Shown here: piece after piece, positions 1 to 64,000 of the stretch | Layout of the letters: every line of letters begins with the position of its first letter | Position numbering within the stretch: the stretch's first letter is position 1 | Source: Candidatus Melainabacteria bacterium SSGW_16 | Lineage (GTDB): Bacteria > Cyanobacteriota > Vampirovibrionia > 2-02-FULL-35-15 | Assembly (NCBI GenBank): GCA_004769085.1 | Contig: DUDS01000044.1 | Location: 44,670-108,669 of the forward strand | DNA length: 64,000 bases | Direction of reading: 5' to 3' | Notes under the pieces: generated by a model | Seen by the model: the letters and a program-made list of their open reading frames with translations, nothing else | What the model was told of the DNA's origin: nothing | Databases searched by the model: none | Program-made: the position numbers and the translations under genes

Positions 1-1035
1 AGTTAAGCAATCTCCATGAAGCAATCCGGCATCTAATAAAGCTTTTAAAATAACTGGTACACCGCCTATTCTATGAACATCATATGCTACATATCTTCCA
101 CCCGGTTTTAAATCTACAAAATACGGAGTAGCATGAAAAATATTTTCTATTTCTTCAATGGTAAACTTCATTCCTGCTTCATGTGCCATAGCAGGGAGAT
201 GCAAAACTGCATTTGTAGAACCCCCTGTACAGGCAACAATTCTTGCTGCATTTTCAAAAGCTTTTTTTGTCATTATATCTCTCGGCTTTATATTTTCTTT
301 AAGAAGAGCCATTATTACTTTTCCATATGCTTCATGAACTTTTTCTCTCTTTGGATCTATAGCGGGATAGGAAGAGCTTCCAGGAAGTGCAATACCTATA
401 GCTTCTGCTACACATGCCATAGTGTTTGCTGTAAATTGTCCGCCACATGAACCAGCACCAGGACATGCTGTAGATTCAATTTCATAAAGCTCTTTATCTG
501 TTATTGATCCAACATTATGCTTTCCTACCGCCTCATAAACTTCTACCAGTGTTATATCTTTCCCTTCATACTTTCCCGGCATAATAGTTCCGCCATAAAG
601 AAAAATCGATGGAAGATTTAAACGAAGCATTGCCATCATCATTCCCGGGAGGCTTTTATCACAACCTGCAATCCCTACAAGTGCATCATAACAATGTGCC
701 CGCATCATAAGTTCCACTGAATCTGCAATTATTTCCCTGCTTACAAGCGATGCTTTCATTCCTTCATGCCCCATTGCAATCCCATCACTTACAGAAATCG
801 CTGTAAATTCTCTTGGGGTTCCACCCTGCTTAGCAACTGATTTTTTAATATTTTCTGCCTGATCATGAAGGGTAATATTACAAGGGGTAGCTTCATTCCA
901 TGTACTTGCTATACCAATAAACGGCTGCCCGATTTCTTTATCTTTTAACCCCATTGCCTTAAGCATGGCTCTGTGAGGTGCTCTCTCAGGACCCTGAGTT
1001 ACGGTTTTGCTTTGATGTTTAAGATTTGTAGACAT
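1..1035 (-). CDS. ilvD: Dihydroxy-acid dehydratase, N-terminal part. The C-terminus is cut by the window edge and the start codon is at 1033-1035.
   Basis: The reverse-strand translation from 1035 reads MSTNLKHQSKTVTQGPERAPHRAMLKAMGL...CDKSLPGMMMA...CPGAGSCGGQFTANTM, the typical IlvD/EDD N-terminus with its cysteine-ligand motifs. The open frame runs off coordinate 1, so it is not in the ORF table. Confidence 0.85.
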   Translation of the reverse strand, partial: MSTNLKHQSKTVTQGPERAPHRAMLKAMGLKDKEIGQPFIGIASTWNEATPCNITLHDQAENIKKSVAKQGGTPREFTAISVSDGIAMGHEGMKASLVSREIIADSVELMMRAHCYDALVGIAGCDKSLPGMMMAMLRLNLPSIFLYGGTIMPGKYEGKDITLVEVYEAVGKHNVGSITDKELYEIESTACPGAGSCGGQFTANTMACVAEAIGIALPGSSSYPAIDPKREKVHEAYGKVIMALLKENIKPRDIMTKKAFENAARIVACTGGSTNAVLHLPAMAHEAGMKFTIEEIENIFHATPYFVDLKPGGRYVAYDVHRIGGVPVILKALLDAGLLHGDCLT

Positions 1036-1146
1036 TTATTTATGATTATTTCTGCATATACTATTGAACAGTTTGCATGATGTGTTAAATTATAGCTGAT
1101 TATAAGGATTTTAATTTTAGATTCTAGATATTAAGTTAATTAAAAA

Positions 1147-1806
1147 ATGCAAACAATGCAAAAAAGTTTAGATGAGATCTACCAAGAAAATCTCCAGTTC
1201 TGGGATAAAGCCTGGCAAAGAGTAAGCAAACCTCATAAGGAGCTACCAAAGCTTCCTTATATACATGAGCTTACAAGAAAATTGAAAAAATACCAGGTTA
1301 AAAAAGTCCTGGATCTTGGATGTGGTTCTGGATGGCTTTCTATATTCATTTCTAAATACGGTTTTGATGTAACAGGAATTGATGCTTCAAAACCTGCTAT
1401 TGATCTTGGAAAAATATGGGCAGAAGAAGAAAATCTGAATGTAAATTTTCTGGCGTGTGATTTGCTGAATATTCCTTTTAAGGAAAATTCCTTTGATGCA
1501 ATTGTTTGTAATTCAGTGTTGGAACATTTCCGGTTTGATCAGGCAAAGATTATATTTGAAACAATTCATAAAATACTTAGTGAGAAAGGGTTCTTGTTTG
1601 GTTGTTTTGATAAGGTAGGGACAGGAAAAGGTGAATACTTTGAACTTGAAGATTCTACTCATATTTATACAGATGAAATCAGGAAAGGCATGATGCTCAG
1701 AAATTACTCTGATGAAGAGCTAAAAACACTAATGAAAGACTTTGATATACTGTCGTTTGATAAAAATAGCTATGGAAGCAGATTAGTCTGGACAAGGAAG
1801 AAATAA
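1147..1806 (+). CDS. Class I SAM-dependent methyltransferase (small-molecule or RNA type, not a DNA MTase).
   Basis: 219 aa with a VLDLGCGSGW motif (SAM-binding motif I). Start codon ATG. Confidence 0.7.
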   Translation: MQTMQKSLDEIYQENLQFWDKAWQRVSKPHKELPKLPYIHELTRKLKKYQVKKVLDLGCGSGWLSIFISKYGFDVTGIDASKPAIDLGKIWAEEENLNVNFLACDLLNIPFKENSFDAIVCNSVLEHFRFDQAKIIFETIHKILSEKGFLFGCFDKVGTGKGEYFELEDSTHIYTDEIRKGMMLRNYSDEELKTLMKDFDILSFDKNSYGSRLVWTRKK

Positions 1807-1821
1807 TATACAACAAAGAAC

Positions 1822-2799
1822 TTAAAATACAGGTGTAAGCCAGTTTTTATAAACATGTTTTCTGCCCCGAACCACTTCAAAATATATTTCCTGAAGTTTT
1901 TTGCTTATCTGACCAATCTGACCATTGCCAACTTTTCTGTGATCAATTTTTATTATAGGGCTTACCTGCGCACCTGTACCGCAGAAGAAAACTTCATCAC
2001 AGATATAAAGCTCTGTTCTGTCAATTTCCCTGATTTCAGTTTCCAGCTCAAGTTCATTTTTTGCAAGCTGTATAATAGTGTCTCTCGTGACACCTTCAAG
2101 GATATTTGATGTAACAGGTGGAGTAATTAGTTTTCCATCCCTTACAATAAACAGATTCATTGCACTCCCTTCTGAGACATGCCCGTTCTGGGAAAGTACT
2201 ATGGAATCATCAAATCCGTTTAGTAAAGCATCAGTCTTTGCAAAGGCAGTGTTTACATAACTCCCCTGGATTTTACCTCTAGGGGTTAAAGCATTATCAT
2301 CCAGTCTGGTCCAGCTTGATACACAGACATGAAGTCCTTTTGAAATATCTACATAATCACCCATAGGAACGGTATATATAGAAAGTGCTGTAGGATTTCT
2401 GCCATTTGTGTTTAAAAGTGATGGTCCGATTATAAGACCTGCTTTAAATACATTTGGTCTTATGTACATATCGCATGAAGGTTTATTTTTCTTCATGAGA
2501 TCAACTGTCAATTTACAAAGCTCATCAGGTGTTTTTTCCAGTTCAAGCATAAGAATCTTACAGTTGTTTGTAAGTCTCACATAATGCTCTTTCATCCTGA
2601 AAATATACATTTGCTTTTCTTCATTGTTCCAGTAACCACGGATGCCTTCAAAGATTCCTGTACCATACTGAAAAGCATGGGTCATAATATTTATATTTGC
2701 TTCACTAATTGGTACAAACTTTTCATTAAAGTAAGCAATAGAATCAAGAGCTACGCTATCATTTGATACCATTTTTTTCTCCAGAGTTTTTTCTGTCAT
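1822..2799 (-). CDS. ilvE: Branched-chain amino-acid aminotransferase (class IV).
   Basis: 325 aa with AFQYGTGIFEGIRGY and the C-terminal GTGAQVSPI motifs characteristic of IlvE. Convergent with the methyltransferase gene. Confidence 0.85.
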   Translation of the reverse strand: MTEKTLEKKMVSNDSVALDSIAYFNEKFVPISEANINIMTHAFQYGTGIFEGIRGYWNNEEKQMYIFRMKEHYVRLTNNCKILMLELEKTPDELCKLTVDLMKKNKPSCDMYIRPNVFKAGLIIGPSLLNTNGRNPTALSIYTVPMGDYVDISKGLHVCVSSWTRLDDNALTPRGKIQGSYVNTAFAKTDALLNGFDDSIVLSQNGHVSEGSAMNLFIVRDGKLITPPVTSNILEGVTRDTIIQLAKNELELETEIREIDRTELYICDEVFFCGTGAQVSPIIKIDHRKVGNGQIGQISKKLQEIYFEVVRGRKHVYKNWLTPVF

Positions 2800-2818
2800 A
2801 ATTGTATATTATATCAGT

Positions 2819-4009
2819 TCAGTCTTTGGTTTCCACGATTACCAGTGGAATTCTTAGTATTTCATTCTTGTCAAGCGAATCAACTACAACCAAACTGTAA
2901 TTATCAGGTTTCGGTTTTTTACCTCGGGTTAAAAATGCAAGCGTCGTTACTATCTGCTCATATGGTTTAACAGACTTAAATGATTCAGTACCGGATAAAA
3001 AAACATCAGGATGAATTAATACTTCAGGTTCATCACTGTCTACCACAGCAATATTAGAAAGGCTTATTGATCTTTCAGACTTGTTCTCAAGATTAAATTG
3101 CAAAACCAGGTAATTGCCATATATTTCACTGTAATTTCCTGTAATATTTGTCAGTTCAATTTTTATGTCTTCTTTATTTAGCGATGGGTAAAATCTGAAG
3201 CCTTTATAATCCTCTCCCTCGGGAGGTTTTTCATGAACAATATTTTTAGTTTCAGGAATATCGCCCAGTAGTGAAAAATTGGTTTTAAACTTTAATGGTA
3301 AAACCGAAAATAGTCTGGTTTCAGGAATTAATCCTTTTCTTCTGATTGAGCCAATTACACCTGTTGCAGCACCTGCCCCAGCTCCAGCCAGAACACTTAT
3401 TCCGTGAGAAGCTATTGCAAGTGGTATGCCACCATACTGTATTCCTGCTATAGCTCCATGAAATCCGCCGTAAGCTATAAGAGCAGTATCATAAGTTACT
3501 ATGCTAGCAATTTTTTCCTCCGTCTTTTTAACATCAGTAGTTACTGTGCCATAAACAGGAATGAGAGTTCCATCAGGAAGAACTAGTTCATTAAAACTAA
3601 TTTCAAAAGCACCATCCTGACCAAATTTTTTTGGTTTCTTTATAGCTGTAAGAATTCCTTCTACCTTGCTTCCCTTAGGAATTAGAAAATCTTCGCTTAC
3701 AGGAATATCATGTGATATAAATCCTGCGATTTTATCCCCAATCTGACTGTAATAAAGATTAAGTGGTGTATGAATGTTTAATTCAAGATTTTCTCCTTTT
3801 CTGACAATCGTGGTTATTCCACCTTTAAGCAGGGTGCGGGAAAATGATCTCATTTGTAAGAAATCTAAACAAAATATAAAAATCATAAGCACAAAACAGA
3901 TTAAAAATCTCTTCCTGAAAATTCTTTTTAAGCAAAAGTTCAATCTGGAATTCATTAAATAAATAATACTTGTAAGGCTCATATGCATCATACTTAAATT
4001 TACTCTCAC
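2819..4009 (-). CDS. Secreted protein with a TrbI/VirB10-like beta-barrel segment and a glycine-zipper stretch (paralogue 1). The true start is probably internal, around 3955.
   Basis: The segment IPKGSKVEGILTAIKK...GQDGAFEISFNELVLPDGTLIP matches the TrbI-like signature (liPaGs.l.G...g..R..i.w..i..pdG). GAGAGAATGVIGS is a glycine zipper. A hydrophobic RKRFLICFVLMIFIFCL signal/anchor follows M19. Confidence 0.55.
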   Translation of the reverse strand: MRVNLSMMHMSLTSIIYLMNSRLNFCLKRIFRKRFLICFVLMIFIFCLDFLQMRSFSRTLLKGGITTIVRKGENLELNIHTPLNLYYSQIGDKIAGFISHDIPVSEDFLIPKGSKVEGILTAIKKPKKFGQDGAFEISFNELVLPDGTLIPVYGTVTTDVKKTEEKIASIVTYDTALIAYGGFHGAIAGIQYGGIPLAIASHGISVLAGAGAGAATGVIGSIRRKGLIPETRLFSVLPLKFKTNFSLLGDIPETKNIVHEKPPEGEDYKGFRFYPSLNKEDIKIELTNITGNYSEIYGNYLVLQFNLENKSERSISLSNIAVVDSDEPEVLIHPDVFLSGTESFKSVKPYEQIVTTLAFLTRGKKPKPDNYSLVVVDSLDKNEILRIPLVIVETKD

Positions 4010-4194
4010 CCACTATTTTCATTTAGTTCCTCAATAGGAACAATATGCCTTTCAAATACAAAGCATGTATAGTTTGGTAATATGTAATGCCATACATTTT
4101 GTAAAAATAATACACTTTTAAGTTTCCAATATTTAATCAAACTGGTTTAATAAACATCTTAGGGGTTGGAAAAAATTAGAAGGAGCAAAATAGA

Positions 4195-4659
4195 ATGATT
4201 AAATCAAAATTACTTGCATTAACATTAGTTGCAGCAATACTGCTTCCCCAAGCAGCATTAGCTGACGAAGCCAGCTCAGGCTGCAAAAAGAATTCATTTC
4301 TTGCATGGAGCGTAGGGTTACCATTTAAGCTAGTAGGCGCTGCACTTGCCACTACAACAGGTCTTCTTGTTGGAACTACAACAGGAGTTGTTCGTGGTGC
4401 AGTAAAAGGTACAAAAGCAGTTGCAGGCGCACTTGGAGATGAAGATGGTGCAGGCGAAACAGTCGCAGGCCTTGCATTTGGAGCAGCTCCAGGAGCAATA
4501 GTTCATGGTTTAGCTGGTGGACTTCTTTGGAGTGGAAAAGGGTTCCTAGCAGGACTAGAAAAACCATTTAGTTGTGCCACATTCCAGTCTGCATTCGGAG
4601 GCATTGCTGATGCTGTTGAATGGACTGCTGAAGGTGCTTCAAAGGTATTTTCAGGCTAA
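4195..4659 (+). CDS. Small secreted Gly/Ala/Thr-rich protein (glycine-zipper-like).
   Basis: AAGGAG ribosome-binding site 8 nt upstream. Signal peptide MIKSKLLALTLVAAILLPQAALA. The gene is locally GC-rich and is followed by a strong intrinsic terminator. Confidence 0.7.
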   Translation: MIKSKLLALTLVAAILLPQAALADEASSGCKKNSFLAWSVGLPFKLVGAALATTTGLLVGTTTGVVRGAVKGTKAVAGALGDEDGAGETVAGLAFGAAPGAIVHGLAGGLLWSGKGFLAGLEKPFSCATFQSAFGGIADAVEWTAEGASKVFSG

Positions 4660-4690
4660 TTATAATTACGATTATCGTTGAAGATATAAT

Positions 4691-4718
4691 AAAACCAGCA
4701 CTTCGGTGCTGGTTTTTA
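4691..4718 (+). terminator. Rho-independent terminator.
   Basis: CCAGCAC-TTCG-GTGCTGG: a perfect 7-bp GC-rich stem with a TTCG tetraloop, followed by TTTTT. Confidence 0.85.
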
Positions 4719-4732
4719 CTTTAAACAGACCA

Positions 4733-6979
4733 ATGGGCACAAGACTAACAATCTTAATCACGCTTCTTATCGGAATTCTAATAGGGTGTTATATTACCTT
4801 ACCTTTAATTAACAGATACTTAGGGCTCCCTTCTATAGCAAACCTGACAGAATATGAGCCAATAAGCTCTATAGAAATTTTTGACTACAGGGATAATTTT
4901 GTTGGATTTTTACAGGCAGAAGAAGACAGACAGGTAGTTCCACTTGGAGAGATCTCACCGTTTTTAAAGAGAGCCGTGCTGGCTATAGAAGATAAGGACT
5001 TCTACGACCATGCAGGCATTGATCCTATGGCAATAATGAGAGCATTTTTTGTAAATTTGCAGGCAGGAAGAATAGTAGAAGGCGGAAGCACTATTACACA
5101 ACAACTTGTAAAAAACCTTTTAATACCAAAAGAAGAAAGAAAAAGAACATTCGGAAGAAAATACAAGGAGATTTTACTTGCACTGGAAATGGAAAGAAAA
5201 ATAAACAAGGATAAAATCTTAGAACTTTACCTGAATCAGGTTTTCTGGGGAAACAGAGCCTATGGAATACAAAGAGCTGCACAAAGGTATTTTAATAAAG
5301 ATGCTTCAGATCTTACACTAGGTGAGTCGGGTTATCTTGCAGGCCTTTTAAAAGCTCCAAGTCAGCTTTCATCTAATTTAAAACTTGGACAGGAAAGAAA
5401 AAAGCTTGTACTACAGAAGATGCTTGAATTTGGATATATAACACAAAAACAATATAAATCAGCTCTTGATGAAAAATTCAGGTTCAGTTCATCCCCAGGA
5501 CAGTTTGAAGTTTATCCATATTATTTTTCATATGTACTTGAAGAATTAAAAAAAAGGTTTGATGTAAATCACTTGAAAGAAAAAGGATACAGGGTCTATA
5601 CCGGACTTGATCCTGATGCACAGGAAAAAGCAGAAAAAATATTAAACGAAGAAATAAAAAATGCACCTAGTGGTGTAACACAATATGCTATTTGTGCAAT
5701 TGATATTAAGACAGGACAAATAAGAACTCTTGTAGGCGGGGTTGGGGATTTCTGGAAACACCAGTGGAACCGCGCAACAAACCCTCATACCATAGGATCT
5801 GCTTTTAAACCCTTTGTTTATCTGGCTGCTTTTGAGGTTGGTTTAATAGATCCAAACACTAAAATAAAAGATTCAAAAGTAAAAATACCTGATGGCGAAA
5901 ACATGATATGGATACCAAAGAACTTTGATGGGAAGTTCTGGGGAACAATTACAGTCAGGGAAGCTCTGACATTTTCAAGAAATCTGCCTGCAGTAAAAGT
6001 TGCAAGAAAAGTTGGTATGGAAAAAATTGTAGAAATTGCAAAAAACTGCGGAATTGAAAGTGATCTGGAGCCAAACTTATCAGTATCTCTTGGAGCCAAC
6101 GCAATAACTCCTATTGAAGCAGCAAGCAGCTATGCAACATTTGCAAGAGGTGGAATTTATATAAAACCAATTTTAATCAGAAGGATTGAGGATCCGAAAA
6201 AACGCATCATTGAGAACAACTCACCTATTCCACAACGAGCCTGCTCGTCTTATGCTGCTGCAACACTTGTCAATATTTTACAGGATGTAGTAAAAAGAGG
6301 TACAGGCACACTTGCCAGATTAAAAGATCGTCCTGTAGCAGGGAAAACAGGCACTTCAGATAAGTCAAGAGACGTTTGGTTTATTGGTTTTACGCCGGAT
6401 CTATCTGTAGCCATGTGGGGAGGAAATGACAATAACAAACCAATTTTCGGAAAAGGAGTAACAGGAGGTGCAATTGTAGCAAGAGTATGGAAGAGATTCT
6501 GCGAAGATTATTATAAAGATAGAGACATTCCACCCGGACAGTTTCCTCAGCAACCGGATGTTAAAGAACTCCTTGTCGACCCTTTAACAGGATTACTTGC
6601 AACACCATATACACCAAACCCTGTTAAAAAGAGATTTTATCCAGGCACAGAACCTACAGAATTTTCACCAGTTCCAACTGGAGCAAAAAGATTCCTGCCA
6701 TTTGCGCGATTCTTATACGGTCCGTTTATTCATAACAAAAACAGGCTCAATGAAATTAAAGAAGAAATTGAAGTAAGAGAAACTGAAACAAAAGAAGAGG
6801 AAAGTACGGGGGAAGCATCTGCTGAAGACCCCAAAAACCCAGAATTAATAGAAGAAGCAAGAAGAAGATTAAATATTTTCGAAAAAGATGGTTTGGCAGA
6901 AGAGAAAAAGCCACAAATTGAACAAGTACAGAATCAGGAAGATGAATCTTCTGAAGAAGACGATGGTCTTGGACCATAA
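4733..6979 (+). CDS. Class A penicillin-binding protein (bifunctional transglycosylase/transpeptidase, PBP1A-like) with an acidic C-terminal tail.
   Basis: GT51 motifs AIEDKDFYDHAGID and GGSTITQQLVKN. Transpeptidase motifs SAFKPF, SRN and KTGTS. The tabulated start (GTG at 4706) lies inside the terminator stem, so ATG 4733 is preferred. Confidence 0.85.
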   Translation: MGTRLTILITLLIGILIGCYITLPLINRYLGLPSIANLTEYEPISSIEIFDYRDNFVGFLQAEEDRQVVPLGEISPFLKRAVLAIEDKDFYDHAGIDPMAIMRAFFVNLQAGRIVEGGSTITQQLVKNLLIPKEERKRTFGRKYKEILLALEMERKINKDKILELYLNQVFWGNRAYGIQRAAQRYFNKDASDLTLGESGYLAGLLKAPSQLSSNLKLGQERKKLVLQKMLEFGYITQKQYKSALDEKFRFSSSPGQFEVYPYYFSYVLEELKKRFDVNHLKEKGYRVYTGLDPDAQEKAEKILNEEIKNAPSGVTQYAICAIDIKTGQIRTLVGGVGDFWKHQWNRATNPHTIGSAFKPFVYLAAFEVGLIDPNTKIKDSKVKIPDGENMIWIPKNFDGKFWGTITVREALTFSRNLPAVKVARKVGMEKIVEIAKNCGIESDLEPNLSVSLGANAITPIEAASSYATFARGGIYIKPILIRRIEDPKKRIIENNSPIPQRACSSYAAATLVNILQDVVKRGTGTLARLKDRPVAGKTGTSDKSRDVWFIGFTPDLSVAMWGGNDNNKPIFGKGVTGGAIVARVWKRFCEDYYKDRDIPPGQFPQQPDVKELLVDPLTGLLATPYTPNPVKKRFYPGTEPTEFSPVPTGAKRFLPFARFLYGPFIHNKNRLNEIKEEIEVRETETKEEESTGEASAEDPKNPELIEEARRRLNIFEKDGLAEEKKPQIEQVQNQEDESSEEDDGLGP

Positions 6980-6997
6980 CTAAGGAGCTCTATATCT

Positions 6998-7780
6998 TTG
7001 GCTGAAAACATAAAACATGATCAGAATCAAATTGTTTTTGGAAGAAATCCTGTTCTGGAAGTGATTGAAAACAGTTCGGTGCAGGTAAATAAAATATGGA
7101 TTGCTGAAAATTTTAACGATCAGCACCTTAAAAAAACAATAATTTCATTTGCAAAAGAGAAAAAGATTCCTTTCATGTTTGTACCTGATAATAAATTAAA
7201 AAATCTTACTAGCAATCAAAAACATCAGGGTATAGTACTAAGCATATCACCGGTGGAATATAAATCTGTTGGTGAAATTATTGAAAATACATTACAAAAA
7301 CATGATCTGAAAATTGTTTTAATAGCCAATGAAATCGAGGATAATCACAACCTCGGTGCAATAATAAGAACATTTGCAGGAGCAGGCGGAAAAGGCATAA
7401 TACTAACAGGAAAAAGTAATGTAGGAATCAATGCTACAACAATAAAAACAAGTGCAGGAGCACTTTTCCGAACAGAATTTGCCAGAGTAACGAACTGTGT
7501 AAATGTACTAAACCAGCTTAAAGAATCCGGGTTCTGGATTGTCGGAACTGATATAGGTACAGAATCAAAATCAATTTATGAAACTGATTTCCCTGACATG
7601 CTTGCAATTTTAGTAGGGAATGAACATGAAGGATTGGGCAAACATGTTAAAAACAATTGTGACTTTCTGGTTAAAATTCCAATTAATGAAATGGTTGAAT
7701 CATTAAATGTTTCTGTTGCCTTTGGTATCATTTTATTTGAAATATTAAGACAAAATAAATACTTTAAAGCTATATCCTAG
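6998..7780 (+). CDS. rlmB: SpoU/TrmH-family RNA 2'-O-methyltransferase (RlmB-like).
   Basis: 260 aa. N-terminal VFGRNPVLEVIEN (RlmB substrate-binding domain) and the LVGNEHEGL SpoU motif. Confidence 0.7.
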   Translation: MAENIKHDQNQIVFGRNPVLEVIENSSVQVNKIWIAENFNDQHLKKTIISFAKEKKIPFMFVPDNKLKNLTSNQKHQGIVLSISPVEYKSVGEIIENTLQKHDLKIVLIANEIEDNHNLGAIIRTFAGAGGKGIILTGKSNVGINATTIKTSAGALFRTEFARVTNCVNVLNQLKESGFWIVGTDIGTESKSIYETDFPDMLAILVGNEHEGLGKHVKNNCDFLVKIPINEMVESLNVSVAFGIILFEILRQNKYFKAIS

Positions 7781-7907
7781 ACAATCTTCAGGTATTCTCC
7801 CTACGAGATTCGTGACAGATATCACTACCAGGTTAATTAATTCTAAATAGAATTAACTTTCGGAACATTGAAATGTTAGTCTAAAATATATTCAAAGGAA
7901 AATTTAA

Positions 7908-8951
7908 ATGTTAACAACACTACCAGTAACAGCAGCAAGAGTAAAAACAAGAAGACCAGTTGGTCCTCGTCCCAATCTTTCAGACACAATCGTAGGAAGA
8001 GGTGATGTAACTTTAGTAGACGGAAAACTTGTAAAAGAAACTCCATCACCAAAAAACGATGGTAAACCAAATCTTTTAATTGTCCAGCCTAATGTTGTAA
8101 GACTACAATCTGAACAAAAAAGAATACTTGCTGAACAAAGATCAGACTCAAACCCATACAGAAGTGGTGCTCCTATTAACGATCCTGATCTTGCAGATGA
8201 TCCAGATGCAATAAAAGCAAGAAGAAATTTTAAAAGATCTGTTGGTATAGATATTCAACTCGATATTATTAATGAGCCACCACCAAAAGGATTTAACGGA
8301 TTATTTGAAAATCTGCCTGTGTTAAGAATCAGGAGAAATGTTAATCCAAATCAACCTATTGAAAAATGGTTTTATCTTGGACAGGCAAAAGACGATGGCA
8401 GGGAAGGGTATGGTTTTGTAAATGTTATTGAAATGAATGGAAAAAATGCCCTGAATTATTTGTTTCTAAAGAAGAAGGATGAAGAAGGCTTAAAACTAAC
8501 AACAGGTTACACAATAGAAGAAGCAACCAGAACATTTAAAGGTCCAAATCTTAAAAAACTCAACAGAGTAATTTTTATGTCAAGAGACGGTGGAAAACCA
8601 ATAGAATGGCATAGCCTCGGAAAATTTGAAGGGAAATATACTATAGTTCGAAGATCAAATAATGGCATACTTGATATACGAAAAGGGGTTGATGTTGATA
8701 AGTTTGTAAGAGATGGTCTTGCCATCCTTGATGAGATTAGCCCTGCTAAAAAAGCACCTGCAACCCTTCCAGTACCTACACATAAACCAATTCCTGTTTC
8801 AAATGGTACTGGTTTACCAAGTACAAAAAGAGCAACAAATTCTGCTCAATCATCTCCAGCAAGAACTACTCCTACAAGACCTATTAAACAAGAAACTCCT
8901 GACATTGTTACAAGATTTATAAATTTCGTTAAATCATTGAAATTTTGGTAA
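7908..8951 (+). CDS. Hypothetical protein with a Pro/Thr-rich C-terminal tail.
   Basis: 347-aa ORF with no recognisable motif and no signal peptide, preceded by a 127-nt AT-rich 5' region. Confidence 0.5.
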   Translation: MLTTLPVTAARVKTRRPVGPRPNLSDTIVGRGDVTLVDGKLVKETPSPKNDGKPNLLIVQPNVVRLQSEQKRILAEQRSDSNPYRSGAPINDPDLADDPDAIKARRNFKRSVGIDIQLDIINEPPPKGFNGLFENLPVLRIRRNVNPNQPIEKWFYLGQAKDDGREGYGFVNVIEMNGKNALNYLFLKKKDEEGLKLTTGYTIEEATRTFKGPNLKKLNRVIFMSRDGGKPIEWHSLGKFEGKYTIVRRSNNGILDIRKGVDVDKFVRDGLAILDEISPAKKAPATLPVPTHKPIPVSNGTGLPSTKRATNSAQSSPARTTPTRPIKQETPDIVTRFINFVKSLKFW

Positions 8952-9911
8952 TCAACCAGAAAGACTATAATCAAGCTCTTTCATCATTGGTTCAATTATA
9001 GGAAAAGTATTCTGAATTAAATTAATATTTTTCTTCCATTTGTCTTTATGGGGCTTGGTTACATAATTTACAAGTGGTGGTCTATATGACAGTTTTTTTA
9101 CTTCACCGTCAAAAGGGATATCAACGAAATAACATATACTTTTTATAATCTCTGCCGTATTACAACTAAGGTCCTCATAGCTAACTGTCATTCTTCTTTC
9201 ACTATCTATTTTCTTTAAGCCATTCAAGGCAGCAGCATTTGAACTAACCCATTGAAATGCACATACTTCTTCAAGTGTTTTATTTGTGTAATTTTCCCAC
9301 CCCGGAGGCAAAACATATTTCCAGCTTTTCCCATTGTTTTCACTATAACCCTTTATATTCAAAGGGATTCCTGCTGCCTGTCCTCTGGTGTATTTCCCGG
9401 GTGCTTTCCAGCCTTCCATTAGTGAATTAATATTTGATCTTCCATCTCTCTTTAAAAAGATAAAATAACAATCACTGAACAATTTATTTATAAAAGGTAT
9501 ACGAAAGCAGTTTTTTGGAGTTTTCTCAACAATTCTATAATCAGACAAAAAGATATTTTTATATGCAATATTAATTTTTTTTATAATGTCTACTGTAAAG
9601 TTAAGTGGCTTATTTTTTAACAAATATTCTCTTACAATATAACCAAGATAGTAATAGTTCAAAGTATTCATGTGAAACTGATTAATCAGGAATGTTTTTA
9701 ATTCATCATTTAAATCATTCTCACTTAAAACCTCATTATTAAACTTTTTACCTGAGTGCTTAAAATAAGCATTCCATATATCATTGCTTTCCCGGTACAG
9801 TGACCACAAATAAGGACTTGAGCTTAATATTCTAAAAAGCAGGCTGGTACCAGATCTTGGGCATCCTACAATAATTACTGGTTTTTTTATAATTAATGCT
9901 TTTTGCACCAC
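8952..9911 (-). CDS. Sulfotransferase-family protein (PAPS-dependent).
   Basis: The N-terminal VGCPRSGTSLL matches the sulfotransferase 5'-phosphosulfate-binding loop (PKSGTT-like). 319 aa. Confidence 0.6.
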   Translation of the reverse strand: MVQKALIIKKPVIIVGCPRSGTSLLFRILSSSPYLWSLYRESNDIWNAYFKHSGKKFNNEVLSENDLNDELKTFLINQFHMNTLNYYYLGYIVREYLLKNKPLNFTVDIIKKINIAYKNIFLSDYRIVEKTPKNCFRIPFINKLFSDCYFIFLKRDGRSNINSLMEGWKAPGKYTRGQAAGIPLNIKGYSENNGKSWKYVLPPGWENYTNKTLEEVCAFQWVSSNAAALNGLKKIDSERRMTVSYEDLSCNTAEIIKSICYFVDIPFDGEVKKLSYRPPLVNYVTKPHKDKWKKNINLIQNTFPIIEPMMKELDYSLSG

Positions 9912-9981
9912 CCACCTAATTGTATGAAATTGCTTAACCCTCGGAGTAGTAATAATATAACAACAACCTCTTCTAAAGAAA

Positions 9982-10094
9982 GGTTTTGTTCAATTTATTT
10001 GACAAAACCTGTAACCCGTTAAATTTAGTCTATATTAAGTGGACTATGGAAAGGTGGCGAGTCTCATTATGAGCGAGCCACCTGAGTAAAAAAC
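9982..10094 (+). promoter_or_regulatory. GC-rich leader element, copy R1a, upstream of the 113-aa ORF. It has three parts: a hairpin GGUUUUGUC/GACAAAACC at 9982-10009, then CCUGUAAC...AUAUUAAGUGG, then UAUGGAAAGGUGGCG...GCCACCUGAGUAAAAAA containing a 6-codon mini-ORF.
   Basis: Near-identical to the copy at 60490-60534 on the other strand. The mini-ORF ATGAGCGAGCCACCTGAGTAA spans 10069-10089. This is a GC island in AT-rich intergenic DNA. Confidence 0.6.
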
Positions 10095-10216
10095 ACATAA
10101 CATTAAATAGATTTAATCAATAATTCACAAGTCTTTAGAAGTCTAGTACAAATTCACTGTCAAAATATAGACAGATTTTACCTTATATATTCACAAGGAA
10201 GAGAAAGGTTACAAAA

Positions 10217-10558
10217 ATGGATCCAAATCAATCCATACAAAATAATAAGCTAAAAATAGACTCATTTGAGCTGCTAATAAAATTTTTACAAAAATGTAAA
10301 AGCGACTCTGAAGCAAATGAATCCAGGGCATCAATGATTTCATCCTGTGCGGATATTATTGCTGCAGCATATTACTACAGAAAATTCCCAATTGTAAATG
10401 ACTTCATAGAGAAGTATCTTAAAAACGAAGAAAATTATTTTTATCTCCAATGGGCAAGATCAACATGGTCAAAATTTGGCAAAATGACTGATGCTGAATT
10501 AAGTGATCTTGTTATAAATCAAATTCTTACCATTGATAATTTTGAAGAAGACGAATAG
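10217..10558 (+). CDS. Hypothetical small protein (113 aa).
   Basis: ORF with a purine-rich AAGGAAGAGAAAGG tract upstream. No recognised domain. Confidence 0.5.
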   Translation: MDPNQSIQNNKLKIDSFELLIKFLQKCKSDSEANESRASMISSCADIIAAAYYYRKFPIVNDFIEKYLKNEENYFYLQWARSTWSKFGKMTDAELSDLVINQILTIDNFEEDE

Positions 10559-10584
10559 TATTAAAGGAGCCTGAAAAGCACTTA

Positions 10585-10608
10585 AATGGCAGAATGCCAT
10601 TTTATTTT
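10585..10608 (+). terminator. Probable intrinsic terminator for the 113-aa ORF.
   Basis: AATGGCA-GAA-TGCCATT hairpin followed by TTATTTTC. This implies the downstream flippase starts at ATG 10618 rather than 10594. Confidence 0.55.
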
Positions 10609-10617
10609 CATGCTCTA

Positions 10618-12078
10618 ATGAAGAAAAAAGAACCATTATCCAGAAGATTAACATTCGGTATTTTTTACCTACTTGGCAGTTCCTTTGCATCTCTTCTGTT
10701 AAATGTTATAACCATTGGTTTTGTAGCAAGAGCACTTGGTGTTGAAAATTTTGGTTTATATTCAGCAATTCTTTCTTTTGTACAACTGTTTCAGTTTTTA
10801 AGTGATTTTGGATTAAATAAAACCCTTTTGAAATTTGGTTCAAAAGACATTTCAAAAGTACAAATAAGTTTCGGGAATGCTCTTTTCGTAAAGAGCATTC
10901 TTATGCTTCCGACAATTTTTCTTATCATGTTTCTGGGATTACTTTCAGGGTACAGAAATGAAGAGCTTTTTATTCTTTTGTTTTTTGCAGTAAGTCTTAT
11001 ACTGGACAGTTATGCCACTGTTTTTAGTTCTATCAGAAGAATACTTGGAAGCTTCAGATTAATCTCATTCTTCAGAGTTTTAAGAACGGCAATAAATCTT
11101 GTAATAATTTACATTGCTCTCACAATTAAGGATTCAGTATTATCTCTTGCCCTAGCAAACATGCTTTTAAGTCTGGTTATATTTATTGTTTCATTGATAA
11201 ATACTGTTATTCATCTAAAACCAAAAGTAAGAATAAAACTTATTACAGATTTCTTTCAGGACTCAGTGATTTTCAGTCTGAGTGATTTCTTTTTAAATAT
11301 TTACGCAAGAATCAGTATTGTCCTCCTTTCTTTCTATAGCGATCTCCATTCTGTAGGGATTTTCAGTGCAGCAATAAGATTTACAAAGATTGCTAATTTG
11401 CTTCCTGCACAGGTAAAATTTGCCCTTCTGCCAACAATGTATCGTTTTGTAGGAGAGGTTAAAGATAGTAATGAAAACAAGGTAAAAAGAATATTTGAAA
11501 TCCTGTTGAAATACATGGGAATTTTTGCAACTATTGTTGCAATTGGAATATTTTTATTTTCAGATCCTATAATCCATATTGTTTTTGGGGACAAATACAA
11601 CAAATCAATTCCTCTTGTCCAGCTATTCAGCATGTTTATTTATTTAAGATTTGTTGAAACACCATTTAAAATGCTTTTCATTGCTATGGAAAAACATAAA
11701 AATATGGTATTTTTCCAGGGACTTACCAGCTTCTTAAATATCATTTTAAATTTTGCTCTGATACCATCATTTTCTGTATATGGAGCATTTTATTCAACGC
11801 TTATAAGTGAAATTTTCTTTGTTCTAATGCTTGTTTATTCAGGAACCAAACATTCAATCTGGATGCTGAAAGATATTTACAGTCTGACAGTTAAATCTGC
11901 CATTGCCGGGGTTATCTGTCTGTCATTGATTCTGGCATTCAAAGAACATCTTAATATGGTTATTCAGATTATATTATTTATAACCAGTTACATTAGTATA
12001 CTTTTCCTATTTAAAACATTTGACAAATCTGACAAGGAATTATTCTCGAAAATCTTTTTTAAATCTGGTTCATCTTAA
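10618..12078 (+). CDS. Polysaccharide/oligosaccharide flippase (Wzx/MOP-superfamily) polytopic membrane protein.
   Basis: About 490 aa and roughly 12-14 hydrophobic helices in the typical Wzx-like arrangement. Start taken as MKKKEPLS after the terminator hairpin. Confidence 0.6.
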   Translation: MKKKEPLSRRLTFGIFYLLGSSFASLLLNVITIGFVARALGVENFGLYSAILSFVQLFQFLSDFGLNKTLLKFGSKDISKVQISFGNALFVKSILMLPTIFLIMFLGLLSGYRNEELFILLFFAVSLILDSYATVFSSIRRILGSFRLISFFRVLRTAINLVIIYIALTIKDSVLSLALANMLLSLVIFIVSLINTVIHLKPKVRIKLITDFFQDSVIFSLSDFFLNIYARISIVLLSFYSDLHSVGIFSAAIRFTKIANLLPAQVKFALLPTMYRFVGEVKDSNENKVKRIFEILLKYMGIFATIVAIGIFLFSDPIIHIVFGDKYNKSIPLVQLFSMFIYLRFVETPFKMLFIAMEKHKNMVFFQGLTSFLNIILNFALIPSFSVYGAFYSTLISEIFFVLMLVYSGTKHSIWMLKDIYSLTVKSAIAGVICLSLILAFKEHLNMVIQIILFITSYISILFLFKTFDKSDKELFSKIFFKSGSS

Positions 12079-12095
12079 GTGATATCATATTTATT

Positions 12096-12977
12096 ATGCC
12101 AGTTACAGAAAATAAATCGAGAAGTACTATAAGGCTGCCAGAATGGCTTAAAAGAGATGTACTTTTAAATGAAGAATCCAGAAGAGTCCATTCCCTGATT
12201 CATGAATTTAATTTAAACACTGTATGCCAGAGCGCACGTTGTCCTAACAGAAATGAATGTTTTTCAAATAATACTGCAACATTTATGATTCTTGGAAATA
12301 CATGCACAAGAGGTTGTACATTTTGTGATGTGCCTAAAGGGAAACCACAAAATTTGCCTGATACAGAAGAGCCTGCAAATGTTGCTCATGCAGCAAAAAT
12401 GCTTGGGCTAAATCACATTGTAATTACTTCGGTTAACAGGGATGATTTAAAGGATCAGGGCTCAGCACATTTTGCTGAGACAATTAAAAAAATCAGAAAA
12501 ATATTGCCTGAAGCAACTATTGAAGTGCTTACACCAGATTTCAGAGGAGACAAAGAATGCATTAAAACAGTTATAAACGGAAATCCAGATATCTATAACC
12601 ACAACATAGAAACAGTCCCAAGGTTATACAGAGAAGTAAGACCCGGAGCTATATATTCAAGATCCCTTGAGTTAATAAAATATGTAAAAGAAACAAATTC
12701 TGAAATAATCACAAAATCAGGATTAATGCTTGGTTTAGGAGAACATACAGATGAAATTATTGAAACTATAAAAGATTTACACTTATATAAATGTGATTAT
12801 CTTACTCTGGGACAATATATGCAACCTTCAAGGGACAGTTATCCTATTTACAGATATCTTGAACCTTCTGAATTTGAGGAATTAAAACTCATTGGACTAA
12901 AAATTGGTTTTAAAAAAGTGTTTAGCGGTCCCCTGGTAAGAAGTTCTTACCATGCAAAAGAATTCCATAACGATTAA
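12096..12977 (+). CDS. lipA: Lipoyl synthase.
   Basis: CPNRNEC and the radical-SAM CTRGCTFC cluster motifs. 293 aa. Confidence 0.9.
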   Translation: MPVTENKSRSTIRLPEWLKRDVLLNEESRRVHSLIHEFNLNTVCQSARCPNRNECFSNNTATFMILGNTCTRGCTFCDVPKGKPQNLPDTEEPANVAHAAKMLGLNHIVITSVNRDDLKDQGSAHFAETIKKIRKILPEATIEVLTPDFRGDKECIKTVINGNPDIYNHNIETVPRLYREVRPGAIYSRSLELIKYVKETNSEIITKSGLMLGLGEHTDEIIETIKDLHLYKCDYLTLGQYMQPSRDSYPIYRYLEPSEFEELKLIGLKIGFKKVFSGPLVRSSYHAKEFHND

Positions 12978-13006
12978 AAGCCTTTTAACTTTGATAAAAT
13001 CAAACC

Positions 13007-14206
13007 ATGAAATACCGGAATAAAATAATTATTCTTTTTATATCAGTGTTATGCATTTTAAATCTGGGTATTACTGTCCCTTCCAAACTCACAGAAGCAC
13101 CTCAGGAAGACTCATATGAAAAATCTAATTCTAACGATGAAGTAAAAGAAACATTTTGCATTGGTCAGGTTATAAAAGTAATTTCAGAGATCGAGGAAGA
13201 ACTGCCTGGCGGTAATAAGCAACGTTCACAGCAGCTTCTAATAAGAATTGTTTCAGGCCCTGAATCCGGAAAGAAAAGAGCATCACTAAACCTCATTCCT
13301 GACAATCCGGGCTTTGCAATAGTCGGAGAACCTGGAAGAAAATACCTGATCAATAAGATTGAAAATCTAAACACAGGAAATGAAGAGTATTTTGTGGTTG
13401 ATTATTACCGGGCTCCCTTCGTATGGTTTTTAGTGACTCTTTTTGCTCTGCTTCTTTTAATTGTGGGTGGTAAAAAAGGGATAAGAACGATTGTTTCACT
13501 TATAGCCACAATAATATTTATTGGTTTCTTATTAATCCCAGCAATTGAGAAAGGAATTAATCCACTTCTTGCTGCAGTAATAGTATCGTTTCTCGCAACA
13601 GGTTTTACAATGCTTCTTGTTGCAGGTATTAACTTCAAATCTTTATCAAGCACTCTTGGAACTGTAATCGGGGTTACATTCAGTGGGATACTTGCTACGT
13701 ATATTATTAATGCAGCACCATTATCAGGACTAGCTAGTTCAGAAGCAATGATCCTGTGGGGAAATGAAATTTACAAACTTAATTTTAAAGGGCTTCTTGC
13801 AGCAGGCATGATTGTTTCCTGCCTCGGCGCCATTATGGATGTAGCAATATCCATAAGCAGCGCTATACAGGAAATAAAAATAGCAAATCCAAAATATACA
13901 TTAAAAAATCTGTTTACTGCTGGAATGAACGTAGGGAAAGACATCATGGGCACAATGACAAGCACGCTGGTTCTTGCATTTACAGGAATGGCACTGCCAT
14001 TACTACTACTTATAAACCATGAGAAAGATCTTTTAAAATACATAAATCTTGAACTTGTTACATCTGAAATTACTGCTGCAATAGCAGGAAGTATAGGTTT
14101 AATTATCGCTGTACCTGCAACTAGTCTTATAATGAGCTACTTTATGTCAAGGGAAAAAATCCAGCCTGTATCTGATGACCAGAATACAAACATTATTAAT
14201 TTTTAA
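13007..14206 (+). CDS. YibE/F-family polytopic membrane protein.
   Basis: N-terminal signal/anchor, then a soluble about 100-aa segment, then about 8 TM helices rich in small residues, as in the YibE/F architecture. Confidence 0.55.
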   Translation: MKYRNKIIILFISVLCILNLGITVPSKLTEAPQEDSYEKSNSNDEVKETFCIGQVIKVISEIEEELPGGNKQRSQQLLIRIVSGPESGKKRASLNLIPDNPGFAIVGEPGRKYLINKIENLNTGNEEYFVVDYYRAPFVWFLVTLFALLLLIVGGKKGIRTIVSLIATIIFIGFLLIPAIEKGINPLLAAVIVSFLATGFTMLLVAGINFKSLSSTLGTVIGVTFSGILATYIINAAPLSGLASSEAMILWGNEIYKLNFKGLLAAGMIVSCLGAIMDVAISISSAIQEIKIANPKYTLKNLFTAGMNVGKDIMGTMTSTLVLAFTGMALPLLLLINHEKDLLKYINLELVTSEITAAIAGSIGLIIAVPATSLIMSYFMSREKIQPVSDDQNTNIINF

Positions 14207-14860
14207 ATGCAAAAAAGAAAACCAAAAGACATTCTTAAAACCAGGGAAATAACCTCTGAAATATTTCTTGTCAGGCATGGTGAAACAGAAGCAAACAGGA
14301 AAAAACTTTTATTTGGGCACCTGAACTGGGATTTAAATAAAACCGGTATCAGACAGATTAAAAATTGCTCAAAAAGACTAAAACAAATAATAAAAAACAA
14401 GAAGATCAGCTGCATAATAACAAGTAATCTTTTAAGAGCAAAGCACAGTGCAAAGATAATAAGCAAAGTGACAGGGATAAAAAATATAACTATTGCAAAA
14501 GATATCTCTGAAAAATCTGAAGGTATTCTTGAAGGAAAAACATATCAGGAATTTAGGGAGACTAGTTATAAAAACTACATAAAATGGCTGAAAGATCCCT
14601 TAGGTTTCAGACCTGAAAAAGGTGAATCAATAAATGACTTAAACAAACGAGTCAGTAGATTTTATAATCTTCTTAAAAAGAAATCTTATGGTAAAAACAT
14701 AATCATAGTCACTCATTCAGGACCTATTAAAGTTATTCTGCTTAATACATTAGAAAGTAATATTAAAAAATTCTGGAATCTAAGAGTAGATTGTGGCTCA
14801 ATAAGTATTATAACTACCAGTAAAAACCAAAGCATAGTAAATGCTCTGAATATAAAATAA
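14207..14860 (+). CDS. Histidine phosphatase-family protein (phosphoglycerate-mutase-like; CobC/SixA-type).
   Basis: FLVRHGETEAN catalytic RHG motif. The start abuts the stop of the upstream gene (TAAATG). Confidence 0.75.
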   Translation: MQKRKPKDILKTREITSEIFLVRHGETEANRKKLLFGHLNWDLNKTGIRQIKNCSKRLKQIIKNKKISCIITSNLLRAKHSAKIISKVTGIKNITIAKDISEKSEGILEGKTYQEFRETSYKNYIKWLKDPLGFRPEKGESINDLNKRVSRFYNLLKKKSYGKNIIIVTHSGPIKVILLNTLESNIKKFWNLRVDCGSISIITTSKNQSIVNALNIK

Positions 14861-14866
14861 TTGGTT

Positions 14867-15124
14867 TTATAATCTTCTCGATTCTGAAAGACTTCTATAG
14901 TACATTCCAGTTTCCAATGCCATATAAACTACATCAGGAGTAACACTCTGCTCATCTGCAACAGCCTTTAAGTCAGGCTCTATCATATCTTCATCCAGAA
15001 CTATGTGACCTTCAGAAGCAGCCAGCTCTTCTTCAATCAATTCAAGGACTCTTAAAGGATCAATCTTATATCGTCCAGCAAGAGACTCAAGGCTTAGACT
15101 AATTGGAAAAATTGCAGATCCCAT
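14867..15124 (-). CDS. Hypothetical acidic small protein (85 aa), downstream of the M23 peptidase gene.
   Basis: ORF only. Tight spacing suggests co-transcription with the peptidase gene. Confidence 0.4.
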   Translation of the reverse strand: MGSAIFPISLSLESLAGRYKIDPLRVLELIEEELAASEGHIVLDEDMIEPDLKAVADEQSVTPDVVYMALETGMYYRSLSESRRL

Positions 15125-15155
15125 AACAGAATTATTTTACTACAATCTTAAAAAA

Positions 15156-16283
15156 CTATCGCAAAAACTTTAAAGGATTCTGTGGCACACCATTTCTTCT
15201 AACTTCAAAGTGCAAATGAGGACCCGTAGAATAACCTGTCCTCCCTTCATATCCAACAACTTCACCCTTCTGAATATTTGCCCCTCTTGATACAGCAGTA
15301 CTGCTTAAGTGTGCATATAGGGTAGAATATGACATTCCATGATCCAGAATCACTACCTTTCCATACCCACCATACCAGCCATTAAATATAACTCGTCCGT
15401 TATCAGATGCCATAATTGGTGTTCCGTGAGGTGCTGCAAGATCAATACCACTGTGAAAACTTACAACCCTGTGTATAGGGTGTCTTCTCATGCCAAATGG
15501 TGATGTAAGCCTTCCTTGGATTGGATATGAAAATAAACCACTCCCCGGTAAAGAATATCCGCCTAGAGAACCTCTTCCAACCAGTTTATTAATCTCTGAT
15601 ATAAGTTTTTGAGAATCTCTTTCCAGTTCCCTTTCAGCCTGCTCATACGATTGTCTTTCAGTCCTCAATCGATAAACCAAACTAGACTGGGAAGAGTGTT
15701 CTTTTGCTATTTCTCTTCTTTGTTCTTCGATGTCACTTACAATATTTGCTATTTGTATCCTTTGCTCAGCAAGTCTGTCTTTGTATATTGTAATCTCACT
15801 TGATTCTTTATTAAGTTCCTCAAGAAGTTTTTTATCCTGTGCAATAAGAAGTTTCTGGTAATAAAGTAAATCCAGCAAATCAGTAAGTTCGGTAGTTTTT
15901 AAAAGCATTTCAAGAATTTTAAGTCTTTGTCCCTGATATATTTGCCTGATCCTATCTTCTGCATCAACTTTCAAGCCGGAATAACTTTGTTTAACTTTTG
16001 AAAGTTCACCTTCAGTAAGCTCAATATTATTTTGTGTATTTGTCAGTTTTAATTTATTTTTTCTTAAAATATTTTGCGTTTTATACAATCGCTTTTGTAT
16101 TTCTGTAAGTTTACCTATAGCAACCTTTTCTTTTTGTTTGGTCTCTTCAATCTTTCTTCTTATATTTTGACTTTTTGCTTCAATTTCTCTAAGTTTGCGC
16201 GATTTATCTGCACTAAAGACGGGATGAAAACACAAAATAAAAACTGCAATAACCAGAAAACACAAATTAATTCTTAGCTTCAT
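15156..16283 (-). CDS. M23-family metallo-endopeptidase with an N-terminal coiled-coil (EnvC/NlpD-like).
   Basis: Signal peptide, then a long heptad-rich region. The C-terminal LysM-less M23 domain carries HSGIDLAAPHGTPI ... HLHFEV (HxxxD and HxH zinc ligands). Confidence 0.85.
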   Translation of the reverse strand: MKLRINLCFLVIAVFILCFHPVFSADKSRKLREIEAKSQNIRRKIEETKQKEKVAIGKLTEIQKRLYKTQNILRKNKLKLTNTQNNIELTEGELSKVKQSYSGLKVDAEDRIRQIYQGQRLKILEMLLKTTELTDLLDLLYYQKLLIAQDKKLLEELNKESSEITIYKDRLAEQRIQIANIVSDIEEQRREIAKEHSSQSSLVYRLRTERQSYEQAERELERDSQKLISEINKLVGRGSLGGYSLPGSGLFSYPIQGRLTSPFGMRRHPIHRVVSFHSGIDLAAPHGTPIMASDNGRVIFNGWYGGYGKVVILDHGMSYSTLYAHLSSTAVSRGANIQKGEVVGYEGRTGYSTGPHLHFEVRRNGVPQNPLKFLR

Positions 16284-16436
16284 AATCAGAACCTGTTTTA
16301 TTAAAATCTATTCACAAAAACTGATACTATTGGACCAAGCGACACAAATAAAAAAGCAATTAACATAATTATTACAATTACTTTGGAATATTTTCTAAAT
16401 AAATCAAGCATGATGCATTATTTTAACATGTAAATA

Positions 16437-18479
16437 TTATTGTCTGGTTGCTTTTAGTTTTTTAGCCTGTTCTCTTAAAACAAATAATTCATCCCTGAGT
16501 TTTGCTGCTCGCTCAAAATCAAGTAGTAAAGCTGCATTTTTCATTTGTGTTTCTATTTTCTTTAATATTTTTGGTAATTCCCTTATATCAAGCCTTTCAC
16601 TGGCAAGTTCTGCTGCTGCTATCTCCTGAACATCTTTGCCTGACCGGAGAGCCTCAAGCAGAGGATTTGAGAATCCTTTTGAAATTGTCTTTGGTGTTAT
16701 ATTATGTTTTAAATTAAATTCAATCTGTAATTTTTTTCTACGCTCTGTTTCATCCATTGCTTTTCTCATGGAATTAGTAATTTTATCAGCATACAGAATT
16801 ACAGATCCTGCCGCATTCCTTGCTGCCCTCCCAATAATCTGAATAAGAGAACGTTCAGCTCTTAAGAATCCCTCTTTGTCAGCATCCATGATACAAACCA
16901 GAGATACTTCAGGGAGATCAATACCTTCCCGCAAAAGATTAACCCCAACCAATACATCAAATTCCCCAAGCCTTAAATCTCTTAAAATTTCAATTCTGTC
17001 CAGTGCAAGAACCTCACTATGTAACCAGCGAACTTTTAAGTTCAAACCAGTTAAATATGCTGTAAGATCCTCAGCCATTCTTTTAGTAAGTGTAGATATT
17101 AAAACCCTTTCTTTCTTTGCAATCCTGATCTTGATTTCATGAATAAGATCATCTATTTGTCCTTTTGTAGGTCTTACTTCAATGGAAGGATCTATAAGCC
17201 CTGTGGGTCTGACTATCTGCTCAACTATTTGTTCGCTTGCTTTTAATTCAAAATCACCAGGAGTGGCACTGACAAAAATTACCTGTCCAACTCTGTCCCA
17301 GAATTCATCAGGCTTTAAGGGCCTGTTATCAATTGCACAAGGAAGCCTGAATCCATACTCAACCAGTGTGCTTTTTCTCGAATAGTCACCATGGTACATT
17401 CCACCTATCTGTGGGATAGTTGCATGTGATTCATCAATAATACAAATCCATCCGTCCTTACCAAATTTTCTGTCAAAGTAATCAATCAATACTTTAGGCG
17501 GCTCACCTGGTTTCCTGCCTTCGAGAATTCTGGAATAGTTTTCTACACCTGTACAATAACCAACCTCTTTAAGCATTTCCAGATCAAATTTTGTTCTCTG
17601 CCACAGCCTTGCTGCTTCAAGGTCTTTCCCTAATAATTTAAGCTCATCATATCTTTCTTTTAATTCAATTTCTATCTGTTCACATGATTTTTCTATACTT
17701 TCTTCATCAGCCACATAATGCTTTGCAGGATAAATATTTATTTCATCAATGGTTTTTATAACTTCCCCAGTCACAATATCAATAACAGAAATATTTTCAA
17801 TAACATCGCCAAAAAATTCTACTTTTAATGCACTCTCTTCATAAACAGGAAAAATATCAAGGATTTCTCCTCTTACACGAAACTTGCCGCGATTAAAATC
17901 AATGTCATTCCTTTCATAATAAATTCCTACTAAATCACGAATCAGCTTATCTCTTTCAATTTCCTGACCTTTTTTTATACTTAGCGCAGATTGATAATAA
18001 AGCTCAGGAACACCAAGTCCATAAATACAACTTACAGATGCTACTACCACAACATCATCTCTCTCAAAAAGAGATCTCGTAGTGGAGTGACGAAGTCTGT
18101 CTATCTCATCATTTACATTTGCAACTTTTTCAATATAAGTATCTGTTTGGGGAATATATGACTCCGGCTGATAGTAGTCATAATAACTAATAAAATATTC
18201 AACTGCATTATCAGGCATAAATTCCCTGAACTCATTACAAAGCTGTGCAGCAAGTGTTTTATTATGTGCTATGACCAGAGCAGGTTTCTGGGCTTTTTCA
18301 ATTACATTTGCAATAGTAAATGTTTTCCCTGAGCCAGTTACACCCAGAAGAGTTTGTTTTTGAAATTTCTTTTCAATACCACTGTAGAGTTCGTCTATTG
18401 CTTTTGGTTGATCCCCGGCAGGCTGAAAGGGGGCTTTTATAATAAATTTTTTATTTTCTTCAGACATAACAATATACAC
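16437..18479 (-). CDS. uvrB: Excinuclease ABC subunit B.
   Basis: 680 aa. Walker A GVTGSGKT, helicase motifs, and the C-terminal UVR coiled-coil LLDFERAAKLRDE. Confidence 0.95.
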   Translation of the reverse strand: MYIVMSEENKKFIIKAPFQPAGDQPKAIDELYSGIEKKFQKQTLLGVTGSGKTFTIANVIEKAQKPALVIAHNKTLAAQLCNEFREFMPDNAVEYFISYYDYYQPESYIPQTDTYIEKVANVNDEIDRLRHSTTRSLFERDDVVVVASVSCIYGLGVPELYYQSALSIKKGQEIERDKLIRDLVGIYYERNDIDFNRGKFRVRGEILDIFPVYEESALKVEFFGDVIENISVIDIVTGEVIKTIDEINIYPAKHYVADEESIEKSCEQIEIELKERYDELKLLGKDLEAARLWQRTKFDLEMLKEVGYCTGVENYSRILEGRKPGEPPKVLIDYFDRKFGKDGWICIIDESHATIPQIGGMYHGDYSRKSTLVEYGFRLPCAIDNRPLKPDEFWDRVGQVIFVSATPGDFELKASEQIVEQIVRPTGLIDPSIEVRPTKGQIDDLIHEIKIRIAKKERVLISTLTKRMAEDLTAYLTGLNLKVRWLHSEVLALDRIEILRDLRLGEFDVLVGVNLLREGIDLPEVSLVCIMDADKEGFLRAERSLIQIIGRAARNAAGSVILYADKITNSMRKAMDETERRKKLQIEFNLKHNITPKTISKGFSNPLLEALRSGKDVQEIAAAELASERLDIRELPKILKKIETQMKNAALLLDFERAAKLRDELFVLREQAKKLKATRQ

Positions 18480-18612
18480 AACAACCTAAATACTTTAACA
18501 ATCTTTAAAAAGTCTTTCTACAGCATTGATGTAATGTAATATATTATATTAATCATGCAACGCAACTACTCAGCTACCACAATAATCTATTAGTAAACAG
18601 TCAACATGGAAA

Positions 18613-18719
18613 GGTTTTGACGATTCATTCGTCAAAACCTGTATAATATTACAAGTGGCAGACCGTGAGCACTTTGCAAAGCCGACAAGCGAAGAATGAG
18701 CGAGGAAGGCGGTGAGTAA
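18613..18719 (+). promoter_or_regulatory. GC-rich leader element, copy R2a, upstream of the aldolase-like gene. It contains, in order: a hairpin GGUUUUGACG-AUUCAUU-CGUCAAAACC; an extended -10-like TGTATAAT; AUUACAAGUGG; then UUUGCAAAGCC...GCGAAGAAUGAGCGAGGAAGGCGGUGAGUAA.
   Basis: The hairpin spans 18613-18639. A possible sigma-70 promoter is TTGACG (18617-18622), a 19-nt spacer, then TG-TATAAT (18640-18647). The mini-ORF ATGAGCGAGGAAGGCGGTGAGTAA (18696-18719) ends 5 nt before the main ATG. The element is paralogous to 34723-34833 on the minus strand. Confidence 0.6.
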
Positions 18720-18724
18720 TTACC

Positions 18725-19648
18725 ATGCAACAAATAACAGAACACTCTTCTGAAACAAAATGCAGAGAAGATTTAACTAAGGTCTGTAACCTTTTATATA
18801 TAAAGGGCCTGATTTCCGGGTTTGATGGAAACATAAGTTTAAAGTCTGATGAAAGAACAATTCTTATCACACCTTTAAACACACATAAAGGGTTAATAAA
18901 ACCTGAGCAATTCACAAAAGTAGATATTAGCGGAGAAATCATATCAGGTGGAAAACCATCCTCAGAACTTGACATTCATCTTGAAGCATATAAAAAAAGA
19001 CCTGATATAAACGCAATTATTCATGCACACCCCCCAACACTTATTTCACTTACTGTAAGCGGAATGAACCTGGATGAGCCTTTAATTCCTGATGTTATTA
19101 ATAATCTTGGCAGTATACCAACAGTACCTTACCCTGGGACAGATAAAGAAAAAGAAAAATCACTTATAGTATCAAGTTTAGAAAATCATGATGCAATTAT
19201 TCTGGAACGTCACGGTGCAGTTACAGTAGGAAGTGATATTTACAGAGCTTTGCACTATACAGAGTTGCTTGAATTTGCTGCAAAGATCATGTTCAATGCA
19301 AAGATTGCTGGTGAGATTTTTCCACTTGATAAATCACAAATAAAAGAAATTTTAAATGAAAGAGAGAAAGCCTGTGGCAGAAATATTGATACAAAATCAG
19401 AATTAAATAATTACTGTAAACATAAAAATAAATTTAATTTAAAGAATCTATTTGCAAAATTATTTGAAGGAAACTCACTGGTATTTCAGAGAATTCTATG
19501 TCTTATAAATGAACTTAATCTGTCAGTCATTTCAAGGACAAGCTATGCAAGTAAACTTACCCATCTGGAAAGAGAAGAATTATCGAGAGAACTGACAGCC
19601 TCATTTATTGGAATGCTGATTGGAAGATTTACAGGTAAAAAGCTTTAA
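18725..19648 (+). CDS. Class II aldolase/adducin-family protein (MtnB/fuculose-phosphate-aldolase-like) with an about 100-aa C-terminal extension.
   Basis: The metal-binding pattern of the aldolase II fold (E...H.H ... IIHAHPP ... ERHGAVTVG) is recognisable in the first 210 aa. Confidence 0.6.
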   Translation: MQQITEHSSETKCREDLTKVCNLLYIKGLISGFDGNISLKSDERTILITPLNTHKGLIKPEQFTKVDISGEIISGGKPSSELDIHLEAYKKRPDINAIIHAHPPTLISLTVSGMNLDEPLIPDVINNLGSIPTVPYPGTDKEKEKSLIVSSLENHDAIILERHGAVTVGSDIYRALHYTELLEFAAKIMFNAKIAGEIFPLDKSQIKEILNEREKACGRNIDTKSELNNYCKHKNKFNLKNLFAKLFEGNSLVFQRILCLINELNLSVISRTSYASKLTHLEREELSRELTASFIGMLIGRFTGKKL

Positions 19649-19654
19649 AGTATA

Positions 19655-19680
19655 TAAGTCCAAAAGACTTACTTTCTATT
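19655..19680 (+). terminator. Possible intrinsic terminator after the aldolase gene.
   Basis: TAAGTC-CAAAA-GACTTA hairpin followed by CTTTCTATT. The stem is weak and AT-rich. Confidence 0.4.
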
Positions 19681-19744
19681 AAAAACAAGCAATAAAGACT
19701 AATATACAAATAATCAACGTGCTAGAATTCATTACTGAAAAATC

Positions 19745-21061
19745 ATGGTAGTAAAAAACTTAGTATTAAAAAGTAACTACATTAAAGAAGTTTTCACTGC
19801 AAAAGAAGTTAAGGATCTTTATCTTTTTACTGTAAACCATAATACTGCACCTGTTGCTGTAAGGGAAAAATTTGCAATACCGGAATACAGTCTAAAGGAA
19901 TTAATTAAAACTTTAAAATCTCTCAGATTGTTTGATTCATTTTTTGTTTTGAGTACCTGTAACCGTACTGAAATATATTTCATATCTTCAGATGAAGATA
20001 ATTCACTTAGAAACTTATACAAGTTCTTTGCATCACACATCGGAATAGAAGAAAAACTAGTAAAAGAATATAGTTCAATTTTAAAAAATATTAACGTTGT
20101 AAATCACTATTTCAGACTTGCATGCGGGCTGGAAAGTCTTGTTATAGGTGAAAAACAAATACTTTCCCAGATAAAATCTGCATATGCTGTTGCACAGGAA
20201 GAGCACATATTGGGAAACATTCTTGAACTTATGTCCCAATATGCATTAAAATCTGCAAAAGAAGTCCATAAACAAACAAATCTTTCAGCAAACAGCCAGT
20301 CTATCAGTTCAGCAGCAGTAGACCTGGCAAACAATATTGCAGGTCCATTAAAAACAAAATCAGTAATGGTACTTGGTGCAGGGAACGTAGCAAAACTAGC
20401 ACTGGAACATATTGTTAAAACAGGCGGGGCAAAAGAGACTATAGCTTTAAACAGATCACCTCATAGAGTCATAGAATTTTCAGATAAATATAAAATCGAC
20501 AGAACTATTGCATTTGATGATATTTATAAAGAGCTAAACGATGTTGATATTTTAATTTGTGCTGCAGGTGCCCCACATTTTATTATTTTTGCTGAACAAT
20601 TTAAAAACTACAGAAAAGATTCTTCAAAGAGTCTTTATATCTTTGATTTATCTCTCCCAAGAAATATTGATTCTGAATTCGGGAAATTACCAAATGTTCA
20701 GCTAGTAGATATCGATTCTATTCAGTCAATTTACAGTAAGACAATCCAGACAAACTATAAAGATATAAAAAGTTCTGAAGAACTTGTATCAAAACACATA
20801 AAAAGCTTCTTTTCCAGCCTGGATAATGAAGATACAAACAAATTAATCAGAGAAATAAGAGAAAAAGCAGAGAATATAAGAAAACTAAAGTTTGAAAAAC
20901 ATAGTAAAAGCAAAAAACAGTTTACAAAAGAAGAGGTTGACTACATTACAAAAAATATAGTTAATTCAATCCTGCATAAACCAATTAAACTACTGAAAAA
21001 AACACATCCCGAAATTAATTATAGTAAGGTTGTTAGAGAGATCATGGACCTGCTTGTATAA
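19745..21061 (+). CDS. hemA: Glutamyl-tRNA reductase.
   Basis: VLSTCNRTEIY active-site Cys motif and NAD-binding GAGNVA. 438 aa. Confidence 0.9.
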   Translation: MVVKNLVLKSNYIKEVFTAKEVKDLYLFTVNHNTAPVAVREKFAIPEYSLKELIKTLKSLRLFDSFFVLSTCNRTEIYFISSDEDNSLRNLYKFFASHIGIEEKLVKEYSSILKNINVVNHYFRLACGLESLVIGEKQILSQIKSAYAVAQEEHILGNILELMSQYALKSAKEVHKQTNLSANSQSISSAAVDLANNIAGPLKTKSVMVLGAGNVAKLALEHIVKTGGAKETIALNRSPHRVIEFSDKYKIDRTIAFDDIYKELNDVDILICAAGAPHFIIFAEQFKNYRKDSSKSLYIFDLSLPRNIDSEFGKLPNVQLVDIDSIQSIYSKTIQTNYKDIKSSEELVSKHIKSFFSSLDNEDTNKLIREIREKAENIRKLKFEKHSKSKKQFTKEEVDYITKNIVNSILHKPIKLLKKTHPEINYSKVVREIMDLLV

Positions 21062-21989
21062 ATCTATTACAATTGGTACTCGCTCTAGTAAGTTAGCTCT
21101 ATGGCAGGCAAAACATGTCAAAGAAGAATTGTTAAAACATTTTCCTGATTTAGAAATTGAACTGAAAGAAATTAAAACAAAGGGTGATCACATTACAGAT
21201 GTTGCACTTTCAAAAGTTGGGGGGAAAGGGCTTTTTACAAAAGAAATAGAAGATGCACTATTAAAAGGAGGCATTGATCTAGCTGTTCATAGTCTAAAAG
21301 ATCTGCCTACTAAGCTCCCAGAAGGATTAAAAATCGGTGCTGTGTTAACCAGAGAAAATCCATGCGATGTTTTAATTTCAAAAAATAAAGTTAAATTTAA
21401 AAAACTTACAAGTGGTGCAAAAATCGGCACCTCCAGTCTGCGGCGCATTGCCCAGCTTAAAGCAATTAGAGCAGATCTTGAATACATGGATCTTCGCGGG
21501 AATCTGGATACAAGAATAAAAAAACTTGAATCTGGAGAATACGATGGAATCATACTTGCTTACGCAGGAGTAAAAAGACTTGGTTTTGAAAATTTAATTT
21601 CTGAACACTTCAGCACAACTGAAATATTTCCTGCGGTAGGACAAGGCACCCTTGTAGTTGAAATCAGGGAGAATGATTTAGAAATTGAAGGAATTATTTT
21701 TAGTTTAAACAATTATGAATCTCATATATCTGCACTTTGTGAAAGGTCATTTTTAGAAAGACTTCAAGGCGGTTGTCAAGTACCTATAGGTGCAATTTCT
21801 GAAATTAAAAATGATGAGATTATTATAAAGGGAATAGTTACAAGCCTTGATGGAAAAAGAATTATTAAGGGTGAAAACAATGGAAAAATTGAAAACTCCA
21901 GACAAATAGGTATACAGCTTGCTGAAAAGTTATTACAAAATGGCGGCAATAAAATTCTTATGGAAATCTTAGAAACAAGTACTCACTGA
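21030..21989 (+). CDS. hemC: Hydroxymethylbilane synthase (porphobilinogen deaminase). The start is uncertain: it overlaps the hemA 3' end by 32 nt.
   Basis: ITIGTRSSKLALWQA N-terminus and the dipyrromethane cofactor Cys region. The true start could lie a few codons downstream. Confidence 0.85.
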   Translation: MLERSWTCLYKSITIGTRSSKLALWQAKHVKEELLKHFPDLEIELKEIKTKGDHITDVALSKVGGKGLFTKEIEDALLKGGIDLAVHSLKDLPTKLPEGLKIGAVLTRENPCDVLISKNKVKFKKLTSGAKIGTSSLRRIAQLKAIRADLEYMDLRGNLDTRIKKLESGEYDGIILAYAGVKRLGFENLISEHFSTTEIFPAVGQGTLVVEIRENDLEIEGIIFSLNNYESHISALCERSFLERLQGGCQVPIGAISEIKNDEIIIKGIVTSLDGKRIIKGENNGKIENSRQIGIQLAEKLLQNGGNKILMEILETSTH

Positions 21990-22023
21990 TGCTTTTAAAA
22001 CATATGATAATGTTTTCATATAA

Positions 22024-23589
22024 ATGAATAGCAAAGAAAAAAATAAATCAACAGTTTATATAACAGGAGCAGGTCCCGGAGATCCTGATTTGCTTACCTT
22101 AAAGGCCAGGGAAATTATAAGCAAAGCTGATGTTATTGCCTACGACAGCCTTGTTTCAAATGAAATACTTGAGCTTGCATTAGTTATAAATCCGCAAGTC
22201 AAACTTATTTATGTTGGGAAATCAGGCTTCGGAAAAAATAAATCTATTTCACAGGAGCAAATAAATAAATTACTTCTTGAGCTTTCAGCAGATTATAAAA
22301 TCATATGTCGTTTAAAAGGTGGGGACCCAAATATATTTGGAAGAGGTGGGGAAGAAGCTTCATTCCTTCATGAAAACAATATAAATTTTGAGATCATCCC
22401 TGGCGTTTCAAGCATTACAGCAGTTCCTGCATATGCAGGGATTCCACTCACTCACAGAGATTTTACAAACTCTTTTACAGTAATAACAGCTCATGAGGAT
22501 CCATTTGATTCAGAAAGCAAAATTAAATGGGAAAGTTTTGATGCTATTAACAGTACGCTTGTGCTTTTAATGGGAGTAAAGAATCTTCCTAAAATAATTG
22601 AAAAACTTTTAACTCTGGGCAGAAGCTCTGAGACACCCCTTGCAGCTGTCTTCTGGGGTACCATTGGAAAGCAAAAAACAATAATCACAAAACTCAAATC
22701 TGCACTTACAGATATTAAAAAAGAGGGGATTAACTCTCCATCAGTTATAGTAATAGGAGAAGTGGTTAACTGCAGAAATACTATGAACTGGTTTGAATCA
22801 AAGCCTCTTTTTGGAAAGAAAATTCTTATTACAAGAACCAAAGAACAGGCTTTACCTTTCGCATCAAAATTAATAAAAGCAGGTGCAAGTCCTGTAGTAG
22901 TTCCGGTTGTAAACTACCATATTACAGAACAGGAAATCTATAACAAGCAGGTAATTAATAATTTTCCTTCATTTGACTGGATATTTTTCACAAGCCAGAA
23001 TTCTGTCAGATTTTTCTTTGAAATTTTAAGCAAAAACTATTATGACTCCAGAATTCTTTTTAAAACAAAAATTGCTGCGGTAGGAATAAAAACAAAATCT
23101 GAGCTTCTAAAATACAATATAAAAGCTGATTTTATTCCTAAAAGGTTTTCACTTGAAGATTTAATTAGCGAACTTTCTGAGAATGAAGATTTGAAACAAA
23201 AAAAGATTTTACTACCCACTCAAAATTCATCAGGACATAGGTTTTCAAGAGGGTTGGATATAACTGAATGGGGTATTTATAATGCTGTTTTCCTTGAAAC
23301 ATTTGATGAAATCACCTTGAATAAAATTAAAGAAGGTCTTGATGTAATAACACTCTTTAGTTCAAACACTGCTGAACATGTAATGAAGCTGTTTGAAAAA
23401 CATGATCTTTTCAAATTTCTAAACAGCACAAAAATAGCTACAATAGGGGGTGAAACTGCAAGAACTGCTAAAAAGCTTTTTGGAAGAGTTGATATTATAG
23501 CAGAATCCTTTACAGAAGAAGGTTTGATTTCCTCAATAGAGAATTACTACACTATCAAAGATCTTGCCCTTGAAAAACTAAACCAATGA
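22024..23589 (+). CDS. Fused uroporphyrinogen-III C-methyltransferase / uroporphyrinogen-III synthase (CobA-HemD).
   Basis: N-terminal VYITGAGPGDPDLLTLKA (SUMT/CobA). The C-terminal about 250 aa has the HemD-like repeat architecture. 521 aa. Confidence 0.8.
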   Translation: MNSKEKNKSTVYITGAGPGDPDLLTLKAREIISKADVIAYDSLVSNEILELALVINPQVKLIYVGKSGFGKNKSISQEQINKLLLELSADYKIICRLKGGDPNIFGRGGEEASFLHENNINFEIIPGVSSITAVPAYAGIPLTHRDFTNSFTVITAHEDPFDSESKIKWESFDAINSTLVLLMGVKNLPKIIEKLLTLGRSSETPLAAVFWGTIGKQKTIITKLKSALTDIKKEGINSPSVIVIGEVVNCRNTMNWFESKPLFGKKILITRTKEQALPFASKLIKAGASPVVVPVVNYHITEQEIYNKQVINNFPSFDWIFFTSQNSVRFFFEILSKNYYDSRILFKTKIAAVGIKTKSELLKYNIKADFIPKRFSLEDLISELSENEDLKQKKILLPTQNSSGHRFSRGLDITEWGIYNAVFLETFDEITLNKIKEGLDVITLFSSNTAEHVMKLFEKHDLFKFLNSTKIATIGGETARTAKKLFGRVDIIAESFTEEGLISSIENYYTIKDLALEKLNQ

Positions 23590-24572
23590 CAAAAATAAAC
23601 TTAAAAATCAGACCAAGAAGACTAAGGAAAAATGAACTAATAAGATCAATGTTTCAGGAGACATACCTTTCGCCTGCACAGTTTATTTCCCCGATTTTTA
23701 TTCATGATGGCAGTAGCCCGGAAGTCAAAATCAACTCAATGCCTGGGATTTTTCAATTTTCATTAGACAGAGCATTAAAATATATAGAAGAGCTTAAAGA
23801 AAATAAAATAAATTCTGTAATTCTTTTTGGAATACCAGATTCAAAGGACAATACAGCAACTTCAGGGTGGGAAAATGATGGGATAATTCAAAAAGCAAAC
23901 AGAAAGATTAAAGAACATTTTCCGGATATTCTGCTTATAAATGACACCTGTCTTTGTGAATATATGGATCATGGACACTGTGGAATAGTAATGGAAAAGG
24001 AAATCTTAAATGATCCTACTCTGGAAATAATCCAGAAGACTGCTCTTTCACAGGCAGAGTCAGGAGCAGATATCATTGCACCGTCAGGAATGATTGATGG
24101 AATGGTATCTGCCATAAGAAGTGTGCTTGATGATAATGGTTTTCAGGATAAAGCAATAATGAGCTATGCAGTTAAATATGCAAGCAGTTTTTACGGACCG
24201 TTTCGTGAAGCAGCACAGTCAACACCGCAGTTTGGTGACAGAAGATCCTATCAGATGAATCCTGCCAACAAAAGAGAAGCAATAAGAGAAGCATTATTAG
24301 ATGAAAAAGAAGGTGCAGATATCATAATGATAAAACCTGCTTTGCCTTACCTGGATATAATTTCTGAAGTAAAATCCAAAGTAAACCTTCCTATAGCTGC
24401 ATATAATGTTTCAGGTGAATATTCTATGGTAAAAGCTGCTTCAGAAAAGGGTTGGATTGATGAAGATAAAGTAGTTCTTGAAATGCTTACAGGCATAAAA
24501 CGAGCTGGAGCAGATGTAATTATTAGTTATTTTGCAAAGGATATTTTAAAGTTATTAAAGAAATTCTATTGA
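23586..24572 (+). CDS. hemB: Porphobilinogen synthase (ALA dehydratase).
   Basis: RPRRLR N-terminus, zinc-binding DTCLCEYMDHGHCG, and the active-site Lys region. Overlaps the cobA-hemD stop by 4 nt. Confidence 0.9.
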   Translation: MTKINLKIRPRRLRKNELIRSMFQETYLSPAQFISPIFIHDGSSPEVKINSMPGIFQFSLDRALKYIEELKENKINSVILFGIPDSKDNTATSGWENDGIIQKANRKIKEHFPDILLINDTCLCEYMDHGHCGIVMEKEILNDPTLEIIQKTALSQAESGADIIAPSGMIDGMVSAIRSVLDDNGFQDKAIMSYAVKYASSFYGPFREAAQSTPQFGDRRSYQMNPANKREAIREALLDEKEGADIIMIKPALPYLDIISEVKSKVNLPIAAYNVSGEYSMVKAASEKGWIDEDKVVLEMLTGIKRAGADVIISYFAKDILKLLKKFY

Positions 24573-24615
24573 AACCCTAGGTTACACTTTAAGGAAATCT
24601 TTAATATATTAGATA

Positions 24616-24870
24616 TTGAAAGACTTTGATAAATACAGTAATCTCATTAATATGGTTGCTGAAGCACAAAAGTATAGGGCACAGTTTTTCCAAATTGTAG
24701 GATTTTCCTTATTTACACCTTTTGGGAAAATGATGATGGATATATTTGATTTGAAATTTGAAAAATTATCAATGATTTTTTTTATTTTCTTAAGCATTTC
24801 AGCAATTATAGGATTTGTAGGTATAATATTAATTACTAAAGGATTGGAAGTTTTAGAATTAAATGACTGA
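24616..24870 (+). CDS. Small single-TM membrane protein (84 aa), the first of three tandem mini-genes.
   Basis: ORF with a C-terminal hydrophobic helix. Its stop overlaps the next start (ATGA). Confidence 0.4.
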   Translation: MKDFDKYSNLINMVAEAQKYRAQFFQIVGFSLFTPFGKMMMDIFDLKFEKLSMIFFIFLSISAIIGFVGIILITKGLEVLELND

Positions 24871-25031
24871 ACCTGGAGAAAAATTATTAATTCAAATTCT
24901 GTGTATTATTACAGCCCTTACTGGAATAATCACATTACCCGGATATATGCTATGGAAATGGGGAGATCCAAAGAGAGACAGGACATTAAAAGAATTATTT
25001 GATAAATTATTCAAGTCAAGGACAACATAAA
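24867..25031 (+). CDS. Small single-TM membrane protein (54 aa).
   Basis: MTEPGEKLLIQILCIITALTGIITLPGYMLWKW... Below the ORF-table cutoff. Translationally coupled to the upstream mini-gene. Confidence 0.35.
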
Positions 25032-25036
25032 GAAAA

Positions 25037-25216
25037 ATGTGCCCAAATTGTATATTAAATAAAGCAAGTTTAGGAGCAGCATATTATGGTGCATTCACTA
25101 TATGTATTCTGTTTGCAGTAGTAGCATTAGCACTATATATCTGGGGTAAAAAGTCAGGTGAATTTACTGGAGATGAAGAAGAAGCAAAATACACAGTTTT
25201 TGACAATAAAAATTAA
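25037..25216 (+). CDS. Small single-TM membrane protein (59 aa) with a CPNC motif.
   Basis: MCPNCILNKASLGAAYYGAFTICILFAVVALALYIW... Overlaps the start of the VWA gene in another frame. Confidence 0.3.
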   Translation: MCPNCILNKASLGAAYYGAFTICILFAVVALALYIWGKKSGEFTGDEEEAKYTVFDNKN

Positions 25217-26033
25217 AATTATTCTTCTTTTTATTCTATTTCTGTTCACAGGAATAGTTGCTTTTTCACAAACTACAAACCCATTTTTAAAAAGCTCAAG
25301 GCCAAAAGGAAATGTTTATTCAGATGATAAACGAACGGTTTTAATTGTTTTTGATGCATCAGGCAGCATGGAAGATAAAATCCAGGGTGAAACAAAGATC
25401 CACATAGCAAAGAAAGTACTAAAAGAAGTTCTTGAAAATGCTGACTCTGATGCAAATATTGGACTTAGAGTATATGGTTCAGGAAAACCTACAGGAAGCC
25501 CCAGATATGACTGTCTCGACTCAAGACTAGTTGTTATTCCTGATACAAATAACAGAAGAACCATTATTAATGAGATTTATAAAATTCTTCCCCAAGGATT
25601 TACACCTATTACATTCTCACTTTCACAGGCAATTCAGGATATTCTTCCATACAAAGGTGAAAAATCAATAATCCTAATCAGTGATGGACTTGAAACCTGT
25701 GGCGGAGATCCCTGCTTATTAGCTAAAAACATTGCAGATACAAATATAGATTTAAAAATAAATGTTGTTGGTTTTGGGGTAAGAGATGACTGGGAAGCTC
25801 AGCAACAACTTATGTGTGTAGCATTAAACACTCACGGCAGATATTACTCAGCAGATAATTCAGATGAGCTTGCTCAGGGTTTAAAAGAAAGTATAAATAA
25901 AACTGTTACAGGAAGGATAATTTTAAAGGGTAGTATGGAAACTGAAGTTAGCACAGAAGAAACAGAAGGATATGAAAATCTGCCAAAACTTCAGTCAGAA
26001 AAGTTAATTCTAAAAAGGAAGAAACAAAAATAA
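25173..26033 (+). CDS. von Willebrand factor A (VWA) domain protein with an N-terminal membrane anchor.
   Basis: VLIVFDASGSMED is the MIDAS motif (DxSxS), with downstream T and D ligands. Start chosen at ATG 25173; the table's 25158 is a GTG. Confidence 0.7.
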   Translation: MKKKQNTQFLTIKIKIILLFILFLFTGIVAFSQTTNPFLKSSRPKGNVYSDDKRTVLIVFDASGSMEDKIQGETKIHIAKKVLKEVLENADSDANIGLRVYGSGKPTGSPRYDCLDSRLVVIPDTNNRRTIINEIYKILPQGFTPITFSLSQAIQDILPYKGEKSIILISDGLETCGGDPCLLAKNIADTNIDLKINVVGFGVRDDWEAQQQLMCVALNTHGRYYSADNSDELAQGLKESINKTVTGRIILKGSMETEVSTEETEGYENLPKLQSEKLILKRKKQK

Positions 26034-26035
26034 TT

Positions 26036-27127
26036 TTATCTAACTTGTTTTGGTCTCATTACAATATAATTTCTGTCCTCATGAACAACTCTTTGTATCC
26101 TTCTTCGTTCAATATCAATTAATATTCCTAATTCAGAAACTATTGGTTGGTAGACCATATCATGTATCTCACCTTCTAAAACCCTGTCCCATATTTTTGG
26201 TAAATCTTCCGCATACAACTCTATATCACAATCCACCATCACTGTTTTCCCTGCTCTTAAATAATACATAGCAAGTGATTTAAAAATATCCCTAAAGTGA
26301 TTTTCTGTCTGTCCATTGAGATTAAAAACAACCTCACCGTTATCAAATTCTTTTTCAAGAAACATACCAAGCTCTTCAACCCTTCCAGTCTGATTCCTTC
26401 GTTTAATTTGAACAATACCTCTTTGATCCAGCCAGTAATCAATCTGGCTTACTAAGTTATAAATATCATTCTCATCTACAATAACTGTTGGTGCATTGGA
26501 GTATCTACTTCCTCCATTGATTAACTCCCAGCCTGCCTCGTCAATTTCTGTACTTAAGCCATTATCAGGTTCTTGAGCAGGATCAAAATCAGGATCAGCA
26601 TAATGTAAATTAGGATACTCTACTTCTGAACCAATATAAGGTTCATTTGGAAGGAAGCCGGAATAATCAGGACTATCCAATACCTGATTATTTCTTTGAA
26701 CCTCATTCCGTAATCTCGCAAATGTAACAAAATTATGCTTTGTACCAAACAAACTAAAAAAATGATGCCTAATCCGTCTTGTTTCTAGTTCTGCTTTAGT
26801 ATTTTGACCATCCTGGCTTTGAACTCTTTTTACAAAATCATCCTGAGTAAGCTCTCCTGCAGCATAATTTGTTTTTAAATCTACAGGACCACAATCTATT
26901 TCAATACCTTTTCTTTGGACTAACCCAGAAGAAATAACTGAGACAAGTTCTTCCTTTTCTGCTTCTAAGTCCTTCTTAAATGTAAGTTCAGGATTTATAA
27001 TCTTAATTTTTACATATAAAGGTCTCTGCACATAAGAAAAACTCTTTCCCGGGGAAAATTTTTCCTCAAATACTGGCCTAGGGATATATGTCCTAAGACT
27101 AGGTTGAACTGGTTCTGTCCTATACAC
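26036..27127 (-). CDS. Hypothetical protein (363 aa), last gene of the apparent purC-purS operon.
   Basis: ORF 37 nt downstream of the 222-aa ORF. No recognisable motif. Confidence 0.5.
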   Translation of the reverse strand: MYRTEPVQPSLRTYIPRPVFEEKFSPGKSFSYVQRPLYVKIKIINPELTFKKDLEAEKEELVSVISSGLVQRKGIEIDCGPVDLKTNYAAGELTQDDFVKRVQSQDGQNTKAELETRRIRHHFFSLFGTKHNFVTFARLRNEVQRNNQVLDSPDYSGFLPNEPYIGSEVEYPNLHYADPDFDPAQEPDNGLSTEIDEAGWELINGGSRYSNAPTVIVDENDIYNLVSQIDYWLDQRGIVQIKRRNQTGRVEELGMFLEKEFDNGEVVFNLNGQTENHFRDIFKSLAMYYLRAGKTVMVDCDIELYAEDLPKIWDRVLEGEIHDMVYQPIVSELGILIDIERRRIQRVVHEDRNYIVMRPKQVR

Positions 27128-27164
27128 AAATTTACCTTTTACAATTGCCTTACATTATATCAAC

Positions 27165-27833
27165 TCATTCAGGGTTAAAAAGGACAAAAGGTCTTGTTAC
27201 AGATTTTAACCACAAAAAACCAAACCTTTCTTTTCGTATTTCAACTTTATGGGGATACACCCCTGTTACGAGCTGCACTGACTCTAAAATATCCCTATCT
27301 ATATGATCCTCTGGTAATTGAACTTCATTGTCACCAGTTTCATATGCTTCTTTTAAATCGACATCTATCCCCTGATTAAACTGTTTATTTAAATCATCTT
27401 CTCCATCAATAATAACAATATCTTCTTTTTCTTCAAGAGACCAGGACACAGCAACTTTACAACCATTATTTAAAAATCCAATCAATGCAGCTGTTAAAAG
27501 TTCTGCACATTCTATAAGTCCTCTTTTTAAGAAAATTACTATTTCATTATTTGTTTTATCAAAACTAATTTCTAACTTTGGTATTTTTTGTTCAATCCCT
27601 AAAGGACTTTTATGCTGTAAAGTAACAGTCTGACCTTTTGAAACCAGATCTAAAACATAATTAATTACTTCTTCATTGTCAGAGTATCTAAAAGAATATC
27701 CTTCTAAATCTATAAGAGCCTTGCCACCAACAAATCCTCTAAAAATAAACGAATCAGAAAATCTTTTCTGCACAGGTTTATGTGGTGCTGGTGCGCCAAT
27801 AAAATACTCAGCAATTCTTCCAATACCAAACAT
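27165..27833 (-). CDS. Hypothetical protein (222 aa), immediately downstream of purC-purS.
   Basis: ORF 22 nt after the purC-purS stop, on the same strand. No recognisable motif. Confidence 0.5.
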   Translation of the reverse strand: MFGIGRIAEYFIGAPAPHKPVQKRFSDSFIFRGFVGGKALIDLEGYSFRYSDNEEVINYVLDLVSKGQTVTLQHKSPLGIEQKIPKLEISFDKTNNEIVIFLKRGLIECAELLTAALIGFLNNGCKVAVSWSLEEKEDIVIIDGEDDLNKQFNQGIDVDLKEAYETGDNEVQLPEDHIDRDILESVQLVTGVYPHKVEIRKERFGFLWLKSVTRPFVLFNPE

Positions 27834-27855
27834 AAGAGGTACTAAATATAATAAC

Positions 27856-28863
27856 TTATTTTATTTCAATACTAAAATCTTCTATTACAGGGTTTGCTAA
27901 AAGCCTCTCACACATTTCATTAACAATTTTCTTGACTTCAGCAGGCGAATCTGCATCAATTTTAAAAACAACTTCTTTTCCTATTCTAAGTTCCGATATA
28001 TCCTTATAACCAAGCGAGCTTAAAGCTTTTTCAACAGCTTGCCCCTGTGGATCAAGGATATCTTTTTTAGGAAGAACCTGAACTTTAACTGAATACTTCG
28101 TACTTTTGTTATTCCGAACTGAAGGGGAGGCAATAAGACTTTTAGAACCTTCTTTTACTCTTTTAAGCATTTCCTGATAAGCACCTTCTACATTTCCCAG
28201 GTCCTGCCTGAAGCGGTCCTTATCAAGTTTTTCATTTGTTTTTGCATCCCAGAATCTAAAATTATCGGGAGATAATTCATCTGCTAATAACAACTCTCCA
28301 TTCTTATCCGTACCAAATTCAAGTTTAAAATCAACAACCTTTATTCCAACTCCAATAAAAAACTCCTTAAAGATTTCATTTGCTTTTAGTGCAAGACTTG
28401 TAATTTCATCGAGTATTTTGTCATCAGCCACTTCAAGTGCATCTTTAATATATGCACGGGTAAGCAATGGATCACCAAGTGCATCATCCTTATAACTAAA
28501 CTCAACAATAGGATTTTTAAGTATTTTACCTTCTTTTATACCTAATCTTTTACACAAACTCCCTGCAGTAATATTTCTAACAATAACTTCTAGAGGAATA
28601 ATTTTTACTTTTTTAATTAAAAGTTCATTCTCTGAGATTTGTTTTATAAAATGTGTTTTAATTCCACTTTTTTCACAAAGCTCAAAAAGATAAGCAGAAA
28701 TAGTAGCATTTACTTTTCCTTTGTCGTGAATTTCGCCTTTTTTCTGGGCATTAAAAGCAGTAGCGCTGTCTCTAAAGTAGGCCCGCATAACAGAAGGATC
28801 ATCAGTTTCAAATAAATCCTTTGCCTTGCCTGAATAAACTGGTTTTGTGGAAACAACTGGCAT
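27856..28863 (-). CDS. purC: SAICAR synthetase fused to a C-terminal PurS domain (FGAM synthase PurS subunit).
   Basis: N-terminal about 235 aa has PurC motifs (YSGKAKDLF, ...EVIVRN...). The C-terminal about 80 aa, VKVQVLPKKDILDPQGQAVEKALSSLGY...MCERLLANPVIEDFSIE, is a clear PurS sequence. Confidence 0.85.
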   Translation of the reverse strand: MPVVSTKPVYSGKAKDLFETDDPSVMRAYFRDSATAFNAQKKGEIHDKGKVNATISAYLFELCEKSGIKTHFIKQISENELLIKKVKIIPLEVIVRNITAGSLCKRLGIKEGKILKNPIVEFSYKDDALGDPLLTRAYIKDALEVADDKILDEITSLALKANEIFKEFFIGVGIKVVDFKLEFGTDKNGELLLADELSPDNFRFWDAKTNEKLDKDRFRQDLGNVEGAYQEMLKRVKEGSKSLIASPSVRNNKSTKYSVKVQVLPKKDILDPQGQAVEKALSSLGYKDISELRIGKEVVFKIDADSPAEVKKIVNEMCERLLANPVIEDFSIEIK

Positions 28864-28892
28864 AAGAATATTTTATCTCCATGCATCAACAG

Positions 28893-29030
28893 GTGTGTAA
28901 ACAAACCACAGATGACTTAAGTAAGCTCATTTACCCATCAGGCTGAGCGACGAAGGGTGGTCCGTCAGTTCTTGGATAGAGGAGCGAAGCCGGATGCAGG
29001 TAAATGGGCTTACCCTTAAAGAATTTACAC
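28893..29030. promoter_or_regulatory. Conserved GC-rich structured element R3a in the 5' region of purC-purS. It is paralogous to 41937-42058.
   Basis: Nested inverted repeats: GTGTAAA/TTTACAC, CTTAAGTAAGC/GCTTACCCTTAAAG and CATTTACC/GGTAAATG. The core CCCATCAGGCTGAGCGACGAAGGG..TCCGTCAGTTCTTGGATAGAGGAGCGAAGCCGGATGCAGG is shared with the second copy. Confidence 0.6.
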
Positions 29031-29038
29031 AATTGCCA

Positions 29039-30262
29039 TCAACGATCAACATCAGGAAGAATAACATCAAGACTACTAAATATTGCTACTACATCTGCAA
29101 CAGGATGTCCTTTAATTAAATCAGGTAATACTGAAACATTGTTAAAAGAAGGTGAACGCCATTTAATACGATAAGGAACTGAAGTACCGTCTGCTATTAA
29201 ATGCACCCCGAGTTGTCCTCTTGGAGATTCAACTGCTGTATAGGCTTCTCCGGGGCCACATTTAAAACCCATTGGGACATTTTTCCCTTTAGCTATAGTC
29301 ATTAAATCTTCTGCTTTATAAACAGGGTTTGTACCACTGGTAAGCTGAGCTTTGTTCTTTTCTAAGTCCTCAGTATCACCACCAGGAAGTTTATCAATTA
29401 TCTGAGTAATAAGTTTGGCTGATTCTCGCATTTCTTGTATTCTGCATTTATATCTCGCATTAGTATCACTCACAGTAGAAACAGGGACTTCAAAATCAAG
29501 CTTGTCATAAACAGAATAAGGTTTGTATTTTCTTAAATCAATATTTATTCCTGATGCTCTAAGACTTGGTCCAGTTACACCACGATCTATTGCAAGCTCA
29601 GGACTTAAATAACCAACACCTTGTGTTCTAACTAAAAATATTGGATTTCTTGTTGCAAGTGATTCATATTCATCCACATATTTGGGGAATTCTGTAGTAA
29701 TCCATTTTTTCACTTTTCTAGTCCAGCCTTTTGGCAAATCCTTAAATACCCCACCAATCCTGATGTAATTAAACATCATCCTTTGACCTGAAACTTCTTC
29801 CAGAAATCCAAGTATTGTTTCCCTGTCCCTGAACGTATAAAAAGGAAATCCAAACATTGCCCCAAGATCAAGCATGAAAATTCCAAGCCACAGTAAATGT
29901 GAAATTATTCTGTTTAATTCTGAGCAAAGGGCCCTTATATATTCAGCCCTTAAAGGAACCGTTATGCCAGCAATTTTTTCAACAGCCATAATATATGCAT
30001 GACTGTCTGACATTCCTGCCAGATAATCTACCCTGTCAACAAGAGCCTGATACTGAACATAAGTTCTGTTCTGCCCAAGCCATTCCATTCCTCTATGAAG
30101 ATATCCAATAACAGGTTCACATTTTCTGACTATTTCTCCATCAAGATTTAAAACAAGTCTTAAAACACCGTGTGTTGAAGGATGCTGGGGCCCCATGTTA
30201 ATAACCATTTCATCTGTCTTAAAACCTTTTTCAGCTTGTTCAGTATCTCTTACAATTGACAA
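29039..30262 (-). CDS. nuoD: NADH-quinone oxidoreductase subunit D.
   Basis: 407 aa with MGPQHPSTHGVLRL and the C-terminal Ni-Fe-hydrogenase-like fold motifs. It is separated from nuoABC by two intervening genes. Confidence 0.9.
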   Translation of the reverse strand: MSIVRDTEQAEKGFKTDEMVINMGPQHPSTHGVLRLVLNLDGEIVRKCEPVIGYLHRGMEWLGQNRTYVQYQALVDRVDYLAGMSDSHAYIMAVEKIAGITVPLRAEYIRALCSELNRIISHLLWLGIFMLDLGAMFGFPFYTFRDRETILGFLEEVSGQRMMFNYIRIGGVFKDLPKGWTRKVKKWITTEFPKYVDEYESLATRNPIFLVRTQGVGYLSPELAIDRGVTGPSLRASGINIDLRKYKPYSVYDKLDFEVPVSTVSDTNARYKCRIQEMRESAKLITQIIDKLPGGDTEDLEKNKAQLTSGTNPVYKAEDLMTIAKGKNVPMGFKCGPGEAYTAVESPRGQLGVHLIADGTSVPYRIKWRSPSFNNVSVLPDLIKGHPVADVVAIFSSLDVILPDVDR

Positions 30263-30462
30263 TTCTTTAACCTCTTTAAATCCCTGTTACATTAACAAAG
30301 TTATTTTATCAGCCAAAAGTAAACATAAACCAGATTGTACAAATAAATCCCAGATCACACTTTAGCAATTAAAAATATATACTGATTTTTAATTTGAGTG
30401 ATGATATTTAACCATTCAATATGTTAGACTTTACTTAATTTATTAATTAACCATGGAGTTAA

Positions 30463-31593
30463 ATGTCTGTAGAAAAACTTCAACCTCAGGCACAAGCTAA
30501 TCTTGTTCCTAGAATATTGTTGATTTATCCGGGTACTACCTTACCATCGGTCTTAGATACTGCTCCCCCTGAAAATGATCAAGCAGATGTATGTATAACA
30601 CTGCCAATACATGAGACCAGAAACTATGATCTAGTACTTCCGGAACAACAATTTACTCAATATTTTTCAGACCTAACTAACAGAAGAAAAGTACTTGAAG
30701 GGATAGATCAGATTTGGAGATCAGGAAATTTATTTTCAAGAAACGGTCAGGACACTGAGTTTTTCAAAGGATATATAGACGTACTCTCAGGGATAGTAAA
30801 TGCAAACACAGAATATTTTTCAGGATTTACTTATCCATGGGCAGTAAGAAACGGGACTAAGTCAACCTCATTTGACAAAGAATTCAAAAGGCTGGTAACA
30901 AAAGATGGAACAAATTCACTTACAAAAGCTTTAATCCTTACACAATTAGTTGAGCTTGGGCTTTTAGGAATAAATCCAACCCGTGTACTTACCAGAATTA
31001 ATCAAAACGGTGGTGTTCATGCAAATGGTTTCATAAATGAAATACTTGCATCCTGGTTTCTGGCAAAATTTGTTTACAAAATTAATCCTGATGAAGGACC
31101 ATCCCGCTTTCACCTGTCGGTTGAACTGCCTGCTTATAAAAAACATTCTGGTAAACAAGGAGAGGGTCCGTTTCTTAAATTAATCACCAGGGAAATAGAT
31201 ATTGTTAATTGCAATGCACTGGGTTCAGTTAAATCTACTGAGCATACTTTTAGCACTCAAGCCAGGGATTTATTCTTTACAGTAACAGCCGATAATACAG
31301 GTGCATTACAGACCAGAACAAGGAAATTACTTTTATTAAAAACTGCTGATAGTGCGTATCAATTTTCACCTGATTACCCAGGTTCTCATGAACATAATGA
31401 GATTAGAAGAGAGACAATTATTGATGCCAGAAAAAGCATACGAGAAGTTAAATTAAGCGCTGATGACTCTGCTTTATTAACCAGACTTGTCTCTGAAGAA
31501 GGAATTGATATTTATTTCTTACCTCCTGTTAATAACAATACCGGAATAAGAAACTGGATTGAACAAAATTATCAACATTTGGATGAGCAATAA
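30463..31593 (+). CDS. Hypothetical protein (376 aa) lying between nuoD and nuoC on the opposite strand.
   Basis: ORF only. No TM segment or signal peptide. Confidence 0.5.
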   Translation: MSVEKLQPQAQANLVPRILLIYPGTTLPSVLDTAPPENDQADVCITLPIHETRNYDLVLPEQQFTQYFSDLTNRRKVLEGIDQIWRSGNLFSRNGQDTEFFKGYIDVLSGIVNANTEYFSGFTYPWAVRNGTKSTSFDKEFKRLVTKDGTNSLTKALILTQLVELGLLGINPTRVLTRINQNGGVHANGFINEILASWFLAKFVYKINPDEGPSRFHLSVELPAYKKHSGKQGEGPFLKLITREIDIVNCNALGSVKSTEHTFSTQARDLFFTVTADNTGALQTRTRKLLLLKTADSAYQFSPDYPGSHEHNEIRRETIIDARKSIREVKLSADDSALLTRLVSEEGIDIYFLPPVNNNTGIRNWIEQNYQHLDEQ

Positions 31594-31602
31594 ACTGATT
31601 TT

Positions 31603-33030
31603 CTAAAGATTTCTCACATCAATAAACGGAAAGCGTTCACTGGTGACAAAATCGCCTCTTTTTTTAAATCTTCCAATCCCCATTAGTTCAAGAATTGTTT
31701 CTCCAACCATAGAAGCATGATAAGCATCACCAACTATTTCTCCTTTATTATTAGTTTGACCTATTAACTTTCCCTTCTTAATATCATTGCCAAAAACAAC
31801 CATCCCGAATGCATTAGTCCAATGTTGACGCCCAGCCGCTTTGTAAAGCGGTTCACCAGTTTCAACATCTCTGTCTACTTCATATCCTGGCGTCCTACCA
31901 AATTCAGTCACCATTACAACATACACTTTCTCATTCATACGATTTATATCATCTAGTAAAGCACTTAATGCTTGAGCAAACGGAGGAATCATAAGCCTCA
32001 TATTGTTCTCTAAACCACCATGATGGTCATAATTACCATCATTTGCAACTACAATCCTGGCACCCCTTTGAAGCATTCGTCTTGCAAGCAGCAATTGTTT
32101 TCCTACTTTACTATCTCCATATTTTATTATTTCTTCAGGTGATTCATTGTTTAAATCAAAAGATTTGTAGAAATCTCCACCGAGTAAACTTCTAGCCTTC
32201 TCATATGATTTTCTATGTTTATCTACTGATGCTCCAACAAGTTTATGCCCATTTATAGCTTCCATTTGGTCAAGAAGTTCCAGCCTAGCCCTTAGTTCAT
32301 TAATTGGAATACCATCTGTATCATTAAACGGGTTTGTAAATGCTCCTGTATTGGTATCATATGCTGAATAAATAGTTTCTGGATCTCCTGACTTTACAGC
32401 ATCCCATGGACTTCTAAATAACCTATCATCACCATGTATATCTTTTGTATTTTGATGAAGGACTACATAACCAACATCTTTAGTAGCTTGCTTAGTTAAC
32501 GTCCTTGAGAACTCTACAAAAGGATTTGTATTTGGCGTTGGTGAATAAAAATCTGAACCTTCTACTTTTGGACTTGAAGTAAAAACAATTGCACCACCAA
32601 CATGATGGAACCCATCACCACCATATAAATTGTTAACCACAACTGCATTGTTCATGTGTCTTGCAATTGGATTAAGAATGTCAGTAACTTTAATATCACT
32701 ACATGCAGTATCAATTGGTTTAAATGGTCCAGCTATGCTTGAATGTGTTTTTGGATCAAAGGTATCAAAAAAACTAAGCCCTCCTTGCATAAAAACAATA
32801 ACTACCTTATGCCCTGGATCTTTACCATTTCTTGTTGTAAACCTTAACTCATGCTCAGGAATGATATCGCTAACCTGAACTCCAGCTCCAGATGCATGAC
32901 TTGGAAGAAGGGAAGGTAAAAGTGTTGCTGCAATAGGCATACTAAAAGCAGTATGCAAAAACCTTCTACGTGTAAGTTGAGGGTTATATACAAAATTAGC
33001 TTGTGGAATATTTACAGGAAAAATCCCCAT
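31603..33030 (-). CDS. DUF1501-family protein (sulfatase/alkaline-phosphatase-like superfamily) with a twin-arginine signal.
   Basis: The N-terminus has TRRRFLHTAFSMPIAATLL (Tat motif). The FMQGGLSFFDTFDPK signature is typical of DUF1501. Confidence 0.65.
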   Translation of the reverse strand: MGIFPVNIPQANFVYNPQLTRRRFLHTAFSMPIAATLLPSLLPSHASGAGVQVSDIIPEHELRFTTRNGKDPGHKVVIVFMQGGLSFFDTFDPKTHSSIAGPFKPIDTACSDIKVTDILNPIARHMNNAVVVNNLYGGDGFHHVGGAIVFTSSPKVEGSDFYSPTPNTNPFVEFSRTLTKQATKDVGYVVLHQNTKDIHGDDRLFRSPWDAVKSGDPETIYSAYDTNTGAFTNPFNDTDGIPINELRARLELLDQMEAINGHKLVGASVDKHRKSYEKARSLLGGDFYKSFDLNNESPEEIIKYGDSKVGKQLLLARRMLQRGARIVVANDGNYDHHGGLENNMRLMIPPFAQALSALLDDINRMNEKVYVVMVTEFGRTPGYEVDRDVETGEPLYKAAGRQHWTNAFGMVVFGNDIKKGKLIGQTNNKGEIVGDAYHASMVGETILELMGIGRFKKRGDFVTSERFPFIDVRNL

Positions 33031-33116
33031 AAAAGTCTTAAAATTGTTACACTAAATTATTAGCAATGATAATACTATAAAAAGTTTGGCTACGCAATAT
33101 TGGAAACTAGTAACAA

Positions 33117-33689
33117 CTAACTTTCTTTAGAAAGAGTTTTTTCAGCAAATTCTGTTTCTGTTAAAGGATGCGGTCCATTAAGCGAATCTGCAGGTGGAAT
33201 ATAGTCTTTCCTAAGTGGATACCCTTCCCAATTCTCAGGATTTAATATTCTTTTGAGATTTGGGTGACCAGCATAAATAATCCCCATCATATCGTAAGCT
33301 TCTCTTTCATACCAGTTTGCTGCTGACCAGATATGGGTTACGGTAGGAACAATAGGATTATCCTTAGGGACAGTAATTTTTATTCTAAGAAATTTTCTGG
33401 TCTTGGTAGAACTGAGTGTATAGATTGACTGGTAACCTTTTTTTAAATCTAAAGTAGTAATAAGGACAAGGGAATCAATAAATGTTTCAGTATTGCTTTT
33501 TAAAAGTTGACAGGAATTTACAAGATCTTTTGTTTCAATTTCAAGCGTCTCAATTCCGCTTGCATCATTTCCAAGAGGGATAGAATTAACTCCTTTATCC
33601 TTCAAAAAGACACTAAACTCGCCAGGCAATAAAATCTTTTCTTCCTCTTTTTTCTCCTGAGCTTCCAGTGAAAGTTGTTCTGTTGACAT
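33117..33689 (-). CDS. nuoC: NADH-quinone oxidoreductase subunit C.
   Basis: 190 aa, 30-kDa subunit fold with ERE..DMFGI..GHP motifs. Confidence 0.85.
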   Translation of the reverse strand: MSTEQLSLEAQEKKEEEKILLPGEFSVFLKDKGVNSIPLGNDASGIETLEIETKDLVNSCQLLKSNTETFIDSLVLITTLDLKKGYQSIYTLSSTKTRKFLRIKITVPKDNPIVPTVTHIWSAANWYEREAYDMMGIIYAGHPNLKRILNPENWEGYPLRKDYIPPADSLNGPHPLTETEFAEKTLSKES

Positions 33690-33691
33690 GG

Positions 33692-34312
33692 TTAAACCTT
33701 TCCTGTTGTTTCTTTTTGTTCAGTATATGGATATGGCAATCCTGTTAATTCATTTACATATGTAACAGGGTGATGATCTTCTGTATATCTTCTTCTTGAA
33801 GCCAATGATTCATTTCTTATTTTTCTTTGTAATATCATAAGACCATGCAAAAGTCCTTCTGGCCTTGGCGGGCAGCCAGGAACATAAACATCCACTGGAA
33901 TTATTCTGTCAACTCCCTGAACAACACAATATGAATCATGAAACATTCCGCCTGTAACGGTACAAGCACCCATAGCAATCACATATTTAGGTTCAGGCAT
34001 CTGTTCATAAAGTCTGATAAGTGCAGGGGCCATTTTTCTGGTGATAGTACCTGCAGTAATAATCAAATCAGCCTGACGAGGAGTAGCCCTGAACACTTCA
34101 GATCCAAATCTTGAAATATCAAATTTACTCATACCAACAGACATCATTTCAATTGCACAACATGAAGTCCCAAATGTCAGGGGCCAAACAGAATTTGAAC
34201 GAGCCCAGTTATAAATCACATCCAAAAAGCCAGACAAACCAGCAACAATAACATTTCCTTTTAAATCGTCAGGAACAGGTTTTGAGGGAAGTTTTATTAA
34301 AGGCTCACTCAT
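33692..34312 (-). CDS. nuoB: NADH-quinone oxidoreductase subunit B.
   Basis: CCAIEMM, GxCT..GG and VPGCPP iron-sulfur cluster N2 ligand motifs. Confidence 0.9.
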
Positions 34313-34341
34313 TTTTTATCCTTACAGATCAATTATAACCA

Positions 34342-34719
34342 TTATTCATCAAAATCCAGCACACCTTTAGTCCAGGCATAATAAAGACCAAGTGCCAGCA
34401 TAAATACAAAAATAAAAGCTTCAATAATTAAAAACATTCTGTTTGCTGTAACATCAAATATTACTGCCCACGGTACAAGAAAAACAAACTCAACATCAAA
34501 AACAATAAATATCAGTGCATAGAGATAGTATTTAATATCGTATTGGATTTTTGTTTCATGAAATACCTTTATTCCACATTCATATGGCTCAGTTTTTACC
34601 TGTGTAGGACTGTAAATCCCAAATATTCTTTGTATAACTGCTGAGAGAAGTAATAATGTTAAACCAAGTAAAAATCCAACTACAGTAAAAATTCCTATTT
34701 GCATAAGTTGGGATGACAT
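34342..34719 (-). CDS. nuoA: NADH-quinone oxidoreductase subunit A.
   Basis: 125 aa, three TM helices, PYECG motif. Confidence 0.85.
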   Translation of the reverse strand: MSSQLMQIGIFTVVGFLLGLTLLLLSAVIQRIFGIYSPTQVKTEPYECGIKVFHETKIQYDIKYYLYALIFIVFDVEFVFLVPWAVIFDVTANRMFLIIEAFIFVFMLALGLYYAWTKGVLDFDE

Positions 34720-34722
34720 TTT

Positions 34723-34833
34723 TTACCTACCGCCTTTCTCGCTCATTCTTCGCTTGTCAGGCTTTGCAATGTGCACTTAAAAGATACCTCTTTTCACACC
34801 TTTCAGATTTTACCGAATGAATCGGATAAAATC
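34723..34833 (-). promoter_or_regulatory. GC-rich leader element, copy R2b, directly upstream of nuoA. It has a hairpin GAUUUUAUCCG-AUUCAUU-CGGUAAAAUC, then UUUUAAGUGCACAUUGCAAAGCC, then GCGAAGAAUGAGCGAGAAAGGCGGUAGGUAA.
   Basis: The mini-ORF ATGAGCGAGAAAGGCGGTAGGTAA (34746-34723) stops 3 nt before the nuoA ATG. The hairpin stems differ from copy R2a but keep pairing, and the loop is identical. Confidence 0.6.
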
Positions 34834-34908
34834 TTCCTGCATAAATAGTCAAACCTGATATTGTTACCTAACCAGGTAGTAACAACAATTAATTTATATC
34901 ATACCTTA

Positions 34909-35625
34909 TCAGTCTCCACCAAAAATCCTACCTACATCAGCCAGTGGTCCACTGCTGGTACTACCACCGGTAATTACATTTGCAAATCTGGAAAATGGTA
35001 ATGATTGCAGAATTATTTTACCTGGACCCTTAAGTTCTGTCAGAAATAGCCCTTCGCCCCCAAAGATAGCAGTCTTGAGATTTCTAACCATCTTAATGTC
35101 ATAGTGTACACCTTCTTCAAATGCTACAAGACAGCCAGTATCTACAAGAATTTTCTGGTCCTGAGCTAATTCTTTATGAATTGCTATACCTCCGCAATTT
35201 AAAAATACTTTTCCATTACCAGTAAACTTTTCAAGCACAAATCCTTCACCACCAAAAAAACCAACCTTGAACTTTTTTATAAAGCTAACATTTATTGACA
35301 CTGAACCAATAGAAAATAAAAAGCTTCTCTTTTGTGCCTGCCAAGTTTTACCCTCACCAACCTCAACTTCAAGGATTTTAGCCGGATAAGAAGGTGCAAA
35401 TGCAATCCTACAACTGTCTGATTTTGCTTTAAACACAGGCAGCATAAAAGATTCACCAACAAACATTCGTTTAAGTCCTCCTACCCAGCCACCAGGCATT
35501 CTAAGATCCATGTCAATGTCACCTTCCATAAAAAACATACTGCCAGCATCTGCCTGAACAAATTCACCGTTGTCCATGTCAACAACTGCAGTCTGCATAT
35601 CATTACCAATTATTTCGTACTTCAT
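34909..35625 (-). CDS. AIM24/DUF124 (TIGR00266)-family protein.
   Basis: Repeated GFFGGEGF / AIFGGEGLF motifs. Start placed at MKYEIIG, 16 nt after the upstream TPR gene. Confidence 0.65.
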   Translation of the reverse strand: MKYEIIGNDMQTAVVDMDNGEFVQADAGSMFFMEGDIDMDLRMPGGWVGGLKRMFVGESFMLPVFKAKSDSCRIAFAPSYPAKILEVEVGEGKTWQAQKRSFLFSIGSVSINVSFIKKFKVGFFGGEGFVLEKFTGNGKVFLNCGGIAIHKELAQDQKILVDTGCLVAFEEGVHYDIKMVRNLKTAIFGGEGLFLTELKGPGKIILQSLPFSRFANVITGGSTSSGPLADVGRIFGGD

Positions 35626-35641
35626 TAATACTCCTTTATTA

Positions 35642-36841
35642 TCAATATTTTGCTGTATATTCCTTGACAAATTCATCGTTTAAAAAAAGCTTTGCCATTA
35701 TTTCACCTGTATTTTTTACAGGATTTCTGCACGTTACTTCTACCGCCTGGGTTACATCGGCTTCTACAAAGTCTGACTGATAAATATCAATTCCGTTTTC
35801 ATATTCATCAAAAAACTCTATCCTGTAATTTTTAACAGGTACTTCCGTAAGAGACTGAACTCTAAACATCAGGGACGGATAAAGGAACTCACCTACTGGA
35901 GCAATTTCCAACAATTCATTTGATATTTTATATTTTGCATTCAGGGCAATTATCCTTTTCAGAATACTTGTTTTTCTCGGATCATCCTGGCTGCCTGCAA
36001 GAATCAATTTTACCTTCTCAATTATTTCTTCCCGACTTGCTCTGTCTTTTTCCTTTTCAGCAGCTTCCCTGAGAACATTTGCAAAGGTAATTTTATAATT
36101 ATAGTTCTCAGGATCAATGTGAAGTGCCTCTTCAAAATCTCTCTGTGCAGAGTCAATGTCACCAAGCTCGCTTAGTAAAAGTGCCTCCTGGTAATATACT
36201 TCGGCATTCTTACCAAGCAATTTAGCTTTCTTTAACACCTTAAGTGCCTCGTTAATTTTGTTTTCGGATTTTAATTCACTTACAAGCCGAAAATATTTTG
36301 GCAGAAGAAGTGCTTTAATGCTTTCCTTCATTTCAGTTTGTCGCAGCTTAGATGCTCCGAAAAAAGCTTTCTCCCATAATTCAAGAGACTTTTCCGGAAT
36401 TATATGACCACTGGTTATATAGTGCTTTACAAGCCGTTTTGTAATCTCATTTTCATCATGATTCTTCAGATAATCAAGTATATAAAGCTTTGCATACTTT
36501 TTATTTCCGTTATTGTAATTTGATTCAGCAAGACTTACAAGAAAATTCTGATAATTAGGATTCTTAATCAGAATTTTAGAAAGTTTGTTTACTGCTATAA
36601 GTTTGTTTGCTTCATCAATTTCCCCACTTAATAAATAACTCTTTGCAAGAGCAAATGAAATCTCAATGTTTTTGGGATACATCTTGTGTCCTTCTTCAAG
36701 GACAGAAAGTGCTTTTGCAACCTTTCCACTTCTAATGCTTGTATCTGATTCAAAAATGTATCTATATGGTGAACTGACAAAAAAATAAAACAATCCTAAA
36801 GATGTAAGAAAGATACCAGTAAAAAATAAAATTCTTTTCAT
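35642..36841 (-). CDS. Tetratricopeptide-repeat protein with an N-terminal signal/anchor.
   Basis: Multiple 34-residue A/Y/L-periodic repeats (ALSVLEEGHKMYPKN..., YQEALLLSELGDIDSAQRDFEEAL...). Confidence 0.65.
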   Translation of the reverse strand: MKRILFFTGIFLTSLGLFYFFVSSPYRYIFESDTSIRSGKVAKALSVLEEGHKMYPKNIEISFALAKSYLLSGEIDEANKLIAVNKLSKILIKNPNYQNFLVSLAESNYNNGNKKYAKLYILDYLKNHDENEITKRLVKHYITSGHIIPEKSLELWEKAFFGASKLRQTEMKESIKALLLPKYFRLVSELKSENKINEALKVLKKAKLLGKNAEVYYQEALLLSELGDIDSAQRDFEEALHIDPENYNYKITFANVLREAAEKEKDRASREEIIEKVKLILAGSQDDPRKTSILKRIIALNAKYKISNELLEIAPVGEFLYPSLMFRVQSLTEVPVKNYRIEFFDEYENGIDIYQSDFVEADVTQAVEVTCRNPVKNTGEIMAKLFLNDEFVKEYTAKY

Positions 36842-36924
36842 TTAGGCTTAATCGTATGTTAGATATTGTACACTCAATTAGGAATACACTATGTAGTGCA
36901 AGAAAGAACAGATCCATAAGTCTA

Positions 36925-37500
36925 ATGCCAGCTATAAAAGGAAAAGTTTTTGTAATTACCGGCCCATCAGGGGTAGGAAAGGGCACTGTAGTTGAGCAGG
37001 TTTTAAAAAAAGTTGACAATATATATTTGTCAATTTCAGCTACAACAAGATCAAAAAGGAAAGGGGAACAAGAGGGGGTAAATTACTTTTATAAATCAAG
37101 AGATGAGTTTGAAAAAATGATTAAATCTGAAGAATTTCTTGAATGGGCAGAATTTGCAGGTGATTTTTACGGTACTCCAAAATTTCAGGTAAATAATTAT
37201 TTATCCTGTGGGAAGGATGTACTTCTTGAAATTGAGGTACAGGGTGCAAAACAAATCAGGGAAAAATGTCAGGATGCTGTACTAATTTTTCTGGCACCAC
37301 CATCTTTTGAAGCACTTGAAGAAAGACTAATTAAAAGACAAACTGAAACAATAGAAAAGGTCAAGGTAAGGCTGAAAAAAGCAAAACAGGAGATGAAAGA
37401 AATTAAACTTTTTCACTATATAGTTATAAATGACAAGCTGGATGAGGCTATAGATAATGTAATAAGCATAATCAGGGCAGAACGTTGTAAAATTAAGTAA
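36925..37500 (+). CDS. gmk: Guanylate kinase.
   Basis: GPSGVGKGT P-loop and the ISATTR motif. The table start at 36856 adds an implausible 23-aa extension. Confidence 0.9.
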   Translation: MPAIKGKVFVITGPSGVGKGTVVEQVLKKVDNIYLSISATTRSKRKGEQEGVNYFYKSRDEFEKMIKSEEFLEWAEFAGDFYGTPKFQVNNYLSCGKDVLLEIEVQGAKQIREKCQDAVLIFLAPPSFEALEERLIKRQTETIEKVKVRLKKAKQEMKEIKLFHYIVINDKLDEAIDNVISIIRAERCKIK

Positions 37501-37515
37501 TGGGAGAATTTAAAT

Positions 37516-37713
37516 ATGTCAATGAATAAACTACTGGGAGATTTGCTTGAAGATGCAGAAAACAGATACGGATTAATTATAAAAGTTGCACGGCTTGCAA
37601 AACAAATTAAAGAAGAAACAAAAGAGCTTGAAGGAACCACAAATCCGGTTATTCAGGCCCTACAGGAAATTGCTGCTGAAGGTGATGGAACTCTTCTTGT
37701 TGACAGTAAATAA
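37516..37713 (+). CDS. rpoZ: DNA-directed RNA polymerase subunit omega.
   Basis: 65 aa, NRYGLIIKVARLAKQI, in the conserved gmk-rpoZ-coaBC neighbourhood. Confidence 0.85.
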   Translation: MSMNKLLGDLLEDAENRYGLIIKVARLAKQIKEETKELEGTTNPVIQALQEIAAEGDGTLLVDSK

Positions 37714-37728
37714 CCAGAAGCTTTTTTA

Positions 37729-38949
37729 ATGCCAAACCAATCAAAAAACATAATACTAGGTATAAGTGCAGGCATAGCAGCATATAAAATGTACGATCTG
37801 GTAAGCGATCTCAAAAAGCTTGGTCATAATATAAATGTCGTTTTAACAAAAGATTCAATTAATTTCGTAAATGAACTGACACTTAAAGTACTATCTTCTA
37901 ATCCTGTTTTCTGCAACATGTTTGCTCCTGAACTACAGACAAAACCAATACACATAGATCTGGCTGATAGTGCTGACCTTATACTCGTGTCGCCAGCAAC
38001 CGCTGACATTATTGCAAAAATTGCAAATGGTATCTGTGACGAACTCATAACAAATATACTTCTTGCTGCAAAATGCCCTGTTTACATTGCACCTGCAATG
38101 AATACAAACATGTGGGAGCATTTTACTACCCAGAAAAACATTGAAACACTTGTAACAAAACTTGGATACAAAATAATACCTCCTGAGCAAGGCGATCTTG
38201 CATGCGGTTATACAGGTGTGGGTCACATAGCATCAAATGAAAAGATTCTGAATGCTGTCTTGAATATTAAAAAAGATAAAACAAGAGGACTGGGTACCAA
38301 AAGAGTTATCGTAACAGCAGGTGGAACAAGAGAGGCAGTAGATCCTGTAAGGTTTATAGGTAACAGAAGTTCCGGGAAGATGGGTATAGCACTAGCAGAC
38401 ATTGCATATGAAATGGGGGCCGAAGTAGTTCTTGTTTCAACCGTACCATGTGACAAACCATATCAGGTAATAGAGGTAGAATCAGCACAAGAAATGCAGG
38501 AAGTAATTGAGTCAGAATTTGACAAATCAGATGCACTTATTATGGCTGCCGCTGTAAGTGATTTCAGACCAATTACAGCTTCAAAACAAAAAATAAAAAA
38601 GAAAAATGAGGATATTGTAATTGAACTTACAAGAAACCCGGACATTCTGGAAATACTTGGAAGAACAAAACGGGATAAACAGGTCATTATCGGATTTTCT
38701 GCAGAATCAGAAGATACAGAAAAAAATGCCTGGGAAAAATTACAGAAGAAAAAAATTGATATTATCGTGGCAAATGACATAACAGTCCCGGATATCGGGT
38801 TTGGTTCTGATGAAAATGCAGTTATGATACTTACAAAAGATAAAGAAAGAGAAGTTCTGCAAAGGCAGCCAAAAACTCAGATTGCCAGACACATCTGTAA
38901 AAAACTTGCACAGATGCTAAATGAAGTAAAAGAAGCTAAAAAAGTATGA
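37729..38949 (+). CDS. coaBC: Bifunctional phosphopantothenoylcysteine decarboxylase / phosphopantothenate-cysteine ligase.
   Basis: N-terminal flavoprotein domain (ILGISAGIAAYK...PAMNTNMW) and C-terminal CoaB domain (GGTREAVDPVRFIGNRSSGKMG...AAAVSDFR). Confidence 0.9.
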   Translation: MPNQSKNIILGISAGIAAYKMYDLVSDLKKLGHNINVVLTKDSINFVNELTLKVLSSNPVFCNMFAPELQTKPIHIDLADSADLILVSPATADIIAKIANGICDELITNILLAAKCPVYIAPAMNTNMWEHFTTQKNIETLVTKLGYKIIPPEQGDLACGYTGVGHIASNEKILNAVLNIKKDKTRGLGTKRVIVTAGGTREAVDPVRFIGNRSSGKMGIALADIAYEMGAEVVLVSTVPCDKPYQVIEVESAQEMQEVIESEFDKSDALIMAAAVSDFRPITASKQKIKKKNEDIVIELTRNPDILEILGRTKRDKQVIIGFSAESEDTEKNAWEKLQKKKIDIIVANDITVPDIGFGSDENAVMILTKDKEREVLQRQPKTQIARHICKKLAQMLNEVKEAKKV

Positions 38950-39560
38950 TAAAAAATAAAAAGTTAAATTATTTAATTGTTTTTACTTTAACAATAAGTC
39001 TGTTTACATTTTCTTCTTCACAAGTTGTCCATAGTGAACTCCAGAACAAAATAACAAAGAGAAACAAAGAAAACAAAAAAGAGGATGATAAAAAAGAGGG
39101 GAAAACAAAGAAAGAACCTATAAATGAAAATGAATTTGAGCCTATACTCATTGGGATATTGCTTAATAAGCCTTCAGACTTTTTAGAAAAAAAAATTAAG
39201 TTCAGAGGGAAATTCAGCTCCTTTACAACGCTTGCCTTAGACTATAAGCCTGCTATGAGAAGTTCAAAGGACCATATTTCATTATGCCTGTTCAGACCAG
39301 ACAGTAATATTCCCTTGTCAGAACTAAAATTAGCATATGAAGTAAAAGAAGCAAAAGAAGATCCTGTAATAAAAGAACTTGAAGAGGGGGATGTGCTTGA
39401 AATATACGGAAAAGTCTTTAGTGCTGCTCTTGATGAACCATGGGTTGATATCCTTTCAATAAAAAAGATACAGTCAGCCAAACCAAAAGACTCAGATGCA
39501 AGCATAACAGAAGAAGTTAAAAAAGAAGACAAAAACACCAATTCAAAAAAGAAAAAATAA
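38946..39560 (+). CDS. Secreted Lys/Glu-rich hypothetical protein (204 aa).
   Basis: Signal peptide, then low-complexity K/E tracts. Overlaps the coaBC stop by 4 nt. Confidence 0.5.
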   Translation: MIKNKKLNYLIVFTLTISLFTFSSSQVVHSELQNKITKRNKENKKEDDKKEGKTKKEPINENEFEPILIGILLNKPSDFLEKKIKFRGKFSSFTTLALDYKPAMRSSKDHISLCLFRPDSNIPLSELKLAYEVKEAKEDPVIKELEEGDVLEIYGKVFSAALDEPWVDILSIKKIQSAKPKDSDASITEEVKKEDKNTNSKKKK

Positions 39561-39563
39561 TAA

Positions 39564-39956
39564 ATGACAGAACAGGAGCAAAACCAGCTAATAGGTGAAG
39601 TTGTTGCCAGATTAGAAAAACTTGGTGGTATTAATTACATATACTTCCTGGACAATCACAAACAAATCATCAGTGATAAGAAATTGACTGGTAATAATAA
39701 TTACCTTGATCAGGTTAAAAATATACTTGCTTCAGAAGAACTATTTAAAAAGGCAGAAAGTGCTTTTTATGAAAAAGAGTTTCACACTTATACCTTATTA
39801 AATGAAAGCGGACTTATTATCATTTCAAAATTTGGAGGGCATTTGTATATGGTAGTTATAGCAGGAGAGAATGAACCGGTAGATCTGATGAATTTATTAA
39901 AGACATGTAAAGAGTATAGGAAGAAGTTCAGCAATGTTTTAAACGAGAAGGTATAA
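39564..39956 (+). CDS. Roadblock/LC7 (MglB-like) domain protein.
   Basis: 130 aa with an alpha-beta pattern LEKLGGINYIYFLDNHKQIIS...SGLIIISKFGGHLYMVVIAGEN resembling the roadblock fold. Confidence 0.45.
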   Translation: MTEQEQNQLIGEVVARLEKLGGINYIYFLDNHKQIISDKKLTGNNNYLDQVKNILASEELFKKAESAFYEKEFHTYTLLNESGLIIISKFGGHLYMVVIAGENEPVDLMNLLKTCKEYRKKFSNVLNEKV

Positions 39957-40016
39957 CTGGATATTATTCAGATATTCTGTCATGTAATATAATTATTTAA
40001 ATAGAGGTGTAAACAA

Positions 40017-40796
40017 ATGAGCAAATCAAACACAAAACAAATTAAAAATCTTGTGTTAGTTTTAATTTTCGGTTCACTATTAACAAATTTTATCCCAGTA
40101 TTTTCACAAGGATACCAACAGCCAATACTTCCACAGGACGAATCATATGATAATGTACTTCAGCAGGATAACAATTTTCAAGATCCTGGAATAGGAACAG
40201 CTGCTCGCCCATTAAAAGGAAGAGTGGTCGTTGCACCTGCCGGATCAAAGTTTGAAGCAACACTGGCTTCTACATTAAGCTCAGGTATTAACCGCGTGGG
40301 TGATATAGTTTCAGCCACAGTTTCAGTACCACTTGTAGTAGGAGCTGATGTTTTAATTCCTGCAGGCAGCCAAGCAATAGGTCAGGTTGTAAGTGCAGTG
40401 CCAGCAAGAAGATTTCGTGCAGGCTCAGGTGGTGTTCTTGAAATTCGATTCACAGCAATTCAGACACCAGACGGACAAAGATACCCTTTAAGTGCATCTG
40501 TTGATACCACTCAGTTTAAATTACAGGCAGAAACCGGCGGATCCAGGCTGGCAAAAGGAGCAGGGAAAACAGTAGTCGGCGCAGGACTTGGAGCAGCACT
40601 GGGAACAGCTATCGGTGCAATTGCAGGCGGCATGCCAGGCCGTGGTGCATGGTCAGGTGCAGCAATCGGCGGTGGTACCGGGGCACTTACAGCACTTGCA
40701 TCAAAAGGTGCTGAACTAGTTTTAAATGGTGGCACAAGGATCCCTATACTTTTGGATCAATCACTGCAGGTTGTAGTACCACAAAGAAATCGTTAA
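40017..40796 (+). CDS. Secreted protein with a TrbI/VirB10-like beta-barrel segment and a glycine-zipper (paralogue 2).
   Basis: Signal peptide. The stretch VVAPAGSKFEATLASTLSSGINRVGDIVSATVSVPLVVGADVLIPAGSQAIGQVVS...LEIRFTAIQTPDGQRYPLSA fits the TrbI C-terminal signature. GAGLGAALGTAIGAIAGG is a glycine zipper. The 3' half is GC-rich. Confidence 0.6.
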   Translation: MSKSNTKQIKNLVLVLIFGSLLTNFIPVFSQGYQQPILPQDESYDNVLQQDNNFQDPGIGTAARPLKGRVVVAPAGSKFEATLASTLSSGINRVGDIVSATVSVPLVVGADVLIPAGSQAIGQVVSAVPARRFRAGSGGVLEIRFTAIQTPDGQRYPLSASVDTTQFKLQAETGGSRLAKGAGKTVVGAGLGAALGTAIGAIAGGMPGRGAWSGAAIGGGTGALTALASKGAELVLNGGTRIPILLDQSLQVVVPQRNR

Positions 40797-40813
40797 TTCT
40801 AACCACCCAATAA

Positions 40814-41959
40814 TTAGAATCCTAAGATCTTAGCAATCTTATCAATATCTGCTTCAACTTCATGTTCAGCAGTACCTGCATATTTAATAGCAGAATCAGG
40901 ATCTTTTAAACCATTACCAGTTAAGACGCAAACTACGGTTGATTCAGGAGCAATTTTTTTTGCTTTTGCACTTTTAATTAATCCAGCAACAGATGCAGCA
41001 CTAGCAGGTTCACATGCAACACCCTCCATTTGATGAAGGATTTTATATGATTCTATAATTTCCTCGTCTGTTACTACATCTATAAAGCCACCTGAATCTT
41101 TAGATGCCTGAACTGCCTGTTTCCAGCTGGCAGGATTTCCTATCCTGATTGCAGTAGCAATTGTTTCTGGTTTCTCAATAATTTTATTCTGAACAATTGG
41201 CGCTGCACCACTTGCTTCAAAACCAATCATCCTGGGTTTATCTTCTTTTATATATTCACAAAAACCTTTCCAGTAAGCAGTAATATTTCCTGCATTACCA
41301 ACAGGAATAGAAAGTATGTCAGGAGATCTGCCAAGCTGCTCACAAACTTCAAACGCTGCTGTTTTCTGTCCTTCTATTCTGAAGGGATTTAATGAGTTAA
41401 CCAGTGTCACTGGATATTTACTAACAATTTCTTTTACTAGTTTTAATGCTTCATCAAAATTACCTTTTACTTGAATTACTTTTGCACCATAAATCATTGC
41501 CTGAGATAGTTTACCTAAAGCAACATATCCTTTTGGTACAAGAACAAAACATTCCATCTTAAAACCATTTGCTCTTGCCCTGGCTGCATATGCAGCTGCA
41601 CTGGCACTGGTATTTCCTGTGCTTGCACAAATTATTGCTTGTGATTTTTCTTCTACTGCTTTACTTATTGCAACAGTCATTCCACGATCTTTAAAACTTC
41701 CTGTTGGATTTGCACCTTCTACTTTTAAATATACAGACAATCCTGGCACACCACATAATTTTGAAATATGGGATGCAAATACAAGCGGTGTATTTCCTTC
41801 ATTTAAAGTAACTATTGGTGTTTTGTTTGTGATAGGCAAATATGTCTGATAACAGTCAATTATGCCATTCCATGGCTGTGTAAAAATTGTGGATTTGGAT
41901 ATCACAAAGAAATATTTTAGCAGACTGGGCATGGATGAGCATTTAATGTGTGAGCCCAT
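40814..41959 (-). CDS. thrC: Threonine synthase (short, Bacillus-type). The annotated 5' end runs into the R3b element, so the real start is probably internal and may be non-ATG.
   Basis: [31 protein letters not shown] followed by the PLP-lysine [12 protein letters not shown] motif. Confidence 0.85.
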
Positions 41960-42058
41960 TTACCTACATCGGTCTTCGCTCCTCTATCCAAGAACTGACG
42001 GACCCTTCGTCGCTCAGCCTGATGGGTAAACGGCCTCACTTGTAATTTGTTTACACCC
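41937..42058. promoter_or_regulatory. Conserved GC-rich structured element R3b between the divergent thrC and purQ. It is paralogous to 28893-29030.
   Basis: It shares an about 80-nt core with R3a. The closing helix GUGAGCC-CAUUUACC ... GGUAAA-C-GGCCUCAC covaries relative to R3a (GUAAGC/GCUUAC becomes GAGCC/GGCCUC). The 3' tail UUUGUUUACAC.CC is conserved in purQ/purC sense. Confidence 0.6.
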
Positions 42059-42065
42059 CTTAAAA

Positions 42066-42767
42066 ATGCTAAAATTAAACTGTATGAAATTCTCAGTAAT
42101 AATATTTCCAGGTTCAAACTGCGATGAAGACTGTATTCATGTGCTAAAAAATGTGCTCGGTCAGGAAGTAAATAAAGTTTTTCATACTGAAGAAAAGCTC
42201 CTAAAGACAGACTGTGTAGTTATACCAGGAGGATTCAGCTATGGCGATTATCTAAGATCAGGAGCTATAGCCAGGTTTTCAAATATTATTAATCCAATAA
42301 TAGATTTTGCTAACAAGGGCGGCTTAGTAATTGGTACTTGTAACGGTTTTCAAATTTTGTGTGAGGCAGGGTTATTACCTGGTGCGCTCACAACCAATAA
42401 ATCTCTAAGTTTTATTTGCGATGAAGTGTATCTTAAAATATCAAACAGTAAAACAAAATTTACAAGTGAATACAGAAATAATGAAATAATCAGACTACCA
42501 ATAGCGCATGGAGATGGACGTTATATTACAAAAGATTTAAACAAAGAACAAATCATATTTCAGTACTGCAGCAAAGATGGAATTATCAATGATAATTTTA
42601 ATCCGAACGGATCTACTGAGAATATTGCAGGAATAATAAATAAAAAAGGGAACGTGCTTGGAATGATGCCACATCCTGAAAGAGCATGTGAATCCATATT
42701 AGGGAATGAAGATGGAAAAAAACTATTTGCAAGTCTAATTAGCTCATCTATTGCCCTTGTACATTAA
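42066..42767 (+). CDS. purQ: Phosphoribosylformylglycinamidine synthase subunit PurQ (glutaminase).
   Basis: 233 aa. [14 protein letters not shown], the catalytic GTCNGFQIL cysteine motif, and the C-terminal MMPHPER. Confidence 0.9.
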
Positions 42768-44133
42768 AGAACAGATTTTTTTCAATTTGAATGTTATTGG
42801 CATATTTTGCTTTTGCAAGATTTACAGCAGCTTCTGTATTGAGAAGTCCATTACCAAACACAAAATCTTTTCCTGGCTCTCCTAAATCTTCTGCAGACTG
42901 AAACAGTATTTGCCTGACATCCTCAGAAGAAATATCCGGAGCAACAGACCAAATTAATGCTGCTGTTCCAGCTACCTGTGGAGCAGCAAATGATGTTCCT
43001 GAAACTGAGGAATACCCTGAATAAAGTGAAGTGGTATAAATAGATGCTCCAGGTGCTACAAGGGAAACATGATCTCCCAGGGTACTATATGATTCAATTT
43101 TCTTACTGGAATTTACTGCACCAACACCTATAACACCTTCAAATGCTGCCGGGTACCTAACTTCTCTCTCACCTGTATTTCCCGCAGTGGATATAATGAG
43201 TATCCCTCTTTCATTTGCTTCCTGAACTGAATCTTTCAAAACCTGTGAGAACTGACTTGTACTTAAGCTGATTTGTACAATTTTAACTCCTTCAGTATAT
43301 GTACGGTCTAACGCTTCAACCACTGTTGAAACCCTGGCCTGACCATACTCATCTGTTACCTTTATAGGTAATATTTTTGTATTCCATGAAACTCCAGCTA
43401 TACCCTGTTTATTATTTGTATTTGCTGCTATTATTCCGGATACTTCAGTTCCATGACCGATAGCATCGTTTTTGTCTTCCGGTAGAAGATTTTCACTCCC
43501 AAATATTTTTCCTTCCAAATCAGGGTGATTAGCATCAACGCCTGTATCCAGCACACCAACTACCAGCGAATTGCCTTTTGTTGTACCCCATGCTTTTGGT
43601 GCATTTATTTGTCTTAAATAGTATTGGGATGAAAAGTCACTGTCATTTGGTGTTATTTCAAGTTGATCATTCAAAACATCTCCCTCTTTTATATCATTTA
43701 CATTTTCTGCAATGTTGTTACTTTCTCCCTGTGCATTTTCATCTCTTATATTTATCTTTATGTAATTTCTCTCGTCAGAAATCTCATCCAGATAAAATTT
43801 ATAATCAGGTTCTACTGTTTTAAACAAACCGCTATTTTTTAATTCCTGTATCTTAGCAACTTTATCTTCTGAGCTGCTTAAAGGAATAACAAAGAGATTA
43901 CTTTTTACTTTTCTGTAACCAACAATTCCTGCTCTGTACATAAGCCTGTCAAGTCTCCTTCCTCGTTGAGCTTCACTAGAAGGAACAACAATCAATGAAT
44001 CATAATCATCTTCAGAATTTTCTTTTGCACTAACAGCTGAAAAACCAGGTAAAAAAGAAAAAGCAAGAAGTAAAAAGCACATTAATACCCTTAGTGCCTG
44101 TAACTTCCTGCCTGTTACTTTGTAATTTGTCAT
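42748..44133 (-). CDS. Secreted S8-family (subtilisin-like) serine peptidase.
   Basis: Catalytic triad motifs [17 protein letters not shown] and [11 protein letters not shown]. Signal peptide after the [25 protein letters not shown] start. The table's start at 44190 lies inside a GC-rich leader. Confidence 0.85.
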
Positions 44134-44260
44134 TGTTTTGATTCGGTAACCCAGCTGCCCGTTCCGGGCCTGTAGCTTTGCGTCCTGCAATTCCTTGCAG
44201 TTTGCCCTTTCGTCAAAGGCTTAAAAATTAAGCCAAAAAAAACAAAAGTTACTTAAAGTA
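44134..44260 (-). promoter_or_regulatory. GC-rich structured 5' leader of the S8 peptidase gene.
   Basis: In gene sense it shows three hairpins: GGCUUAAUUUUUAAGCC, CUGCAA-GGAA-UUGCAG (GNRA-like loop), and GCCCG-GAA-CGGGC. It is purine-rich with GCAAAGC and GACGAAAGGG motifs shared with the other leaders. Confidence 0.45.
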
Positions 44261-44462
44261 ATCGGCTTCAAATGCGGTTATCTTGACTGTTAAATAAGCA
44301 CCAGTCTTAAAAGCGACAAAGGTAATCTGGTAGCAACCCTTAAAATCTGAAGGCTACTATGTGTAAAGTAGGGATACCCTCTGGTAAGAATCAACTAAAT
44401 TATCTAGATGAAATTTTTTACCGATTTGAGTTAAACTAATTTATATTAGAAAATTAATAAAA

Positions 44463-44957
44463 ATGCCACCGGAGGTAATTATGCTAGAACTTGAAAAAGA
44501 TCCAGAATTAAAACTTAAAGAGTTAGGGCTAACTCTACCCACTGCAGCAAAACCAGTAGCAAGTTACATTCCAGTACTTATTTATTCAGATCTTTTACTT
44601 ACCTCTGGAACCCTCCCGTTAAAAGACGGAAAAGTGGCTTACACAGGAAAAATGGGAGAAAAAAACAATCCTATTGAAATAGGTTATGAAGCGAGCAAGC
44701 TTGCTGCACTAAATTCATTAAGCGTGGTAAGAGATACTCTTGGCAGTTTATCAAAAGTAAAAAGAGTAATAAAAGTAACAGGATTTGTAAACAGTGCCTC
44801 TGGATTTACTGATCAGCCAAAAGTAGTAAACGGTGCATCAGAACTTCTTGTAAGTATTTTTGGGGAAGCAGGAAAACATGTAAGATCGGCACTGGGGGTA
44901 GCTGAGCTCCCATTAAACGCACTTGTAGAAATAGAGTTTATTTATCAGATTAAATAG
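44463..44957 (+). CDS. RidA/YjgF-family protein (reactive-intermediate deaminase-like).
   Basis: 164 aa with the pattern ...PVASYIPVLIYSDLLLTSGTLP...GVAELPLNALVEIEFIY, typical of the YjgF fold. Confidence 0.7.
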   Translation: MPPEVIMLELEKDPELKLKELGLTLPTAAKPVASYIPVLIYSDLLLTSGTLPLKDGKVAYTGKMGEKNNPIEIGYEASKLAALNSLSVVRDTLGSLSKVKRVIKVTGFVNSASGFTDQPKVVNGASELLVSIFGEAGKHVRSALGVAELPLNALVEIEFIYQIK

Positions 44958-44975
44958 AAGTGATAAAATTTATCC

Positions 44976-45494
44976 ATGAACAATTCCTTCTGCCCAATCA
45001 CATATATTAAACAAAAACCTCAGTTGTTTTTTATATTACTAACTCTTATAATTGGAACTTTATCTCTTTACGGATATTCCCAATACTACAAGAAATCATT
45101 CCTATCAGCAATTTTAATAAATAAGATAGATCTTTCTAATCCTCCTGATTCGATTCTTGCAATATCAAGCCAGGACCAGAAACTATCTGAAGGAAAAATT
45201 CTTCCAAGAGGTACAAAATTTACCGGTAGACTTGTGAAAGAAGGGAATAACTATTTAATATATTTTGAAGACATACAAACATCAGCAGGTAATAAACTTG
45301 GACTTTCCGGAAAAACAAATTTAAATATAAGCCTATCCCAATATACCGGTGGTGTTTCAGCAAAAATCAGCAAAACAATACATCAGCAAACCCAGTCCAA
45401 TGTAATAGGTGCAATTTTTAAAAACTCCGGGACATCCAATAGCCCAGGAAGTATTTTAGAAAGAGGTACCCTGCTAAAAATAGAAGTTTACTAA
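44976..45494 (+). CDS. Secreted TrbI/VirB10-like segment protein (paralogue 3, short).
   Basis: Signal/anchor, then ILPRGTKFTGRLVKEGNNYLIYFEDIQTSAGNKLGLSG matching the same liPaG..f.G motif as the other two paralogues. Confidence 0.5.
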   Translation: MNNSFCPITYIKQKPQLFFILLTLIIGTLSLYGYSQYYKKSFLSAILINKIDLSNPPDSILAISSQDQKLSEGKILPRGTKFTGRLVKEGNNYLIYFEDIQTSAGNKLGLSGKTNLNISLSQYTGGVSAKISKTIHQQTQSNVIGAIFKNSGTSNSPGSILERGTLLKIEVY

Positions 45495-45547
45495 AAATAC
45501 CCTAGTCTGGTTTGTGGTTTACTATAAAATGATATTATTAGTTTAAA

Positions 45548-46924
45548 ATGACAAGTGTTTTATTTGAACAAAAAGGCAACAAAAAAAAATTCGAACCGGT
45601 TATTATTGCTTTTTATTCAATAGTTCCCGGGGTAGGACAACTTTACAACGGAAAAACAACAAAGGGTATTCTTTTTTTATTTGCAACCTTAATAAGCCTT
45701 TCAATGCTCTTCGGCTCTATTCATCCTTCATCAACATTGGAATTCACATTGGTAATTCTTTCTATTCTGAAATTTCTCACAGGATTTATATTTAAGTTTA
45801 ACTTCAAGCCGTCTCCTGGTGCTGATTTCCTTATGGATTCAATAAGGTTCGGGGGCACATTTTCAACTCTTCTTATTTTCACAATTATAAGTTTCATAAT
45901 CTACAGCATGGTAGATGCTTATATGGATGCAGATAAAATGTTACAGGAACAGGAACGTGAATATGACTATAAAATTATCAGCACTGACTCCACAAAATTC
46001 CGATTCTCAGAATCCACTGCTAGTTCATATATTCTCCACTCAGTATTTTTTGGACTTTTATTTATCACAAGCTTGTTTCTTGTAATCCCGTCAAAAGATA
46101 AAGAGCAAATTACTGAGATTGAATTTATCCTGCCGCAGATTGAATCAAAGAAACCACCTCCACCAGAAACAAAAAGAAGATCGACTGTTCAGTCTGTAGA
46201 TCAGGGAAAACATATCCCTAACAAACCTGTCACTCCTTCGCAGCCATCAAGACCCGCAAATCCACCACCTGCTGTGCCCAGAGTAGTTCAGCAAATGGTT
46301 GCACTTCCCAAGCCAATTGCACCACCACAACCAAAAGCAGTTCCAAAACCAGTTCCAAAAATTGCAGACAGACCAGCACTTATTCAGTCTAAACCAGCCC
46401 CGATACAAAATATTGCACCTGAGTCTGCAACACAGCCTCAACCAGCAGCACCTGCACCAGAAGCACCATCTTCAGAATCATCTTCACCAGGAACTGTTAC
46501 TGCGGTGGCAATAATTCCAAAAGTACCTGGAGTTCCGGGCAGGGGAGGAATCGGAGAAGTAGGAAACCCTCCACCAAATGCAAGACCAAATGCACCAAGC
46601 AGCATTGCTGCAAAAAAAGATATTGATTTTGGTCCATATATGAATGAACTTCAGAGAAGGATCAAACGCGCATGGAAACCACCACGTGGCAATGAATCAA
46701 AAAGAGTTATTGTAACTTTTATGATAGGTAAAAATGGTGAGCTCTCAGGTTTGACAACTAAAGGTGGAAGTAATTTTCCATTAGCCGACAAAGCTGCATT
46801 ACTTGCTGTTCAGACCGCCGCACCTTTTGCAAGACTGCCTGAAGGAGCACCTCCATCAGTGGATATTGAATTTACATTTGACTATAATGTATTTGGTTCA
46901 GGTAGCAGTTACAGAAAATACTAA
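45548..46924 (+). CDS. tonB: TonB-family energy transducer with an additional N-terminal TM2-like membrane module.
   Basis: The C-terminal TonB domain is ...KRVIVTFMIGKNGELSGLTTKGGSNFPLADKAALLAVQTAAPFARLP. A long Pro-rich spacer precedes it. The N-terminal IIAFYSIVPGVGQLYNGKTTKGILFLFATL resembles the TM2-domain motif (G.HRFYLGK..GI.QL). Confidence 0.75.
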   Translation: MTSVLFEQKGNKKKFEPVIIAFYSIVPGVGQLYNGKTTKGILFLFATLISLSMLFGSIHPSSTLEFTLVILSILKFLTGFIFKFNFKPSPGADFLMDSIRFGGTFSTLLIFTIISFIIYSMVDAYMDADKMLQEQEREYDYKIISTDSTKFRFSESTASSYILHSVFFGLLFITSLFLVIPSKDKEQITEIEFILPQIESKKPPPPETKRRSTVQSVDQGKHIPNKPVTPSQPSRPANPPPAVPRVVQQMVALPKPIAPPQPKAVPKPVPKIADRPALIQSKPAPIQNIAPESATQPQPAAPAPEAPSSESSSPGTVTAVAIIPKVPGVPGRGGIGEVGNPPPNARPNAPSSIAAKKDIDFGPYMNELQRRIKRAWKPPRGNESKRVIVTFMIGKNGELSGLTTKGGSNFPLADKAALLAVQTAAPFARLPEGAPPSVDIEFTFDYNVFGSGSSYRKY

Positions 46925-47010
46925 GAGTAAAAAAGGAGAAAGACTAGTTATAAAATCAAAAGTATTAAGTCAGAATATGTTAAAGTTTTTTCGAGAGGAT
47001 TTAAGAATAC

Positions 47011-47694
47011 ATGGAAGCTACAACAGTTCACGGTAATAAGTTCCTTGAGTATTTTTTTGCATTCATGGTTCAGGACTGGTTTGCATTCTGGCCAATTACA
47101 ATTTGTTCAATACTTACAGTCGCTGTTGTCATTGAAAGATCTTTATATTACTCAAGAAACAAAAGAGACATCGCAACTTTTATCCAGAGACTACAAAGAG
47201 AACTTGAAAGAGGAAACCTGGAAGGAGCACAGTCATTATCAAGCCAGCTTGGGGGAGTAGTGGGAGAGATTGCAGAAGAGGGAGTAAGGCTTATTGCAGT
47301 TGAAAAAGAAGATTTTTCCAGAGCATTTGATATTACAGTAAATATAGTAAGCAGAAAACTTGAAAAATATCTTTCAATTCTAGGAACTATTGGTGCCACA
47401 GCTCCATTTCTTGGATTATTTGGTACTGTAGTTGGTGTTATTGTTACACTCCAGGTGCTGGGTGAAGCTGGAGGTCAGACACAGGAAGTAGTTATTGGAA
47501 TTGCAAAAGCATTAATTGCAACAGGGTATGGTCTTATCGTGGCAATCATTGCAGTTATTATGAACAATTACTACAACAACATTGCCAGAAGATTCGAAGA
47601 AGATTTTCAGCTCTTAAAACTTCTTTTCCTTAGTTTTTCAAATATTGCAAATCGTTCGCCCCAGGGCGGACCTCAGCCAGGTTACAAAAGATAG
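47011..47694 (+). CDS. exbB: MotA/TolQ/ExbB proton-channel family protein.
   Basis: Three TM helices with the conserved TIGATAPFLGLFGTVVGV segment. Confidence 0.85.
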   Translation: MEATTVHGNKFLEYFFAFMVQDWFAFWPITICSILTVAVVIERSLYYSRNKRDIATFIQRLQRELERGNLEGAQSLSSQLGGVVGEIAEEGVRLIAVEKEDFSRAFDITVNIVSRKLEKYLSILGTIGATAPFLGLFGTVVGVIVTLQVLGEAGGQTQEVVIGIAKALIATGYGLIVAIIAVIMNNYYNNIARRFEEDFQLLKLLFLSFSNIANRSPQGGPQPGYKR

Positions 47695-47711
47695 ATTCTA
47701 GGAGTACTTAA

Positions 47712-48167
47712 ATGGGATTATCAAGCGGGTCAGGTGGCAGACAGACTTTCAGTGAAATAAATATTACCCCTCTTACGGATGTCTTCCTTGTGTTGCTAAT
47801 TATTATGATATTAATTGCTCCTCTTATTAACCAAAGTTCATTAAAAGTTGAACCGCCTGTAGCACAGCATGGAAAATCAGAACAACAAAACAAAACAATT
47901 ACAGTAGAAGTAAGTAAAGAAGGTATAATCGCTGTAAATGGTCAGAAAGTTTCAGATCAAAATACACCAATAAACAGAATTCAAAATCTTGTAAGTGATG
48001 CATTAAAAAGAGAGTTTGATAAGTTTGGGACAAAAGATGTCCCAGTTGCAGTAAGAGCAGATCAGGAATCAAGACAAAAATACGTAGTCTCTGTTTTGGA
48101 TGCAGCAGCAGGTGTCGGGGTTAAAAAACTAAGAATAGTTACTTTACAGCACGATAGCAGATTTTAG
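47712..48167 (+). CDS. exbD: ExbD/TolR biopolymer transport protein.
   Basis: INITPLTDVFLVLLIIMIL N-terminal anchor motif. 151 aa. Confidence 0.85.
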   Translation: MGLSSGSGGRQTFSEINITPLTDVFLVLLIIMILIAPLINQSSLKVEPPVAQHGKSEQQNKTITVEVSKEGIIAVNGQKVSDQNTPINRIQNLVSDALKREFDKFGTKDVPVAVRADQESRQKYVVSVLDAAAGVGVKKLRIVTLQHDSRF

Positions 48168-48187
48168 TTCTATATTTATAACCAGAT

Positions 48188-48457
48188 TTAGTCTTTCAAT
48201 GGCAGCACAGTTAATTCTTTTATTTTTCCAACATGTTCCATAAATCTGATGGCTTCCTGTCTTGCTCTAAGCTTTTCCTCTTCAGTCATCTTGCCAAGAT
48301 CAATATTGATTCTTATTCCATCTGGATTTTCTGCTTTAGGTGGATTTATAAATTTGTCATTAACAAAACTTCCACCCCACAAGACAAATACACTGGCAAG
48401 AGCCCAGTCTTTAATTTCCTTAGCAATGGTATATTTTGATACTTTATTTACTGTCAT
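48188..48457 (-). CDS. Hypothetical small protein (89 aa).
   Basis: ORF only. Convergent with exbD. Confidence 0.4.
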   Translation of the reverse strand: MTVNKVSKYTIAKEIKDWALASVFVLWGGSFVNDKFINPPKAENPDGIRINIDLGKMTEEEKLRARQEAIRFMEHVGKIKELTVLPLKD

Positions 48458-48653
48458 TTTTTTACATCCCTATTTTCAATTAACTGCTAATACTAAAAAT
48501 ATATGCAAACACAAATGATGGAATAACAACCGCTGGTCCTATCCTGAACACTCCTATATTGAACTATTGATTCACATTATATGACATATAAGAACTAAAT
48601 CTCAATATTTCATATCTTAACCTACACAAAGTTATGAGAAAATAGAAAGCTGA

Positions 48654-49775
48654 ATGACAAAAATCAAAGAAATAATCATAATCAAAATTGGTACAACAAC
48701 CCTGACACCAACAGATTCTGACAAGGGTATAAACACATCTGTTATTGAAAACCTATCTGACGTCATCTCCAGACTAAGAAAACAGGGTAATAAACTAATT
48801 CTTGTCACATCAGGTGCAGTAGCACTTGGTGTAAAAAAATTAAATCTTTCAAAAAAACCAAACACAATATTGGGAAAACAAGCTGCCGCTGCAATTGGTC
48901 AGGCACTTTTAATGCAGACTTATGAAAAATATTTCTCAGGACTGGGTATTCCTATAGCTCAGATTCTTCTGACAAGAGAAGGATTTGTACAAAGAGAAAC
49001 CTACATAAATGCCAGAGAAACAATACTGGAGCTTCTGGATATGGATGTGCTGCCAATAATAAATGAAAATGATGCTGTTGCAAGCGAAGAAATCAGATTT
49101 GGTGATAATGACATGCTTAGTGCAATGGTAAGTGATTTAATCTCCGCAGACAGACTTATAATTCTCACAGACGAAGAAGGCTTATATGACAGCAATCCAA
49201 AGGAAAACAAAAACGCAAAATTAATACAAACTATAGAAAAAATTACTCCTGAGATTGAAAAAATGGCTTCCGGTACAGGAAGCAGATTCAGCAGCGGTGG
49301 AATGGCTTCAAAAATCCAGGCTGCAAAACTTGCAACTTCAGTCGGGATAAAAACACATATTATTCATGGCAAAAAAGTTGAGTTAATCCCTGAGCTTACT
49401 GACGGCAAACAAATCGGAACTGTTTTCCTCGCGCATTCAACAAAAGCTGAAAAAAGAAAAAGTTGGATTACACACAGTCTGGTATCTTCAGGAAAAGTAA
49501 TTGTAGATGCTGGTGCAAAAAATGCAATATTAAATACAGGAAAAAGTCTTTTACCTGCAGGAATAAAAAAAATAACAGGAGATTTTCAAAGGGGTTCTGC
49601 AATCGATGTTCTAAATACTGACGAAAACCAACCTTTTGCAAAAGGAATTACAAATTACGGAAGTTCAGAACTGGAAAGAATAAAAGGTTTAAAGAGCAAT
49701 GATATAGAAAAAGTGCTTGGTTATACCTATGGAGAAACAGTCATTCACAGAGATGATCTGGTGCTTTTAATTTAG
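48654..49775 (+). CDS. proB: Glutamate 5-kinase with a C-terminal PUA domain.
   Basis: IIIKIGTTTLT, the amino-acid-kinase fold (VTSGAVALG, NENDAV), and the C-terminal PUA region (GKVIVDAGAKNAI...). Confidence 0.9.
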   Translation: MTKIKEIIIIKIGTTTLTPTDSDKGINTSVIENLSDVISRLRKQGNKLILVTSGAVALGVKKLNLSKKPNTILGKQAAAAIGQALLMQTYEKYFSGLGIPIAQILLTREGFVQRETYINARETILELLDMDVLPIINENDAVASEEIRFGDNDMLSAMVSDLISADRLIILTDEEGLYDSNPKENKNAKLIQTIEKITPEIEKMASGTGSRFSSGGMASKIQAAKLATSVGIKTHIIHGKKVELIPELTDGKQIGTVFLAHSTKAEKRKSWITHSLVSSGKVIVDAGAKNAILNTGKSLLPAGIKKITGDFQRGSAIDVLNTDENQPFAKGITNYGSSELERIKGLKSNDIEKVLGYTYGETVIHRDDLVLLI

Positions 49776-49788
49776 TTAAGTTTTAAAA

Positions 49789-50553
49789 ATGAAACCTACA
49801 TCAACAAAAGAATTAGAATTATATCCGGAGAAACCTCTACAGAACACTGAAAATGCTCATTCTATGCCGCTTGGAGAACATTTAAATGAATTAAGGAATA
49901 GAATAATAATCTGCAGCATATCTATAATGTTAGGGATTGCAATAGGATTCTTATTTAGCAGGCAATTTATTTATGCATTAACCAGCATTGCTCCAAGTGA
50001 TACATTGTTTTTTCAGATTAAACCTGGTGAATTCTTTTTTACATGCTTCAGGGTAGCAACATTTCTGGGTATCTTATTGTCTTCTCCTGTTCTCCTCTGG
50101 CAACTTGGAACATTTATATTACCTGGATTAACTTTAAAAGAAAAAAAGATTGCAATTCCTATACTTGTTGGTTCACCTATTTTATTCCTTATTGGCTCTG
50201 TTTTTGCTTATTGTTTTGTTGTTAATTCAATGCTTGATTTTCTTTTTGGTTTTGGAAAAGATGTAATATCAACAAGCATCAGTATTGAAAATTACACATC
50301 TTTTGTATTGCTTGTCATGGCAATATGTGGATTTACATTTTTGCTTCCAATAATTATCCTTACGCTTAGTGGTGTTGGTATAGTTAACTCCTCCATGCTG
50401 ATGAATAAATGGAGATATGCTATTTTTCTCAGTGTTGTTCTTGGTGCAGTACTTACACCCACTCCTGATCCTTTTAATATGAGTATTGTCAGTGGTATAC
50501 TAATTGCATTGTATTTTTTAAGTGTTTTAATTTTAAGAATAATAAATAAGTAA
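49789..50553 (+). CDS. tatC: Sec-independent (twin-arginine) translocase subunit TatC.
   Basis: Six TM helices. The conserved MPLGEHLNELRNRII N-terminus is typical of TatC. Confidence 0.85.
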   Translation: MKPTSTKELELYPEKPLQNTENAHSMPLGEHLNELRNRIIICSISIMLGIAIGFLFSRQFIYALTSIAPSDTLFFQIKPGEFFFTCFRVATFLGILLSSPVLLWQLGTFILPGLTLKEKKIAIPILVGSPILFLIGSVFAYCFVVNSMLDFLFGFGKDVISTSISIENYTSFVLLVMAICGFTFLLPIIILTLSGVGIVNSSMLMNKWRYAIFLSVVLGAVLTPTPDPFNMSIVSGILIALYFLSVLILRIINK

Positions 50554-50563
50554 AGGTAAAAAT

Positions 50564-51325
50564 TTGGGTTTTAATGGAGTTAGTCGAAGAGGATTTCTTA
50601 GCTCAACTGGAGGTTTTTTTGTTTTACCTGTTCTTAACAGGCTGAGCACTGTTGCTGCAATTGCAGGAGGAACTTTAGGCGTATCTGGGCAAGTTCAGAT
50701 CACTACACCTCTTGCAAAACAACTTGTTGCATGCATAGGAAGTGCTACTCCTGCCTTCAGATTTCCTACCACAAGTGTAGATCAATGGAGAATTATTATT
50801 TTTAATGAAATGACTGATAGAGCCTATACTGATCTTTCAAGAAATATTCCTCCTAATCTGCAACAATATCCAAAACCATATGTAGAAACGACTTTAAGAG
50901 AACAGGTTGAAAAGCAAGTACAGGCAAGGCTAGGGGATCCAGATGTTATTTTAACAAGTGATATGCCTGAACAGGTAGCTCAGAGAACTGTAAGCACTGT
51001 AAACAGAGACATAACCACAAACTGGACCAGAGTAGAATCTGATGTTAGAAAAAGAATTGAAACTGATGTAAAAGCAAAACAGGAGGAAAGGCGAAAGGAT
51101 GCCTTACTAAGAAAAGTAACTGAACGTGATCAGATTGCAAGAGCTTGTTTTTTTGCAAGAGAACAGCTTGTTCATTCTGAAGTTAGCGGAAATACCCTTG
51201 AAAGGATATTTGATTCCCTCCCAATAGAATTACCCTCTTATGCAAGGAAATGGACAGTAAATCAACTCTATGAAAGTGCAAGAAAAATGGGGATTATTGG
51301 TTCTTCATTAATCAGGGAGATTTAG
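50564..51325 (+). CDS. Hypothetical protein with a twin-arginine-like N-terminus (SRRGFLSS), immediately after tatC.
   Basis: MGFNGVSRRGFLSSTGGFFVLPV matches the S/T-R-R-x-F-L-K consensus followed by a hydrophobic stretch. The gene is locally GC-rich. Confidence 0.5.
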   Translation: MGFNGVSRRGFLSSTGGFFVLPVLNRLSTVAAIAGGTLGVSGQVQITTPLAKQLVACIGSATPAFRFPTTSVDQWRIIIFNEMTDRAYTDLSRNIPPNLQQYPKPYVETTLREQVEKQVQARLGDPDVILTSDMPEQVAQRTVSTVNRDITTNWTRVESDVRKRIETDVKAKQEERRKDALLRKVTERDQIARACFFAREQLVHSEVSGNTLERIFDSLPIELPSYARKWTVNQLYESARKMGIIGSSLIREI

Positions 51326-52130
51326 TCATAAGAAGTTTTTTTGTAGCATTTTCAATATTTTCTTCTCTCATTAAGCTCTCACCCACTAAAAACGTAAAAA
51401 CATTGTATTCAACTAATGATTTAATATCGTCATTTGTAAATATTCCTGATTCACTTACTACAATTTTATTCTGAAGATCACGTTTATATTTTGCAACAAG
51501 GTTTTTTGTTGTGTTTAAATCTGTTTCAAAGGTTTTTAAATTCCGATTATTAATGCCCAGTAGGGACAAGTCTCTATGGACTTCTATGACATCTAATGCT
51601 GTCTCCATTTCTTTCTCATTATGAATTTCAATCAATGTGTTAATTTCATTTTCACATGACATTTCAAATAACCTTTTCAACATATCTTTTTCTAATGCAC
51701 TTACAATAAGCAAAATACAATCTGCCTGATTATAAACAGATTCATATATCTGATAAGGATCAATAATAAAATCTTTTCGTAAGACAGGAAGATTTACTTC
51801 TTTTTTAATTTCACTGATAAATTGTAAATTTCCCTTAAAATATTTTTCATCAGTTAAAACAGAAAGGCAGCTTGCACCACCTTTTTTATAAGATCTGGCA
51901 ATTTCTATATGATTAAAATTCTCCCGTATAATACCTTTTGATGGAGAAGCTTTTTTTACTTCTGCAATTAATGCAATTTGTTTTTTGTCAGCTTTTAATT
52001 TGATTGTTTTTACAAACTGATTTTCTGCATAGCTTCTTTTAGCTTTCTTTAGTTTTTCAAGAGGTAGCTTGTCTTTGTTCTTTTCTACTTCAAGTCTTTT
52101 ATAAGAAACAATTTCTTCAAGAATATCCAT
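51312..52130 (-). CDS. trpC: Indole-3-glycerol-phosphate synthase.
   Basis: LIAEVKKASPSKG, LSVLTDEKYF and the C-terminal GESLM motifs. No other trp genes are nearby. Confidence 0.85.
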   Translation of the reverse strand: MDILEEIVSYKRLEVEKNKDKLPLEKLKKAKRSYAENQFVKTIKLKADKKQIALIAEVKKASPSKGIIRENFNHIEIARSYKKGGASCLSVLTDEKYFKGNLQFISEIKKEVNLPVLRKDFIIDPYQIYESVYNQADCILLIVSALEKDMLKRLFEMSCENEINTLIEIHNEKEMETALDVIEVHRDLSLLGINNRNLKTFETDLNTTKNLVAKYKRDLQNKIVVSESGIFTNDDIKSLVEYNVFTFLVGESLMREENIENATKKLLMTKSP

Positions 52131-52137
52131 TTCATTT

Positions 52138-53310
52138 TTATGTTTTTACTTTTTCTTTCATACTCTCAATAAGTATCTTTGCAATTTCAGGTCTTGTAAA
52201 CTCTTCAGGAAGAATCTGACCTGCTTTAAGCATTTCCCTTACCTTTGTACCACTTAATATAAGATGTTCAGATGAATCATGCGGACACGTTTTATAAGAT
52301 GCCATTGAATTACATGCTCTGCAATAAAAGCTGTGTTCAAAGAAAATAGGTGTTATCCCAATCTCTTCAGGCTTAAATTCATCAAATATCTTCTGGGCAT
52401 CATAAGTACCATAATAATTGCCCACTCCGGCATGATCCCTCCCTACAATAAAATGTGTGCAGCCATAATTCTTCCTGATGATTGCATGAAGAATTGCTTC
52501 TTTTGGACCTGCATATCTCATGCTGGCTGGCATCACCACAAGCATAGTCCTGTTTTTAGGAAAATATTTATCAAGTATTTCCCTGTAACATTTCATTCTA
52601 ATATCAGCAGGGATGTCATCATCTTTTGTTTCACCCATTGTAGGATGCAGTAAAAGCCCATCAACTGTTTCAAGCGCAACTTTTAAAAGATATTCATGTG
52701 CTCTGTGAACAGGATTTCTGGTCTGAAATGCAACTATTCTTTTCCAGCCTTTTTCTTTAAAAGCTTTTCTTGTACCTTCACAGCCAGTGTTATACTCAGT
52801 GAACTCATCATATGTATGTTTTAAAACTTTTACTTCTCCAGCTATACAATAATTCCCCGATTCAAACAGATACTTTACCCCAGGGTGTTTTAGTTCATTT
52901 GTTTTAAATACTGAGAGTGCTTCTTTTTCAAGGTCAGCCTTATATATTTCAGTAATTGACAGTACAGCAACAGACTCTCCTTTTTCATTTTTAAGCACAA
53001 TTTTATTTTTATTTTTAATGTTATTGTAAGTTTCTTCATTTACCTGTAAGGTAATTGGCACAGGCCATATAAGCCCGCTAGAAAGTCTCATGCTTTCAAG
53101 TATTGATTTGTAATCCTTTTCACCAGTAAATCCTTTTAAAGGACTGAATGCACCAATTGCAAGCATTTCTAAATCACAAAGAACCCTTTTTGTAACAGTA
53201 ATGCTGGTTAATTTGTTTGCTTCCTGGGATAACCCGTCTAAATTATCAGAAAAACAATTAATTAAAGTACCGCCATGGGGAGAAATGGAACATTTATTGT
53301 TAGACATCAT
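52138..53310 (-). CDS. sat: Sulfate adenylyltransferase (ATP sulfurylase, monofunctional).
   Basis: VAFQTRNPVHRAHEYL (QTRNPxHRAH) and GRDHAGVG motifs. 390 aa, with no fused APS-kinase domain. Confidence 0.85.
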   Translation of the reverse strand: MMSNNKCSISPHGGTLINCFSDNLDGLSQEANKLTSITVTKRVLCDLEMLAIGAFSPLKGFTGEKDYKSILESMRLSSGLIWPVPITLQVNEETYNNIKNKNKIVLKNEKGESVAVLSITEIYKADLEKEALSVFKTNELKHPGVKYLFESGNYCIAGEVKVLKHTYDEFTEYNTGCEGTRKAFKEKGWKRIVAFQTRNPVHRAHEYLLKVALETVDGLLLHPTMGETKDDDIPADIRMKCYREILDKYFPKNRTMLVVMPASMRYAGPKEAILHAIIRKNYGCTHFIVGRDHAGVGNYYGTYDAQKIFDEFKPEEIGITPIFFEHSFYCRACNSMASYKTCPHDSSEHLILSGTKVREMLKAGQILPEEFTRPEIAKILIESMKEKVKT

Positions 53311-53373
53311 AATTTAATTGCTCTAGAATCAAGAAAAGACCAAATAATTCTAGCATTTATTAGTAAGTCCTAG

Positions 53374-53503
53374 CGAGGATTTTCTGACTTGAAAATCCTC
53401 GCATCGTAAAGTAATGTAGAGAAATAGCTGAGGAGTCATCGTAGTTCCTTATAAAATATAACCAACGAAGATGCGACGAAGCGTAAAAAAAAATTATGTC
53501 TAA
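53374..53503 (+). promoter_or_regulatory. GC-rich structured 5' leader of the Mce/MlaD gene, with a 10-codon overlapping mini-ORF.
   Basis: Perfect hairpin CGAGGAUUUUC-UGACUUG-AAAAUCCUCG (53374-53401). A GAUGCGACGAAGCG motif. The mini-ORF ATGCGACGAAGCGTAAAAAAAAATTATGTCTAA (53471-53503) ends 5 nt past the main ATG. Confidence 0.45.
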
Positions 53504-54785
53504 ACAGGAAGATCTTACAAAAGTATCTATAATAACTCTCATTGCATTGTCTATATTTATATTTAGTCTCTTCTGGCTAAAAGGTTATAAGCTTCAGAAC
53601 CTTCAAAAAATACATCTTTATTTTGAGGATGTAAGTGGGCTTGAAGAAGGTGCAATAGTCAGATGGAGCGGCTTAAGGATTGGGGTTGTTGAAAGTATAA
53701 AACCTATCCTGAAAACTAACATTAGCATAACAAATCAAATAAATGAGCTTTTTGAAAAAGGAAACAGTGAGCTTAAAAAAGCAGATGAATTAAAACAAAA
53801 ACTTGATAAAACAAAAGATCCAAAAGAAGCAGAAAAATTAAAAAGTGAAATTTCCATATTAAAAGATGGAGCAGAAGTACATATCAAGCAGGGATTAGCT
53901 TACCAGCAACAGAAGCTTAAAGAAAGCAGAAATCATGTTGAAATAACCATTGTGATTACAAAAAAAGATGTTCCATTTGGTCCTCTATCTGAGGTAAGTA
54001 TAGTTACTTCAGGATTAATCGGAGAGCATTATGTAGAAATAGTTCCGACAATTACAAGAAAAGCAATTGATAGTGATTTCAAACCTGTTTTTATAACACG
54101 TGAGCCTATTCGTTTTGAAAGATTCCTCAGAGCTAATATAGAATCTGCCGAAGCATTCAGGGAAGCAATTCAAAAAGTAAATAAACTCCTGCAGGATGAA
54201 GATGTTGAACTTTTAATTGCAACAATTCAGGATGTAAGAGAAGTAGTTAAAAGTGTAAATGGCCTCGTTGATAATGCAAGTACGCTTTTAAGCAGCACCA
54301 GTGAAAGACTAGAACAATTAGCTACCAGTTCAAATCTCTTATCCTCCAGTGTTGTACAGGTTGGTGAAAATATAAATAAAATTATTGGAGATGAACAGGT
54401 AAGAAAAGACTTAAAAACAACTACCTCATCTCTAAGCACAATTACAACCCAGGTAGCAAAAATCCTTGATGAAGAAGGGTTAGCAAAAGATGTTCTTCAG
54501 ATTGGTCAGACAGCTAATGAAACCTCAAAAGAACTTTCAAATTTTATAAAAGATCTAAGACAAACACAGGAAGAGCTTGAACTCCCAAAGACAGTATCAA
54601 ATTTAAATTCGCTTTCTGAAAAGCTGGACAAATTAACCGGTGAGTTAAATGGGATTGTTGCAGATAAAGAATTTAAGGACAACATTAAAGTTACAGTAGA
54701 AAAAGCAAGAGAAACGAGTGAAAATCTTCAAAAGCTTACCAAAAAATTTAATAAGCGGTTTCTTTTATTCAGACTGCTTTTTTAA
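53496..54785 (+). CDS. MlaD/Mce-family protein with a long C-terminal coiled-coil.
   Basis: N-terminal TM anchor. The MCE domain is QKIHLYFEDVSGLEEGAIVRWSGLRIGVVESI. The C-terminal about 250 aa are heptad-rich. Confidence 0.7.
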   Translation: MSKQEDLTKVSIITLIALSIFIFSLFWLKGYKLQNLQKIHLYFEDVSGLEEGAIVRWSGLRIGVVESIKPILKTNISITNQINELFEKGNSELKKADELKQKLDKTKDPKEAEKLKSEISILKDGAEVHIKQGLAYQQQKLKESRNHVEITIVITKKDVPFGPLSEVSIVTSGLIGEHYVEIVPTITRKAIDSDFKPVFITREPIRFERFLRANIESAEAFREAIQKVNKLLQDEDVELLIATIQDVREVVKSVNGLVDNASTLLSSTSERLEQLATSSNLLSSSVVQVGENINKIIGDEQVRKDLKTTTSSLSTITTQVAKILDEEGLAKDVLQIGQTANETSKELSNFIKDLRQTQEELELPKTVSNLNSLSEKLDKLTGELNGIVADKEFKDNIKVTVEKARETSENLQKLTKKFNKRFLLFRLLF

Positions 54786-54951
54786 TTTAAAAATTATCAG
54801 TAAATACATTTAGTGTTATCATTGTCTTAAGAATTTCAAAATATAATAAAACAAGGTATAAAAAGCATCTAATTCCTTAATTAAAAATTAAATTGTTAAT
54901 CTGAAGGCTATGTTTTAGGAATAATCAGCTTAGAAGGCAGTTTATTTAGTT

Positions 54952-55905
54952 ATGAAGACAAGTTTTAAAAAACCAAAAAAAGAAATAAATGAATTTTATT
55001 CAAATCCATTCTGTGATATTGAAATTCAGGCAGAAAATTTTGAAGGTAATGAAAACAAAAAACAGCCTTATATAGAAGATACTGATTCAATAAAACTCTA
55101 TCTAAAGCAATTAAGCTCAATATCTCTGCTATCACAAGAAGAAGAAATTAAGCTTGCAAAAAAAGTAAGAAAAGGTGATCTGAACGCAAAAAGAGAACTT
55201 GTGAAAAGGAATCTCAGGCTAGTTGTATCAATTGCAAAAAGATACATGAACCATGGTCTTTCTTTTCTGGATCTGATTCAGGAAGGGAATCTTGGGTTAA
55301 TAAAAGGGGCTGAAAAATTTGATCCGACCAAAGGATTTAAATTCTCTACTTATGCTACATGGTGGATCAGGCAGGCAATAACCAGGGCACTAGCAGATAA
55401 ATCAAGGACAATTAGAGTACCTGTGCATGTTTCTGAATATATAAACAAACTTAAAAAAGCTGTCAGAGTTATTTCCCAGGCAATAGGCAGAGAGCCAAAA
55501 GAAGAAGAAATTGCACAATACCTCGACACAAATATTGAAGAACTGCAGAATATGATTAATGCAACCAGGATACCAGTGTCAACAGACTCACTAATAGGAA
55601 CTGATGAAACATTTGAACTACAGGAAGTAATAGAAGACAAATTTATAAACAGCACGTATGATGAAATGACAACTAAAGATCTGAAATTTAAAATTGAAGA
55701 CACTCTTGCCCATCTTAATAAGAATGAAAAAGACGTTATTGAATTAAGATATGGACTAAATGATGGCGCAAAATATACTTTAAGAGAGGTAGGAGAATCT
55801 CTGGGAATAAGTTATGGCAGAGCAAGGCAACTTCAGGCAAGTGCTCTTAAAAAACTAAGAAACAAAGAAATCACAACTACTTTAGAACCTTATCTATATA
55901 ATTAA
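54952..55905 (+). CDS. Sigma-70-family RNA polymerase sigma factor (compact RpoD-like, regions 1.2-4).
   Basis: Region 2 [57 protein letters not shown]. Region 4 [28 protein letters not shown]. Confidence 0.85.
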
Positions 55906-56831
55906 ACCCCTGCACCTATTTTTTCTTTTAGCCTTTTATATATATCAGGCATTTCAGAAAGTTGCACATTTTTTTCTTTTGCTTTTCCTATAACTACTCC
56001 TACGAGCTCCTCAAGTTCAATTGGTTTACCTTGTTCATAGTCCTGCAGTGTAGAGGTTTTAAACCCTGGGAAACCTTTTGATCTTTTAATATTAAACTCA
56101 ACCGTATCTGGTCTGATTCTTATACCATGAGCCAGTGCAACATCCCTGACTTCACACATAATATTCTTTACCTGCTCAAGGTTTTCTTCAAGTATCTTAT
56201 CTACTGTTTTCCCTGTTAAAACACTGATTGAATTAAATGCTGCATTCCAGACTAATTTATTCCAGAGTTCACCTCTCATATCATCTGCAATCTTACAATC
56301 AACTTCAGACTCTCTCATTATCTTCTGAAGATTAATTACTCTTTCTGTCACTTCATTTTTATATAATTCACCAATCATCCCGCCGTTATATCCAAACTGC
56401 TCTATTACACCAGGTTTCACCATTCTGGATGCCACAAAAACAAGTCCGCCTAAGACATGTTCTTTTCCAACAATTCCAGCTATTATGTCCTCATTTTCAA
56501 CACCATTCTGAAAAGAAACAATAGTAGTATTTGGTCCGATGGAGGATTTTATACTAACTGCAGCCTGCTTAGTATCTTTTGATTTTACACATATAAAAAT
56601 ATAATCAAATCTGCCAAGCTCTGAAGCATTCTGAAAAACCTTAACAGGGAGTATTTCCTTTTTTCCTTCTATTATTAAAGTTAGTCCATTTTCTTTCAAT
56701 ACACGATAATTCTCACCACGAGCAATAAAAGTAACGTCAAATCCAGCTTTTAAAAGCACTCCGCCATAGTAACCACCTACAGCCCCGGTGCCAAAAACAA
56801 GTATTTTTTTACCCTTTAAAAGATCACTCAT
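55902..56831 (-). CDS. panE: 2-dehydropantoate 2-reductase (ketopantoate reductase, ApbA/PanE family).
   Basis: N-terminal Rossmann motif [15 protein letters not shown]. 309 aa. Confidence 0.75.
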
Positions 56832-56846
56832 TTTTTAAATTGCAAC

Positions 56847-59800
56847 TTATCTAAGAGCAGCCCTCCTTAATGCTGCAATGTTTTCAACTATAATGTCTTC
56901 TTCCGCTTGTCCTATAAATTGTTTCAATGGTACTCTGTCACCAATTATCTGCTTATAACTATAGTTAGGAATAAAAAGACTTTTTAGATTTGCCCAGCTC
57001 CCGGGATTTACAAACCTAATTTCATAATCACAGTCTTTAATGTTTTGATCCAAATAAGATCTTAGTTTCCCTAGAGGAGATTGAGCATCATTTTCACCAG
57101 CTTTAAGCACATCAGGTACTGCAACATATAAGACATTATTACAGTACAAGACAGGAATTGCTTCTGGTTCATTTTTTCTTATAGGCCAATAATCAGGCAG
57201 CAACGTAAACAGCTCATTATCTATCCTAGTTAAATCTATAATATTTCCTGTCTCATCAATTATTGAATCTATATGCGTGTAATTAAGTGGTTTTGCTCTT
57301 AAAGAACCATAATCAAATCTTTCATGATGGCGCATTTTTGATCGTTCATAGATCTGACGCAGCATGCGAATCTGTACAAGTAAATCACCTGTATCAGCTC
57401 TACGCAATAAATCCATTGTGTGCTTTCTACTCTGAGTTCTATCTTTAGAAGTTTCTACTAAGGCTCTTAAAATTTCCGGCTTTTCTTCTATTCTCCCTTC
57501 GCAGATTTTTCTTGTTTCAATTAAAACTTCTTCCCAGTCTTTTCCAAGTACTTCTGAATCATCCGAGTCATCAAATGGATCAGGTTTCTTTTCCGGTTCT
57601 GCTTCATCAACAACTACTGCCTCTTCAGCAGATTCTTCAATATCAGCTACTGGTTCATCCTCAATCTTATCTTCTGTAATATCAATACCAGCAACAATTC
57701 TGTCAAAATGTTCTGAGTACTGCCCGTATATTCTTTGGTATCTAATTTCATGTACAGTAACAGCTTCAAAAACAAGTTCAACAATAGAATTTAAAATCCC
57801 AAGCACATTTGTCCGCATACTGTATTTTTTATCTGTTTCACATGCAGATAAAAGCAGTTCTCTCGGGTTTCCACCTGGTCTTTTAATTTTCCTTACCTCA
57901 TTAATAGAATCTTTTAACTGGGATTTTAATTCATCATCCAGATTTGTTTCATCTATAACCACATCCCTTATCGTCCTTAAAAAATGACTTAGCTTTCTAT
58001 CAGATAAAATTAATTGTCCTTTATTTACCCCAGATGGATATTTTGCAATCAATATTTTTTCAAGAGCAGTGCATCTGTCTTTTTCTCTGGTTTCTTTATC
58101 AGAGGTAGGTGATGGCAAAACAGCAGCAGCAAGTGCCTCATATAATGCATCTGTCTGTTCAAGAATATTGCTTTGCGGTCTGTGTGCCAGTAAAGGTTCC
58201 AGGCAGGTCCCTTCAATACCTGTCGCATGCTCTTCATATCCTTTTTCCCTTAAGCCCGTTATTTTAATATTATCTGGTTTAAATTCAGTGTCGACATCCC
58301 TTAAAAGTGAAACAATCAGTGCGGTTCTTGTAGGATGTCTGTCAACTACATCATTAATCTGAATATGAGAACTACCAAAGCATTCTGTCTTTGAATTTTT
58401 CTCTCCAAAAAGTATTATAAATGCATTTTCAATTGATTTTGCTACATCAGAGAATCCCCCTGTTAATCCAAATGCTACAAAGTGATCATGCCACTGAATA
58501 GCATGTGACATATAATAATTTTTCAAATTTATAAAATCTTTTCTTGGAAGTCTGAGTGGAACCCCAAGATGAGGATGGAACTCTACTCCGTGATCTTCAA
58601 ACCCCTCAACTTTTTGTTCTTTTAGTTTCTCGAATATAGTATAAATGCTTCGTGCAAATCTTAACTGGAATAGCCTTCTTCCTGCTTCTCCATCCCACAT
58701 ACCGGAGAACCTTATATCACCAGGTGCTATCTTTCCAACTTCCCAGCCAAAATGCTGAGGATAGACTCGTTTCAGCGCATCATAAGCAGTACCAACACCA
58801 GAACGTCTCAGACATCCTGTACATTCATCGTTATACTGAACACTCCAGTCTTTTATAGCTTTTAATCCTTCCAGATTTATATTCCCAACTTCATCTATAA
58901 GTTTCAATTTCTTCTCAACAATATATTTAGTAGTTTCATCTATAACAGTTAATTTATTTTTATCGTCCCATTTCCCGGAATATTTAAATCTGTGTTTAGG
59001 GAAAAAATCAAAAACCCCTGGAACTGCAAGTTCAAGTGCCCCCAGTGTCCCATCAAGAAACTCACATATACCAAGTCCTCCTCTTAAGCCATATTCCTGT
59101 TTCCAGAATACGTCAGTCCAGTCAACATCAATAAATTTTTCTACATTTATTGTGTTATCAGGATTTATTACTCCTTGGGCATAAACTGCATCCTTTACAG
59201 TTCTTTCAGCCAGTGTTTTTATTCGAGGCATGTCAGCTGAATCATCAGACTGCCACTTACCAGGATAAGCTATTTTAGCTTCTCGTATAGGTGGGTTTGA
59301 TCCGTCTAGGTATCCGGGCTGAATAATCTTCAACAGTTCAGGCACAGAAATTAATTTACTGTATTTTTGTAATCCTGCTTTAACAAAAGCATTGGTCCAT
59401 CCACTAAAATCCTCAACCTTTCGTGCTGTATCCAGCCCAAGCAAATCAACTACAAAATATTTTCCAATTGTTTCAATTTTTTTCACCAGGTCCGGATCAT
59501 CATGGTTTAAAAAACCATGTGGTGCAGCTTTTAAAAATCCTCTCTTATTAAGACCAGATTTTATACATAGATATGTAACCAATGCTTCAAAATTCTTATC
59601 ATCTCTTAGTTCTTCATCTATTCTTCCATCTGTAATAAGAGCATCAATTTTCTGGTCATATACTCCTTTTAATGACTCACCTGAAACAGTTGAATTTTTT
59701 CCATAAATGCTTCCAAAAGGATGATCCTGACACTGCTGTTTTACCTCCAGAAGTAATTTTCTAAGCTGTGTCTTTTCTTCAGTTTGCTTGTACCTGATTT

Positions 59801-60458
59801 TTGTTTTCTTTGTTGCTGAAAAACCACCTTCAGGTGCTTTCACCTTATATTTAAATGAGCTTTTTAACTCTGCACGATAACTTCTGTTAATTGCCCTATA
59901 TTTTCTTTTTAAATCCTGTGCAGTATTCCACTCTTCTTTAATTTCATTTACTACAAGCCTGGCTTTTTTAAGCAAAGCAGGACTAATGCCTTTTAGTTTT
60001 ATTTCAGCTCTAGGAGTTTCTACAGGTTTTGGAATTGTTTCTGGAATATATGTAACAGTTACATAAGCATCATCACCAGAGCCTTTACCTCTAATATGAA
60101 CTTTTGTCTGACCTGGTGTTGGATTAGCATAAGGAATAAATTTAATTGTTGTTTCAGACTTAGGTGCTACCTCAGCATCACTAAAAAATGTTTGAGTAGA
60201 AGTAGCCACCTCATTAATATTTGGGGTTGCATTAACAATAAATGATTTATTTTCACCTCCTACAGTTGTAGTAAATCCTGTGTAACTTAATACCCCTGCA
60301 AGTGCTGGATTTAAATCCGGTGCATTTCTTCTTTTGGTAGTGGCAGGAATTGTAGCATCACCAGCTAACTGACCATCACCATTTGAAGGCGGAACCATAT
60401 TTGCTGAACCGCCTGTTGCAGGTATCCCTACTGGTATTGTTGCTTCATGAACTCGCAT
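56847..60458 (-). CDS. Large orphan multi-domain protein (1203 aa) of unknown function.
   Basis: A single uninterrupted ORF with no signal peptide. It has four parts: an N-terminal about 150-aa Gly/Thr/Pro-rich beta-like region; a Lys-rich linker; an about 700-aa central region; then an acidic linker (EDEPVADIEESAEEAVVVDEAEPEKKPDPFDDSDDSE) and an about 230-aa C-terminal domain. No motif I can assign. It is preceded by a conserved leader. Confidence 0.7.
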   Translation of the reverse strand: MRVHEATIPVGIPATGGSANMVPPSNGDGQLAGDATIPATTKRRNAPDLNPALAGVLSYTGFTTTVGGENKSFIVNATPNINEVATSTQTFFSDAEVAPKSETTIKFIPYANPTPGQTKVHIRGKGSGDDAYVTVTYIPETIPKPVETPRAEIKLKGISPALLKKARLVVNEIKEEWNTAQDLKRKYRAINRSYRAELKSSFKYKVKAPEGGFSATKKTKIRYKQTEEKTQLRKLLLEVKQQCQDHPFGSIYGKNSTVSGESLKGVYDQKIDALITDGRIDEELRDDKNFEALVTYLCIKSGLNKRGFLKAAPHGFLNHDDPDLVKKIETIGKYFVVDLLGLDTARKVEDFSGWTNAFVKAGLQKYSKLISVPELLKIIQPGYLDGSNPPIREAKIAYPGKWQSDDSADMPRIKTLAERTVKDAVYAQGVINPDNTINVEKFIDVDWTDVFWKQEYGLRGGLGICEFLDGTLGALELAVPGVFDFFPKHRFKYSGKWDDKNKLTVIDETTKYIVEKKLKLIDEVGNINLEGLKAIKDWSVQYNDECTGCLRRSGVGTAYDALKRVYPQHFGWEVGKIAPGDIRFSGMWDGEAGRRLFQLRFARSIYTIFEKLKEQKVEGFEDHGVEFHPHLGVPLRLPRKDFINLKNYYMSHAIQWHDHFVAFGLTGGFSDVAKSIENAFIILFGEKNSKTECFGSSHIQINDVVDRHPTRTALIVSLLRDVDTEFKPDNIKITGLREKGYEEHATGIEGTCLEPLLAHRPQSNILEQTDALYEALAAAVLPSPTSDKETREKDRCTALEKILIAKYPSGVNKGQLILSDRKLSHFLRTIRDVVIDETNLDDELKSQLKDSINEVRKIKRPGGNPRELLLSACETDKKYSMRTNVLGILNSIVELVFEAVTVHEIRYQRIYGQYSEHFDRIVAGIDITEDKIEDEPVADIEESAEEAVVVDEAEPEKKPDPFDDSDDSEVLGKDWEEVLIETRKICEGRIEEKPEILRALVETSKDRTQSRKHTMDLLRRADTGDLLVQIRMLRQIYERSKMRHHERFDYGSLRAKPLNYTHIDSIIDETGNIIDLTRIDNELFTLLPDYWPIRKNEPEAIPVLYCNNVLYVAVPDVLKAGENDAQSPLGKLRSYLDQNIKDCDYEIRFVNPGSWANLKSLFIPNYSYKQIIGDRVPLKQFIGQAEEDIIVENIAALRRAALR

Positions 60459-60489
60459 AAATTAATTAATTTAATTCTCAAATATTTTT

Positions 60490-60595
60490 TTACTCAGGTG
60501 GCTTGCTCATAATTCGCTGCGCCACCTTTCCATACTACTCCTGGTAAACCAAATCCTCCACAATTCAGGTTTTGCGGAATGAATCGGTCAAAACC
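60490..60595 (-). promoter_or_regulatory. GC-rich leader element, copy R1b, upstream of the 1203-aa ORF: a hairpin GGUUUUGACCG-AUUCAUU-CCGCAAAACC followed by the UAUGGAAAGGUGGCG...GCCACCUGAGUAAAAAAA module.
   Basis: In minus sense it reads tatggaaaggtggcgcagcgaattatgagcaagccacctgagtaaaaaaa, which matches 10045-10094 with the differences concentrated in the hairpin loop. The mini-ORF ATGAGCAAGCCACCTGAGTAA spans 60510-60490. Confidence 0.6.
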
Positions 60596-60740
60596 TTCTC
60601 TAATTAATTAGTTTATTTTAATTACCATCGACATAACTGAGTAATTATTTAAAACATTAAACTCAAAACATTCTATATCCTGTTATAAATTAAAATGTTA
60701 AAAACGAATCACACATTAGAAAGAGCAATAAAGATTAAAT

Positions 60741-61811
60741 CTAATTTATAAACATAGCATCGCCATAGCTAAAGAATCTGTATTTTTCTTTAATTGCTTC
60801 TTCATAAATTAATTTGACATTTTTCCAGTCCATAAATGCACTAACCAGAACTAACAGGGTTGTTTTTGGAAGATGAAAATTTGTAATTAAAGAATCAACT
60901 ATTTGAAATTTAAAATCTGGCTTTATAAATAAATTATTTAGGCCGTGGATCTTCCCGGTCATGGCAGCATATTCCAGTGTTCTAGCAACTGTAGTTCCAC
61001 ATGCAATAATCCTTTTCCCTGATTTTTTTGCATTCTGGATTTTATTCCATATTTCTTCAGAAATATTAAAGTATTCAGACATAAGACTGTGCTGACTAAT
61101 ATCTTCTGTTCTAATAGGAAGAAAGGTACCAGGACCAACATGAAGGGTTACAAATAAGACCTCAACTCCTTTTTGTTTAATTTTCTCCAGAAGTTCTTCT
61201 GTGAAATGCAATGCTGCAGTAGGAGCTGCAACTGCACCTGGTTCTTTTGCAAACACTGTCTGATAGCGATTTATATCCAGCTCTTCAGAATCTCTTTTTA
61301 TATAAGGAGGAAGAGGCATTTTGCCAGCTTTCTCCAGTACAAACTTTAGATCATCATGACTTTTAAATCTTATTGTTTCGGGATCAATTATTTCAATTAA
61401 AATGCCTGAGTTCACATCAACATATGAGTTATTCTTCAAATACTTCTTCGGGCTTGCTAAAACTTTCCATGTCAAATTATCAGAACTTACTGCACTGACA
61501 AGTAATATTTCAACCTCTTTTCTATTGTCTGTCTCTGCAAAAAATCTTGCAGGAATTACTTTTGTATTGTTTAAAACAAGTACATCATTCTTGGTTAGCA
61601 TATGTTGCAAATCGCGGAATACATGATGTGTAATTTTCGAGCTTGTCTTTGAATAGCAAAGTAATCTGGATTCATCTCTCTTTTGAGCTGGATATTGTGC
61701 AATTAACTCTTTTGGAAGAGAATAATTATAGGTATCAAGCTTAAAAAGCTCATTTTTTATGGAATCCTCAAAACAACAAATTGAATTATCCGCCATAGTT
61801 AGTACCCGCAA
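60741..61811 (-). CDS. queA: S-adenosylmethionine:tRNA ribosyltransferase-isomerase.
   Basis: N-terminal ...YNYSLPKELIAQYP, the QueA fold, and the C-terminal GTTVARTLE motif. The exact start is uncertain (61811 or 61796). Confidence 0.85.
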   Translation of the reverse strand: MRVLTMADNSICCFEDSIKNELFKLDTYNYSLPKELIAQYPAQKRDESRLLCYSKTSSKITHHVFRDLQHMLTKNDVLVLNNTKVIPARFFAETDNRKEVEILLVSAVSSDNLTWKVLASPKKYLKNNSYVDVNSGILIEIIDPETIRFKSHDDLKFVLEKAGKMPLPPYIKRDSEELDINRYQTVFAKEPGAVAAPTAALHFTEELLEKIKQKGVEVLFVTLHVGPGTFLPIRTEDISQHSLMSEYFNISEEIWNKIQNAKKSGKRIIACGTTVARTLEYAAMTGKIHGLNNLFIKPDFKFQIVDSLITNFHLPKTTLLVLVSAFMDWKNVKLIYEEAIKEKYRFFSYGDAMFIN

Positions 61812-62823
61812 CAGGGCTAAACAACTCTCAACTATTATTCAGTGCCTTGGTTCACAAAGTGGCATTGAAAACCTGAAGTGGGAAATTGTCATAGTTGATA
61901 ATAACTCAGATGACAACACAAAAGAAGTTGCATATGCATTTTGTGAAGGCAGTAACTTAAAAATAAATTATATTTTTGAACCTAAAACTGGTCTCGCTAA
62001 TGCAAGAAATACAGGTATTTTATGCTCAAAAGGTTCTTACCTTTTATTCATAGATGATGATGTGCTTATTCCAAATGATTTTATAAACAATACTTTAATA
62101 GGCATACATGAATATCCCGAATTCCATATGTATGGATTCCGCATACTTCCTGACTGGGATGAAATGAAAATTAAAAATCCAAAGTTTAAAAAACCCTACT
62201 GGTTAAATTTTAAAAAACCCTTTAATTTAATTCAGAGTTTTATCCCTATTCATGATTTAGGAATTGAAACCCTCCAATACCCAAACAGGATTGCAAAGAA
62301 TCCAATTGGCGCCTGCTTTGTGGCTAAGAAAGAGGTCTTTGAAAAACTTGGACCATTCAGGGATGATCTCGGTGCAGGTCAAAGTGGCGTATGTGAAGAT
62401 ACTGAGTTTTTCTGGTATGCCATGATTAATGGCTACAAAATCCTTTATTGGCCTTATTCAGTACTGTATCATCCAGTGATTCCAGATAGATTAAATCCTG
62501 CTTACCTCCACAAGTGGTATTTTAAGCTGGGCAAATCACTAAGTCTTATAAAAAACTCAGGAAGAATTTATAACAGAAATAAAAAACCAGTTCTTGGTTT
62601 TGAAGGATTTATAGCAAACAAAATGCCAGGGTTTGTTAGAAAGATATTTCTTGATACAAAAATATTTAACATCTCAATATTTTTATGGTTAAAACTTTTT
62701 GTTTTAGTTTTACTTCTGCCAATATCTGTTTTTCTGGTATTTATCAAAAAGCCTTTTTATATAACATCACTCATTGCAAAAACTTTTGGTGAGATTAAAC
62801 AGCAAAACCATATTTCAACTTAA
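61759..62823 (+). CDS. Family 2 glycosyltransferase with a C-terminal membrane segment.
   Basis: LSAIVSTRNRAKQL ... IVDNNSDDNT ... LLFIDDDV (DXD). The 5' end overlaps the divergent queA 5' end. Confidence 0.7.
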   Translation: MESSKQQIELSAIVSTRNRAKQLSTIIQCLGSQSGIENLKWEIVIVDNNSDDNTKEVAYAFCEGSNLKINYIFEPKTGLANARNTGILCSKGSYLLFIDDDVLIPNDFINNTLIGIHEYPEFHMYGFRILPDWDEMKIKNPKFKKPYWLNFKKPFNLIQSFIPIHDLGIETLQYPNRIAKNPIGACFVAKKEVFEKLGPFRDDLGAGQSGVCEDTEFFWYAMINGYKILYWPYSVLYHPVIPDRLNPAYLHKWYFKLGKSLSLIKNSGRIYNRNKKPVLGFEGFIANKMPGFVRKIFLDTKIFNISIFLWLKLFVLVLLLPISVFLVFIKKPFYITSLIAKTFGEIKQQNHIST

Positions 62824-62955
62824 CCTGATTTTAATTTTCAATGAATTATGAAAAATATTTAATTTAAAACCAGACAAAACAACTAATCCATGACTGTCAA
62901 ATAGGCTATATAAAGAGCTTTGTAAATTTTAGATTGAATTATATAAAGGAGTAAA

Positions 62956-63324
62956 ATGTTTGTTTTAGATCTTATAACTGGCTCAATAATTCCAACAATA
63001 AATATTAGTGGAACTCTTCGCGGACTTAGAACAGGTTCTTTTCAAACAATACAACGAGAATTAATGAATCAAACACCAAATGAAGAACTAATAAATCGTA
63101 ATCTTACTTTCCTGAGAGCTACACAAAAAATAGGCTTTGCACCACCAGCTAATACCAGAGATTACTTTCAGAATATTATAGTGAATGGGCAGTTAAATAT
63201 TGGTACACTACAAGGTAGAGTAAATCGTCAGCCTGAGTTAGCTGGTGAAGTTGCACCTATAATCGGTCGTATTCAAAGGCAAGTTCAATATGCTCAAGAA
63301 TTTCAACCTGCTGGAAGACCCTAA
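62956..63324 (+). CDS. Hypothetical protein (122 aa).
   Basis: ORF with AAAGGAG 8 nt upstream. Confidence 0.45.
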   Translation: MFVLDLITGSIIPTINISGTLRGLRTGSFQTIQRELMNQTPNEELINRNLTFLRATQKIGFAPPANTRDYFQNIIVNGQLNIGTLQGRVNRQPELAGEVAPIIGRIQRQVQYAQEFQPAGRP

Positions 63325-63428
63325 TACTGCTGGAAAAATTATTAGCGAAATTAACAAATTACAACACATTGATTTAATTTAATTAGTATGCTTGAATTAT
63401 TTCAATTACTAAAACAATTTGATTTATT

Positions 63429-63749
63429 ATGTCAGCACTTCCTATTAGAAAGACTGGAACTGAGCAGCCATTAGCTGTTAGTATTAATACTCCTAAAACA
63501 AGATTGAAAATAAGAAAAGGAGAAGATTCAGATACAACTCCTTCAGTATCTTTTGAAGCTCATGCAAAAGCTAATTTCCCAGACAACCCACGCGCTCAGG
63601 AGCTTGAAATAAAACTGAGAAGAGGATTGGGACTTACTCCTGAAGAAAAAGCAGAGTTTAGAGAAATTGTTGTTAGAGACAGTGATAGACTCACAGATAT
63701 ATTGTGCTGGAGAATGATTGATGGGATTTTTAGATCGGGGAAAAAGTAG
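63429..63749 (+). CDS. Hypothetical protein (106 aa).
   Basis: ORF only. Confidence 0.4.
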   Translation: MSALPIRKTGTEQPLAVSINTPKTRLKIRKGEDSDTTPSVSFEAHAKANFPDNPRAQELEIKLRRGLGLTPEEKAEFREIVVRDSDRLTDILCWRMIDGIFRSGKK

Positions 63750-64000
63750 TAAAAAACAAACAGACCTAAATTCTTTGGATTTAAATTATTGAGAAAACAT
63801 TAATTTCACTAAAATTGCTTAAATACAGTATTTAGTAATAATAAGCCTGTTAGAAAGCCTTTTAAACCAGTTCTATTTGTATTAATAAAGGCATATAAAA
63901 CCAATTTAAAACAATTCCTTGACCATGAGATACCTCACTGATAGCATTATTATCCGCCATTTAATTTCCCTATTAGAATTACTGATAGGGGCTAATTAAA

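Follow-up and report, generated by a model that had tools for sequence, protein, structure and literature searches.

The 50-base module at 10045–10094 of the 64,000-nucleotide stretch of DNA analysed here (the window) is, with a probability that we put at roughly 90%, the right-hand end of a non-coding MITE of about 163 bp. An earlier note on this DNA had treated the ~50 nt as a unit in itself; they correspond to one hairpin (P3) plus the right terminal repeat of an element that measures 162–165 bp between its target duplications. The note's broader reading, of a mobile cassette, is borne out by the target duplications of 8 bp, the inverted repeats at the termini, a copy number above 100 and orthologous sites that are empty. 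Assignment as a MITE follows from this combination of terminal inverted repeats, a duplication of fixed length, small size, lack of coding content, many copies and insertion polymorphism. The kind of element is itself well known; what is described as new is a MITE family in groundwater Melainabacteria.

The starting observation, two near-identical stretches on opposite strands, is real: a repeat search of the window returns 10045–10093 (+) and 60486–60534 (−) as an inverted pair of 49 nt, 88% complementary. The inner segment said to diverge between them does so (GAGTCTCATT in the first, GCAGCGAATT in the second), and both forms recur elsewhere as subfamily variants. The count of two falls short, as the window holds four copies. 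It contains further inverted pairs (18684–18719 with 34723–34758; 18609–18644 with 60563–60598) and a further direct repeat (34797–34836 with 60559–60598). A pattern of three blocks (AAAAYCTG, TGSAAAG and ATGAGCRAG) has exactly four sites in the window and none in 100 shuffles, and an nhmmer search with the family profile gives exactly four matches within it. The sequence ATGGAAAGGT, which had been placed immediately 5′ of a hairpin at the aldolase gene, is indeed present at 18606–18615; the hairpin that it precedes there is a different one (P1), belonging to another copy, and the 10-mer has four exact sites in the window, one of them intragenic.

Copy A (about 9947–10094, + strand; type 1, GAGTCTCATT variant; nhmmer E 2.6e-16, model positions 16–160) has 10045–10094 as its right end and lies 123 nt upstream of a 113-aa ORF that begins at 10217. 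On the same strand it carries hairpin P1 (GGUUUUG...CAAAACC, 9982–10009), hairpin P3 (10053–10082; GGUGGC at 10053–10058 paired with GCCACC at 10077–10082, the loop including AUGAGCGAG) and a mini-ORF, MSEPPE* (10069–10089). Its left terminal repeat and target duplication are degenerate, the best flank match being 6/8. At 9940–9960, where the left repeat is expected, CTCGGAGTAGTAATAA looks by eye like the repeat of a right end (cf. CCGGAGTAAAAAC); a possible reading is a truncated copy A beside the remnant of another copy. Copy B (60486–60648, − strand; type 1, about 163 bp; nhmmer E 2.4e-23, model positions 3–160) supplies the second of the two original sites with its right end, about 28 nt upstream of a 1203-aa ORF (ATG 60458). 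Its P1 occupies 60568–60595 (−), its P3 stem pairs 60521–60526 with 60497–60502 (−), its mini-ORF, MSKPPE*, spans 60490–60510 (−), and its flanks match at 7/8 with slightly shifted boundaries. Copies A and B, which have no clean duplications (6/8 and 7/8), could be old.

The other two copies lie directly against genes. Copy C (18562–18723, + strand; 162 bp; nhmmer E 8.3e-38, model positions 2–162) runs from left repeat GCAACTACTCA to right repeat TGAGTAATTAC, with P1 at 18613–18639 (+), a P3 stem in which GCC at 18681–18683 pairs with GGC at 18708–18710 (+), and a mini-ORF at 18696–18719 (+). It is bracketed by an 8-bp target-site duplication, CATGCAAC, at 18554–18561 (+) and 18724–18731 (+), matching at 8/8; the right-hand duplicate carries the start codon of a class II aldolase gene (ATG 18725). 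Copy D (34720–34883, − strand; type 2, 164 bp; nhmmer E 1.3e-36, model positions 1–161) has left repeat GTTACTACCTG and a right end, GGTAGGTAAAAAA, that abuts the nuoA start codon (ATG 34719); P1 lies at 34806–34833 (−), the P3 region at 34730–34762 (−) and the mini-ORF at 34723–34746 (−), and the target duplication has decayed to 5/8.

The boundaries of the element are sharp. When 99 copies were aligned together with their flanks, similarity sets in at GTTACTGCCTAGC (type 2) or GTAACTACTCACC (type 1) and stops at TAGGCAATAAC or TGAGTAAAAAC, respectively. The terminal inverted repeats, of about 11 nt, read GTTACTGCCTA...TAGGCAATAAC in type 2 and GTAACTACTCA...TGAGTAAAAAC in type 1; the two ends are mutually reverse-complementary and covary between subfamilies (one pair, for example, is CG in 35 copies and UA in 34). 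The interior is made of three local hairpins: P1 (GRUUUUR...YAAAAYC with an inner CCG/CGG stem), P2, which varies in sequence and length, and P3, which has a UGSAAAG block on its 5′ side and, in the main subfamilies, a loop with GCGAAnnAUGAGCRAG. Nothing is encoded beyond a mini-ORF of 6–8 codons, so the element has no coding capacity for a transposase. Rfam gave zero matches at the element, whether the window was searched at gathering score or with E up to 10, and a focused scan of copy C likewise gave none. Inside the element there is no conserved sigma-70-type promoter; the sole match lies upstream of copy C, outside it. A pseudoknot between the P1 loop (AUUYAYU) and AAUGAG was considered and dropped, as the loop varies with no change in its partner and other tips (UCCGCC...GGCGGA) substitute for it.

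Transposition with an 8-bp duplication is documented in two ways. First, the flanking target duplications that the earlier note had proposed to look for are present: direct duplications are perfect (8/8) in 30 of 98 copies as against 0.6% of controls, and a match of at least 7/8 is found in 52% of copies and 8.4% of controls. Boundaries in this test were confined to the terminal repeats (72 combinations), and the controls were chimeras of left and right flanks taken from different copies; a looser test with 2000 boundary combinations, in which controls reach 8/8 in 14%, was not used. Second, empty sites exist, found by rebuilding sites from the flanks and seeking them in the collected loci. 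Locus L023 (MAG nzgw192) has a single GGCTAACC and no element, and at the orthologous site L121 and L167 hold an element between GGTTAGCC and GGTTAACC, with flanks 89% identical; L027 and L102 also differ by presence and absence. For copy C the empty site is at locus L170, next to an aldolase ortholog (P0002, 84% identical) in the same uvrB–aldolase arrangement: the spacer, of 84 nt, has no element and one CATGCAGC, and reads ...gtaatatattaatCATGCAGCaaac (...taatCATGCAGCaaac).

A count of copies, likewise proposed in the earlier note, puts the family at more than 100 distinct members. Scanning one genome per species with the pattern gave 53 stretches, of which 33 come from five Candidatus Melainabacteria groundwater MAGs, every one with an upstream hairpin; MAG nzgw192 alone has at least 12 copies. 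The other 20, in scattered taxa, have no upstream hairpin and were set aside as chance matches. Groundwater metagenomes contributed at least 114 pattern stretches, several of them from the window's own sample, JGI 3300027815, where the window belongs to the 128-kb contig Ga0209726_10000182. Overall there are at least 109 unique cores, and the nhmmer profile has 142 matches in 1.25 Mb of collected loci. Most copies were gathered by a pattern that requires ATGAGCRAG and two other blocks, so the invariance of these blocks is by construction. The genes adjoining the copies are unrelated housekeeping genes: nuoA, aldolase, atpC, murA, lpxA, lpxC, dnaJ, hemL, acs, lexA and relA. The family has dispersed to dozens of sites per genome in a groundwater Melainabacteria clade of ~34% GC. 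In one MAG (JACOTS01), five contigs (L016, L020, L028, L032 and L006) start or end inside identical or near-identical copies, ~140 nt in; the identity of these copies indicates recent activity, and the contig breaks indicate that the family breaks short-read assemblies and that its copy number in MAGs is underestimated.

Position and orientation relative to genes are strongly polar. Of 98 copies, 35 have a co-oriented gene start no more than 10 nt from the right end, and 3 have a divergent start equally close to the left end (35 versus 3, p about 7e-8). Between two genes on the same strand, the forward orientation is seen in 33 copies and the reverse in 8 (p about 1e-4); the reverse insertions lie 13–135 nt from the downstream start, which leaves the gene's own upstream region intact. 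In divergent regions it is the right end that faces the start (median distance about 5 nt versus about 55 nt). Gene starts were assigned by a simple first-start rule, which inflates closeness on both sides and cannot create a left–right asymmetry. About 15 copies abut gene ends or occupy the spacers of convergent genes. Surviving copies sit in very short intergenic spacers, and the duplicated octamer often includes a neighbouring start and/or stop codon: ATG occurs within 10 of the 30 perfect duplications (well above expectation for AT-rich 8-mers, which a rough estimate puts at about one in ten), and some duplications are overlapping stop/start junctions of the ATGA or TAATG type, as in L125 and L136.

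Both terminal repeats offer an abutting gene nearly the same 11 nt, and the cause of the polarity must therefore lie further inside the element. We infer that the polarity most likely arises from selection. An insertion at a start codon would displace the gene's own upstream signals by about 170 nt, and the right end, with the P3 hairpin and an A-rich tail resembling a Shine–Dalgarno (SD) sequence, would then have to act as the new 5′ leader. Only the right end may be able to replace the displaced signals; insertions in the opposite orientation would be tolerated only at a greater distance from the start codon. The aldolase gene illustrates the kind of site involved. At the empty site (L170, coordinates 230–266) the ATG stands 7 nt past the end of a TAATAT box, which suggests that the gene was leaderless before the insertion. 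In the window itself (18517–18561), a promoter-like TCTACA-17-TATATT ends 9 nt before the duplicated ATG at 18555, and this ATG now opens a 12-codon ORF that enters the element.

The AAGGUGG tract, previously read as a perfect SD sequence ahead of the mini-ORF, is doubtful in that role. It is the 5′ strand of the covarying P3 stem and is present in type 1 only; the larger subfamily, type 2, has GCCC or GCCU at this position. Among the 53 window ORFs of at least 150 aa, SD-like motifs before the start are uncommon (GGAG 8%, AAGG 15%, GGAGG 0%), and the organism appears to rely mostly on SD-independent initiation. Upstream regions in the window are A/U-rich. The mini-ORF does not stand as a conserved feature either, its AUG being absent from four of six copies that were found without requiring the motif. 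Where present (6–8 codons in most copies) it terminates inside the right repeat, and for 3 of 33 copies its frame continues into that of the gene.

A more ambitious version of the MITE reading, which we offer tentatively, is that the element has also been co-opted as a portable translation leader: ribosomes would terminate on the mini-ORF and re-initiate on the abutting gene, replacing a lost coupling or leaderless start. The P3 loop would, on this speculative scheme, display the AUG, with peptides such as MSEPPE* and MSKEGGR* ending a few nucleotides before the gene's own AUG. Several observations are in keeping with it. The mini-ORF stops in the right repeat in all main subfamilies, 1–10 nt before the gene AUG in tight copies; insertions at L125 and L136 hit overlapping junctions and one hit the apparently leaderless aldolase start, where the TAATAT box of the empty site stands so close to the ATG; SD motifs are rare in the genome; and the lpxC reading frame of L027 has no available start other than the element's AUG. 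Against these, the AUG is mostly missing in copies on the same loci that were found without the motif requirement, L032b having TTGTAAGCGAG and L108b AGG instead of AUG. L126 and L094 have unrelated P3 hairpins, and of these at least L126 remains directly against a gene start. No SD precedes the AUG in the large type-2 subfamily, and an in-frame stop is weak evidence, since two of the three frames of the right repeat contain stops in any case. We therefore consider the leader reading improbable. Coupling through the mini-ORF might be an add-on in some subfamilies and not the nature of the element, although we would give this formulation only a minor chance of being right, and the same goes for the proposal that the MITE family succeeded through a structured translation-start module of its own (locally folding hairpins, a right end that is A-rich and SD-like and, for the main subfamilies, the mini-ORF with its stop in the terminal repeat). 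If it were true, insertion right on a start codon, even in a leaderless or translationally coupled gene and in a genome poor in SD sequences, could leave the gene expressed; the family would amount to a mobile ready-made 5′ UTR, rewiring the leaders of a few percent of genes in these Melainabacteria.

The hairpins are kept by compensatory changes. Across the family the P1 stem is 97.8% paired, with changes on both sides at 5 of 10 pairs, and its covariation score is reached by none of 500 shuffles; the P1 tip is replaceable by a different stem-loop. In type 1 all six P3 pairs form in all 30 copies, through eight stem variants (including GGUGGC/GCCACC, GCCGGU/GCCGGC, GACGGC/GCCGUC and GCUGGC/GCCAGC), and for type 2, C-G makes up the fourth P3 pair in 35 copies, with U-A taking its place in 28 and U-G in 3. 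Certain copies have wholly different, long P3 hairpins. Within the hairpins G-U pairs outnumber A-C mismatches by 29 to 8, an excess that points to selection on the sense-strand transcript; a transcription-linked mutation bias could also produce it, and the copies are related and not independent. The hairpins would act at the RNA level; their possible roles are in mRNA stability, in insulation of the start region and in transposition.

Such conservation could also belong to a structured cis-regulatory RNA, a riboswitch or protein-binding leader of a regulon, whose spread and flanking repeats were incidental. The sense orientation 5′ of genes fits, as do the covarying hairpins, the conserved single-stranded blocks (CUG, UGSAAAG and GCGAAnnAUGAGCRAG) and a predicted fold that is stabler than shuffles (z = −2.6). 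We nevertheless regard this as very unlikely. The downstream genes have no pathway in common, about 15 copies are placed at gene ends or between convergent genes, and the 8-bp duplications, terminal repeats and empty sites amount to transposition; moreover, the P1 tip and the entire P3 interior are replaceable, which leaves no conserved ligand pocket, and Rfam has no match even at E up to 10.

If the element is a MITE, as we conclude, it would be a non-autonomous cut- or copy-and-paste DNA transposon whose terminal repeats are bound by a DDE-type transposase supplied in trans, and insertion by an 8-bp staggered cut would yield the 8-bp direct duplications. Transposase family and mechanism are deduced from the repeats and the duplication. 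A partner was sought through repeat pairs 0.6–6 kb apart, multi-copy ORFs of at least 200 aa and ORFs between repeat pairs. The 1.25 Mb of collected loci held neither an autonomous element with matching terminal repeats nor a multi-copy transposase, and all candidates from these searches proved to be neighbouring MITEs or ordinary genes. A different route, as single-stranded DNA through an HUH transposase that recognizes the hairpins, would apply to a palindromic element of the REP/RAYT or IS200/IS605 type (PATE). Hairpins conserved in structure and not in sequence would suit such an element, and the asymmetry of G-U over A-C is compatible with a single-stranded intermediate of one strand. To our knowledge, however, REP/RAYT and IS200/IS605-type elements have no target duplication and no terminal inverted repeats, both of which are present here, and a tnpA or RAYT-like gene was not seen beside any copy; this origin seems to us highly improbable. 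The last possibility, that the copies are leftovers of a segmental duplication or of gene conversion between two intergenic regions, might be read from the 88% identity of the first two sites and would have suited the case that the earlier note held against mobility (only two copies, inside a segmental duplication), and can safely be dismissed: the census, which counts four copies in the 64-kb window and over 100 beyond it, refutes it, and similarity ends sharply at the terminal repeats, between unrelated flanks.

Among known systems, target duplications of 8 bp are also made by the IS66, IS1595, ISL3, IS256 and IS6 families, and the type-1 repeats start with GTAA, as IS66-family ends do according to ISfinder descriptions; in contrast to these families, no transposase gene with the element's ends was found in the 1.25 Mb of collected loci. 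Correia elements (NEMIS/CREE) of Neisseria have repeats of ~26 bp and a TA duplication, and ERIC elements are imperfect palindromes with a TA target. We know of no description of ERIC elements hugging start codons, a position typical of the Melainabacteria element. Likeness to the Correia elements lies in being short (about 100–160 bp in their case), non-coding, multicopy, bounded by terminal inverted repeats and mostly placed just upstream of genes. The Melainabacteria element differs in its ~11-nt repeats, its 8-bp duplication and its local hairpins in place of one long palindrome, as well as in having no conserved internal sigma-70-like promoter, no sequence similarity and a host from another phylum. 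With ERIC/IRU and YPAL it shares the character of an intergenic repeat with RNA structure, for which orientation to the neighbouring gene matters. Correia elements are co-transcribed with genes, whose expression they alter by means of promoters, IHF sites and RNase III cleavage (PMC10969869); the enterobacterial ERIC/IRU and YPAL repeats are intergenic and transcribed, with a stable RNA structure, and their orientation to the neighbouring gene affects mRNA fate (PMC10969869). By analogy, the element may work like Correia- and ERIC-type bacterial MITEs, co-transcribed with its neighbours and affecting their expression. MITEs are abundant in Cyanobacteria, whose median of about 55 per genome places them among the bacteria richest in such elements (PMC11602168). 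The cyanobacterial MITEs, among them Nezha (cited in PMC10969869), likewise belong to the cyanobacterial lineage; they are described from photosynthetic Cyanobacteria. A literature search returned no description of a Melainabacteria MITE, nor of MITEs set against start codons.

The window holds other structured elements. A second repeat family of ~100 nt has two copies, 89–90% identical, at 28919–29020 (−) and 41943–42041 (+), each a long imperfect hairpin (z = −4.8 and −2.7) with no Rfam match, one immediately 5′ of purC/purS, the other immediately 5′ of purQ. A purine riboswitch was considered for it and rejected, the repeat being absent from orthologs at 90% (purC/S) and 72–79% (purQ) identity: it is missing from L177 (90% identity), where the nuoD–purC spacer is 22 nt, and from L172 and L174–L176, where the purQ spacers are 0–77 nt, and is kept only in the 84% purQ relative L171. 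Most likely it is a further MITE-like insertion. The nuoD–purC junction of a 78%-identical relative (L178, 388–500) has a different palindromic insert (CATTGCGAGGAG...CTTCTCGCAATG), and across lineages this spacer seems to gather hairpin elements that are unrelated to one another. The window's only Rfam match is a c-di-GMP-I riboswitch at 44142–44216 (−), which scores 65.4 bits where the gathering score is 35. Its position is the 5′ end of a subtilase-family (Peptidase_S8) ORF, 42748–44190, whose listed TTG start overlaps the aptamer; the true start is thus probably further downstream.

Recognition of the family removes a false lead, in that a cassette which looks like a riboswitch, or like an SD sequence with a uORF, is the end of a transposon. 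Annotators of Melainabacteria MAGs gain a defined repeat family, including one that breaks assemblies. The most interesting trait of the element is its start-codon-hugging polarity, which makes it a natural experiment: one 163-bp sequence serves as the 5′ leader of dozens of unrelated housekeeping genes, under a strict orientation rule, in an SD-poor organism. If this polarity reflects the leader needs of SD-independent initiation, comparing tolerated with non-tolerated insertions could reveal what such initiation requires.

Follow-up and report, generated by a model that had tools for sequence, protein, structure and literature searches.

Why should a stem-loop with one and the same 7-nt loop, AUUCAUU, recur upstream of genes as different as an aldolase gene, nuoA and a 1203-aa open reading frame (ORF), all within a 64-kb window (the whole stretch of DNA analysed here) from Candidatus Melainabacteria? 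The initial annotation described three such hairpins, with a fourth variant upstream of a 113-aa ORF, and argued from them for a functional RNA or DNA hairpin. We consider it probable (roughly 0.85) that this hairpin, termed P1 below, lies as a stem-loop within a non-coding, non-autonomous MITE, 162-165 bp long, which is widespread in Candidatus Melainabacteria, and that the surviving copies would act as sense-transcribed structured leader or intercistronic RNA, both the transcription and the RNA role being read from sequence and predicted folds. The hairpin recurs, then, because it is carried inside a mobile element of about 163 bp that has inserted at these sites.

The four hairpins were found in the window where they had been reported (Table 1). 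The pattern GGTTTTG-N8-24-CAAAACC is matched at four places in the window, where shuffled sequence would give 0.01; three of the four are reported hairpins and the other (1360-1394) is unrelated; the nuoA hairpin, with arms GATTTT.../...AAAATC, was joined to the other three by a repeat finder. Folded as RNA, the stem is perfect in copy A and carries one bulged U in copy B, whereas part of the inner stem is open in copy C; the statement that all of the stems still pair thus holds for A and B and only in part for C. One extra A-U closing pair may reduce the loop to a UUCAU pentaloop.

The apparent invariance of the loop proved to be a small-sample effect. The patterns by which most family members were collected prescribe the P1 loop, and in copies found without selecting on it the loops ATTTATT, AATGAAT (inverted), TTGG, CTTG and TTTAT occur, the outer P1 stem being kept in these loop variants; at one locus (L165) the P1 loop runs in the opposite sense to the remainder of the element. 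A CG-ATTYATT-CG hairpin is also seen in three leaders that have no other similarity to the MITE (L131:7512, L165:3815 and L137 rc:116).

When the four upstream regions are aligned, similarity begins about 50 nt upstream of the hairpin and extends through the GC-rich modules to near the start codon. The GC-rich modules noted downstream of the hairpin are therefore conserved as described, but belong, together with the hairpin and the approximately 50 nt preceding it, to one 163-bp repeat. An nhmmer profile of this element detects exactly four copies in the window, which are the four sites already noted, and gives 83 matches in the fetched loci, every full-length one lying on a contig from Melainabacteria or groundwater. 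Beyond the window about 60 copies were recovered, each of which stems from a Candidatus Melainabacteria MAG or a groundwater metagenome. When one genome per species was scanned with a loose pattern, most of the 112 matches proved to be chance occurrences in the coding DNA of unrelated phyla, and those sharing the downstream modules come only from Candidatus Melainabacteria MAGs (L010, L042, L070, L071, L072, L079 and L098), where the identical hairpin GATTTTATCCGATTCATTCGGTAAAATC stands before unrelated genes. A stricter pattern applied to metagenome contigs yielded 62 loci, almost all with the full element and several sharing one contig, including four strict-pattern matches on a single 134-kb contig; copies from one population may be related. 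The window itself corresponds to contig Ga0209726_10000182 of JGI metagenome 3300027815. The genes downstream are unrelated to each other and include, besides the aldolase gene and nuoA, kdpB-like, PBP2-like and GlmU-like genes, among others. A search of Rfam returned no family at gathering score or at E<=5. A purine riboswitch, considered for a pur-gene-associated 100-nt repeat, was rejected on account of the absence of that repeat at two of three purQ orthologous loci.

In the alignment of 55 copies the element is sharply bounded, and nearly every full copy measures 162-165 bp; the longer ones owe their extra length to nested palindromic inserts, and a few copies contain small palindromes with a GTAG head. 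The TIRs measure 11-13 bp, with GTTACTGCCTA at the 5' end and TAGGCAATAAC at the 3' end in the main subfamily, where they reach 13 bp (e.g. at L141), and GCAAYTACTCAGC and GGTGAGTAATTAC in subfamily A, such that the ends covary between subfamilies. From 5' to 3' the element consists of an AT-rich segment of about 45 nt, P1, a variable P2, the near-invariant UUGCAAAG, P3, and GGCGGUAGG leading into the 3' end. P1 occurs once per element, about 50 nt from its 5' end, with the family consensus AGAUUUUA.CCG-AUUCAUU-CGG.UAAAAUCU. Coding capacity is absent: the sole ORF-like feature, ATGAGCGAG...TAA, has 6-7 codons and is not conserved, and a leader peptide encoded there (MSEEGGE and similar) was rejected, since L010 and L042 have lost its ATG and many copies carry a different P3 altogether.

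Table 1. Element copies in the window, their parts and adjoining features; folding energies and z-scores are for the hairpins folded as RNA.
Feature	Position	Strand	Evidence and context
5' TSD of copy A, CATGCAAC	18554..18561	+	Identical 8-mer at both element ends
MITE copy A, 162 bp, subfamily A	18562..18723	+	Between native promoter region and aldolase start codon; nhmmer E 1.4e-36; TSD sets boundaries; absent in L178
5' TIR of copy A, GCAACTACTCAGC	18562..18574	+	Complementary to 18711-18723 (GGTGAGTAATTAC); closing helix in fold and in family consensus
P1 hairpin of copy A, GGUUUUGACG-AUUCAUU-CGUCAAAACC	18613..18639	+	-17.9 kcal/mol, z -6.4
P3 hairpin of copy A, GCC...GGC base	18681..18710	+	Loop holds non-conserved ATGAGCGAG; stem base covaries
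3' TIR of copy A	18711..18723	+	Alignment, fold
3' TSD of copy A, CATGCAAC	18724..18731	+	Contains aldolase start codon 18725-18727
MITE copy B, main subfamily	34720..34883	-	Between AIM24-family gene and nuoA; nhmmer E 1.6e-38; no recognisable TSD (3/8 match)
P1 hairpin of copy B	34806..34833	-	-12.2 kcal/mol, z -3.7; nuoA ATG directly after copy B 3' end
Native extended -10-like box, TGATATAAAT	34892..34901	-	8 nt upstream of copy B 5' end
MITE copy C, type-2 P3 GGTGGC...GCCACC	60483..60645	-	nhmmer E 1.4e-20; complementary ends TTACTCAG / CTGAGTAA
P1 hairpin of copy C	60568..60595	-	-10.0 kcal/mol, z -3.5; 1203-aa ORF start 24 nt past copy C 3' end
MITE copy D, degenerate, type-2 P3	9932..10096	+	nhmmer E 1.2e-12; weak ends, no TSD
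P1 variant of copy D	9982..10009	+	-12.3 kcal/mol, z -3.8; 113-aa ORF start 120 nt downstream

The identification of this repeat as a MITE follows from its TIRs, its 8-bp TSDs and the existence of empty orthologous loci. Perfect TSDs (8/8) flank 20 of the 55 copies and six more match at 7/8; of the 20 perfect ones, 19 coincide exactly with the aligned ends and one requires shifted ends, and mismatched flanks, taken from different copies, score 8/8 in only 0.3% of pairings. At the closest retrievable aldolase ortholog (L178, 84% identical), which has the same uvrB-aldolase-hemA neighbourhood as the window, CATGCAGC is present once and the spacer is 84 bp long, compared to 245 bp in the window. 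Likewise, the spacer between AIM24 and nuoA is without the element in six of six orthologous loci (L179-L184, 70-93% amino acid identity), which preserve the gene order TPR-AIM24-nuoA-nuoB-nuoC found in the window. Independent short-read assemblies with an identical aldolase end 31 nt upstream of the gene, as is expected of assembly breaks at a dispersed repeat. The family combines a small uniform size, TIRs, a TSD of fixed length, lack of coding capacity and dispersed copies with empty sites; it is mobile and recently active, inserting into short AT-rich intergenic DNA. A fuzzy search with the TIRs found no autonomous transposon with matching ends, either within the window or among some 1.2 Mb of fetched loci, the remaining hits being chance matches, apart from one unexplained extra matching end at a contig edge (L145:2153-2165), which has a different interior. 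Copy B, with its near-consensus interior and lack of a TSD, needs either purifying selection or an exchange of flanks by recombination.

The initial annotation was right that the hairpin is a genuine structure-conserving element with real compensatory changes in its stem, and the same holds for the larger fold in which P1 is embedded. Applied to 53 copies, RNAalifold recovers P1, the base of P3 and a helix that closes the element by joining its two ends. Across these copies 98.3% of P1 cells are paired, with both sides changing in seven of 12 P1 pairs and in 13 of the 22 pairs of the consensus structure, a covariation among paralogous copies that partly consists of inherited subfamily differences. 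For the whole structure 94.6% of cells hold standard pairs, compared to 88.9% after shuffling and 32-50% with slid partners. One pair at the base of the P3 stem is UA in 20 copies, CG in 16, GC in three and AU in two. P3 is the most informative part of the structure, being swapped among copies for unrelated sequences which are all hairpins, such as CCTGTTTTAG/CTAAAACAGG, CGACACAATTTT/AAAATTGTGTTGCG and GCCCGCC/GGCGGGC. A kissing interaction between the loops of P1 (UCAUUC) and P3 (GAAUGA) was considered and rejected: it is available in standard copies and lost when either loop changes.

Whether these helices matter as RNA or as DNA is touched upon by the cells that depart from Watson-Crick pairing. 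On the sense strand there are 75 G.U cells at nine sites compared to 18 A.C cells at two sites, an excess that would point to a sense RNA; this asymmetry is only suggestive, because the structure was predicted with G.U pairs allowed, and is biased accordingly, and because the copies are non-independent.

The sense orientation of the hairpin just upstream of start codons, noted for the copies in the window, is borne out strongly by the family. Flanking open frames were called around 62 non-redundant copies, and on these simple ORF calls the directions of the upstream and downstream genes were (-,+) in 18 cases, (+,+) in 15, (+,-) in 11 and (-,-) in two. Orientation is informative in the tandem classes only, where 15 sense copies stand against two antisense copies (binomial p ~0.001). 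The start codon of the downstream same-strand gene lies -3 to +13 nt from the 3' end of the element in 26 of 42 cases, sometimes inside the TSD, and the 5' end rarely abuts the start of a divergent gene. Many copies fill 10-40-bp spacers between co-directional genes, and about 11 sit between convergent genes, with no downstream gene to regulate. Surviving copies are strongly polar, with the 3' end typically abutting a start codon and the element running in the same direction as the flanking genes. As the copies in the window use both strands, each matching the direction of its gene, under a cumulative GC skew that is monotonic, orientation follows transcription and not replication. The absence of orientation bias had been proposed as the sign of a REP/MITE-like repeat, but this is a false opposition here, as MITE identity and a strong orientation bias both hold.

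A consensus scan gives a promoter-like site at 18517-18545, upstream of copy A and of its 5' target copy, and a sigma-70 consensus scan finds no promoter inside copies A, B and C. In the empty orthologous nuoA loci a TGTTATAAAT or TGATATAAAT box stands 5-8 nt before the ATG, and copy B has inserted between the TGATATAAAT box and the nuoA ATG. Judged by its sequence, the nuoA -10-like box looks like a leaderless-type promoter, and several other target sites resemble promoters of this type, the ATG following 5-8 nt after a -10 box. Insertion between -10 box and ATG is clear at nuoA and suggestive at the aldolase copy and at three further loci (L147, L169 and L170); as a general rule it was rejected, the distances to TAnnnT boxes over 61 copies having no sharp peak.

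The alternative that survives best, although we think it unlikely, places the promoter within the element. P1 and its 3' flank would be an outward promoter or operator borne by the MITE, with a -35-like hexamer in the hairpin DNA, CTG-WATAAT as an (extended) -10, transcription starting downstream of P1, and P1 functioning as double-stranded DNA, perhaps bound by a repressor; this would be compatible with MITE identity. It had been suggested from copy A, in which the subfamily A stem contains TTGACG and is followed by TGTATAAT, and promoters inside MITEs are known for Correia, MITEAba12 and others (PMC10969869). Of that suggestion, the specific pair of hexamers fares poorly, being separated by a 19-nt spacer and lacking any promoter call inside A, B or C, and the main subfamily is without a -35-like hexamer at a suitable distance. 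What keeps the idea alive is the WATAAT-like box, with a near-invariant A at position 2, that directly follows P1 in most copies, and an internal promoter facing 3' would account for both the polarity and the adjacency to start codons. However, many insertions lie in operons or directly behind a native -10 box, where a new promoter is unneeded, and the outer P1 half-sites stand anywhere from 12 to 17 nt apart, with tetraloops among the loops they enclose, which is unexpected for a duplex-DNA site bound by a dimeric protein and better fitted by an extruded hairpin. Two other promoter assignments were rejected, namely a sigma-54 promoter (TGGCA...TTGCA), which by sequence has the wrong GG-to-GC spacing, and a sigma-70 promoter ending at the 5' end of P1 (GTAACA-N17-TATAAG), plausible by eye and uncalled in the scanned window copies.

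Under the preferred explanation of a MITE whose surviving copies are transcribed in sense, transcription would come from the native promoter upstream, or the element would form intercistronic RNA inside operons. The transcribed element would fold into a structured leader, closed by pairing of its ends and made compact by a junction of P1 and P3, and its purine- and AGGU/GGAGG-rich 3' end (GGAGGGCGGUAGGUAG) may serve as a substitute ribosome-binding region, as the only candidate left before the ATG. Because of the symmetry of the TIRs an AGG-containing sequence adjoins the gene in either orientation, so that the ribosome-binding argument alone leaves the polarity unexplained. P1 would be a structural or recognition module of the leader RNA, contributing to stability, processing or the binding of a factor, and would be kept by selection on the element or on host genes, antisense insertions being lost. 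Any factor that binds the P1 loop, and any promoter internal to the element, would likewise be putative.

A more far-reaching and rather speculative extension treats the element as a 'portable leader', arising by oriented targeting to, or strong selection at, the starts of transcription and translation. P1 (CG-AUUYAUU-CG) would then be the site of a Melainabacteria-specific RNA-binding or processing factor, and dozens of unrelated genes, including the nuo operon, might be drawn into one post-transcriptional regulon. In a variant of this proposal the ops-like GGCGGTAG would recruit a NusG-type factor. The ops/JUMPstart element of RfaH is a 12-nt sequence, GGCGGTAGnnTG, in the non-template strand of the 5' UTR, and acts with a NusG paralog. 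The consensus 3' region of the MITE, GGCGGTAGG(T/C)A, presumably matches the 8-nt ops core and not the TG at positions 11-12, and the ops-like 3' sequence is missing from the type-2 copies C and D.

That the hairpin is a host-encoded, non-mobile 5' UTR motif, bound by a loop-specific factor and kept at each gene of a regulon by selection, is very improbable and, as the sole explanation, is already contradicted. A cis-regulatory motif would occupy orthologous positions upstream of related genes, and the aldolase and nuoA orthologs are without the hairpin and the element around it; this, with the 8-bp TSDs and the TIRs, also tells against reading the hairpin as an independently conserved regulatory element at each gene. 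Sense orientation, 5' position and compensatory stem changes are what such a motif would be expected to display, and the CG-ATTYATT-CG hairpin in leaders otherwise unlike the MITE would suit it too, but in the window P1 never stands alone, four out of four hairpins lying inside the full 163-bp repeat. Furthermore, the downstream genes are functionally unrelated, the copies between convergent genes have nothing to regulate, the loop is variable and Rfam offers no match.

TSDs and TIRs are hallmarks of DDE-type cut-and-paste or copy-and-paste insertion, and Y1 elements make no TSD. It is accordingly hardly credible that P1 is a REP/BIME-type or IS200/IS605-derived palindrome, moved as single-stranded DNA by a Y1 (RAYT/TnpA) transposase that recognises an imperfect hairpin with a bulged T and oriented by replication: P1 is indeed imperfectly palindromic, with a T outside the helix in the main subfamily, a strand bias exists and GTAG-headed small palindromes are nested in some copies, but in place of short hairpins without TIRs or TSDs the element has 11-13 bp TIRs, 8-bp TSDs, a length of 163 bp and a single P1 about 50 nt from its 5' end rather than a hairpin at each end, and its orientation is that of local genes on both strands under a monotonic GC skew.

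Among described families the closest parallel is the Correia element (CREE/NEMIS) of Neisseria, likewise a non-coding MITE of about 100-160 bp with TIRs and TSDs that is present in many copies, mostly in intergenic DNA near gene starts. Correia elements have 26-bp TIRs and duplicate TA, whereas the Melainabacteria element has TIRs of 11-13 bp and an 8-bp TSD, with no sequence similarity between the two. They are co-transcribed with neighbouring genes, their paired TIRs being processed by RNase III in the RNA, and can carry promoters and an IHF site (PMC10969869). The orientation bias of the Melainabacteria element is far stronger, and its internal hairpin is conserved. ERIC/IRU elements target TA and occur in both orientations, in contrast to the Melainabacteria element, which is nearly always in sense, has an 8-bp TSD and abuts start codons. 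In enterobacteria and Yersinia these transcribed intergenic repeats of about 127 bp form a long mRNA hairpin, and their effect on transcript level depends on the manner of insertion and involves an RNase E site (PMC10969869). By analogy, the role of P1 may be comparable to these known modes of MITE action, i.e. promoters, RNase III or RNase E sites and IHF sites.

Cyanobacterial MITEs such as Nezha, cited in MITE surveys, belong to the sister lineage and have TIRs and direct repeats; the Melainabacteria family has its own ends, an 8-bp TSD and the internal hairpin architecture. REPs, which have GTAG or CGTC heads (PMC3733652), resemble it as short, transcribed extragenic palindromes that can stabilise mRNA, and GTAG-headed palindromes occur in a few of the MITE copies; a REP is a single hairpin of 20-40 bp without TIR or TSD, however, and P1 is one module of a 163-bp element bounded by both. 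In the accessible portions of the literature found, no paper links Melainabacteria to a described MITE family, the sole co-mention being a general IS survey. Distinctive ends, an 8-bp duplication, the conserved internal hairpin and marked polarity appear to set the family apart from Correia, ERIC and Nezha.

What had appeared as a conserved hairpin with covarying stems is thus explained as repeat biology, and this has practical consequences, as the family should be masked before the intergenic DNA of Melainabacteria is mined for riboswitches or sRNAs, and the repeat breaks short-read assemblies of Melainabacteria genomes. The family also shows cleanly, in a natural setting, a MITE taking the place of the 5' leaders of genes and surviving almost only in sense. 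If this polarity reflects function, it would reveal how the expression of nuoA and other core genes is rewired in a lineage that is uncultured, non-photosynthetic and sister to the Cyanobacteria.

The window holds a second repeat, roughly 100 nt long, whose two copies lie in the sense orientation just upstream of two purine-biosynthesis genes, a purC–purS fusion and purQ. Its core shows ~90% identity, and its ends, GTAAGC.CATTTACC / GGTAAAT..GCTTAC, can pair and are distinguished between the two window copies by compensatory changes. A search of Rfam returned no match for this repeat. A close relative (84% amino acid identity) also carries it upstream of purQ and it is missing at two more distant orthologous loci, which makes it more likely, as judged from this distribution, that it is another small mobile repeat rather than a conserved purine riboswitch. 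A subtilase (Peptidase_S8) gene (42748-44190, minus strand) has a c-di-GMP-I riboswitch aptamer at its 5′ end.

Features of the window and of loci fetched from other genomes or metagenome contigs (prefix L); MITE, the ~163-bp mobile repeat
Feature	Position	Strand	Remarks
Second repeat, ~100 nt	28919-29020	-	upstream of purine-biosynthesis gene
Second repeat, ~100 nt	41943-42041	+	upstream of purine-biosynthesis gene
Second repeat, further copy	L185:603-730		
c-di-GMP-I riboswitch aptamer	44142-44216	-	Rfam RF01051, 65.4 bits vs gathering score 35
Extended -10-like box	34892-34901; L179-L184		conserved; TGTTATAAAT or TGATATAAAT
P1-like hairpin	L131:7512-7539		gene leader
P1-like hairpin	L165:3815-3842		gene leader
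P1-like hairpin	L137:116-143	reverse	gene leader
MITE copy with altered P1 loop	L165:7031-7192	-	
Possible MITE relic	L179:1126-1200		AIM24–nuoA spacer
Match to MITE 5′ end, with following sequence	L145:2153-2270		
Nested palindromes	L124, L149, L070		MITE 5′ part
Nested palindromes	L124, L161, L162, L170		within MITE P3

Some copies of the MITE are themselves modified. One otherwise normal copy has the loop of its internal hairpin P1 reverse-complemented (AATGAAT) relative to the remaining element, which looks like an inversion of the loop between its two arms. Others, lengthened to 180-204 bp, contain small nested GC-rich perfect palindromes, located in the 5′ part of the element or in P3, the hairpin nearer its 3′ end; one example, GTAGGGGTTTGTCGCGACAAACCCCTAC, carries a GTAG head like that of REP elements; another is CCCGCTTCGCCCGCGAAGCGAGGCGGG. 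These lengthened copies suggest that the genomes also harbour another mobile hairpin, of a REP-like type.

Hairpins with the loop and closing pairs of P1 also occur in three gene leaders in which nothing else resembles the MITE. All three share GGATYTRYYCG-ATTYATT-CGRNAAATCC, then GATC, then another hairpin, which in the L131 and L165 leaders has a CTTG loop and is followed on its 3′ side by TATAAAA..ATG. Judged by its N-terminal sequence, one of the genes behind these leaders putatively encodes a UDP-glucose dehydrogenase. The leader hairpins may form a separate repeat family, or may point to a function of the CG-AUUYAUU-CG hairpin as a module by itself.

Parts of the MITE sequence also occur at two further loci. 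The ‘empty’ AIM24–nuoA spacer of a relative with 93% identity (L179) contains AAGGTAAGATTTTA, the exact 14 nt that precede P1, and then CTTTTGCAAA, for which the MITE counterpart is CACTTTGCAAAG; the MITE profile search gives no match in this spacer, and the sequence may be what is left of an older copy that lost part of its interior. At L145, the exact 13-nt 5′ end of the MITE (GTTACTGCCTACC) directly follows a stop codon and the sequence beyond it, up to the contig end, is unrelated to the MITE; this could be where the autonomous transposon ends, or an end of a different MITE family that has the same termini.

At nuoA itself, just 5-8 nt separate the extended -10-like box from the start codon in six Melainabacteria genomes, and conservation of the box so close to the gene points to a leaderless nuo operon mRNA in this lineage.

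Follow-up and report, generated by a model that had tools for sequence, protein, structure and literature searches.

The GC-rich leaders that carry recurrent mini-ORFs upstream of four genes in the 64-kb stretch of DNA analysed here (the window) are homologous copies of one non-coding repeat, which very probably constitutes a family of MITEs inserted just upstream of genes. The value of this assignment is chiefly that of a correction: as transposon copies, the GC-rich "leaders" of this AT-rich genome do not warrant annotation as leader peptides, riboswitches or conserved 5′ UTRs. By sequence comparison, the mini-ORFs themselves appear to be accidental by-products of the MITE copies, with no conserved coding unit.

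Anatomy of the repeat and its copies in the window

Members of the family are 161–168 bp long, within the range of about 50–500 bp typical of MITEs, and contain no long ORF, only non-conserved frames of at most 12 codons. The repeat unit begins and ends with 13 nt that are inverted complements of each other, giving terminal inverted repeats (TIRs) of the form 5′ GTTACTRCCTAGC ... GGTAGGTAGAAAC 3′. Read from 5′ to 3′, a unit of about 164 bp comprises GTTACTRCCTAGCTAGCGTAATATTTCTAAGTAAATGACTTATA, a hairpin (P1), a variable spacer, AGCACTWTGGAAAG, a second hairpin (P3) and GGTAGGTAGAAAC; P1 is AT-rich (GATTTTATCCGATTTATTCGGTAAAATC) and P3 is GC-rich with a sequence specific to each subfamily. The four window sites have in common a RRTTTTR..ATTYATT..YAAAAYCTG hairpin, a variable stretch, TGSAAAG and a GC-rich stem around ATGAGCRAG. 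The inner stem of P3 takes the form GCGAA-(3 nt)-TGAGC in the window subfamilies and is GCTCA-TTCG-TGAGC, TTAC-TT-GTAA or an unrelated hairpin in other subfamilies, one of which has a long GCCGGTTTT...AAAACCGGC stem closed by the loop GGGAGYGCAGCGA.

A profile made from 41 copies identified exactly four copies in the 64-kb window, with E-values from 1e-22 to 1e-35 (Table 1), and in all four the mini-ORF occupies the 3′ part of the element. The 9-mer ATGAGCGAG by itself was weakly enriched (11 matches with at most one mismatch versus 6.3 expected, a count reached in 2 of 100 shuffles), so the recurrence of the mini-ORF sites needed a different explanation. The preliminary description of this DNA had reported that recurrence across several leaders; it is real in so far as the four sites are homologous repeats of about 165 nt according to nhmmer, but the "leaders" are not conserved, because the orthologous sites of close relatives lack the element. 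Downstream of copy 1 the class II aldolase gene is followed by hemA/hemC, and copy 4 also stands upstream of a polysaccharide-synthesis operon, a polysaccharide-export gene coming after the 113-aa ORF; the 1203-aa ORF downstream of copy 3 has no Pfam match.

A fifth leader, that of the Mce/MlaD gene, had been grouped with these four. The string reported for it is present at 53471, but the leader lies outside the repeat family: no nhmmer match to the repeat profile was obtained there even at E≤100 with filters off, which rules it out as a fifth copy. It has a perfect hairpin of its own in a divergent spacer, superficially similar to P1, but the profile search indicated no homology with the MITE.

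Table 1. Positions of the MITE copies, their parts and mini-ORFs, and of other features discussed in the text. Positions without a locus prefix are those of the window.
Feature	Position	Strand	Sequence or context	Basis
MITE copy 1, 162 bp	18562-18723	+	at start codon of class II aldolase	nhmmer E=1.9e-30, alignment
Copy 1, left TSD, 8 bp	18554-18561	+	CATGCAAC	identical 8-mer on each flank
Copy 1, 5′ TIR	18562-18574	+	GCAACTACTCAGC	sequence/alignment
Copy 1, hairpin P1	18613-18639	+		sequence/alignment
Copy 1, P3 stem	18681-18683 with 18708-18710	+	GCC pairs with GGC	sequence/alignment
Copy 1, mini-ORF	18696-18719	+	ATGAGCGAGGAAGGCGGTGAGTAA; MSEEGGE*; ends 5 nt from aldolase ATG (18725)	sequence, alignment
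Copy 1, 3′ TIR	18711-18723	+	GGTGAGTAATTAC	sequence/alignment
Copy 1, right TSD	18724-18731	+	CATGCAAC; includes aldolase start codon (18725-18727)	identical 8-mer
MITE copy 2, 165 bp	34719-34883	-	abuts nuoA start codon (34719-34717); no intact TSD	nhmmer E=1.4e-35
Copy 2, mini-ORF	34746-34723	-	ATGAGCGAGAAAGGCGGTAGGTAA; ends 3 nt from nuoA ATG (34719)	sequence
MITE copy 3, ~166 bp	60483-60648	-	before 1203-aa ORF (start 60458); ends projected from profile alignment	nhmmer E=4.6e-23
Copy 3, mini-ORF	60510-60490	-	ATGAGCAAGCCACCTGAGTAA; 31 nt upstream of 1203-aa ORF	sequence
MITE copy 4, ~165 bp	9932-10096	+	before 113-aa ORF (start 10217); ends projected, 5′ TIR degenerate	nhmmer E=2.1e-22
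Copy 4, mini-ORF	10069-10089	+	ATGAGCGAGCCACCTGAGTAA; 127 nt upstream of 113-aa ORF	sequence
123-bp family, copy	L084:709-831	-	ends GTTACTGYCTAGC...CGGTAGGTAGAAAC	
123-bp family, copy	L106:2118-2240	-	ends GTTACTGYCTAGC...CGGTAGGTAGAAAC	
123-bp family, copy	L082:~1245-1401	-	ends GTTACTGYCTAGC...CGGTAGGTAGAAAC	
Mce/MlaD leader hairpin	53376-53405	+	GCGAGGATTTTC-TGACTT-GAAAATCCTCGC	
c-di-GMP-I riboswitch	44142-44216	-	upstream of Peptidase_S8 gene	RF01051, 65.4 bits, E=1.5e-10
Subtilase-family (Peptidase_S8) gene	~42748-44100	-		
Second GC-rich repeat, copy	~28885-29030	-	core CTCCTCTATCCAAGAACTGACGGACC	
Second GC-rich repeat, copy	~41948-42058	+	core CTCCTCTATCCAAGAACTGACGGACC	

Evidence for transposition

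Every structural hallmark of a MITE that could be examined was found. Full copies are flanked by 8-bp duplications (TSDs) that are perfect (8/8) in 13 of 34 cases and match at 7/8 positions in a further seven, compared with 0% and 1.5%, respectively, when the left and right flanks of different copies were paired as a control. AT-rich 8-mers, such as AATTAATA, ATATTACA and TAAAATTT, make up the duplications. Against the MITE interpretation, an intact TSD is absent from three of the four window copies, although older copies are expected to lack one.

An uninterrupted target site was found at the orthologous locus L107, whose aldolase shares 84% amino acid identity with that of the window. Its short uvrB-aldolase spacer reads ...GTAATATATTAATCATGCAGCAAACAG... 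and contains the 8-mer CATGCAGC only once, with no element, and deletion of the MITE together with one TSD from the window produced a colinear alignment with L107 across the junction. At nuoA the upstream spacer of the window is 189 nt long, including the 165-bp element, while the distance from the AIM24-like gene to nuoA is 48–75 nt in relatives L112–L114 (NuoA 81–93% identical at the amino acid level) and 143 nt in L115. No significant profile match was found upstream of nuoA in L112–L115, the best having E=0.25 over 20 nt. This stretch (L112:421-440) reads AGGTAAGATTTTA...CTTTTGCAAA...CCGGCG and may represent the decayed remains of a MITE that had inserted there earlier; at its position in L115 (355-420) there is a run of short GTAGGT/GTAAG-like repeats.

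By this account a transposase supplied in trans would recognise the terminal repeats and cut with an 8-bp stagger, which would leave the observed 8-bp TSDs, and insertion would favour AT-rich DNA, judging by the composition of the duplicated 8-mers. A second family, 123 bp long, differs in its interior but shares the terminal repeats and the 8-bp length of the duplications (GATATTTA; TAGATATT/TAGACATT), and two families with the same ends and TSD length are as expected if non-autonomous elements use one transposase. In L082 a 123-bp element is arranged head-to-head with a 164-bp copy. An autonomous partner, with a transposase gene between the same TIRs, was not found in approximately 400 kb of related loci; the neighbours of truncated copies (L054 and L074) and of solo TIR matches (L013 and L094) are ordinary genes (P-type ATPase, KdpD, radical-SAM, TetR-like and glycosyltransferase-like) and not transposases.

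Distribution beyond the window

Relatives of the repeat were gathered by scanning one genome per species with the P1 pattern, which returned at least 103 stretches. Among the matches listed, about half came from groundwater MAGs of Candidatus Melainabacteria, one of which contributed at least 15 loci; the remaining P1-pattern matches were due to chance and had no downstream motifs. A profile search recovered more than 50 copies among Melainabacteria loci. The window itself comes from this lineage: one of its proteins is 80.7% identical to the protein of a Melainabacteria locus, and all named homologs of its aldolase, PurC-PurS and NuoA belong to Melainabacteria. The closest aldolase homolog (P0001) shares 98% identity.

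Near-identical class B copies of MAG JACOTS01 lie 5–60 nt from contig ends (L014, L022, L037, L056, L079 and L094), and the aldolase contigs L002 and L003 begin inside the element, 31 nt upstream of the gene. The repeat, with several copies so close to contig ends, evidently disrupts the short-read assembly of Melainabacteria MAGs; in practice it can also displace the starts called for genes. The end of a contig labelled Candidatus Peregrinibacteria likewise carries a genuine 5′ half of the MITE (L067:3-88, JACPXZ010000016; nhmmer E=1e-19), which could reflect mis-binning or horizontal transfer.

Placement, orientation and start codons

The copies are not placed evenly with respect to genes. 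According to a crude ORF-based gene call, on which all placement counts rest, 15 copies between tandem genes are co-oriented with them and 2 are anti-oriented (binomial p=0.002), and 19 copies lie in divergent spacers versus 2 in convergent ones (binomial p=0.0002). Within divergent spacers the median distance is 22 nt between the 3′ end of the element and the downstream start, versus 112 nt between its 5′ end and the other gene, the 3′ end being the nearer in 14 of 19 cases (p=0.06). Such a bias in placement and orientation is not predicted for a selfish element that inserts at random, and so points to selection or to a targeting preference; selection against the reverse orientation and co-option of the 3′ end are two hypotheses for its cause. 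A third, in which P3 followed by TTT would act as an intrinsic terminator in reverse orientation, gained no support from a terminator scan. That insertions on or within a few bases of the starts of essential genes, in one orientation, are tolerated is a point of interest in its own right.

TSDs that contain ATG occur at window positions 18724-18731 and in L070, L082 and L104 (CATGCAAC, ATGAAATG, AAAAATG and ATGATTTA). At three sites the duplicated ATG serves as the start of the gene downstream, so the start codon itself has repeatedly been hit by insertions. As copies land in or beside the AT-rich stretch before the start, the 3′ end of the element forms the last 0–30 nt of the 5′ UTRs of aldolase and nuoA, and the sequence directly before the start is now element-derived in both genes (GGAAGGCGGTGAGTAATTAC-CATG for aldolase and AAAGGCGGTAGGTAAAAA-ATG for nuoA). 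The empty aldolase site of L107 (TAATATATTAATCATG) contains no SD-like sequence, which makes it reasonable to suppose that the purine-rich GGCGGTGAG/GGCGGTAGG of the element may act as a ribosome-binding site for aldolase and nuoA.

A tentative addition to the MITE interpretation, which we regard as possible though rather unlikely, is therefore that retained copies have been co-opted as portable 5′-UTR or translation-initiation cassettes: the ribosome-binding site, and perhaps a structure-dependent control, would come from the 3′ end (GGCGGTAGG/GGCGGTGAG), which is partly enclosed in P3, and only co-oriented insertions upstream of genes would survive. The insertion has cut the aldolase gene off from its former upstream sequence and the element provides an SD-like GGTGAG at 8 nt spacing from the ATG, where the empty site has nothing similar; the nuoA ATG directly abuts the element, and the 15:2 ratio in tandem spacers and the medians in divergent ones agree with such a role. 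However, many copies lie 20–110 nt from the start, some of them followed by the gene's own AAGGAG (e.g. L019), and, with ends that are inverted repeats, an element in reverse orientation would offer a similar TAGGTAG. Consensus scans revealed neither a promoter nor a terminator, no consistent -10 element is present, and the asymmetry of 14 out of 19 reaches only p=0.06. If the element does supply a working ribosome-binding site, it would be a natural case of transposon-driven rewiring of translation initiation.

A more far-reaching version of the same proposal we consider improbable. Here the element would be a portable structured 5′-UTR cassette surviving only in co-orientation at gene starts, its 3′ end would replace a native SD-less region, P3 would half-sequester the SD-like GGCGG, and unrelated genes (Nuo, heme/aldolase, polysaccharide export and others) would thereby share a post-transcriptional control. 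The possibility that P1 is a palindrome of a promoter or operator, with an internal extended -10, was also considered and rejected: a usable -10 is present in only a minority of copies, the consensus scans were negative, and the P1 bulge is asymmetric.

Secondary structure and the possibility of a regulatory RNA

The two hairpins raise the alternative that the element is primarily a structured cis-regulatory RNA conserved upstream of a regulon (a riboswitch, a thermosensor or a protein-binding leader) whose repeat-like appearance is secondary. Across the alignment of 41 copies, pairing is maintained in 99% of cells for P1, 95% for P3 and 75% for the terminal repeats, although the conservation of P1 is built in by the collection of copies through the P1 pattern, so that it cannot be used for or against any reading, and related copies inflate the counts. 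Changes on both sides of a pair were seen at 5 of 12 pairs in P1, 5 of 5 in P3 and 10 of 12 in the TIRs (20 of 29 overall), the last exemplified by TACTCA/TGAGTA in the aldolase copy versus GTAACTATTCAGGT/ACCTGAATAGTAAC in another subfamily. The folding energies of the element regions were below those of shuffled sequences (z from -2.3 to -4.9), the copies lie near the starts of downstream genes and in their orientation, and the 3′ strand of P3 overlaps the purine-rich SD-like stretch, all of which would suit a regulatory RNA.

Nonetheless, we judge this alternative very unlikely. Copies are flanked by TSDs and orthologous loci provide empty sites; copies of the same genome are near-identical including their loops; and the genes that follow the copies have unrelated functions (aldolase/heme, nuoA, polysaccharide export, KdpB-like ATPase, MiaB-like and TetR-like). 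Mismatches of the G-T type, which would pair as G-U in RNA, show little excess over A-C mismatches (4 versus 3 in P1, 10 versus 3 in P3 and 45 versus 37 in the TIRs), and do not clearly indicate selection acting on one RNA strand; the near balance in the TIRs means that the terminal repeats behave as a feature of the DNA. A known RNA family can be ruled out for the element, as Rfam 15 gave no match at the element copies when the window was searched at the gathering score and no meaningful match to positions 18500-18760 at E≤10. An attenuator-like switch between the 5′ strand of P3 and an upstream AACCGG was discarded, being confined to one subfamily and not conserved.

Mini-ORFs are not conserved within the family

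The preliminary description had offered the mini-ORFs as translated leader peptides (uORFs), acting on the downstream gene through translational coupling or through stalling at Pro-Pro-Glu, or else as part of a conserved RNA or DNA motif that contains ATG by chance. All four mini-ORFs were found (Table 1). They share ATG-AGC-GAG/AAG, two have stops 3–5 nt before the main ATG, and in class B copies a GGAAAGGTGG stretch precedes the mini-ORF ATG by 11 nt, as might be expected of translated frames. Yet in the homologous start column of the 41 aligned copies ATG occurs in 12, GTG in 5 and a non-start triplet in 24 (CAG in 13, TAG in 4, GTA in 3, and ATA, AGC, AGA and CCA in one each), with ATA in the nearest relative of the class A copies. 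Among ATG copies beyond the window, one has a frame of two codons (ATG AGC TAG), four have frames of more than 9–12 codons with no stop within the element, and the others have 6–7 codons; the range is thus 2 to more than 12 codons among ATG copies and 0 to more than 12 across the family. The comparison of homologs that had been proposed, for preservation of the frame, shows a nucleotide motif that is kept and a frame that is broken, and with start and frame both varying among the 41 copies neither translational coupling nor a Pro-Pro-Glu stalling motif finds support.

The position of the frames within the element is also at odds with a coding role. The mini-ORF ATG is made up of the A-U closing pair of the inner P3 stem and the two bases that open the 3′ strand of that stem, and the stop codons, TAA from GAGTAA or TAG from GGTAGGTAG, both fall within the 3′ terminal repeat. 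In copy 1 the ATG lies in the P3 loop and inner stem, codons 5–7 fall in the 3′ strand of P3 and the 3′ TIR, and the stop TAA is inside that TIR. Two of the four window mini-ORFs end 31 and 127 nt from the main ORF, and aldolase and nuoA of close relatives have no upstream element at all. The comparison of copies thus appears largely to refute the leader-peptide interpretation, which we hold to be extremely unlikely. Under the MITE interpretation the mini-ORF would be a by-product of one subfamily's sequence, ATGAGC being the 3′ strand of its inner P3 stem. The alternative of a motif containing ATG by chance was right in spirit, with the amendment that the motif belongs to a transposable repeat. 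The further claim that either situation would be unusual for intergenic DNA fails because MITEs are common in bacterial intergenic DNA (PMC10969869).

Comparison with known repeats

By analogy, the element appears to behave like the Correia/ERIC/BOX class of bacterial intergenic repeats. There is ample documentation of MITEs that lie upstream of genes and provide them with promoters, RNase III sites or other signals, and the Correia elements of Neisseria (CREE/NEMIS), the archetypal bacterial MITEs, resemble the present family in being non-coding, 100–200 bp long, bounded by TIRs and TSDs and present in many copies per genome, and in lying mostly right upstream of genes, where they join 5′ UTRs and can form long hairpins (PMC10969869). 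There is no sequence similarity between the two; Correia TIRs are about 26 nt long versus 13 nt here, and neither a sigma-70 promoter nor an IHF site could be shown in the Melainabacteria MITE. The TSD of Correia elements is TA, compared with 8 bp in the Melainabacteria MITE. The latter is further set apart by its marked single-orientation bias and its different host lineage.

The ERIC/IRU repeats of enterobacteria and the BOX/RUP repeats of pneumococci are likewise intergenic hairpin repeats that are transcribed (putatively so here), with subfamilies that differ by modules, as in the P3 module swapped here. To our knowledge, ERIC and BOX are generally without clear TSDs or empty-site evidence of recent transposition, whereas 20 of 34 copies of the Melainabacteria MITE have 8-bp TSDs matching at 8/8 or 7/8 positions. 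Leader peptides and uORFs involved in attenuation or ErmCL-type stalling also place a short ORF close upstream of the main ORF, but there the start, frame and critical residues are conserved in orthologous leaders; none of these is conserved for the mini-ORFs of the MITE, and at orthologous genes the sequence itself is absent. Likened by description only, the cyanobacterial MITEs (Nezha, and those of Microcystis) are elements of the same kind in a sister lineage (PMC10969869). We found no published description of MITEs in Melainabacteria in the literature, and no Rfam entry.

Other repeats and features of the window

The sole Rfam match in the window was a c-di-GMP-I riboswitch, situated upstream of a gene of the subtilase family (Table 1). 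Besides the MITE, the window contains two copies of a second GC-rich repeat with a long stem and a 26-nt identical core; one copy closely precedes a purC-purS fusion gene and the other a purQ-like GATase_5 gene, each in the orientation of its gene. This repeat has no Rfam match, and its interpretation as a purine riboswitch is ruled out by the ortholog L108 (90% identical), which has only 22 nt between nuoD and purC-purS. A window copy is bracketed by GTTGATG and has inverted ends like TGTGTAAA, and the repeat is probably another MITE family. The mechanically listed starts of the ORFs at 27856-28863(-) and 40814-41959(-) probably overshoot: purC-purS more likely starts, as it does in L108, at the ATGCCAGTT about 22 nt downstream of 28863, and the listed start of the PALP-enzyme ORF falls inside the second GC-rich repeat.

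Follow-up and report, generated by a model that had tools for sequence, protein, structure and literature searches.

The GC-rich element that stands before both purC-purS and purQ in the 64-kb stretch of DNA analysed here (the window) is probably a small dispersed repeat, non-coding and able to fold into a hairpin, that resembles MITE, ERIC or Correia elements in kind and is carried by AT-rich Melainabacteria-like genomes. This reading draws together insertion polymorphism among relatives, copies in contexts other than pur genes, near-neutral decay, a structure signal that is weak and symmetric between the strands, the lack of an Rfam family and the presence of similar insertions in the same genome. 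The element is best classed as a new family, from an uncultivated clade, within a known kind of miniature dispersed repeat. A first-pass annotation of the window had proposed an undescribed purine-pathway cis-regulator; this did not hold up, as none of the three closest relatives has the element in its purC-purS leader, two of the three relatives compared at purQ lack it there, and additional copies precede asd and mnmA.

Two copies of the element precede purine genes

Two closely similar GC-rich elements had been reported 5' of purC-purS and purQ, and both were confirmed in position, in an alignment of ~125 nt and by covariance-model scores of 150.7 and 139.1 bits. The assignment of the two loci to PurC, PurS and PurQ likewise agrees with Pfam, which finds a SAICAR_synt plus PurS fusion and a PurQ-type GATase. 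The names borne by PurC-PurS and PurQ homologues point to an organism of the "Candidatus Melainabacteria".

28891-29036, minus strand: copy 1, long form, 146 nt, between the nuoD-like stop codon and purC-purS; covariance-model match at 28892-29029 (minus strand), 150.7 bits
41937-42059, plus strand: copy 2, short form, 123 nt, in the divergent thrC-purQ spacer; covariance-model match at 41934-42059 (plus strand), 139.1 bits
27856-28863, minus strand: purC-purS fusion, downstream of copy 1; Pfam SAICAR_synt (1.1e-83) and PurS (1e-28)
29039-30262, minus strand: NuoD-like gene, its stop codon abutting copy 1; Pfam Complex1_49kDa (1.4e-92)
42084-42767, plus strand: purQ, downstream of copy 2; Pfam GATase_5 (6.9e-40); the longest open reading frame starts at 42066
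40814-41932, minus strand: thrC-like PALP gene, divergent from purQ; Pfam PALP (1.3e-72)

Read in the pur sense, the copies are alignable between 28892-29032 (minus strand) and 41937-42059 (plus strand) and have in common a ~95-nt core of roughly 95% identity (pairwise alignment; inverted-repeat pairs I1 and I3). The element is ~125-145 nt long, with a GC content of about 47-54% (cores about 52-54%) against 34.6% for the window, and its ends read GCAATTGTGTAAA ... TTTACACACCT. A covariance model built from five family members, both window copies included (model R1, from alignment A5), matched copy 1 with an E value of about 1e-33 and copy 2 with one of about 1e-30, and found no third copy within the 64-kb window. 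Because the model had no other match in the window and E values of this order at the two copies, their similarity is far beyond chance. Copy 1 has the long form seen in the copies of another genome, whereas copy 2 and its counterpart in a relative (L012) have a common short form, so that copy 2 is probably not the template from which copy 1 was made. The conserved tail, previously placed about 30 nt before the ATG, does precede both starts, but at distances of 27 nt for purC-purS and 24 nt for purQ (ATG at 42084).

Filled and empty sites in relatives

The purC-purS junction was compared with contigs encoding the closest PurC-PurS homologues, which are 95% (L001), 90% (L003) and 85% (L006) identical. 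In all three, 22 nt separate the nuoD-like stop codon from the purC-purS start, with no trace of the element in a clean alignment (A2) in which the relatives read ...GATCGTTGATGCCAGGAGATAAAATATTCTTATG and the window reads ...GATCGTTGATG, then 146 nt, then GTTGATGCATGGAGATAAAATATTCTTATG. In the window, a 7-bp direct repeat (GTTGATG) brackets the insert at 28891-29036; the empty sites have GTTGATG once.

29037-29043, minus strand: upstream copy of GTTGATG, a candidate target-site duplication; contains the nuoD-like TGA stop and corresponds to the single copy at empty sites (GATCGTTGATGCCAGG in L006)
28884-28890, minus strand: downstream copy of GTTGATG, from the sequence and the alignment of relatives

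Since the relatives have an empty site with one GTTGATG, copy 1 is shown, by this comparison of sequences, to be an insertion at the purC-purS junction flanked by a 7-bp direct repeat. The flanking duplication is clean at copy 1 alone, and the four remaining copies, which are older, have none that can be recognised. At the same nuoD-purC junction, a 78% relative (L007) carries a different GC-rich hairpin, GTCATTGCGAGGAG...CTTCTCGCAATGAC.

The thrC-purQ spacer holds the element in the same place in L012, where it is orthologous to copy 2 (alignment A3). In L010, whose PurQ is 91% identical, the spacer is 52 nt long and keeps ATGTGTAAGCCC, an 11/12 match to the element's 5' arm, and in L013 it is 37 nt long and the element is absent. 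The 12-nt remnant indicates that most of the element was deleted at the L010 purQ site; together with the filled site in L012, it also indicates that the purQ copy can be lost and is older than the split between the window and L012, and the purC copy would then be the younger of the two. L001 and L012 share one sample, in which the element is present at purQ and absent at purC; L003 and L013, which likewise share samples with each other, have the element at neither site.

There are 11 differences over 123 positions (8.9%) between the orthologous purQ copies of the window and L012, three of them in the inner hairpin. Between the same two contigs, 10.1% of four-fold sites differ in the adjacent thrC and 34% in purQ. 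With 8.9% in the element against 10.1% at thrC four-fold sites, the element appears to diverge at about the rate of silent sites in thrC and, by this measure, is not like a tightly constrained aptamer.

Copies at unrelated genes

When JGI metagenome contigs were scanned for exact matches to an 18-nt word from the core, 13 loci came up, two of them real copies (L019 and L028); the other 11 were chance matches in unrelated GC-rich DNA. Both real copies lie on one 152-kb contig, Ga0080064_1000263, two sampled segments of which have ~34.5% GC, and beyond the element itself neither locus is similar to the window. The L028 copy is upstream of asd (aspartate-semialdehyde dehydrogenase) and the L019 copy is upstream of an mnmA-like tRNA thiouridylase gene, both functions having been assigned by reading the translations. 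This brings the total to five copies at four independent sites, the purQ pair being orthologous. Model R1 found no further copy in the first set of fetched relative loci, in the 10 kb past the window's right edge or in 20 kb of the 95% relative. The sole match of a 19-mer core scan in genome contigs, in a GC-rich Acidimicrobiia MAG (L016), was due to chance, as was the match from two scans of viral contigs (L030), which held nothing real. A protein-database search with concatenated six-frame translations of the element gave no matches. The L035 contig break inside the element, considered as a sign of more copies, is explained by a 31-nt stretch common to two known copies.

In each of the five cases the element points toward the gene downstream and stops 24-30 nt short of the likely start codon, although mnmA has an alternative in-frame ATG just 3 nt past the element. 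The spacers are short (22-52 nt when empty) and offer few tolerated insertion points, which accounts for part of this uniform placement. Among its about 57 genes the window has only two de novo purine loci, and each of them has a copy, an outcome with a chance of ~1 in 1600 for two random draws, calculated post hoc.

Fold, conservation and covariation

The predicted fold is a long rod, with an outer GUGUAAA/UUUACAC helix in the long-form copies, a 15-20-bp P1, a 9-bp P2 and an asymmetric interior consisting of a C/U-rich strand of ~22 nt and a 5-6-bp hairpin. At the DNA level this corresponds to an inverted-repeat architecture of P0 (GTGTAAA/TTTACAC) followed by P1 and P2. Both strands fold more stably than shuffled sequences, the two copies having z scores of -4.0 and -2.5 in the pur sense and of -3.5 and -4.1 in the antisense. 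The ~45-nt asymmetric core is near-invariant across two genomes while the arms (P1) vary, with the proviso that 18 of its ~45 positions were fixed by the search word and the adjacent 25 nt were free. The terminal inverted repeat is 8 bp long in copy 1 (TGTGTAAA/TTTACACA, 3-6 nt from the ends) and 6 bp long in L028 (TGTAAA), and is degenerate in copy 2, L012 and L019. Among long-form copies, the linker from the U-rich tail to the helix varies in length, from 15 nt in copy 1 to about 25 nt.

The first-pass annotation had read compensatory changes in the closing helix as the mark of a selected RNA structure. Between copies 1 and 2, one double-sided change (A-U to G-C) bears this out, but two pairs are broken and one is merely gained. 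Across the five copies, 90.5% of cells pair and double-sided changes occur in 4 of 38 pairs, against a shuffle mean of 1.9; of 500 column shuffles, 28 gave at least as many such changes and 41 attained the covariation score. The RNAalifold consensus energy is -35.4 kcal/mol in the pur sense and -39.4 kcal/mol in the antisense, and P1 and P2 together contain four G-U cells, which pair in the pur sense only, versus five A-C or C-A cells, which are G-U on the other strand. The inner hairpin alone prefers the pur sense, with an invariant G-U pair and, in L012, two changes from C to U. Covariation in these five sequences thus appears weak, and in P1 and P2 it lacks a strand preference. An element found upstream of unrelated genes, with helices that do not covary, had been named beforehand as speaking against a purine regulator; in part this is what emerged, in that the element does occur at unrelated genes and no clear covariation signal was seen over the five copies.

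Similar insertions in the same genome

Other GC-rich leader elements lie in the window at 18562-18723, about 34720-34870, about 9975-10095 and about 60486-60600. The 18562-18723 element is flanked by an 8-bp duplication, CATGCAAC, at 18554-18561 and 18724-18731, which doubles the start codon of the downstream aldolase-like gene, and it has 13-bp terminal inverted repeats, gcaactactcagc and gtaattactcacc, that match at 10 of 13 positions. It is absent from the 95% relative L036 in a 20-kb common region, and its sequence features mark it as a clear miniature transposon. Upstream of nuoA, the element at about 34720-34870 is a further insertion absent from L036. Judged from these sites, the comparisons show miniature GC-rich insertions by gene starts to be frequent in this lineage.

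The suggestion that the pur element belongs to a dispersed family of leader elements was upheld in one respect, in that two others are also insertions absent from a close relative, but there is no sequence kinship among them. Comparison of the pur element with the other leader elements of the window gave z scores from -1.3 to 3.6 and a best match of 13 nt, and model R1 found no match in them at E values up to 10. A common origin, hinted at by the antisense 13-mer TGAGCGAnGAAGG, was rejected with z at most 3.6. Because two other leader elements, too, are absent from the relative, we regard the pur element as part of the same phenomenon. Neither a transposase domain nor a RAYT (Y1 transposase) was found among the 48 window open reading frames scanned with Pfam.

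As a dispersed repeat, the element would be mobilised in trans by an enzyme encoded outside the window, and would insert into very short spacers just upstream of genes, as the filled and empty sites at copy 1 indicate. Insertion would leave a short target duplication, of which the 7 bp at the one young site are the example, and inserted copies would then decay at about the neutral rate and could be deleted, as appears to have happened at purQ. The rod-like fold would be a product of the inverted-repeat architecture, with both strands equally able to form it, and the near-invariant ~45-nt asymmetric core may be the recognition site of the mobilising protein. Any effect on purC-purS or purQ would be a side effect rather than purine sensing, exerted perhaps through a hairpin between nuoD and purC or through a -35-like hexamer placed upstream of a native -10.

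Several observations sit uneasily with the dispersed-repeat reading. Five copies only are known, at four independent sites, and a target duplication is visible at one of them; the terminal inverted repeat is short and set in from the ends by a few bases; the interior rather than the ends is best conserved, which is unusual for a MITE; no transposase is among the 48 open reading frames scanned; and all copies face the downstream gene, both window copies doing so at de novo purine loci. A repeat does not account for the pur placements, for the near-invariant asymmetric core or for the whole of the uniform orientation.

RNA families, promoter-like sites and alternative readings

A search of the whole window against Rfam 15 at the gathering threshold returned only c-di-GMP-I, at 44142-44216, and both element loci, searched on both strands at E values up to 10, gave chance-level matches only (sR7, SNORD93, SAM-II at 13 bits and a 5.8S fragment). 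The earlier failure to recognise a known purine riboswitch consensus is thus borne out by covariance-model search. Neither locus has a terminator-like site, nor is the element flanked by a promoter-plus-terminator pair. A -10-like hexamer lies 6-11 nt before each likely ATG and is retained at empty sites, marking it as native; if these native boxes are used, the mRNAs would be nearly leaderless and the element would fall outside the transcript. At copy 1 such a hexamer combines with the element's tail.

28870-28899, minus strand: promoter-like site, TACACA in the element tail, an 18-nt spacer and TAAAAT ending 6 nt before the purC-purS ATG

This site has 9 of 12 consensus matches and is a lead only, since the region contains two such sites where shuffles contain about 1.1. 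At copy 2, TTGTTT, a 17-nt spacer and TGcTAAAAT can be read by eye, and the consensus scan finds no site there. The tail was rejected as a conserved -35, as its spacing to the -10-like box ranges from 13 to 21 nt among the copies.

That the element is a lineage-specific cis-regulatory leader RNA, a riboswitch or protein-binding structure acting in the pur sense and spread by duplication or insertion, with the C/U-rich loop and small hairpin as its ligand or protein site, we consider rather unlikely. The stable pur-sense fold (z of -4.0 and -2.5) would suit such an RNA, as would a ~45-nt interior kept near-invariant while P1 varies, the P2 pair 42:95, which occurs as C-G, U-A and G-U, and the inner hairpin of L012, where pairing is kept through G-U in the pur sense only; yet covariation over the five copies does not rise above the controls and divergence is near the thrC synonymous rate. 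The common orientation of the five copies toward the downstream gene, with ends 24-30 nt from the ATG, and the FGAM-synthase location of both window copies would also suit it, but purC-purS, purQ, asd and mnmA, the four independent sites, have no common ligand logic, and the orthologous leaders of close relatives lack the element or, in L010, have lost most of it. There is also no terminator-like site after the element and no Rfam match, and the -10-like hexamers 6-11 nt before the ATGs suggest that transcription may start past it. Narrowing the proposal to a purine-responsive riboswitch specific to FGAM-synthase genes makes it very improbable: every point against a leader RNA applies again, and although both window copies stand before purine genes, purC-purS and purQ, and L012 adds a third copy at purQ, the L001/L012 genome has the element at purQ only, the L003/L013 genome has it at neither pur site and the other genome has copies at asd and mnmA.

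An untranscribed promoter or operator cassette acting at the DNA level, upstream of the core promoter, and supplying a -35-like hexamer or a regulator site, is improbable. The hexamer pairs read at copies 1 and 2 fit it, as do the native -10-like boxes kept in empty-site relatives and the empty spacers of 22-52 nt, which imply very short or absent leaders; against this stand the variable distance of 13 to 21 nt from the tail to the -10-like hexamer, the lack of a site at copy 2 in the consensus scan and the frequency of such hexamers in AT-rich DNA. We give next to no credence to the idea that either strand carries a small RNA gene of its own, such as one for a GGA-rich antisense RNA titrating a CsrA-like protein. 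Such a gene would agree with a GC-rich island in an AT-rich genome, the antisense folding z scores of -3.5 and -4.1 and several GGA motifs, but the element lacks a flanking promoter-plus-terminator pair and any match to CsrB, Rsm or another Rfam family, and it is insertion-polymorphic and partly deleted in relatives. The pur placement, the orientation and the invariant core keep alive a minority hypothesis that combines mobility with function, namely that of a regulatory module, either a structured leader or a cassette close to the promoter, which spreads by insertion and is retained where it is of use; we judge this unlikely. Were it true, the arrivals at the PurS and PurQ genes of one complex would represent regulon assembly by transposition, with purQ reached before the L012 split and purC-purS later, and a putative ligand or protein would bind at the invariant asymmetric core.

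Relation to known elements

The element resembles bacterial MITEs, including cyanobacterial ones, in several features: it is small (about 125-146 nt), non-coding and intergenic, with several copies per genome (two in the 64-kb window and two on the 152-kb contig of the other genome), with orthologous sites that are filled in some relatives and empty in others, with a short direct repeat, a candidate duplication, around the one young insertion, and with inverted repeats that form a long hairpin. Unlike typical MITEs, its terminal repeat is short and inset, its interior is best conserved and no parent insertion sequence or transposase was identified. ERIC (IRU) elements of enterobacteria and Correia (NEMIS) elements of Neisseria are imperfect palindromes of ~100-150 bp in short intergenic spacers by genes; they are present or absent at orthologous sites, occur in both orientations and can be co-transcribed as hairpins or lend promoter hexamers. 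The pur element resembles them in palindromic size, short-spacer location and site polymorphism, and differs in that its five copies all face the downstream gene and in its host phylum, the likeness being one of description with no sequence relationship expected.

REP sequences and REPINs are short, hairpin-forming, intergenic, non-autonomous repeats that evolve within genomes and are mobilised by RAYT transposases, REPINs consisting of two conserved REP arms around a variable loop (PMC3116915). The pur element is also a short, hairpin-forming, intergenic, non-autonomous repeat, but its arms (P1) vary and its interior is near-invariant, and no RAYT was found in the 48 window open reading frames scanned. 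Purine riboswitches (guanine/adenine, ZTP/pfl, PRPP/ykkC-2b and xanthine/NMT1) are similar in being GC-rich structures before purine genes, with a long closing helix and a conserved internal loop. Unlike them, the element has no covariance-model match at E values up to 10, is not kept at orthologous pur leaders, also precedes asd and mnmA, and has no expression platform, in that neither locus contains a terminator-like site. Other classes considered, namely the integron attC site, the hammerhead ribozyme, the PyrR site, the B. subtilis PurBox and IS200/IS605 ends or omega-RNA, did not fit on inspection, the formal test being Rfam only; IS200/IS605 ends and omega-RNA were considered on account of a TTGAT next to copy 1.

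Consequences for RNA discovery and annotation

The tempting label of a new purine riboswitch is removed by these comparisons: a GC-rich, well-folding sequence before two genes of the same pathway was insufficient evidence here. These AT-rich Melainabacteria-like genomes appear instead to harbour several GC-rich miniature families, inserted next to or at start codons since the split from the ~95%-identity relative, which bears on the discovery of non-coding RNAs by GC-content scans and on insertion-driven promoter rewiring in compact genomes.

Gene calls are affected as well. The purQ start is probably the ATG at 42084, which yields a 227-aa form, because most homologues have 226-228 aa. On the other side of copy 2, the longest thrC open reading frame (to 41959) extends nine codons into the element, and thrC is called as a 372-aa form in relatives without it; such insertions would thus yield spurious N-terminal extensions, the 381-aa thrC call being an example.

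A MITE-like leader element upstream of the heme-biosynthesis cluster

Upstream of an aldolase-like gene and a heme-biosynthesis gene cluster lies a GC-rich leader element whose flanks carry an 8-bp target-site duplication (TSD):
18562-18723: GC-rich leader element, 162 nt
18554-18561 and 18724-18731: TSD copies, 8 bp, CATGCAAC

The repeat CATGCAAC duplicates the start codon, the element ends in 13-bp terminal inverted repeats (10/13 matching), and a 95% relative (L036, a 20-kb sequence) does not have the element. On the basis of the 8-bp duplication, the inverted repeats and this absence, the insertion looks like a textbook MITE. The downstream gene appears to be leaderless in the relative, and a Shine-Dalgarno-like GGTGAG at the 3' end of the element would serve this gene in the window.

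Three further leader elements were found:
~34720-34870, minus strand: leader element before nuoA (34342-34719)
~9975-10095, plus strand: related leader element
~60486-60600, minus strand: related leader element

The element before nuoA has in common with the leader family of the 18562-18723 element a hairpin, GATTTTATCCGATTCATTCGGTAAAATC, and a 3' block, ACAAGCGAAGAATGAGCGAG-AAGGCGGT, and is a second member of that family. Like the 18562-18723 element, it is an insertion relative to L036, with a spacer before nuoA of 189 nt in the window versus 75 nt in that relative. The remaining two elements share a hairpin, AGGTTTTG...CAAAACCT, and a block, TATGGAAAGGTGGCG...GCCACCTGAGTAAAAAA, and Rfam returned no family for either at the gathering threshold.

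Spacers that hold the pur element

In a 78% relative (L007), the nuoD-purC spacer contains another element:
L007 2388-2500: GC-rich three-stem hairpin element, GTCATTGCGAGGAG...CTTCTCGCAATGAC

It sits at the junction that holds one copy of the pur element, the GC-rich hairpin repeat, in the window, and the two elements differ. This suggests either a hot spot for insertions at the junction or a preference for structure in the spacer that separates nuoD from purC.

The other copy lies between the divergent genes thrC and purQ, as it does in a relative's purQ locus (L012). In the comparison of window 41932-42767 with L012, four-fold sites diverge by 10% in thrC but by 34% in purQ, on the other side of the spacer with the element. 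This jump suggests that a recombination event had its boundary at or close to the pur element. Gene callers place thrC as follows:
40814-41959, minus strand: thrC as called (L012 1103-2248)

In both sequences the calls reach 9 codons into the pur element (381 aa versus 372 aa), an extension that is an annotation artefact of the element's insertion.

Promoter-like boxes and leaderless mRNAs

The genes purC-purS, purQ, asd and mnmA and the aldolase-like gene each have a -10-like hexamer (TAAAAT, TAGAAT or TAATAT) 6-11 nt ahead of the start codon:
28870-28875 and 42070-42075: -10-like hexamers
Upstream regions of L001 (purC-purS), L010 and L013 (purQ), L019 (mnmA) and L028 (asd): -10-like hexamers

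Shine-Dalgarno motifs are often lacking at these starts, and divergent start codons in relatives are separated by just 37-52 nt. Together, these three features hint that leaderless mRNAs are common in this clade.

Other features in and beside the window

Three additional features were recorded:
44142-44216, minus strand: c-di-GMP-I riboswitch (65.4 bits, E 1.5e-10), located ahead of a subtilase S8 gene
31603-33030, minus strand: DUF1501 gene
L031 11416-14380: complete 23S rRNA gene (2816 bits)

The longest subtilase ORF (42748-44190) overlaps the riboswitch; the true start of the gene must therefore be further downstream. L036 lacks the DUF1501 gene between nuoC and a 376-aa gene, an insertion or deletion the size of a gene within the same region. 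Approximately 1.1 kb past the right end of the window, in sequence extending beyond it (L031), the 23S rRNA gene lies within a 3.7-kb stretch without called genes and could serve for taxonomic placement of the organism.
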